From NCBI GenBank assembly GCA_009889585.1, contig WUQV01000172.1, forward strand, positions 1-24,000: 24,000 bases of DNA, written 5' to 3'. Below are positions 1 through 24,000 of this stretch, piece by piece. The notes below the pieces were generated by a model. The model made no database searches and was not told where the DNA came from. It worked only from the letters and a program-made list of their open reading frames with translations. The position numbers and the translations under genes were made by a program. Positions within the stretch are counted from its first letter, which is position 1. Every line of letters begins with the position of its first letter. This stretch comes from Candidatus Bathyarchaeota archaeon. Its GTDB lineage: Archaea; Thermoproteota; Bathyarchaeia; Bathyarchaeales; WUQV01.

Positions 1-1
1 C

Positions 2-454
2 GTCGCCGTCGACACGAGGAAGCTAGCCGACGGAGATCAAGAGGTGGTCCTCATGGCTTACGACAAAATCGGGCATGTCTCGATCGCCAAGCTGAGGATA
101 CGCGTCGATAATACGCCTCCGTCCGTAGCCATATTAAGCCCGGCCCCCGGCTCCCTCCTGTTCTTCACGACCGAAATCAAGTTCTCGGTAAGCGATGCGA
201 ATTTGAAGAGGGCGACGCTTATAATCGGCGGGGTTGAATACGACGTAACCGATAAGACGTCGTTCAGCTTGAATACGCTTGACTTAAGGGATGGTGAGCA
301 CGAGATCCGCTTAGAGGCCGAGGATCTCGTCGGAAACTTCTCGGCAACGTCGATAACGATAAGGACGTTTAACTATGCCCTCATCGGAGGATCCATCGCT
401 ATCGCGATAGGAGCCGCTTTAATGGCGCTATTGATCAAGCGTCGTAAGCGTTAA
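2..454 (+). CDS. Cell-surface protein, C-terminal fragment (5' end outside the window): Ig-like region plus a single C-terminal membrane anchor
   Basis: The frame is open from the window edge: VAVDTRKLADGDQE precedes the GTG at 44 with no stop, so the listed 44..454 ORF is the tail of a longer gene. It has a DNTPPSVAILSPAPGS inter-domain-like motif. The hydrophobic stretch ALIGGSIAIAIGAALMALLI is followed by a basic KRRKR tail and the stop. Confidence 0.5.
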   Translation, partial: VAVDTRKLADGDQEVVLMAYDKIGHVSIAKLRIRVDNTPPSVAILSPAPGSLLFFTTEIKFSVSDANLKRATLIIGGVEYDVTDKTSFSLNTLDLRDGEHEIRLEAEDLVGNFSATSITIRTFNYALIGGSIAIAIGAALMALLIKRRKR

Positions 455-469
455 ACTAAGGCCATTCCC

Positions 470-478
470 TTTTTATTT
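470..478 (+). terminator. Oligo-T tract (TTTTTATTT) 16 nt after the stop of the surface-protein gene; possible archaeal terminator
   Basis: The T5-A-T3 run directly downstream of the stop at 452-454 is seen in the sequence. Archaeal termination commonly uses oligo-T tracts. Confidence 0.3.
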
Positions 479-760
479 AACAAATGGACTAGCTGAGAGG
501 AGCATGAGCGCATCTTTTTTAGTGAAAACTTGATCTTAACGGTCAAAGCTTCTACTTTTGGCTTTCAAGTATTTGCTCACCTTACGAAGCTCCTTCAAAA
601 TACCTACTTGCGCATTAGGCCTTAAGATGGTCTTTCCCTGATCTTTGGCTAGTACGCGCATTATAGAGCTCTTACGAGAAGGCCCATAGAAGGCATATCT
701 GAGCCCTAGCTTAGAATTTGGTGATAATTTTAAATCTTTGGATGCTCAATTTATCGCGAG

Positions 761-1306
761 ATGATCATCGAGATAATCTTAAGCGCTTTAAGCGTTATCG
801 CCAGCGTCGTTGCGGCTGTAGCCATTTTGGCCTATTGGCTCGGCCGAAGGTTCGAGCGAATCGACGCGAGGTTCGAGCGAATTGAAGAAAGGTTCGAAGG
901 AAGGTTCGCCGGGATCGAAAGAGCGCTTAGATCCCTTGCCTTAGCCTCGGCCGAAGCCCAAAGGGTGATCGTCGACTTCCTATCCTTAAAGGGCCTTCTG
1001 GAGAGGTCCGAATCGGAGTACCTCGCGAGAAGGATCGAAGGGCTCTTTCGCGTTTACGCAGGATCCTCCTCAAATCCGTTAAGCGAGGATGAGCTCCGAT
1101 TCATAAGGGAGTTCTTTTCGAGGGTCTCAAAGGACGCCGACTCGGCCACGATGGAGGAGGCGGAAAGGGCTTATGAAATAGGCAAGAGGATCTTCGCGGA
1201 AGGGGATGAAAGGGGCTTCCTAGTGGCCGTTGCGGCGGCTTATGCAAGGGGCTATTTAGTGAGCCGAGAAGTTAGGAAGCGCAAGCTTGAGGGGGCGCGA
1301 ATCTAA
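761..1306 (+). CDS. Hypothetical membrane-anchored protein (N-terminal TM helix, RFE-repeat coiled region, helical C-terminal domain)
   Basis: The 181-aa ORF has GC content typical of neighbouring genes. It has an N-terminal hydrophobic helix (IILSALSVIASVVAAVAILAYWL) followed by RFERIDARFERIEERFEGRFAG repeats. I recognise no family. Confidence 0.6.
   Translation: MIIEIILSALSVIASVVAAVAILAYWLGRRFERIDARFERIEERFEGRFAGIERALRSLALASAEAQRVIVDFLSLKGLLERSESEYLARRIEGLFRVYAGSSSNPLSEDELRFIREFFSRVSKDADSATMEEAERAYEIGKRIFAEGDERGFLVAVAAAYARGYLVSREVRKRKLEGARI
848..913 (+). repeat. In-frame tandem repeat: two 21-nt units (aggttcgagcgaatcgacgcg / aggttcgagcgaattgaagaa) followed by two 12-nt half units (aggttcgaagga / aggttcgccggg)
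   Basis: Directly visible in the DNA. It encodes RFERIDA-RFERIEE-RFEG-RFAG (residues 30-51 of the 761..1306 ORF). Confidence 0.8.
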
Positions 1307-1439
1307 AACTCGAAGATAAACCCTCGCCGCAGATGACCACTTGGTTTAGAGCGTTTTGCCGCATAAGGTGGATCGATAAAGGCTTAAGTATCATTAGGTG
1401 CATCGTTCGACATGCCTTCGTCGGCCGAGGAATCGTCGG

Positions 1440-2144
1440 ATGAAGGCCGTTGCCCTCGTCTCAGGCGGCATGGATTCGCCTTTAGCCGCTGCGTTGATGA
1501 GCAAGAAGATGGAGATAATCCCAGTTCACTTCCTAACTCATCCATTCGGTAGGACTTCGCTTGAGGTCGTCTTTAACTCGTTTAAGGTTTTAAAGGAGAG
1601 GATAGGGTTCAAGACGATAATATTATGTCCTTGGGGAAAGGCGCTATCAACTATCGTTAAAAACCCATTAAAAAGGGCGTATACATGCTTAATTTGTAGA
1701 AGGGGGATGTTAAAGGCGTCGGAGATGATTTGTGAATCTAGTGGAGCCGTAGCGATAATCACTGGTGAATCCTTGGGGCAAAAGGCAAGTCAAACGCTTC
1801 GCAATATGGCCGTTACCTCGCGAGGGATACGATATCCAATCTTAAGGCCCCTTTTAGGCTTGAATAAGGATGAAATAGAAAGGTTATCGAAAAGGCTTGG
1901 GATATGGGTTGAAAAACACGTTGGCGCTTGTACTGCGTTTCCTAAAAATCCTGTGACGAAAGGAGATGCTAAAGTCTTAAAAGAGCTATATGATGCCTTA
2001 AATATGCAAGAAATAGTTGAAGAATGCATTAAAAATAGCTTCAAAGGAGATGTAGAGGACGTAAGCGATTTGAAGGATTTCTTCTTAGAGTCATCGAGGA
2101 AGATCGTGGAAAGCTTATTTTCCGAGGGTATTTTTGAAGCGTGA
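1440..2144 (+). CDS. thiI: ThiI-like PP-loop ATP pyrophosphatase (tRNA/thiamine sulfurtransferase catalytic domain only; no THUMP or rhodanese domain)
   Basis: The motifs are MKAVALVSGGMDSPLAAALM (PP-loop SGGxDS), a CLICRR CxxC motif, ITGESLGQKASQTLRNM, RPLLGLNKDEIERLSKRLG and a downstream Cys in HVGACTAF. I prefer the ATG at 1440 over the track's GTG at 1398 because family homology starts there. Confidence 0.8.
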   Translation: MKAVALVSGGMDSPLAAALMSKKMEIIPVHFLTHPFGRTSLEVVFNSFKVLKERIGFKTIILCPWGKALSTIVKNPLKRAYTCLICRRGMLKASEMICESSGAVAIITGESLGQKASQTLRNMAVTSRGIRYPILRPLLGLNKDEIERLSKRLGIWVEKHVGACTAFPKNPVTKGDAKVLKELYDALNMQEIVEECIKNSFKGDVEDVSDLKDFFLESSRKIVESLFSEGIFEA

Positions 2145-2178
2145 ATTAACGTTCCTATGACGTTAGATCGATTCGCGA

Positions 2179-2364
2179 TCATGAGGGCTGCGACTTTAAC
2201 GATCGAATGAGGGCGGATGCCTCACGAGCGGTCCTAGCCGTTGCGACCTTTTTAGCTCTTTCGACCTCCAATCGCGACTTACAATAAGGGCAAGCCTTCG
2301 TCCTTTGGATAGCTTTTGTTAATAAAAGCCGTCCGCATTTATAACAAACGATGATCGCGTACAC
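2179..2364 (-). CDS. Small zinc-ribbon protein (CxxC...CxxC) with a basic helical tail
   Basis: The 61-aa ORF reads MYAIIVCYKCGRLLLTKAIQRTKACPYCKSRLEV, with two CxxC pairs spaced like a zinc ribbon. It resembles small archaeal Zn-ribbon proteins (DUF1922-like), but this is unverified. Confidence 0.5.
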   Translation of the reverse strand: MYAIIVCYKCGRLLLTKAIQRTKACPYCKSRLEVERAKKVATARTAREASALIRSLKSQPS

Positions 2365-2435
2365 TTAAGCCCGTCCTCACCTTTCGCGAAAAGCTTTTCC
2401 TTCGTTAAGTAGATTTGCCTTATGGAGTTGCTTAT

Positions 2436-2786
2436 ATGAACGAAGAAGGGGAGAAGGCTTCCTTGATCGACTTAACCATCGAGCACTTCAGCAAGATCGG
2501 CTATAAGGTCGAAAGGGACGTGACTTTAGAAGGCCTGCCGAGCTTAACTCGTAAATGCGACTTGTTAATTCGAAGGGGCGATGAACGCCGCTTGGTTTTT
2601 GTTAAGGATTGGAGGAGATCGGTCGGAGTGAATACCATCATAAACGTCGATAGAGCAGCCGAGGCCTTGAAGATCCCAGGCCCCATCATCGTCTCCAACG
2701 AATTTAGCGAACACGCTAGGGCTTACGCTAAGAGGAGAGGCGTGACGTTGTTGACGAAGCAAGAGGTCTTAAGGAAGTTACGCTAA
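2436..2786 (+). CDS. Small PD-(D/E)xK / Mrr_cat-like restriction-endonuclease-fold protein
   Basis: The pattern FSKIGYKVERDV...CDLLIRRGDERRLVFVKDW...VGVNTIINVDRAA...IIVSNEFSEHARAYAKRRGVTLL matches the Mrr catalytic-domain layout: an Asp strand, a hydrophobic-x-K strand and a C-terminal helix. The ATG at 2436 is preferred over the TTG at 2415. Confidence 0.5.
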   Translation: MNEEGEKASLIDLTIEHFSKIGYKVERDVTLEGLPSLTRKCDLLIRRGDERRLVFVKDWRRSVGVNTIINVDRAAEALKIPGPIIVSNEFSEHARAYAKRRGVTLLTKQEVLRKLR

Positions 2787-2795
2787 AGATCGTTC

Positions 2796-3386
2796 TTAAG
2801 GCCTTAAGAACTCTTCTAAACGCCCCTCCGATTCTAACTTCTTAAGCCAATCGATTGTTCCAATACGACAAGGGGCATTTCCGTTTAAAATGGAGATTAT
2901 TTCCTCAACGACCGTTTCGACCGCCTTGTTCGTTACGTCAACCTCGCAAACCCTCCCTCGGCCGAGGGCGTTAGCGGCTTCGAAGAGACAGATGTCTAAG
3001 ACCTCGGCGAGTAGGTTCTCCTGAAGCTTGCGGCTCGAGTAACCACGCCTCTCCATGATGCGCTTCAACTCGTCCGGATCCATCCTTAAGACGAACGCCT
3101 TATGTATCAACTCAGGGGGTACGACGTGCATCGCGTAATGCCCGTCGACGACGACATCACCTTCGACGTGGCGTACGATCTCTTCGACCCTCTTCGAAAG
3201 CCTCCTTACGTCCGCGATGAACGCGCCTCTAACCTCATCAAAGCCTAAGAAGAGGCGCTCCTTCTCCACGAGCTCCGCTAGGTCTATGTGAATCGCTCCG
3301 ATCTTAGCCGAAAGGACGCGAGAGACGGATGTCTTGCCAACGCAAGGGGTGCCCGTTATCACTAAGATGCGCTTGAACTCGTTCAT
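2796..3386 (-). CDS. Fap7/AK6-type broad-specificity NMP (adenylate) kinase
   Basis: It has the P-loop ILVITGTPCVGKTS, then VVDGHYAMH and VLRMDPDELKRIMERRGYSSRKLQENLLAEVLD, typical of archaeal COG1936/Fap7. The start is placed at the internal ATG (MNEFKRILVITG) 21 nt inside the track ORF. Confidence 0.8.
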   Translation of the reverse strand: MNEFKRILVITGTPCVGKTSVSRVLSAKIGAIHIDLAELVEKERLFLGFDEVRGAFIADVRRLSKRVEEIVRHVEGDVVVDGHYAMHVVPPELIHKAFVLRMDPDELKRIMERRGYSSRKLQENLLAEVLDICLFEAANALGRGRVCEVDVTNKAVETVVEEIISILNGNAPCRIGTIDWLKKLESEGRLEEFLRP

Positions 3387-3711
3387 GGTCGAATTAGGAC
3401 GCAACATCGGACGTCAAGGCGATCTATCACTTAAGCTTAGCTGACGGTTTTAAGGGCTTAAAAGGCCTTCAACTACTCGCGACTCCCCCTTACGACCTCC
3501 TTACGAGGGGCTGTAGAAGTTAAGGAACGACAAAGCCGACGTAATTAGGAAAGGCGTTAAGTTGGCTTAAGAAAGAGCCTACAATTGATTCACGACCGCC
3601 GCTTTAACTTCGCGGCTCTTGATTAACTAATTAGAGTCAATTCTTCTTCATCATGAAAACGCATCACAAAAGATAAATACGAGAATTTGTAATTCCCTTT
3701 ACGAGTATTAA

Positions 3712-4377
3712 ATGTCAAACGAAGTATCGCCTACGATAGAGGAATACCTTGAAGCCATGTATAGGCTGCAAGAGAGGGATGGCTTCGCGAAGACAACCGA
3801 GCTCGCAAAACGATTAAAGGTGGCGCTTGGAACGATAACTAACACCGTCGAAAGCATGGAGAGGCAAGGCTTAGTCGAGCATAAGCCCTACAAAGGCGTG
3901 AAGCTCACCGACAAGGGACGAAAAATAGCCTTGGACGTCGTCAGGCGTCACCGCCTTTCGGAGTGCTTGCTCGTTGATATTTTGAAGGTGGACTGGAGCA
4001 AGGCACACGATGCGGCTTGCAAGCTTGAGCACGTCTTCGCTGATAAGGAATTAAGCCAGCCGCTAGAAAGAGCCTTAGGGTATCCGAAAACTTGTCCGCA
4101 TGGCAACCCAATTCCGTCGGAGTACGGGGAACAAGCTGAGGAGCGATCCGAGGTTCTGACGTCCTTAAACGTCGGGGAAAAGTGCGTAATTACAAAGGTG
4201 ACAGACGAAAACGAAGAAATACTGCGGTATTTAGATAAGCTCGGGCTCGTGCCAGGTGCCTCTATTGAGGTTGAAGGTAAGGCCCCCTTCGACGGCCCCA
4301 TCATAGTTAAGGTTGGGAGCACTAACTTCGCTTTAGGAAGGAACATCGCGTCGGTGATTTGGGTTAAAAAAGCCTAA
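3712..4377 (+). CDS. DtxR/MntR/IdeR-family metal-dependent transcriptional repressor with a C-terminal FeoA/SH3-like domain
   Basis: The N-terminal wHTH reads IEEYLEAMYRLQERDGFAKTTELAKRLKVALGTITNTVESMERQGLV. The dimerisation and metal-binding region reads RRHRLSECLL...KLEHV...CPHGNPIP. The C-terminal part reads GEKCVITKVTDE...LGLVPGASIEVE (FeoA-like). Confidence 0.9.
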   Translation: MSNEVSPTIEEYLEAMYRLQERDGFAKTTELAKRLKVALGTITNTVESMERQGLVEHKPYKGVKLTDKGRKIALDVVRRHRLSECLLVDILKVDWSKAHDAACKLEHVFADKELSQPLERALGYPKTCPHGNPIPSEYGEQAEERSEVLTSLNVGEKCVITKVTDENEEILRYLDKLGLVPGASIEVEGKAPFDGPIIVKVGSTNFALGRNIASVIWVKKA

Positions 4378-5204
4378 TTCAAAGGCGCTGGGCATACTCG
4401 ATTGATTTTTGTCGCTTTTCGAGAGGTCTTAAGGCGGCGCTGATGGCAGCCCATACCTGAGACCATCCTACAGCCCCGTTACTCAACTCCACCTTTTATC
4501 GATGATGTCATAACCTTAGCCCTGTCTTGGCCAATGTTGCGGGCGCATGACCTCCTTCTCAACCCCTCTTATGAAGTTCCTGGTCTCTTAGGCAGATCAT
4601 CGTAGTACTCTGGCCCCTTTGTGTTCGAGAAGCACGCCTCATATCCACTAGAGCCACCTACGCAGCTTCCGTTGAGCACCACGCCTTCCGGCCAAAAGTT
4701 AGAAGGTATCTTCATGGCGGCAAAAGCCTTTCGTCCCAGCCATGGATTAGTCCTCTATCAATTTAACCCAACCTTACAGCTTCTTGAGCCTCCTCGTGAA
4801 CGTTAAAAGCGCCATCAGCAGAAGCATTATTCGCGCTTTAGAGCACATCATTAACGTCAAGCGATGTAATTAGTCTCACATTACGCCTTATTTAGGCCGT
4901 TAAACGAACTCATCCACCCTTACTTTGAGAAATGACTTCTAAAGTCCATCGCGTTAATTACCTCAAATTTGCTCGCCTCCCTATAGTCTAAACGTAACGC
5001 CATTCACTTGTCAAAACGATCCATTTGAAAATGTGGTATTAGGACCTCGATGTTAAATGATGACGATGAGGGCTCTGTTTAAGCATAAGCCTGTGCGCCT
5101 TTATCGCCTCTTCACTTATATAGCCCTTTTAAAAGGTAAAAAGGCTTTTAAAAGGGCCGTGCTAACTATTAGCAAGTGCCTAGCCTCCCATAGATACTGT
5201 CATT

Positions 5205-5717
5205 ATGATCGTCGGGTTCGCCGCTACGATCGCCGCTATTTTGGGAGTTATTTATAAATTTGGACGCTGGACTAAGGCTGTCGAGGGTCAAATGAATGAT
5301 CTTCGATTTACCGTTAGAAGCCTTTCTTTAGTGCTCAAGACTATAGTTGATATATTTATCGAATTGCGGAAGAGATTATTAGGCCGTGAAGTGATTACTT
5401 TAGATATGGTAATTGATATTCTTAGCGAAGCTTCTGAAAGAGTTTCAGAGAGCGTAATAGAAACGTACTTTTCAATATATGGTGAAAAATCAGGCAATCC
5501 GAACGTCCACAAGGAACGTAGAAAGAGGGAGCTTTTAGAAAAGGCACGACAAAGGCAAATTTCTTATGCTGAAGCGGAGGAGCTGAAGAACATCTTAGAG
5601 GATCAGAAAAAGCGACACGAAGCCAGTGGGGACATCGTCGGAGCGATTCTTTTGGGATTATTGCTCTTGTTCGTACTGGCCATTCTAGCTGGTTTTCTCA
5701 AGGAGGGGAAAGGATAG
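5205..5717 (+). CDS. Hypothetical membrane protein (N-terminal and C-terminal TM helices flanking a charged helical region)
   Basis: The 170-aa ORF has an N-terminal helix MIVGFAATIAAILGVIY and a C-terminal helix IVGAILLGLLLLFVLAILAGFL. Its layout is loosely similar to the 761..1306 product (TM, RSLxL, xNP, AEE motifs). Confidence 0.55.
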   Translation: MIVGFAATIAAILGVIYKFGRWTKAVEGQMNDLRFTVRSLSLVLKTIVDIFIELRKRLLGREVITLDMVIDILSEASERVSESVIETYFSIYGEKSGNPNVHKERRKRELLEKARQRQISYAEAEELKNILEDQKKRHEASGDIVGAILLGLLLLFVLAILAGFLKEGKG

Positions 5718-6228
5718 CTTTAGATGAAGCTATGGAAGACGTCCCAAGTCCTGAGCGACTCATGCGTTCCATCTAGGCCCTCTCAGAGCGAAGAAACCCT
5801 CATTGAAGGTATCTTCATAAGCGCCAAGCCGTTCGTTATAACTTCAGAATACTTCGACTTCACCGCCTTCTTCCTCCTTGAAGATGCCTCCCAGCATTTC
5901 AGCCTTCTTTTTATCAAATACAACTAAAGCTATTAGAGAATCTCATCTCTTCATTCACGATACCCAGAGCCACCTTCCCTTTATGTTTATATTTACCTCA
6001 TTGGCATACTATGAACCACGTAATCGAGCTTCAATATCAAACAATATACTCATAGATAAGGTTGGTATGCCTCTTATCTTAAGCATAGACAATGACATAG
6101 TGGACATAAGTATTTCAAAACAGTTGTATGCTCAACTATCCTCCTTAGGCTAAGGCCCTTAAATACGTTCGGAGCGTAACCATGATGAAAAACCCTTATC
6201 TATCGGGACGTCTCTTAAAAGCGCTAGC

Positions 6229-7506
6229 GTGAAGGAGGACGTGTCGCTCCAACCGAAGAGAACATCGTTACAACTCTATCGATTAAAAAAGTTACTGGAT
6301 TTTTTGGCAAGCAAAGAGGGAAGGGGAACGGAGTTAATCTCTCTATACATTCCGCCGGGTCGCCAAATCAGCGACACCGTGGCGATGTTAAGACAGGAGT
6401 ACGGAACGGCTTCTAACATCAAGTCCGATACGACGAGGAGGAACGTTCAAGACGCGCTTGTAAAGGTTATGCAACGCCTTAAGCTCTTTAAGGAGGCGCC
6501 TGAGAGCGGGCTCGTTATCTTCTGTGGAGCTATTCCACAAGATGGAGGGCCTGGAAGCGAGAAGATAGAAACTTACGTAATAATACCGCCTGAGCCGATC
6601 GACGTTTACTTATACCGTTGTGACTCAAGGTTTCACATAGAGTACTTACAGGAGCAGTTAAAGGAAAAGGAAGCTTATGGAATAGTCGTCATGGACGCTA
6701 GCTCGGCGACGATCGCTATATTAAAGGGCAAGAGGGTCGAAGTGGTGGAAGAGATAACCTCTGGCATCCCTGGGAAGCATAGGGCTGGAGGTCAATCCGC
6801 TAGGCGCTTCGAAAGGTTAAGGGAGATGAGGCTCATCGAATATTATTCCAGAGTTGGAAGGCATGTGAACGAGGCATTTTTAAGCGTGCCGGAGTTAAAG
6901 GGGATCATCATAGCAGGGCCAGGGCCTACGAAGTATGAACTTCAAAAAGGGGATTATCTTCACTACTCATTAAAAGATAAGGTTGTTGGAATAATAGATA
7001 CGGCGTACTCGGATGAGCAAGGGGTTGAAGAGGTAGTCGAAAAGGCGCCTGAGATAATACAAAGGGTTCGTTACGTTGAGGAGAAGCAAATAGTTCAAGA
7101 GTTCTTATATCATATCGGACATGATACAGGCTTAGCGACGTACGGCGAGGTTGAAGTTCGAAAGGCTTTGGATGCAGGGGTCGTGAGGACGTTATTGCTA
7201 TCCGAGGACTTAGAGATCCTTTGCGTGACGGTTCAATGCAGCTCGTGTGGATACGTTGAACGTCGCTCTATGAGAAGCGTCGACGTATTGAGCTTCAAAT
7301 ACGGCTTGGCAAAGGGATCGTGCGTGAGTTGCGGAGCTCAATCCATTTCGGCCATCGAGACGGAGGAATTAATCGAGGATTTAGCGAAAATAGCCGAAGG
7401 ACAAGGGGTTAACGTAGAAGTAATCTCTACGGAGACGGAAGAGGGGCAGATGTTGAAGAAGTCATTCGGAGGAGTTGCAGCGATACTTCGCTTCAAGCAA
7501 GGTTAA
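6229..7506 (+). CDS. prf1: Peptide chain release factor aRF1
   Basis: It has the TASNIKS stop-codon recognition motif, the GGQSARRFERLRE GGQ motif and GRGTELISLYIPPG. The C-terminal domain carries a Cys4 insert (CSSCG...CVSCG). The GTG start is uncertain. Confidence 0.95.
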   Translation: MKEDVSLQPKRTSLQLYRLKKLLDFLASKEGRGTELISLYIPPGRQISDTVAMLRQEYGTASNIKSDTTRRNVQDALVKVMQRLKLFKEAPESGLVIFCGAIPQDGGPGSEKIETYVIIPPEPIDVYLYRCDSRFHIEYLQEQLKEKEAYGIVVMDASSATIAILKGKRVEVVEEITSGIPGKHRAGGQSARRFERLREMRLIEYYSRVGRHVNEAFLSVPELKGIIIAGPGPTKYELQKGDYLHYSLKDKVVGIIDTAYSDEQGVEEVVEKAPEIIQRVRYVEEKQIVQEFLYHIGHDTGLATYGEVEVRKALDAGVVRTLLLSEDLEILCVTVQCSSCGYVERRSMRSVDVLSFKYGLAKGSCVSCGAQSISAIETEELIEDLAKIAEGQGVNVEVISTETEEGQMLKKSFGGVAAILRFKQG

Positions 7507-7526
7507 CGCTTAATGCTTCCTTGACG

Positions 7527-9995
7527 TTAACGCTCAATCATAATACGAACTTCAGGATGACCTTCAACAACCTTACCCTCGCCTTCCTTTAATGAAATTA
7601 TTAACTCTTGAGATTTACAAGCACCTATTACATCATCCTTTGCTAATGTAATTATATCGATTAGCTCTTCACTAGAGGTATAAACTATTAACCTCCTTAT
7701 CGAAGTATTAAGTGGCATTCTTCTCTCAGCCTTATGCTTTCTCACTTCACTAATCAAAGCCAAGATTAAATCACCATGACGTTCAACTATTTCATTAATA
7801 ATTCCTTCATCAACTATTGGCCATGGAGAAATATGAATACTCTTATAACCCTTATCTTCCGCATACATAACTTGATAAATCTCCTCAGTAATATGTGGCA
7901 TAAATGGTGCTAATAATTGTAATACTTTGTAAATGGCATTATATAATGCAAATTGTGCAGCTCTTCTTTTACCTTCACCATAAATTTCCAACCTATAAAG
8001 TCGATCCTTTACAGCTTCAATATACTTATCGCAAAGGACATGCCATGTGAAATTTCGAACTTCTTCTATCGCTACATTAAATTGACAATTCTCTAACGCA
8101 TCAGTTACCCTCTTTACGACTCGTTCAAGCTTGCTTAATAACCACTTATCCAAAAGCTGAAGTTCAATGCCCTTCTCTAACTTCGAATCGTAATCCATTA
8201 AGTGATAGCTTGCGAATCTAGCTGCGTTCCACAACTTCCTTATGAATCGACGGCCGTATTCAACGTCTGGCCAACGGAATGGGATATCGTAGCCCGTTGC
8301 TCCACCTGCTAAGGCCCATTGCCTCGTTGCATCGGCGCCGTATTTATCGATAACCTCCGGGGCAGCTACATAATTACCCTTAGACTTACTCATCTTCCTA
8401 CCGTCCGAGCCTAACACCATCCCGTTTATCAAGCAGCTCTTATACGGCCTTTCGTTGAAAAGGGCTAGATGATGAACCATTAAGTAATAAGCCCACGTCC
8501 TGATGATGTCGTATCCCGATGGATGTAAATCCGCTGGGAAAAGCTTACGCCAACCTTCTCGATCTGGCCAACCAGCGTGAATAGCGCACGTTAACGATGA
8601 GTCAAACCAAGTGTCTAACACGTCTCTTTCGGGGATGAACTCGAAGTGACCGCACTTCGGGCACTTCTCCACCTTAGGGGGCTCAACCCTAGGGTCTATC
8701 GGGAGCCAATTCGCTTCAGCGATGATGACCTCCTTGCACTTGCCGCAGTACCAAATCGGGATGGGGGTGGCGAAGACCCTTTGCCTTGACACTACCCAAT
8801 CCCAATCTAAAGAACGAGCCCAATCGATTAATCGATGCTTCATATGATCTGGATACCACTTAAGCTCTAAGGCGTTCCTTTCGACTTCATCGGTAAGAGC
8901 CCTCGTCCTCATAAACCATTGCTCCCTTTCTAAGATTTCAATCGGAGTTCCACACCTCCAACAAACGCCTACTTCTTGTTGAATATACTCAACTTTTTTC
9001 AATAATCCCTCGTTCTTTAAATCCTCAATTACAGCCTTTCTTGCTCCTTCTATAGTCATATTTGCATATTTTCCAGCTTCCTCATTTATCTTTCCATCAT
9101 GAGTAATACACATAATAATTGGTAATTGATTTCTCTTAACGACCTTAACATCTGCCTTATCACCATATGTACATATCATTACGACGCCTGTACCAAACTT
9201 CGGATCAACTGATTCTTCAGCTATAATCTCTACCACCCTCTTCACAATAGGCACTATGATTCTTTTTCCAATATATGATCGATATCTTTCATCAAATGGA
9301 TTTACAGATACAGCAACGCACGCTGATATAAGCTCCGGCCTCGTTGTCGCTATTATTAAACTTCCACCTTCCACAAGCTCAAACTCCATATAGTATAAAG
9401 CTCCATCTCTAGATTCATGCTCTACTTCAGCATCTGCAATTGCTGTCTCACATCGTGGACACCAATTAATTGGATGCATTCCTCTATATATGAACCCATT
9501 TTTATAAAGAGTAATGAATGATAATTGAGTTCTCCTCCAATAATTTGGATCCATTGTTTTATATTCTATCATCCAATCCACTGAACAACCTAATCGAATA
9601 ATGGCATTTTTCATTATATCAATATATTTACTTACGAGTTGCTCACAAAGCTTGCGAAACTCTTTCGGATGAACTTCAGCCTTCCTCATACCATAGCGCT
9701 CTTCTACTTCTACTTCAGTTGGAAGACCATGGCAATCCCATCCTTGTGGAAAAAGTACGTTGTAACCTTTCATGCGCTTATACCTAGCTACGACGTCAAA
9801 ATACGTCCAATTTAAAACGTTCCCCATATGGAAGTCTCCAGAGGGATAAGGAGGAGGAGTATCAATAGTAAACGTCGGCTTAGTCGTATCTTCCCAATCA
9901 AAACGATAAATGCCCGTCTCCTCCCATTTACGTTGCCACTTCTCCTCTACTTTGATTATATCGCATTCCTTAGGTAGGACCTTCACGTAAACCAT
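7527..9995 (-). CDS. valS: Valyl-tRNA synthetase
   Basis: This is a class I aaRS, with TIDTPPPYPSGDFHMGN (HIGH-type), PQGWDCHGLPTE and KMSKSKGN. The editing-domain motif ATTRPELISACVAVSVNPFDERY matches the ValRS TTRPET signature. At 822 aa it fits crenarchaeal ValRS. Confidence 0.9.
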   Translation of the reverse strand: MVYVKVLPKECDIIKVEEKWQRKWEETGIYRFDWEDTTKPTFTIDTPPPYPSGDFHMGNVLNWTYFDVVARYKRMKGYNVLFPQGWDCHGLPTEVEVEERYGMRKAEVHPKEFRKLCEQLVSKYIDIMKNAIIRLGCSVDWMIEYKTMDPNYWRRTQLSFITLYKNGFIYRGMHPINWCPRCETAIADAEVEHESRDGALYYMEFELVEGGSLIIATTRPELISACVAVSVNPFDERYRSYIGKRIIVPIVKRVVEIIAEESVDPKFGTGVVMICTYGDKADVKVVKRNQLPIIMCITHDGKINEEAGKYANMTIEGARKAVIEDLKNEGLLKKVEYIQQEVGVCWRCGTPIEILEREQWFMRTRALTDEVERNALELKWYPDHMKHRLIDWARSLDWDWVVSRQRVFATPIPIWYCGKCKEVIIAEANWLPIDPRVEPPKVEKCPKCGHFEFIPERDVLDTWFDSSLTCAIHAGWPDREGWRKLFPADLHPSGYDIIRTWAYYLMVHHLALFNERPYKSCLINGMVLGSDGRKMSKSKGNYVAAPEVIDKYGADATRQWALAGGATGYDIPFRWPDVEYGRRFIRKLWNAARFASYHLMDYDSKLEKGIELQLLDKWLLSKLERVVKRVTDALENCQFNVAIEEVRNFTWHVLCDKYIEAVKDRLYRLEIYGEGKRRAAQFALYNAIYKVLQLLAPFMPHITEEIYQVMYAEDKGYKSIHISPWPIVDEGIINEIVERHGDLILALISEVRKHKAERRMPLNTSIRRLIVYTSSEELIDIITLAKDDVIGACKSQELIISLKEGEGKVVEGHPEVRIMIER

Positions 9996-10043
9996 CTCCT
10001 CTCAACTAGCGGCTATACGCAAATGCACGATAGATAATGCCTT

Positions 10044-10880
10044 TCAGCTTAAAAACCTCTCCAATCCCTCTCGCCTTTTGCGACGGACGTCAAGGGCTTC
10101 GATCTTATCGTTAACGACTATGCTCATCCCATCGAAGGCCGCTATAGTCCTTACGCCCGTCTTTCGTTCGATGATCTTTGCTTCATTCATCGGCTTTCCT
10201 AAGATCATCTTCGTCCCGAAGTGCGTTATAACGGCTGCCTCCGGACAAGATTCGCTCACGATCTTAACAGCGTCGTCCGTCGTCATATGGCCCTTCCAAG
10301 GCCTGCCGGACGGCCTCATGACGCAAAGGATGAGCAACCTAACCCCTCGGTAGTAATTACCGATCCCCTCGAAGTACTCGGTGTCGCTTGTATACGCGAC
10401 ATCGCCAACGCCCTCGCTTTCGATTCTAAAGCCCACGGTGTCGGGATCGGTGTGATGCGCCTCCGTTGCCAAAACGTTCAACCCCTCGACTTGAAATGAA
10501 GAGCCAAGCTCGGCCTTAACGAGGTATTTCGGCGCCGATTGATGGTACTTCGAGATCGAAGGGCCGCAGACCTCATTCCCGACGAGGACGCTTTTAGAGG
10601 CTGCCAATAGCCCTCGCTTCTTCGTCACGCCGTACGTCATCGCCTCGATTAGGACTTCTGCATCATCATAATGGTCCAAGTGGCTATGCGATACCAATAA
10701 GGCGTTTATCTTCCGCGGGTCAAGCCCTTCGGCCAGAGAGTAAACTATGGAGCCAGGGCCTGGGTCTAGGTGAAGGTTTAAGCCTTCGGCGAGGATGCGA
10801 ATCCCCCCTGTTTTACGCTTTTGGGTAACCGTGGCGAACCTTCCGCCGCCAGTCCCGAGGAATACTATCTCTAGCTTCAA
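10044..10880 (-). CDS. Metallo-beta-lactamase-fold hydrolase
   Basis: It has the FLGTGGG N-terminus, the VSHSHLDHYDD (HxHxDH) zinc motif, and downstream His and Asp (EAHHTDPD, YTSDTEY, ITHFG). It lies 48 nt upstream of valS on the same strand. Confidence 0.85.
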   Translation of the reverse strand: MKLEIVFLGTGGGRFATVTQKRKTGGIRILAEGLNLHLDPGPGSIVYSLAEGLDPRKINALLVSHSHLDHYDDAEVLIEAMTYGVTKKRGLLAASKSVLVGNEVCGPSISKYHQSAPKYLVKAELGSSFQVEGLNVLATEAHHTDPDTVGFRIESEGVGDVAYTSDTEYFEGIGNYYRGVRLLILCVMRPSGRPWKGHMTTDDAVKIVSESCPEAAVITHFGTKMILGKPMNEAKIIERKTGVRTIAAFDGMSIVVNDKIEALDVRRKRREGLERFLS

Positions 10881-11030
10881 TGCTGAACAACTTAATAGTT
10901 AATCAACTTAAATTTGTCCTTTTCCGTTAACCGTAACGATTCGCCTCCATACGATCTTCTTCGAAAAACCTTACAACGCTTCAAGAGCGCCTTAGCCATC
11001 CTTTATAAGGCTCGAAGGTACGTGCAGCCT

Positions 11031-11059
11031 GTCAGAAAAACGCTTAGGCATTTTCTGAC
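11031..11059. repeat. Perfect 9-bp inverted repeat (gtcagaaaa / ttttctgac) with an 11-nt loop
   Basis: Seen in the sequence, about 150 nt upstream of the MBL gene start, inside a 620-nt stretch with no convincing ORF. Function is unknown; it could be an operator, an RNA hairpin or chance. Confidence 0.25.
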
Positions 11060-11504
11060 TTCCCCATCACAGCCTTCGGGCCCCCTTTCAGCTATCTCCC
11101 GAGCTTAGCTATGAGCTTGTTCACAGCGAAGGCTCATGAAGCCTTAAAGCTGCATAACCTTAACCTTAGAAACCTACTTAAGCTCCTTCAAGATGCTATG
11201 ATTCGCTTCAGATACGGCGTAGGCCTTGTATGGTCATCTACTATAAGTACCACTTTAAACCTTGGCTTAGCAGCTTAACGTAACCTTTCACTATGAATAG
11301 GACTTTCTAAAACGTCTCTTACTACTTCATAGGACCCATGCTTCAGAACTCCTTAAGCTATAGCTCCATTATCTAATAGGAATAGCTTCTCTATCGGAAT
11401 TCCTTCGATGTCTCACTTACTATTATTAGATACAATCGATTATAGAAATTCTAAACGTACTGTCTAAAAATGTTATGGAGAACCTTCAGCAATATAGGTA
11501 AAAA

Positions 11505-13151
11505 TTAAGATAGTCCGAGCTGTTTAAGTAACTTCTCCTTAACCCCTCTATGAATTATCTTTCCTGAGCCAGTTCTAGGAAGCTCTTCAGCCTTCATGAA
11601 GAACACCTTCTTAGGCTTCTTATAGCTCGTAATTTTGCCAGTACACCAATCTATAACCTCCTTCTCCGTAAGCTTAGAGCTCTCCCCTGTCACTACAACG
11701 GCAGTTACCGCTTCACCCCACTTCTCATCTGGAAGACCTATTACACAAACTTCTACCACGTCAGGACTTTGGGCGATCACTTGCTCCACTTCAGAAGGAA
11801 AGACTTTCTCCCCTCCAGTGATTATCATATTATCCTTTCTATCTACAAGGTAGATGTAGCCCTCTTCATCCCTCATAGCCATATCTCCAGCGCTAAAGTA
11901 GAGCTTATCGTCTATAACCCTGAAGGACTTCTTAGTCTTCTCAGGGTCTTTATAGTAGCCATCAAACATCATAGAACCTCTAGAGTAAAGCTCACCAATC
12001 ATTCTGGGTTCGGTAATAACATTCCCTTCATCATCCAGAAGTTTTATCTCATAAGTACAGAGGGTCTCTCTACCTATTGAGCCCACCTTCCTTAATTGAT
12101 CCTCATGCTTTAGTATAGTCACTATGCCAGCCTCAGTAGAGCCATAGGCCTCTAAAAGCTTAACATGAGGCATCCACTTCAGTATACGCTCTTTAATTGG
12201 ACCTCTCACTGGAGCTGAAGACGTTAAGAGTACTTTAAGGGAGCTTACGTCATACTTCTTCTTAACATCTTCAGGCAAATCTAAGAGGAGCTTATAGTGC
12301 GTAGGTATTAACGAAATGAAGTTTATCTTCTCTCTATTCACTATCTGGAGGAGTTCTTCAGGATCAAATCCTCTATCCCTCCCTATAAACTGAGAGCCTC
12401 CTATGTAAAGCCAGAGGAGGCCATAAAATGTGGAGTTCACATGAAACCAAGGCATTATAGTCATGCCGCACATATTTTCATCGAAGCCATGCTCTATAGC
12501 AAACACCGTATAAACAGCAGAATAGGAGCCATGAGACCTAACGCAGCCTTTAGGTAGGCCAGTGGTTCCGGAGGTGTAAACCTGGATCCAAGGGTCCTTA
12601 GGCTCGACGAGAACCTTAGGCCTCGTAGGTGAAGCGCTAGCTAAGAACGCCTCATAGTCCTCGTAGCCTTCAGGAACTGGCTTGTCAGTCCTTTTAACCA
12701 CTACGTAGCCTTCCTTAATTACGTCCTCAAATTTTGCCTTAACTTGATCAACGATCGGCACAAACTCTTCCTCAACTATGACAACCTTACTATCAGCATG
12801 GTTAACGACATATTGAACCTCGCTTGAGACGAATCTCCAGCTTATAGGAGCTACAACCAAACCCGCCTTAGCTGCAGCACAATAGACATCTGCATATTCT
12901 TCACAATTTAACATCATCGTTGAAAACCTATCGCCCTTTCTCAACCCTAAGCTTAGGAGGGAGTTCGCTAGCCTGTTCACCCTTTCATTAAACTCCCTAT
13001 AGTTAAAGGTCTTACCCCTCCAGTCTTTAACGGCCATCTTGTTAGGATACTTCTTCGCATTAACATCAAGTTGCTCACCAATCGTAAGCCATTCAGTACC
13101 CCTTTCATACCATGAGGGAACGTACTCGGGTATGGACGCTCTTTCGGACAT
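11505..13151 (-). CDS. AMP-forming acyl-CoA synthetase/ligase (adenylate-forming superfamily)
   Basis: It has YTSGTTGLPKG (A3 motif), EAYGSTE, GDMAMRDEEGYIYLVDRKDNMIITGGEKVFP and a C-terminal PRTGSGKI. The substrate cannot be assigned. Confidence 0.9.
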   Translation of the reverse strand: MSERASIPEYVPSWYERGTEWLTIGEQLDVNAKKYPNKMAVKDWRGKTFNYREFNERVNRLANSLLSLGLRKGDRFSTMMLNCEEYADVYCAAAKAGLVVAPISWRFVSSEVQYVVNHADSKVVIVEEEFVPIVDQVKAKFEDVIKEGYVVVKRTDKPVPEGYEDYEAFLASASPTRPKVLVEPKDPWIQVYTSGTTGLPKGCVRSHGSYSAVYTVFAIEHGFDENMCGMTIMPWFHVNSTFYGLLWLYIGGSQFIGRDRGFDPEELLQIVNREKINFISLIPTHYKLLLDLPEDVKKKYDVSSLKVLLTSSAPVRGPIKERILKWMPHVKLLEAYGSTEAGIVTILKHEDQLRKVGSIGRETLCTYEIKLLDDEGNVITEPRMIGELYSRGSMMFDGYYKDPEKTKKSFRVIDDKLYFSAGDMAMRDEEGYIYLVDRKDNMIITGGEKVFPSEVEQVIAQSPDVVEVCVIGLPDEKWGEAVTAVVVTGESSKLTEKEVIDWCTGKITSYKKPKKVFFMKAEELPRTGSGKIIHRGVKEKLLKQLGLS

Positions 13152-13548
13152 TCAGATTTTTATCTATGACGCGACAATTTAAGTTTTTTCGGCTCCTTGG
13201 ATTTCGTTCCCCCTCATGCTTAAGGGTTCCGTTAGACTTTGGTACCGAACTTAGCCACGCATTTTCGGACTTTGAGCCTTAGAAGGGGTCGTATGGAAGT
13301 GGATGCAACGATAGCTTTAAAGGGAGAAGCCTAGGAGGCTTGTAGCCGTTAGTGAGTGTACGTTAAGGCTAACGACAAGCAGCACTAGTCTATGTGGCGT
13401 TAAACATCGGTAGGGGCGAGCCACAGTTATGAAAGGACATATTCTATGAGGAATCCATAAGCATCCGAGCCCTTCTTAACGGAATTCCTAAAGCTATGTG
13501 AGGTGAACTCTAACTTCATAGCGGATAAGGCTCCACGGCTTAAAAACG

Positions 13549-14793
13549 TTAACGGAACTTACGCCTATGAGCCATAACTTCTACAAAACTTTCCACCTTC
13601 ATCTTAATTTGCTCCTCTGAGAAGTAGCGCCAGTCTGTAGCATCTAGCTCTATTATAAGGCCCGGTATGCCGTGGCGATCGCGTAAGTAGTTCTTCATGT
13701 CTATGTTATCCACCGACATGAACCTACAGCCCCAGTTAGTGGGCATTATGAAGCCATCGAGGCTGTATCCTTTAACGAGATCGTCGAATAACCTCATTTT
13801 GAACTCTAACGTTGAGTTAGAGTATATAGTTAACTGCCTTTTAGCTATGCTTTCAAAGGGCTTAGAGGGGTCTAATCTGCCAGCCCAAGTAATGGTGGGA
13901 GTCTCTATCACCACAACTACCCCCAAGCTTTTTAAGTAATCGTAAAAGCCTAAGTTAAACCATGGAGGTAAATTATCCCATGCCACTCTATACTTCTCCT
14001 CAGGTATTACGCCTACTCCTTCCTTCACCTTAGAAGCTACCTCATCCTTGAGCTTGGTATAAAAGTCTACAGCTAGCCGGCTTCCTGGAGCAGCAAGTAT
14101 GAAGAAGACGGCCGACCAAGCGTCCTCAGCCCCCATGGGACATGGTATAGCTTTACGTAACTCCATGATGTCCATCCATAAATCGTTAGCCTTAGCTGAA
14201 GTTTCAAAGGCCTTCTTCAAACTATTCTTATCCAGTTTAGTGTCAAGACATCTTTCCAAGAAATCTATAAGGCGCTCTATTTCAGCTACGTAAAGCTCTA
14301 CGTACACTTCTTCCACTTCCTCCTTAGTAGCTCCAAATACATTATAAGGTACATCTAAGTAGAAGTAAGGGACTTTGAGCATTTTACTTAAGAATTGACT
14401 CCACTTTAAGTGCGTATCACATGATGTTGAAGCGGCTAAGATTAAGCTAGGCCTAGGCATACCGCCTAAAGGGGCTTCTTCAGGCCTTAAGAGGCTCCCT
14501 ATGGTGTTTCTAGCGTAAGAGCAAAGGTCTTTAGAGAAGCCCTTCCTTTCAGCAACTTCACAGCATTTTACGGAGACCTTAAAGGCTCCTTGAATACAAG
14601 CGTATTGTTCAGGCCATATGGGGTATACGTCAAAAGCTTGAGCTATTTCCACGGGAAATGTTGAAAAAACCCAAGCTACAGGTTTACCCTCTTTACTAGC
14701 CTTATGTCCTCCTTCAAAGTAAGGTTTCACGTAATTCTTAAAGAAGCCCTTTGTAATTTCTAAACCTCTAGCACGTGAAGATCTAGCTATCAA
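13549..14793 (-). CDS. 2-hydroxyacyl-CoA dehydratase / benzoyl-CoA reductase B/C-family subunit (HGD-D family)
   Basis: The family-typical N-terminus is KPVAWVFSTFPVEIAQAFDVYPIWPEQY, with conserved Cys contexts (DLCSYARN, STSCDTH). The TTG start lies 4 nt after the stop of the upstream paralogous subunit. Confidence 0.75.
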   Translation of the reverse strand: MIARSSRARGLEITKGFFKNYVKPYFEGGHKASKEGKPVAWVFSTFPVEIAQAFDVYPIWPEQYACIQGAFKVSVKCCEVAERKGFSKDLCSYARNTIGSLLRPEEAPLGGMPRPSLILAASTSCDTHLKWSQFLSKMLKVPYFYLDVPYNVFGATKEEVEEVYVELYVAEIERLIDFLERCLDTKLDKNSLKKAFETSAKANDLWMDIMELRKAIPCPMGAEDAWSAVFFILAAPGSRLAVDFYTKLKDEVASKVKEGVGVIPEEKYRVAWDNLPPWFNLGFYDYLKSLGVVVVIETPTITWAGRLDPSKPFESIAKRQLTIYSNSTLEFKMRLFDDLVKGYSLDGFIMPTNWGCRFMSVDNIDMKNYLRDRHGIPGLIIELDATDWRYFSEEQIKMKVESFVEVMAHRRKFR

Positions 14794-14797
14794 GCTT

Positions 14798-15910
14798 TCA
14801 CCTTAAGGATTCTATGAAGGCCTCCACTCTAGTCTTAAGAGGAGCCCACCATGCCTCTACATGGCTCCACTCTATTAAGGTCGCAGGTATCCCTATGTCC
14901 TTAAGCTCCTCCATAAGCATAGGGGCATCGAAAAGATATGTATCACAAAACTTTACGCAATATAAAATAACCCCTTCTACATGGTAACGTTTAATAAGCT
15001 CCTTGAGGTAAGCAAACCTTTCTTCACCATGTTGAGTGAAAGCACATGGAACCTTGTTAAGGTACCTCTCAGCTATAGCCTCTAGTGGAGGGGATGAGGT
15101 TTTAACTAAGCCCTCGAAGTACCTAGTCCCCGTACAAGTATCATCAACTACCACTATGCCTCCAGAGTCTTCAACCATACTTATGAGCTTAGCTTCATTA
15201 TCTATTATGCTGCATGAGACTAAGACTCTAGGTCTATCTTTAAACTCACTCCTAAGCTTAGGAGGTTCCTTCACTAGCTCCCTTAAGCTTTTTAAAACCT
15301 CCTCCTTAGGATACGTAATAGAGTAAGCCAATATGTAGAAAGCCTCTACGCCTGTTAAAAGAGGCGGGTCTTCAGTCCTTAATTCATAAAGCTTACTTAA
15401 AAGTAAGCGTTCCTCGTTTAATAAGTTTATAGCCTTCCTCAACTCATCTTCAGGCACTTCAACCTTCAAGAATGTTTCCAAACTCTTCTTAAGCTTCTTC
15501 ACTTCATAAAGGTATCGTTTGAAGGCATTAGAAGTCTTAGAGTGTGGTGTATTGAAGAAGTGAAGATAGGAGTAACTTAAATGAAGCTTCCATCTGTCGA
15601 AACACCTACCCATATTGTCACAGCTATTAGAGAAAATCACTCCATCAAGGTAATCATAATCGCCCTTAAGTGAAGCCTCTAAAATACTCCTCATAGTTGA
15701 ACATATATTGACAGGTAAGTAGGAGTCAGCTCTAGGCGTACCTCCTAATGATCCGCTCACTTTAACTGGCATAGCGCCTGAAGCTATTAATAATTCCTCA
15801 GGTATATATGTACAAGTTAAGCCCATTAGGAGTTTACCTTCAGCCTTAAGCTTCCTACCCTTCTCATGCCTCTTAACGAAGGATTCTTTAAAGAATAAGG
15901 GTTCAACCAT
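14798..15910 (-). CDS. 2-hydroxyacyl-CoA dehydratase / benzoyl-CoA reductase B/C-family subunit (HGD-D family)
   Basis: It has LMGLTCTYIPEELLIASGAMPV, NICSTMRS, SNSCDNM, VVDDTCTG and EGVILYCVKFCDTYLFD, the usual Cys-containing segments of HgdA/B-, FldB/C- and BcrB/C-type proteins. Confidence 0.8.
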   Translation of the reverse strand: MVEPLFFKESFVKRHEKGRKLKAEGKLLMGLTCTYIPEELLIASGAMPVKVSGSLGGTPRADSYLPVNICSTMRSILEASLKGDYDYLDGVIFSNSCDNMGRCFDRWKLHLSYSYLHFFNTPHSKTSNAFKRYLYEVKKLKKSLETFLKVEVPEDELRKAINLLNEERLLLSKLYELRTEDPPLLTGVEAFYILAYSITYPKEEVLKSLRELVKEPPKLRSEFKDRPRVLVSCSIIDNEAKLISMVEDSGGIVVVDDTCTGTRYFEGLVKTSSPPLEAIAERYLNKVPCAFTQHGEERFAYLKELIKRYHVEGVILYCVKFCDTYLFDAPMLMEELKDIGIPATLIEWSHVEAWWAPLKTRVEAFIESLR

Positions 15911-16046
15911 ATTAGCCCCCTCGATAGAAGGACGTACTAATGGATTTAAGCTTTATCAGCTTTTTGGAAAACGCTAAACGCCATTTTATCCTTTAGCGTT
16001 TTCCGCGGTCTAAAAATAAATAAACAAGGCATTTTCATTCGCGCAC

Positions 16047-17528
16047 GTGGAGGGCTTAAAGGTCGCGTGCGGCGTGTTCGGAGCCGCGGACTTCGAAGGT
16101 CGATCGGTTTTCCCGCTCATTTACTGGGGGTTAAGGGCTCAAAACCATCGAGGCCATCAGTCGTATGGCTTCTTAACGTACGATAGAGGATTTCACGTTC
16201 ATAAGAGCTTGGGGTTGATACCGAAGTTGAAGGCCGGCGTAATGCAAAAGCAGCTTAAGCGTTTAATTGGACACGTAGGCATTGGAAACGTTAGATATAC
16301 TACGTCAGGAGGAGCTGATGAGCGATCACTAATGAAAAATGCACAGCCAGTTATAGCAGAGTATGAGAGGAAAAAAGTTGCTATTTCATTTAATGGGAAT
16401 GTAGTAAACATCATTCAATTGAAGGATGAGTTTAATAAATTGTTCTTAAATATTACGTATGAATCCGATATGGAGTTAATATGTTATGAAATTCTTAAGG
16501 GGATGTTAAAGGTTGGAGATTTAATGGAATCAGTGAAGGCTTGCATAGAGGAGCTGGAGGGCGCTTTCTCCGTCGCTGGCGTGACTGAAGACGGAACTTT
16601 CTTCGCTTTTAAAGACCCTTATGGCATAAGGCCCCTTTGCGCTGGATTTAGCGAGGACCGTAACGCTTACGCCGTCTCCTCTGAAAGCGTCGGGTTAGAC
16701 ATTAACGACCTTACGTTTGATTTCGAAGTGGAGCCAGGGGAATTAATCGTCGCTACGAACGATGGCTTCGAACGGAGTAAGCTCGTTAGCGGTAGAAGGA
16801 AGGCCTTTTGCGCTTTTGAATTCGCTTATTTCGCAAGGCCTGACTCCCGCCTCGGGGATAAGTACGTTTACGAAGTTAGGGAGGAGTTCGGAAGGAATCT
16901 AGCTTCGGAGTACGCAGACGTAGCGAGGGGTGTTGACGTAATCCTTTCCATGCCTGAGACGGCTGAGGACGCTGCGCTAGGCCTTCATGAGGCGACTGGC
17001 TTAAGGTGGGAACGAGCTTTACGAAGGCATCGCTACGTCACGGAGAGGGCGTTCATCCTCCTGCCGGCTGAACGATATGAGACCGTTGGGAAGAAGGTAA
17101 ACGTCCTCGCCTCGAAGATACGTGGAAAACGCGTAATCGTAGTAGACGATAGCATCGTTAGAGGGGATACGACAAAGGTTATCGTAAGGAGGTTGCGTAA
17201 AATGGGCGCTAAGGAGGTTCACTTGTTCATAACGTTCCCACGAATTAGAGGACCTTGCTTTTATGGAATTGATATGGCAACTTATAGTGAGTTGATTGGC
17301 TCAATGCATGAGCCACATGAAATAGCTGAGATAGTAGGTGCAGATAGCGTAAATTATCAATCTGTGAATAATTTTGTAAAGGCAACCGGATTTAGTGAAA
17401 ATGAGCTTTGCTTAGGTTGCGTAACGTTAAATTATCCAACGCCATTAGCACAAAAGCTTGCAGATGAAGGGTGGAAGAGAGTTCAAGAAGGGCAAGTAGA
17501 AGTAGGGAGATTATACGAGTGTAGTTAA
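16047..17528 (+). CDS. purF: Amidophosphoribosyltransferase (glutamine PRPP amidotransferase), Fe-S type
   Basis: A short propeptide precedes the catalytic Cys (MEGLKVA-CGVFGA). It also has NAQP...NGNVVN and the PRPP loop VIVVDDSIVRGDT. Cys residues at the positions of the 4Fe-4S ligands are FCAFE, PCFYGID and CLGC. The start is GTG. Confidence 0.95.
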   Translation: MEGLKVACGVFGAADFEGRSVFPLIYWGLRAQNHRGHQSYGFLTYDRGFHVHKSLGLIPKLKAGVMQKQLKRLIGHVGIGNVRYTTSGGADERSLMKNAQPVIAEYERKKVAISFNGNVVNIIQLKDEFNKLFLNITYESDMELICYEILKGMLKVGDLMESVKACIEELEGAFSVAGVTEDGTFFAFKDPYGIRPLCAGFSEDRNAYAVSSESVGLDINDLTFDFEVEPGELIVATNDGFERSKLVSGRRKAFCAFEFAYFARPDSRLGDKYVYEVREEFGRNLASEYADVARGVDVILSMPETAEDAALGLHEATGLRWERALRRHRYVTERAFILLPAERYETVGKKVNVLASKIRGKRVIVVDDSIVRGDTTKVIVRRLRKMGAKEVHLFITFPRIRGPCFYGIDMATYSELIGSMHEPHEIAEIVGADSVNYQSVNNFVKATGFSENELCLGCVTLNYPTPLAQKLADEGWKRVQEGQVEVGRLYECS

Positions 17529-17646
17529 AACCTTTAAAAGTATTGTTAACTATAACTTTTTAATCTTCAGCTAACCTTTGGACTATTTTCGCTTCGACGA
17601 AAATCAACCTCAAGCCTTGCGAGAAAGGGAACCTAGGGTTTCATAG

Positions 17647-17847
17647 CTATAACTCATTATGCCTTCCCCAGATGAACCTCTTCTTCCGCTGCTCCTCCTC
17701 AATCAGCTCCTTTAAATCCCCCTTCGCAAGGCCTCTTGACGGCCGATTAGGATCTATCGATAGCTGACCCCTTATGCCTGCAGGCCAGCCCTTCCGAAAA
17801 AGCGAAGATGAGGCATCGATCAAATCGAGGTAAAGAGGGCAGATCAT
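17647..17847 (-). CDS. Hypothetical 66-aa ORF (possibly a gene remnant)
   Basis: This is an ORF only, bounded by a stop immediately upstream of its ATG, with GC higher than the surrounding DNA. I recognise no motif. Confidence 0.2.
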   Translation of the reverse strand: MICPLYLDLIDASSSLFRKGWPAGIRGQLSIDPNRPSRGLAKGDLKELIEEEQRKKRFIWGRHNEL

Positions 17848-18745
17848 TCAGCTTTATCTAGATCAAGAAATTTACGGCATCCTGAGATAATATTCTCTTA
17901 TACTGTTCCATAAAGGACTCCACCAAGAACGTGGGGGAGTTTTGTATGCATTACTACATTACAAGGCGTTTCCTTTAAGCTATTTTTGCTTTTCTTAATA
18001 TTAAAGCGCGCCGACCACGTTGATTTTCCATAGCAAGTTCAAATGGTTACCAACTTTAGTCAGGAGGGAACCTACGTGTACCACTTTTGACCAATTTATT
18101 CCATCTCAGGCTTAAGTAAGTTGTAGGAATTTAGGCGAGTAGTGAATTTATGGATAACTCAGCGGGCTTTCTTCAAAGGTTCCTCTTATTACGTCTAGTT
18201 TCCTTATAACAGACTTTAATCTTAACAGCCATATGAAAGAGCTTTATGCAATGTAAAGATAATTAACTATGCGGCTTCGAACCTTTTAAGTTCAAATTAT
18301 TTTAACCTAAATGATCCTCATCGCTGTCCTTTAAATTAGCCGTACAAAACTACCACGCTTGTGCTGAGAACAGGAAACGTCATCACTTCCATCAAGTTTC
18401 TTAAAATGTGAAATGCCTAGGCTTCTATGGCAAAGTCTAGAATAGAAACCGCTTATTAAGCTTAATATTAAGCATACAAGAAATCTTCAACAATCTAGCA
18501 TGAAAGCAATTAAAACCTTAAGAAAAAGTCAAAGGATGAATCGCAAATTCTATTGCATACATGGCACTTATTGCAGCATAAATTAGTAGCAAAGTCTGCC
18601 TAGGCTTTATAAGCTTTTATAACCTTAGAATTAATCCCTTATGGCTTGCTAGGAGTGAAAGCTATATATTTTGCTAAAGCCGATGCTACCCAGGGTAATA
18701 AATTAACTTACTCTGCTTGCAAACCTCACTAAGTGTATATAAGCC

Positions 18746-19174
18746 TTAATCGGATTTATTTTCCTCATAAGTTTTCGTTATTTTCTTCTTGAAAAGAAAC
18801 TCTAATTGAGACATGACTTTAACTTCATATTTTTTAAGCAATTTCCTTGCTTTTTTATCACTTGTAATCACTATGTCTGCATTTATTGTCTTCGCTAAGT
18901 TTACAAGATGAGAATCATCTATTTCCTCAGGAAGAATTCTAACAAGTTCCTCATCCCTTTTCATGATAAGCTGACCTTGCTCTTTTAAACGATCTAACTT
19001 TCTCATGACTGATAGTGGTGATAGACCTTCTTCTCCAATATGCCTTTCATACTCATCACTTAATCTTCTGCAAAGGGCTACAGTGATCTTCTCCTGCTTT
19101 GCTTTATTAATAATACACTCTCCTAAGTACTTCTTAAGGAAGGAACAAGCATCGATTACCACGGTTTTCTTCAT
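18746..19174 (-). CDS. PIN-domain nuclease (predicted effector of the ATPase-PIN pair)
   Basis: KTVVIDACSF gives the strand-1 Asp, SDEYERHIGEE is an acidic helix, and EIDDSHLVNLAKTINADIVITSDKKARKLL gives the Asp-x3-hydrophobic-A helix followed by the hydrophobic-T/S-x-D strand. This is the canonical PIN layout. Its ATG directly abuts the upstream stop codon (TGAATG). Confidence 0.7.
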   Translation of the reverse strand: MKKTVVIDACSFLKKYLGECIINKAKQEKITVALCRRLSDEYERHIGEEGLSPLSVMRKLDRLKEQGQLIMKRDEELVRILPEEIDDSHLVNLAKTINADIVITSDKKARKLLKKYEVKVMSQLEFLFKKKITKTYEENKSD

Positions 19175-20497
19175 TCATACCTTACTCGGAATAGTCTCTT
19201 CCCATTCTCTTAATAACCTGCGCTCAACTTCAAAGAAAGATGGAATATAGCCTTTAATGTAACCATACTCGTTTAACATTAGTTTCCTTGCAAAGGTACC
19301 TTTACTTCCTTTCTCGATCTCATAGACTGCTATAAGGTCATTTGGATCTTCATAAGGGCCCTCTTTAATAGCTAGCTTTACGGCCCTACTTAATGCCATA
19401 GGCAGTATGGTACTGTGAGTAGTCGCAATTATTTGCTTACCAAATTTAACTGCGTCATAAAACATTAAAGGCAATTGCGATACCGCTTCCGGATGAAGGC
19501 TTATCTCAGGTTCTTCTATCAATATCAAACCTTGATGAGGCCAGAACAACTGACAGATTACACTTAATGCCTGTCTGGCTCCATGACTTGCTTGTGCTAA
19601 CTCAAGCACCACGTTTAATTTGTCATCCTGATAATCAGAGCCAAGCTTATGTGAGCCTCGGAATCCAGCATATAAATCTATGATTCTTAAATCACTAGCC
19701 CATCTTTTAACGGCGTCCCATTCTTCCCTATATCGTCTTGAGCTAGATAGAATTGATAAACATTCGATTAAATTTTCTCCTGCTAATCCCATCTCTCTAG
19801 GGCTCTTTGAGTCATCGCCATAGTAGGGCGTTCTTCCTCTTATTGGAGAAAGAAGTGCAACTCTACTGACGTAGTTATGTACTAACTCATTCTGTATTAA
19901 CTTGACAATTCTCATAGAAAGTTTGGAGCGTGGCTCACATTCTTTAAGCTTTTCCTCATCCTCCTTTGGAGCAGATAACATAAAGGCTCCTGGACTTAAT
20001 AGATGAGGGTTACTTGCGTATATCTCCTTATATTCTTCAGGTTTAAGAACCATGTACTTACCTTCAGCTAGGCCTATTCTAAGCACGGTTTGATCATTTA
20101 TACTGACTTCCTGGGCTGCATATTCATGTCCATATGCTATCTCCCAACTTAAATAGGAATTTTCCCTTATCGTGATTCCAACTTCGCTAGCTAGATATTG
20201 TAATTCTTTAAAAGAATCGGTTGGAATGGTAGAGATAATCTTAAATATTATCGGATTTTTAGAAGACGCTTTATGAAAAATCATGTCTTCATTTTCATAC
20301 TTAGGCTCTATTGCCCACAAACTATGGATATATGCCGTTCCTGTCAATATTCGTGACAGCCTCCATATTGCTTCAAGAATGTTAGACTTTCCTGAGCCCG
20401 TGAGCCCGAAAAGTAGCGTTATTGGCTTAAGCTCTAACTCCACCCCAGGCTCACTACCTATGCTTTTGAAGTTTTTTACTACGAGCTTAACTAGCAT
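19175..20497 (-). CDS. SMC/RecF-like ABC ATPase (AAA_15/AAA_21-like, with a COG4938/DUF3696-like C-terminal tail)
   Basis: The motifs are VKNFKSIG...LLFGLTGSGKSNILEAI (Walker A), LLSPIRGRTPYYG (YLGPLR-type motif), QASHGARQAL (signature-like), GLILIEEPEISLHPE (Walker B/D-loop) and IIATTHS (H-loop). The C-terminal tail reads LNEYGYIKGYIPSFFE. Confidence 0.85.
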   Translation of the reverse strand: MLVKLVVKNFKSIGSEPGVELELKPITLLFGLTGSGKSNILEAIWRLSRILTGTAYIHSLWAIEPKYENEDMIFHKASSKNPIIFKIISTIPTDSFKELQYLASEVGITIRENSYLSWEIAYGHEYAAQEVSINDQTVLRIGLAEGKYMVLKPEEYKEIYASNPHLLSPGAFMLSAPKEDEEKLKECEPRSKLSMRIVKLIQNELVHNYVSRVALLSPIRGRTPYYGDDSKSPREMGLAGENLIECLSILSSSRRYREEWDAVKRWASDLRIIDLYAGFRGSHKLGSDYQDDKLNVVLELAQASHGARQALSVICQLFWPHQGLILIEEPEISLHPEAVSQLPLMFYDAVKFGKQIIATTHSTILPMALSRAVKLAIKEGPYEDPNDLIAVYEIEKGSKGTFARKLMLNEYGYIKGYIPSFFEVERRLLREWEETIPSKV

Positions 20498-20523
20498 GCC
20501 TCATAACTAAAGGAACGAACTGA

Positions 20524-20530
20524 CTTAAAT
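20524..20530 (-). promoter_or_regulatory. TATA-box-like element (ATTTAAG on the minus strand) about 27-33 nt upstream of the ATPase ATG
   Basis: Seen in the sequence. The spacing fits an archaeal TATA box for a leaderless or short-leader transcript. There is no BRE analysis and no experimental support. Confidence 0.25.
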
Positions 20531-20732
20531 CCGTATCTGAAGCAGGAGTCATCACGCTTACGCATGATCTCCGAGAAGCCGTGAAGATTGAAGCGTTAAA
20601 CAAGGTCTAACTCTCACGCAGGCGGTAGGGGCTGCGTTACGGAAGTGGCTTGAGCTTTCTGATGCGGAGAGAAAGAAGAGAGCCGAAGGAGGAGGATGGC
20701 TACGCCAAAACCACCTTTTTAACGCGTGCTAG
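20524..20732 (+). pseudogene. Ribbon-helix-helix (CopG/antitoxin-like) gene, frameshifted and lacking an obvious start codon
   Basis: Frame 1 reads SVSEAGVITLTHDLREAVKIEALNKV then a stop at 20608. Frame 3 opens at 20592 and reads KQGLTLTQAVGAALRKWLELSDAERKKRAEGGGW... to a stop at 20730-20732. Joined by a 1-nt shift, these give a textbook RHH (beta strand ITLTHDL, helix REAVKIEAL, helix LTQAVGAALRKWLE). There is no ATG, GTG or TTG upstream in frame 1. Confidence 0.4.
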
Positions 20733-20952
20733 AGGCGGAAACCAAAAGTTTAGACTGGGAATTCAGAATATCAGATTTCCACGTACTTCCTTAATTGGAT
20801 ATTCCTTTTTCCCTTTCCCATATAACAGTTCTCTTTCAAGCTTGAAGCTGAATACTTTCATTGACTAAAGTTAGGCTTCTATGTAGAAGAGGGACGTCAT
20901 CAGGAAACCGATACATGAACTTTTCACATGACTATTCTGCTAACTCGCACTG

Positions 20953-21273
20953 TTAACGACAAAGCCTTCTTCTCCTCGGCATTCGTCTAAGATATGTAGA
21001 TCTGCTAAGTATCTTATTGCTCCTTAAGGAGATGACTAAGCGGAATCCCTCGAATTCGGGTTCAGCCCTCTTTGTCCCTAGCACTACCAGCACTGGCTCG
21101 CCAGCCCTTGTACAATACCTTGAAGCTACGACTTCTGGACTATCATCAGGCTTAAAGAACTCCTCAATACATTCGCAATACCCAACAACTCCCTGACGAT
21201 AAATGCGTAATTCTCCATCATAATTCTCTAAAGTGAACTCTTCATTCTTCCAAAATGCTAGCTTGACCATCAT
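20953..21273 (-). CDS. Hypothetical protein (orphan ORF; the C-terminal 25 aa look like read-through)
   Basis: This is a 106-aa ORF only, with no recognised motif. The Arg-rich low-complexity end (YLRRMPRRRRLCR) suggests decay. Confidence 0.3.
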   Translation of the reverse strand: MMVKLAFWKNEEFTLENYDGELRIYRQGVVGYCECIEEFFKPDDSPEVVASRYCTRAGEPVLVVLGTKRAEPEFEGFRLVISLRSNKILSRSTYLRRMPRRRRLCR

Positions 21274-21564
21274 TACCTTGATATTAGTGAGCTGGCTTTA
21301 ATAGTTTTCTATATATCTCTTAAGCTCGTCAAAAATCCGTAAGGAGAGGGCGGAGGACTTAACGCTCGCCCCTAGGTCATCATTGCCGAACCTCGTTGAG
21401 AGGGACCTCATTCCGATGGAGAGTTAACCAGCTTGGCCTGAACTTCATCTAAATCCCACGACCTTAGATACTGGTCCACATCAGTAGGCGTTGCAGGGGA
21501 AACCTGCTACTGCACTCTCAGTCATATGATCATAAAATGGGGGAGAGCTTGGATTAACCTTCGG

Positions 21565-21987
21565 CTATGAAGGTGCGTTGCTATAGTGCCGGAGCCAGTG
21601 GTCCAAGAAGCCACCACGCATGAGGTAGACCATTAAATGATCTGTAGCAATTAATTGTACTACTTGAGGAGGCGAGCATTGTGCTTTGTGTATAACTTCC
21701 TTCTTGATTATCACTATCGACTCGGGTATTATCTCCCCTATTGTTCCGAGCTCATTTCTTCCTATTTCCCTCAACTTTGCCTCAAATTCTATATAAACAC
21801 TTGTTCCATTGGGGAAATGTATGTAAGTTATTCCATACACCCTAGGACCCTCTGTATAAATGCGAAATATATGCTCTTTAGGGCTCTCTGCGGGGTTGCT
21901 AGCAACTAAAGGGGCATTGGTTCCTGCAAGAGTAGTGATGAAGATAACGACGGAGATTATGGCTGCTAATTTCTTGAACCGAGACAA
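21565..21987 (-). CDS. Hypothetical secreted or membrane-anchored small protein
   Basis: The N-terminus is signal-like: MSRFKK followed by the hydrophobic stretch LAAIISVVIFITTLAG. I recognise no family. Confidence 0.45.
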   Translation of the reverse strand: MSRFKKLAAIISVVIFITTLAGTNAPLVASNPAESPKEHIFRIYTEGPRVYGITYIHFPNGTSVYIEFEAKLREIGRNELGTIGEIIPESIVIIKKEVIHKAQCSPPQVVQLIATDHLMVYLMRGGFLDHWLRHYSNAPS

Positions 21988-22168
21988 TAGATTCCCTGAG
22001 AGGGAATCTCCGAGAGGCTTGCCCGATATAAACCTTTCGGTTTTTCCTTTGCTTTACTTTTCATGGCGTTAATCAAGAGCTTGTTGACCTAAAGGCTTAA
22101 TACCCCTTAGGAAATGATAGCGCTGGACATATTCAGCTTATAATGCCCTTGACATTGAACATTATACC

Positions 22169-22187
22169 AAAGGCTGTAACAGCCTTT
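22169..22187. repeat. Perfect 8-bp stem hairpin (aaaggctg taa cagccttt), about 65 nt downstream of the purQ stop
   Basis: Seen in the sequence; coordinates are approximate. It may be a transcript-end structure for purL-purQ, but there is no adjacent oligo-T on the minus strand. Confidence 0.2.
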
Positions 22188-22253
22188 CTTAAACGAAAGG
22201 TTAACGATATCGAGTTTAAGGCCGTAAGCTGTTAAGAGATCCGTCGATATTCG

Positions 22254-23096
22254 CTAATGACTTTTAGTTAAGTAGTCGATTAAGCCCTCGAATATAAGCT
22301 TTCCATCGCCGTATTGTGGAATCGCTTTTTCCCTCGTCCAATTCGGCTGTTGCCATACGTAAAAGGCTCTCTCCGGGTGAGGCATTAAGCCGAATACGAG
22401 CCCGCTTGAATCGCAAATCCCAGCTATATCATGAAACGATCCATTAGGGTTAAATGGGTAATCCCCTTCCGCCGGCTCTCCATTCGGGCGGCAGTATCGC
22501 AGGACGAGTTGATCGTCTTCGCAAAGCTTCTTCAAAAGCTCTTGTTCCCTCTCCTTCGAGAAGGTGAGCCTCCCTTCGCTATGGGCGATAGGCATCCGTA
22601 GAACTTTGCCCTTTGGGATCTTCCGCGTGAAAACGCACTTCCCTGAGCTCTCATGACGAACGTAAACCCATCGACAATTGTAACCAGGCGGGATGTTCGG
22701 AGCTAACGTCGCCTCAGGCCTTGCCTCGCCGAGATCCGGCAACAACCCCATTTCGATTAAAACTTGAAAGCCGTTGCAAATCCCGAGGACTGCTTTACCC
22801 TTTGATACGAAGGCCCTTATCTCCTTGCCGAGCTTCGCCTCCAGCAACTTCGCCCAAACTGCTCCAGCTCTAACGTAATCCCCAAAGGAGAAGCCGCCGG
22901 GGATTATTAATGCATCATAATTAGTAAGCTTATCCTTTCGTTTAACTATTTCATTCATATGCAAAACATCAACTTTAGCGCCTAGTTCTACAAGAGATCT
23001 TTTCGTTTCAGCATCACAATTCGTTCCACCAACTCGTATCATTAGAATCTTAACTCTCTTACTCACTATCAAACCCTCTCTAAAGTAGACTTCCAA
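22254..23096 (-). CDS. purQ: Phosphoribosylformylglycinamidine synthase subunit I (glutaminase, PurQ)
   Basis: It has VKILMIRVGGTNCDAET, IIPGGFSFGDY, the GICNGFQVL nucleophile Cys and LMPHPER (His/Glu of the triad). The track start overlaps purL by 28 nt; the internal ATG at 23042 is an alternative start. Confidence 0.93.
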   Translation of the reverse strand: MEVYFREGLIVSKRVKILMIRVGGTNCDAETKRSLVELGAKVDVLHMNEIVKRKDKLTNYDALIIPGGFSFGDYVRAGAVWAKLLEAKLGKEIRAFVSKGKAVLGICNGFQVLIEMGLLPDLGEARPEATLAPNIPPGYNCRWVYVRHESSGKCVFTRKIPKGKVLRMPIAHSEGRLTFSKEREQELLKKLCEDDQLVLRYCRPNGEPAEGDYPFNPNGSFHDIAGICDSSGLVFGLMPHPERAFYVWQQPNWTREKAIPQYGDGKLIFEGLIDYLTKSH

Positions 23097-24000
23097 GCTT
23101 GCAATAACTCATTGATACTTAAATCAATAATCACATCCTCCATACTATAAATACAAAGACGTGGACTAGATGTAACCATGCCTATTAACGCATAATCGCA
23201 ATTCCTCATTAAGCTCTCGAACTCATCTCGATCCTCCTCAGAAACTTCCGTTAAGAACCGACTATTAGACTCGGAGAAGAGCATGAAATCTTCCCTTTCT
23301 ACGTTGACCCTTGGCACGTCCTTAAGCCTTAGCTCCAATCCATATCCTCCGCTGAAGGCCATTTCAGCGGCTGCTACAGCCAGCCCTCCTTCTGAGAGGT
23401 CATGACAAGCTCTTACGAGGCGCCTTTTGATCGCCGTAGATATGGCTCTCATCGTCTTACGGGCTTTAGCAGGCCTAACCCTCGGGACCGTCCGTCCGAT
23501 GAGGCCCTTAATTCGATAGTACTCTGATCCCCCGAGCTCCGGGTAGGTCAAGCCGATAACGTAGATCAAATCCCCTGGACTTTTCACGTCTACGGATACC
23601 ACCTTCCTCACGTCGTTAACGATGCCTACGGCCGTCATCAAGAGCGTCGGCGTAACGGGGCCGAGGGGCGACTCGTTGTACAGGCTGTCCTTACCCGATA
23701 CGAACGGCGTCCCAAAGGCCTTCGCGAAGTCGTAGCACGCTTTACAAGCCCTGACGAGGGCCCCAAGCCTATCCGGCTTTTCAGGGTTCCCCCACGTGAA
23801 ATTGTCTAAAAGCGCGATCCTGCTCCCCCCGACCGCCACGTTATTCCGAATGGCCTCGTCGATGGCGGAGGCAGCCATCCAATACGGGTCTATCTTCCCG
23901 TAACGCGGGTTCATCCCGCACGATATCACCAAGCCCCTCCAAGAGCGATCCAACGGCTTGATCACTACGGCGTCGTTCGGCCCTCCAACGTCGCCTTGAA
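23069..24000 (-). CDS. purL: Phosphoribosylformylglycinamidine synthase subunit II (PurL), C-terminal part; the gene continues beyond the window end
   Basis: It shows AIR-synthase-like repeat motifs (AIDEAIRNNVAVGG, SGKDSLYNES, HDLSEGGLAVAAAEMAF). The frame stays open upstream of the listed GTG at 23965 (QGDVGGPNDAV precedes it), so the 5' end lies outside the window. Confidence 0.93.
   Translation of the reverse strand, partial: QGDVGGPNDAVVIKPLDRSWRGLVISCGMNPRYGKIDPYWMAASAIDEAIRNNVAVGGSRIALLDNFTWGNPEKPDRLGALVRACKACYDFAKAFGTPFVSGKDSLYNESPLGPVTPTLLMTAVGIVNDVRKVVSVDVKSPGDLIYVIGLTYPELGGSEYYRIKGLIGRTVPRVRPAKARKTMRAISTAIKRRLVRACHDLSEGGLAVAAAEMAFSGGYGLELRLKDVPRVNVEREDFMLFSESNSRFLTEVSEEDRDEFESLMRNCDYALIGMVTSSPRLCIYSMEDVIIDLSINELLQAWKSTLERV

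Follow-up and report, generated by a model that had tools for sequence, protein, structure and literature searches.

The window, the whole 24,000-nt stretch of contig WUQV01000172.1 from a Candidatus Bathyarchaeota archaeon, contains two abutting reverse-strand genes that encode an ABC ATPase and, directly downstream, a small PIN-domain protein (Table 1). Both open reading frames (ORFs) had been proposed in an earlier sequence-only reading of this DNA, made without database searches, and both exist as described there; the TGAATG junction between them was likewise confirmed in the sequence. The pair lies in an insert of low GC that separates purF from purQ, with a GC of 0.35–0.40 over positions 18000–20500 compared to 0.47–0.52 in the flanking pur genes. 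It is adjoined by a gene-poor stretch of ~900 nt (17848–18745) with no ORF of at least 40 aa and no Rfam match, so that the low-GC, gene-poor island described earlier stands. A search of the island for integration scars revealed neither a tRNA nor an Rfam match, nor any direct repeats that convincingly flank it, and the ORFs upstream of the ATPase gene (20953..21273 and 21565..21987) had no Pfam match.

A decayed RHH antitoxin-like gene had also been placed next to the pair. This is a frameshifted, RHH-looking peptide at ~20524–20730 on the (+) strand, opposite to the pair, that was recognized by eye in three-frame translation. Pfam gave no RHH match and tblastn found no counterpart in any related locus, and the remnant was therefore rejected as part of the system.

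Table 1. Features of the ATPase–PIN locus, in window coordinates
Feature	Position	Strand	Details
Stand-alone PIN-domain protein (PIN_3-like), presumed nuclease effector	18746..19174	(-)	142 aa; ORF, Pfam, AF2, Foldseek
Span of the four PIN acidic residues	18857..19153	(-)	D8 19151-19153, E41 19052-19054, D87 18914-18916, D106 18857-18859
TGAATG junction, ATPase stop abutting PIN start	19172..19177	(-)	sequence gtaTGAATGaag
ABC ATPase of AAA_15/OLD-ABC class	19175..20497	(-)	440 aa; ORF call, Pfam, PADLOC, AF2, Foldseek
ATPase C-terminal α-helical tail, residues 419-435	19193..19243	(-)	AF2 helix; preceded by conserved GYIKG-IPSF motif
ATPase H-loop ATTHS, residues 358-362	19412..19426	(-)	T360, H361 invariant
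ATPase Walker B and D-loop region LILIEEPEISLHPE, residues 324-337	19487..19528	(-)	E328, E329, P330, E331, S333, H335 invariant
ATPase Walker A/P-loop GLTGSGKS, G31-S38	20384..20407	(-)	G31, G36, K37, S38 invariant in 36 homologues

The large gene encodes an ABC ATPase of the OLD-ABC class

The 440-aa protein belongs to the AAA_15/OLD-ABC class by its Pfam score and by a head fold that carries Walker A, Walker B and H-loop. Pfam AAA_15 (PF13175) matched with 71 bits against a gathering cut-off of 32.1 (E = 1.9e-19), and AAA_21 matched the same protein with 59.5 bits (7.7e-16). The best Foldseek matches of its AF2 model (pLDDT 94.8) in the PDB were the heads of Rad50, SMC, PtuA and GajA (E ~1e-12 to 1e-11), in agreement with the SMC/RecF-like ABC ATPase of the sequence-only reading. 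The motifs quoted there for the two proteins are all present, and those of the ATPase include GLTGSGKSN (residues 31–39), LLSPIRGRTPYYG (215–227), QASHGARQAL (302–311) and YGYIKGYIPSFFE (411–423). The Walker B motif has Glu in place of the usual Asp and retains the catalytic Glu. Across 36 homologous ATPases, the invariant positions comprise G31, G36, K37, S38, R220, G306, Q309, E328, E329, P330, E331, H335, T360 and H361, together with G412, E425 and W432 in the tail region. By analogy with the tail of the Menshen ATPase NsnB, helix 419–435 may be where the PIN partner docks, a role suggested by AF3 models of NsnB–NsnC (PMC12065111). Pfam found no DUF3696 in the tail of the window ATPase; weak DUF3696 was seen in another ATPase, in locus L004.

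The scan with PADLOC models placed NsnB first for the window ATPase at 4.9e-23 (a modest 80 bits), with a single full-length alignment of residues 1–424 to profile positions 1–334 of 345. NsnB was also the best model for all 36 family ATPases (best E 3.6e-50), followed family-wide by AriA (1.9e-34), PDC-M55A (1.2e-31) and the HEC-03 ATPase (2e-30). Judged by this ranking, the closest characterized ATPase relatives are all defense proteins.

The small gene encodes a predicted PIN-fold protein

The 142-aa protein passes the Pfam PIN_3 cut-off only just, with 28.7 bits against 27. Its AF2 model (pLDDT 78.8, pTM 0.72) points to a PIN (Rossmann-like α/β/α) fold, as the best 15 Foldseek matches in the PDB were PIN domains or PIN-family hypothetical proteins (probability 1.0, TM 0.56–0.68), led by 2mdt, 1o4w, 1y82, SMG6 (2hww) and VapC4 (5h4g). 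Mycobacterium tuberculosis VapC (5x3t) was also among the structural matches. The motifs VVIDACSF (residues 5–12), EYERHIGEE (41–49) and IDDSHLVNLAKTINADIVITSDKK (85–108) supply a complete acidic D-E-D-D set (D8, E41, D87 and D106), so the canonical PIN arrangement noted earlier is intact in the window copy. The protein is also TIGR00305-like, and the PIN_3 and TIGR00305 families are annotated as toxin–antitoxin (TA) toxins. For more distant PIN_3 proteins, the upstream gene is of the classic small, antitoxin-like type.

A word-indexed search with the single PIN sequence matched only itself, and partners were therefore recovered through ATPase synteny and an exhaustive phmmer search. The latter showed that the window's PIN subfamily is rare and patchily distributed; 13 further 50%-cluster representatives out of 1.84 billion belong to it. 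D87 is invariant within this subfamily and E41 almost invariant; at positions 8 and 106, Asp predominates with some Asn. In the wider family of partner PINs, many clades lack part of the acidic set: the Methanosarcinales proteins have D-R-D-D and the Chloroflexota proteins D/N-E-H-R, the latter with no other effector domain. Such degradation in several clades had not been predicted by the earlier model of a PIN toxin under a sensor ATPase. Searching PDB sequences with the PIN-family profile returned only weak, spurious matches and hence no solved close relative. The window PIN protein gave only weak PDC-S70 matches in PADLOC, and none of the 36 PIN partners was recognized by any PADLOC model, those for HEC-03 and NsnC included, so that kinship of the effector with validated systems lacks support.

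The pair is conserved and co-diverges

The ATPase gene is immediately followed by a PIN-family ORF in 38 nonredundant archaeal and bacterial loci, most commonly at a spacing of +1 (10 loci), −4 (five loci) or 0 nt (three loci). In a census, almost all ATPases scoring above ~250 bits with the family profile had a PIN-family ORF immediately downstream; the exceptions were L019, L031, L043 and L046, and two further loci were truncated or needed a manual check. Distant AAA_15 ATPases (<100 bits) had an unrelated partner of ~200 aa instead of a PIN protein. Pairwise distances of the ATPases and of the PIN proteins were correlated (r = 0.74), a value reached by none of 2,000 permutations in a Mantel test. 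The ATPase–PIN pair is thus a real and widely conserved two-gene unit whose pairing is not due to chance, and the survey upheld the operon of the sequence-only reading as a conserved, closely abutting pair. The family is mostly archaeal and Chloroflexota, and it is almost absent from viral contigs, with one weak match in IMG/VR.

The family is old and co-diverging and does not represent a recent capture. This bears on the proposal that a VapBC-like PIN toxin had come under the control of a sensor ATPase: such a takeover is possible, though not as a recent event, and the link to a neighboring RHH antitoxin remnant is unsupported.

Genomic neighborhoods differ between clades

Contexts in the window's own clade are variable and nonsyntenic, and several are defense- or mobile-element-like. 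Among relatives of this clade, one pair adjoins a type IIG restriction-modification gene (L002) and another adjoins DUF87 and Mrr genes (L006). A methylase, DUF87 and Csf3 lie beside the pair at L097, and a second ATPase plus PIN-like pair adjoins that at L004. In the Methanophagales/Syntropharchaeia clade, the pair directly follows a PsyrTA system; the upstream genes of the Methanophagales pairs had been taken for housekeeping recQ–dprA repair genes, an assignment dropped once the PADLOC scan identified them as PsyrT and PsyrA. No BREX core genes were seen adjoining the pair family in the loci examined.

Other lineages carry the pair at fixed chromosomal sites. In Chloroflexi it is stably located inside the pheS–pheT operon, with PheS upstream in L029, L036, L037 and L038 (and a fragment in L041) and PheT downstream in L025, L029, L036, L037, L038, L041 and L049. 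Identities among these species are only ~50% for PheT, 36–49% for the ATPase and 20–35% for the PIN protein, which indicates that the arrangement is old. The Methanosarcinales pairs are fixed upstream of truD in a shared arrangement, and the pair at L098 lies between an aminotransferase gene and that for ribosomal protein L35Ae.

Proposed function and alternatives

We interpret the pair as one operon encoding an ATPase–nuclease conflict module of the 'OLD-ABC ATPase plus small nuclease' class, with a probability of roughly 60%. This interpretation is based on the folds and motifs of both proteins, their adjacency and co-divergence, the closeness of the ATPase to NsnB, the precedent of HEC-03, the defense genes neighboring related pairs and the low-GC insert at the window locus. 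A nuclease effector controlled by an ATPase, by analogy with Septu or PARIS, would be the most economical mechanism. The ABC ATPase, in which Walker A, the Walker B Glu and the H-loop are intact, is probably a dimer or tetramer; its conserved helical tail at the C terminus would bind the PIN protein and keep it inactive. The ATPase would sense a trigger, for instance a viral protein or nucleic-acid structure, and its ATP-dependent conformational cycle would then release or activate the PIN nuclease. The nuclease would in turn cleave RNA, most plausibly tRNA or rRNA, leading to translation arrest and aborted infection. The two folds, the intact catalytic motifs of the window copy, the conserved adjacency and co-divergence of the genes and the closeness to NsnB are shown by the present analysis; that the two proteins form a complex, what triggers it, which RNA is cut and that the pair acts against viruses are inferred. 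Reports that PARIS degrades tRNA (PMC10802454) and that Septu cleaves tRNA-Tyr (PMC13096335) make tRNA a sensible candidate for the substrate of the PIN protein.

Several observations run against a conflict module. The stability of the pheS–pheT site in Chloroflexi and of the truD site in Methanosarcinales is unusual for defense cargo, many clades lack the full set of PIN acidic residues, the family is nearly absent from viral contigs and the 36 PIN partners go unrecognized by PADLOC. The old pheS–pheT placement, the downstream truD common to the Methanosarcinales loci, the L098 site beside ribosomal protein L35Ae and an aminotransferase gene, the degraded acidic residues of several clades and an ATPase head like those of Rad50 and SMC would also fit a domesticated or housekeeping surveillance complex. 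Such a pair would have RNA or DNA of the cell as its substrate, for instance in repair or in the quality control of tRNA or translation, and would not be directed at viruses; its PIN protein may be a binding module and not a nuclease, at least in chromosomally fixed lineages. We regard this alternative as unlikely, given the variable, nonsyntenic and partly defense- or mobile-element-like contexts of the window's clade, the low-GC insertion of the window copy in a pur gene cluster, the rarity and patchiness of its PIN subfamily (13 other representatives among 1.84 billion) and the nearest characterized ATPase relatives, all of them defense proteins. Conserved synteny within a single lineage can, moreover, reflect a neutral old insertion.

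Quite improbable in our assessment is a TA-like addiction module, in which a VapC-type PIN toxin is neutralized by the ATPase as a large antitoxin and the pair stabilizes its carrier DNA with no dedicated virus sensing. The annotation of PIN_3/TIGR00305-like families as TA toxins, gene abutment as in TA operons, the antitoxin-like genes upstream of distant PIN_3 proteins and the Pfam label of AAA_21 ('putative AbiEii toxin, type IV TA') speak for such a module, and long persistence after insertion into essential operons would fit it. A deeply conserved, motif-competent ABC ATPase of 440 aa, however, far exceeds what neutralization needs, and a role as antitoxin only leaves unexplained why the ATPase is retained in clades whose PIN acidic residues are degraded. 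As the border between TA and abortive infection is blurred, this alternative overlaps with the conflict module. Chance adjacency of two functionally unrelated genes is refuted for practical purposes by its recurrence at few-base spacings in 38 nonredundant loci across many archaeal and bacterial lineages and by the correlated divergence of both proteins.

To our knowledge, few archaeal defense systems have been tested so far. As a conflict module, the pair family would extend the immune design of an ABC ATPase plus a nuclease into archaea, including Thermoproteota-like lineages, methanogens and ANME. Because the PIN protein here is still a plausible enzyme and not a dead adaptor, the pair is also a simple system of two proteins for studying how an ATPase of the NsnB type deals with a PIN-fold partner. 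The pheST-embedded Chloroflexi pair, with its degraded catalytic residues, offers a concrete test case for the domestication of an immune or toxin module.

Comparison with known systems

The pair most likely works in the manner of known antiviral ATPase–nuclease systems, a design already described for HEC-03 and Menshen, and so represents a new family of a known design. Since the design principle had been set by HEC-03, Menshen, PARIS and Septu, current ideas are not overturned. The sequence-only reading had not recognized the architecture as a named system; this does not hold, as HEC-03 is a validated ABC ATPase–PIN system, OLD-ABC–PIN modules are reported near BREX and Menshen contains NsnB–NsnC.

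With VapBC, the pair shares a tightly packed two-gene operon and a PIN fold like that of VapC, acidic tetrad included, but a 440-aa ABC ATPase takes the upstream place of the small DNA-binding VapB antitoxin. In PARIS, Septu and Gabija/OLD, a nuclease is likewise controlled by an ABC ATPase from this broad class, and the AriA, PtuA, GajA and Old models or structures all match the window ATPase. The AriA, PtuA and GajA matches are largely confined to the part from Walker B to the H-loop and fall short of the NsnB match in strength, and the effector here is a PIN protein instead of a Toprim or HNH nuclease; Pfam and PADLOC found no AriB-type partner (DUF4435/Toprim) in the window pair. OLD-ABC ATPases with PIN endoRNases have been reported in BREX neighborhoods and described as a backup effector layer (PMC12839542). 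These modules show the same domain pairing and differ in that no BREX core genes were seen beside the window family in the loci examined.

HEC-03 (Hma-embedded candidate 03 of Payne et al., with models in PADLOC-DB v2) is a validated two-gene defense that pairs an ABC ATPase with a VapC-like PIN protein; it was found embedded in bacterial Hachiman loci, and both genes are needed against phage in E. coli (bioRxiv 10.1101/2024.01.29.577857). The window pair has the same adjacent ABC ATPase and PIN genes, and the ATPase model of HEC-03 matches 36 of 36 family ATPases (best E 2e-30). This model is labeled HEC-03B, compared to HEC-03A for the ATPase in the preprint, and gene order may differ. For the window ATPase, the HEC-03 model scores 8.2e-13 against 4.9e-23 for NsnB and also ranks behind AriA, AbiLi, HEC-01A, Old, PDC-M25A and PDC-M55A; family-wide it is fourth (2e-30 against 3.6e-50). 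No PIN partner (0/36) matches any HEC-03 model at E ≤ 0.01, and the Hachiman loci are bacterial, whereas the window family is mostly archaeal and Chloroflexota.

Menshen was described by Millman et al. in 2022 and by Li et al. in 2025 (PMC12065111). NsnB, an AAA_15/OLD-ABC ATPase, ends in a helical tail, and NsnC, encoded by the gene after nsnB, begins with a PIN-fold domain that is predicted to dock on the NsnB C-terminal helix; all NsnC PIN-like domains are reported to be catalytically dead (PMC12065111). The likeness to the window pair extends to the full-length NsnB match, the conserved C-terminal helix and the PIN-fold partner that follows the ATPase gene. The Q-loop position is apparently Arg (the invariant R220) and the Walker B Asp position Glu, as in NsnB, by inferred and not superposed equivalences. 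In contrast to the EN of NsnB in Walker B, however, the window family keeps the catalytic Glu (EE), and the window partner keeps D-E-D-D where NsnC is reportedly dead. The partner is also a stand-alone PIN protein of 130–165 aa (142 aa in the window) without a C-terminal toxin domain, the ATPase tail differs in having no Pfam-detectable DUF3696 and Menshen is catalogued only in bacteria. No NsnA (ParB-DUF262 plus ParBDB) occurs in the window, where its place would be directly upstream of the ATPase, or in the Pfam-annotated related loci. DUF262 is not listed among the called genes of L001–L007, nor is it in the best 25 of 144 neighbor families over 36 loci, a ranking that leaves room for rare occurrences.

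With PIN proteins that PADLOC does not recognize, no NsnA and no toxin fusion, the pair fits neither HEC-03 nor Menshen. A speculative reading, to which we give a low probability, is that the family is a stand-alone, ancestral-like core of NsnB–NsnC. An NsnB-type ATPase would first have controlled a catalytically active PIN; in bacterial Menshen that PIN would subsequently have been inactivated and joined to toxins, with NsnA gained as a sensor, and Chloroflexi would independently have domesticated the pair in pheS–pheT with a degraded PIN. If so, the Chloroflexi pheS–pheT copy would suggest that an immune-type module has a role in the cell that is linked to tRNA or translation.

Identity of the two proteins

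Both ORFs proposed by the sequence-only reading were recovered with their coordinates and lengths, together with every motif it had quoted. The two genes do abut: the stop codon of the ATPase gene and the start codon of the PIN gene read gtaTGAATGaag on the minus strand, leaving no spacer. The larger protein matched Pfam AAA_15 with 71 bits (cut-off 32.1) and also AAA_21, with SMC_N/AAA_23 matches at its N-terminus. Its AlphaFold2 model, computed with the family alignment as input, was confident (pLDDT 94.8, pTM 0.92). Foldseek matched this model in the PDB to the heads of Rad50, SMC, condensin and cohesin (E ~1e-12 to 1e-11) and, in the same E range, to two defence ATPases, PtuA from Septu and retron complexes and GajA, in agreement with the proposed ABC ATPase identity. 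Across an alignment of 36 homologous ATPases, invariant residues were located in the P-loop (G31, G36, K37 and S38), at R220, in the signature-like motif (G306 and Q309), in the Walker B/D-loop region (E328, E329, P330, E331, S333 and H335), in the H-loop (T360 and H361) and in the C-terminal tail (G412, E425 and W432). The C-terminus was modelled as two beta-strands (389-406) followed by a helix (419-435).

The smaller protein narrowly passed Pfam PIN_3 (28.7 bits versus a gathering score of 27) and made marginal contact with the PIN_9 and TIGR00305 profiles. In its AlphaFold2 model (pLDDT 78.8) strands and helices alternate within a single domain, and the best PDB matches were PIN domains (SSO1118, AF0591, Pyrococcus PIN proteins, SMG6, VapC4 and PAE2754; probability 1.0, TM 0.56-0.68). 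With the canonical acidic residues D8, E41, D87 and D106 present, the PIN assignment was likewise upheld.

Coordinates of features in the window and in related loci (L plus number) that carry ATPase homologues
Feature	Source	Coordinates	Strand	Remarks
purF	window	16047..17528		flanks low-GC region
AT-rich, ORF-poor stretch, ~900 nt	window	17848-18745		3' of PIN gene
PIN ORF, 142 aa	window	18746..19174	-	ORF call
ABC ATPase ORF, 440 aa	window	19175..20497	-	ORF call
Small ORF, 106 aa	window	20953-21273	-	between ATPase and purQ
Small ORF, 140 aa	window	21565-21987	-	between ATPase and purQ; N-terminal hydrophobic segment
Second pair, ATPase	L004	6373-7998 (pair)	-	351-aa AAA_15; weak DUF3696 (E 0.0027)
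Second pair, partner	L004	6373-7998 (pair)	-	189 aa; weak PIN-like (DUF5615; 18.7 bits to family PIN profile)
PsyrTA-linked locus	L092	223-4434		
PsyrTA-linked locus	L094	1-4492		
PsyrTA-linked loci	L020, L022, L024			
pheS-pheT locus, Chloroflexi	L029	4933-10068		PheS upstream
pheS-pheT locus, Chloroflexi	L036	3308-8469		PheS upstream
pheS-pheT locus, Chloroflexi	L037	4918-10995		PheS upstream; extra 2-hydroxyacid-dehydrogenase-like gene
pheS-pheT locus, Chloroflexi	L038	4313-10111		PheS upstream
pheS-pheT locus, Chloroflexi	L041	33-4598		PheS fragment upstream
pheS-pheT locus, Chloroflexi	L049	116-5055		extra 2-hydroxyacid-dehydrogenase-like gene
pheS-pheT locus, Chloroflexi	L025			
truD-linked locus	L014	7632-9008		
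truD-linked locus	L015	2929-4308		
truD-linked locus	L017	7681-9039		

Conservation of the pair

ATPase homologues of 35-47% identity were followed by a PIN_3-type gene in all metagenomic and MAG contigs that were inspected, among them a Sulfolobales MAG and a Methanomethylicaceae MAG. Scanning GTDB with one genome per species gave 80 loci, in all of which ORFs were called, an ATPase profile and an iterative partner profile were applied and the immediate downstream gene was tabulated. Nearly all ATPases above ~250 bits had a PIN-family ORF immediately downstream, the exceptions being L019, L031, L043 and L046; the partner in L039 was found by the profile and missed by the gap filter, and the L025 ATPase is truncated. 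The pair is syntenic in 38 non-redundant loci of archaea and bacteria, most commonly at spacings of +1 (10), -4 (5) and 0 (3). Archaeal carriers are Bathyarchaeia, Sulfolobales, Methanomethylicaceae, Methanosarcinales/ANME-2, Methanoperedens, Methanophagales, Syntrophoarchaeum and a Halobacteria MAG; bacterial carriers are Chloroflexota/Dehalococcoidia, where the ATPase is shorter (340-355 aa), Terriglobia, 'Candidatus Angelobacter' and a deltaproteobacterial MAG. The PIN partner marks a clade, since distant AAA_15 ATPases (<100 bits; Brachyspira, Streptomyces and others) are followed by an unrelated ~200-aa protein instead. Pairwise ATPase and PIN distances correlated over 31 loci (Pearson 0.74, Spearman 0.27; 0 of 2,000 Mantel permutations attained the observed value), indicating that the two genes travelled together.

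Variation of the PIN active site

When 1.84 billion cluster representatives were searched exhaustively with phmmer, just 13 other relatives of the window PIN emerged (E <= 1e-3). When eleven of these were aligned with it, D87 was invariant, E41, H89 and N92 were nearly so, and D8 and D106 were mostly Asp with some Asn. Over 45 distinct partners, the first acidic position is D in 33, the second is E in 28, the third is D in 29 and the fourth is D in 18. The full D-E-D-D set occurs in the window, its close relatives, L007, L041, L039 and L050; Methanosarcinales proteins read D-R-D-D (Arg at the second acidic position), those of Methanophagales and Syntropharchaeia D-E-D-N, and those beside short Chloroflexota ATPases a degraded D/N-E-H-R. 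No second domain able to serve as effector was found in partners from any tabulated clade. Because the acidic set is incomplete and an alternative effector is lacking, PIN may act as a binding module in part of the family, or may use altered chemistry. Any model needs to account for this non-uniform active site.

Genomic contexts

The low-GC, gene-poor island noticed earlier is real: GC is 0.35-0.40 around the pair versus 0.47-0.52 in the flanking purF and purQ/purL, and ~900 nt 3' of the PIN gene contain no ORF of at least 40 aa, tRNA or Rfam match. As a low-GC insert with purF on one side and purQ on the other, the window copy looks acquired; flanking repeat scars were sought and none found. 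The ORF-poor stretch, which holds weak inverted repeats only (17982-18004 / 18462-18484), could be a decayed leftover of the inserted segment. The two small ORFs before purQ may be cargo of the same insert or non-genes, as they have neither a Pfam match nor a homologue among related loci. The decayed RHH antitoxin-like neighbour, in turn, was rejected as a part of the system. Divergent from the ATPase start, the reading at ~20524-20730(+) (VITLTHDLREAVKIEALNK / GLTLTQAVGAALRKWLELSDAERKKRAEGG) resembles a ribbon-helix-helix protein on visual inspection. It contains a frameshift, Pfam gives it no match, and none of the related loci carries it.

Elsewhere the context is mixed, defence-like or mobile in some loci and stably housekeeping in others, and the family is nearly absent from IMG/VR viral contigs. 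Defence-like or mobile neighbours include a type IIG (MmeI/Eco57I-like) methylase-restriction gene adjoining the pair (L002), an N6-methylase and IS element (L007), DUF87 ATPases and an Mrr-domain protein (L006), and a C5 methylase, DUF87 and Csf3 (L097). In Methanophagales/Syntropharchaeia, the pair is immediately preceded by two genes that matched PADLOC PsyrT (1e-171; a RecQ-PRTase helicase gene) and PsyrA (3e-75; DprA-like), and an initial recQ plus dprA reading was dropped in favour of a PsyrTA system; on its other side, the pair is followed by a gene for a 572-aa protein containing two ABC_tran domains. In the Sulfolobales MAG locus L004, another pair lies ~500 bp downstream of the family pair in convergent orientation and may be an NsnB/NsnC-like module that lacks NsnA.

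In Chloroflexi, the pair sits stably inside the pheS-pheT operon, between the two genes, with PheT downstream in seven loci; this is where the degraded D/N-E-H-R set of PIN residues is seen. This arrangement is ancient, as identities among these loci are ~50% for PheT, 36-49% for the ATPases and 20-35% for the PINs. In Methanosarcinales-type loci, truD (tRNA pseudouridine synthase D) always lies downstream, and in L098 the pair is flanked by an aminotransferase gene on one side and the gene for ribosomal protein L35Ae on the other.

Proposed mechanism

The most likely mechanism, to which we give a probability of about 0.6, is an ATPase-controlled PIN that cleaves RNA upon a trigger. An oligomeric ABC ATPase would bind PIN through the conserved C-terminal tail and keep it inactive; on sensing a trigger, the ATPase would link this signal to its ATP cycle and release or activate PIN. 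A candidate sensor, suggested by the length difference between ATPase forms and the AlphaFold2 model, is a ~100-aa beta-rich insertion separating long from short forms. The freed PIN would cut RNA, for a presumably antiviral outcome; the precedents of PARIS, Septu and VapC toxins make tRNA the leading candidate target. The folds, motifs, operon structure, co-divergence and closeness to NsnB are shown by the data, and the complex, its trigger, the target and the antiviral outcome are inferences. A domesticated cellular surveillance complex, which we consider unlikely, finds support in the pheST and truD settings and in the degraded PIN active sites. A simple addiction module of the toxin-antitoxin type, in which the ATPase serves as antitoxin, appears quite improbable, and chance adjacency of the two genes is excluded.

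Comparison with known systems

HEC-03 pairs an ABC ATPase with a VapC-like PIN protein in a two-gene system, and both genes are required for its protection of E. coli against phages (bioRxiv 10.1101/2024.01.29.577857); OLD-ABC ATPases paired with PIN endoRNases have been reported from BREX neighbourhoods (PMC12839542). The ABC ATPase/PIN pairing noticed in the sequence-only reading is upheld. Its interpretation holds in part: the architecture, taken there as unnamed, is already described in these pairs, and the RHH remnant lacks support. A VapBC identity was also rejected, there being no small antitoxin and no support for the RHH-looking remnant. PADLOC PDLC04148, labelled HEC-03B, aligns from Walker B to the C-terminal part of the window ATPase; the preprint names the ATPase HEC-03A and the PIN HEC-03B, apparently a difference in naming between the database and the publication.

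Menshen NsnB was the top PADLOC model for the window ATPase and likewise for all 36 family members. Family-wide, its best E was 3.6e-50, compared with 1.9e-34 for AriA, 1.2e-31 for PDC-M55A and 2e-30 for the ATPase model of HEC-03. None of the 36 PIN partners was recognized by a PADLOC model, so current tools would call neither HEC-03 nor Menshen here. NsnB is described as an AAA_15 ATPase whose C-terminus forms a helical tail, on which AF3 models dock the inactive PIN-like N-terminal domain of NsnC, itself fused to a toxin (PMC12065111). The family resembles this NsnB-NsnC core. It differs substantially from Menshen in that no NsnA/DUF262 gene was found in the window or annotated related loci, the partner consists of a PIN domain alone, whose acidic tetrad is intact in the window copy, the ATPase retains the Walker B catalytic Glu and Pfam DUF3696 was undetected in the window ATPase tail. 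The main interest lies in a possible link to the origin of Menshen and in the ancient stay within the Chloroflexi pheST operon. Within the known OLD-ABC ATPase plus nuclease class, the pair forms a family of its own that occurs mainly in archaea and Chloroflexota; the NsnB-NsnC core of Menshen comes closest to it, and HEC-03 is an analogue.
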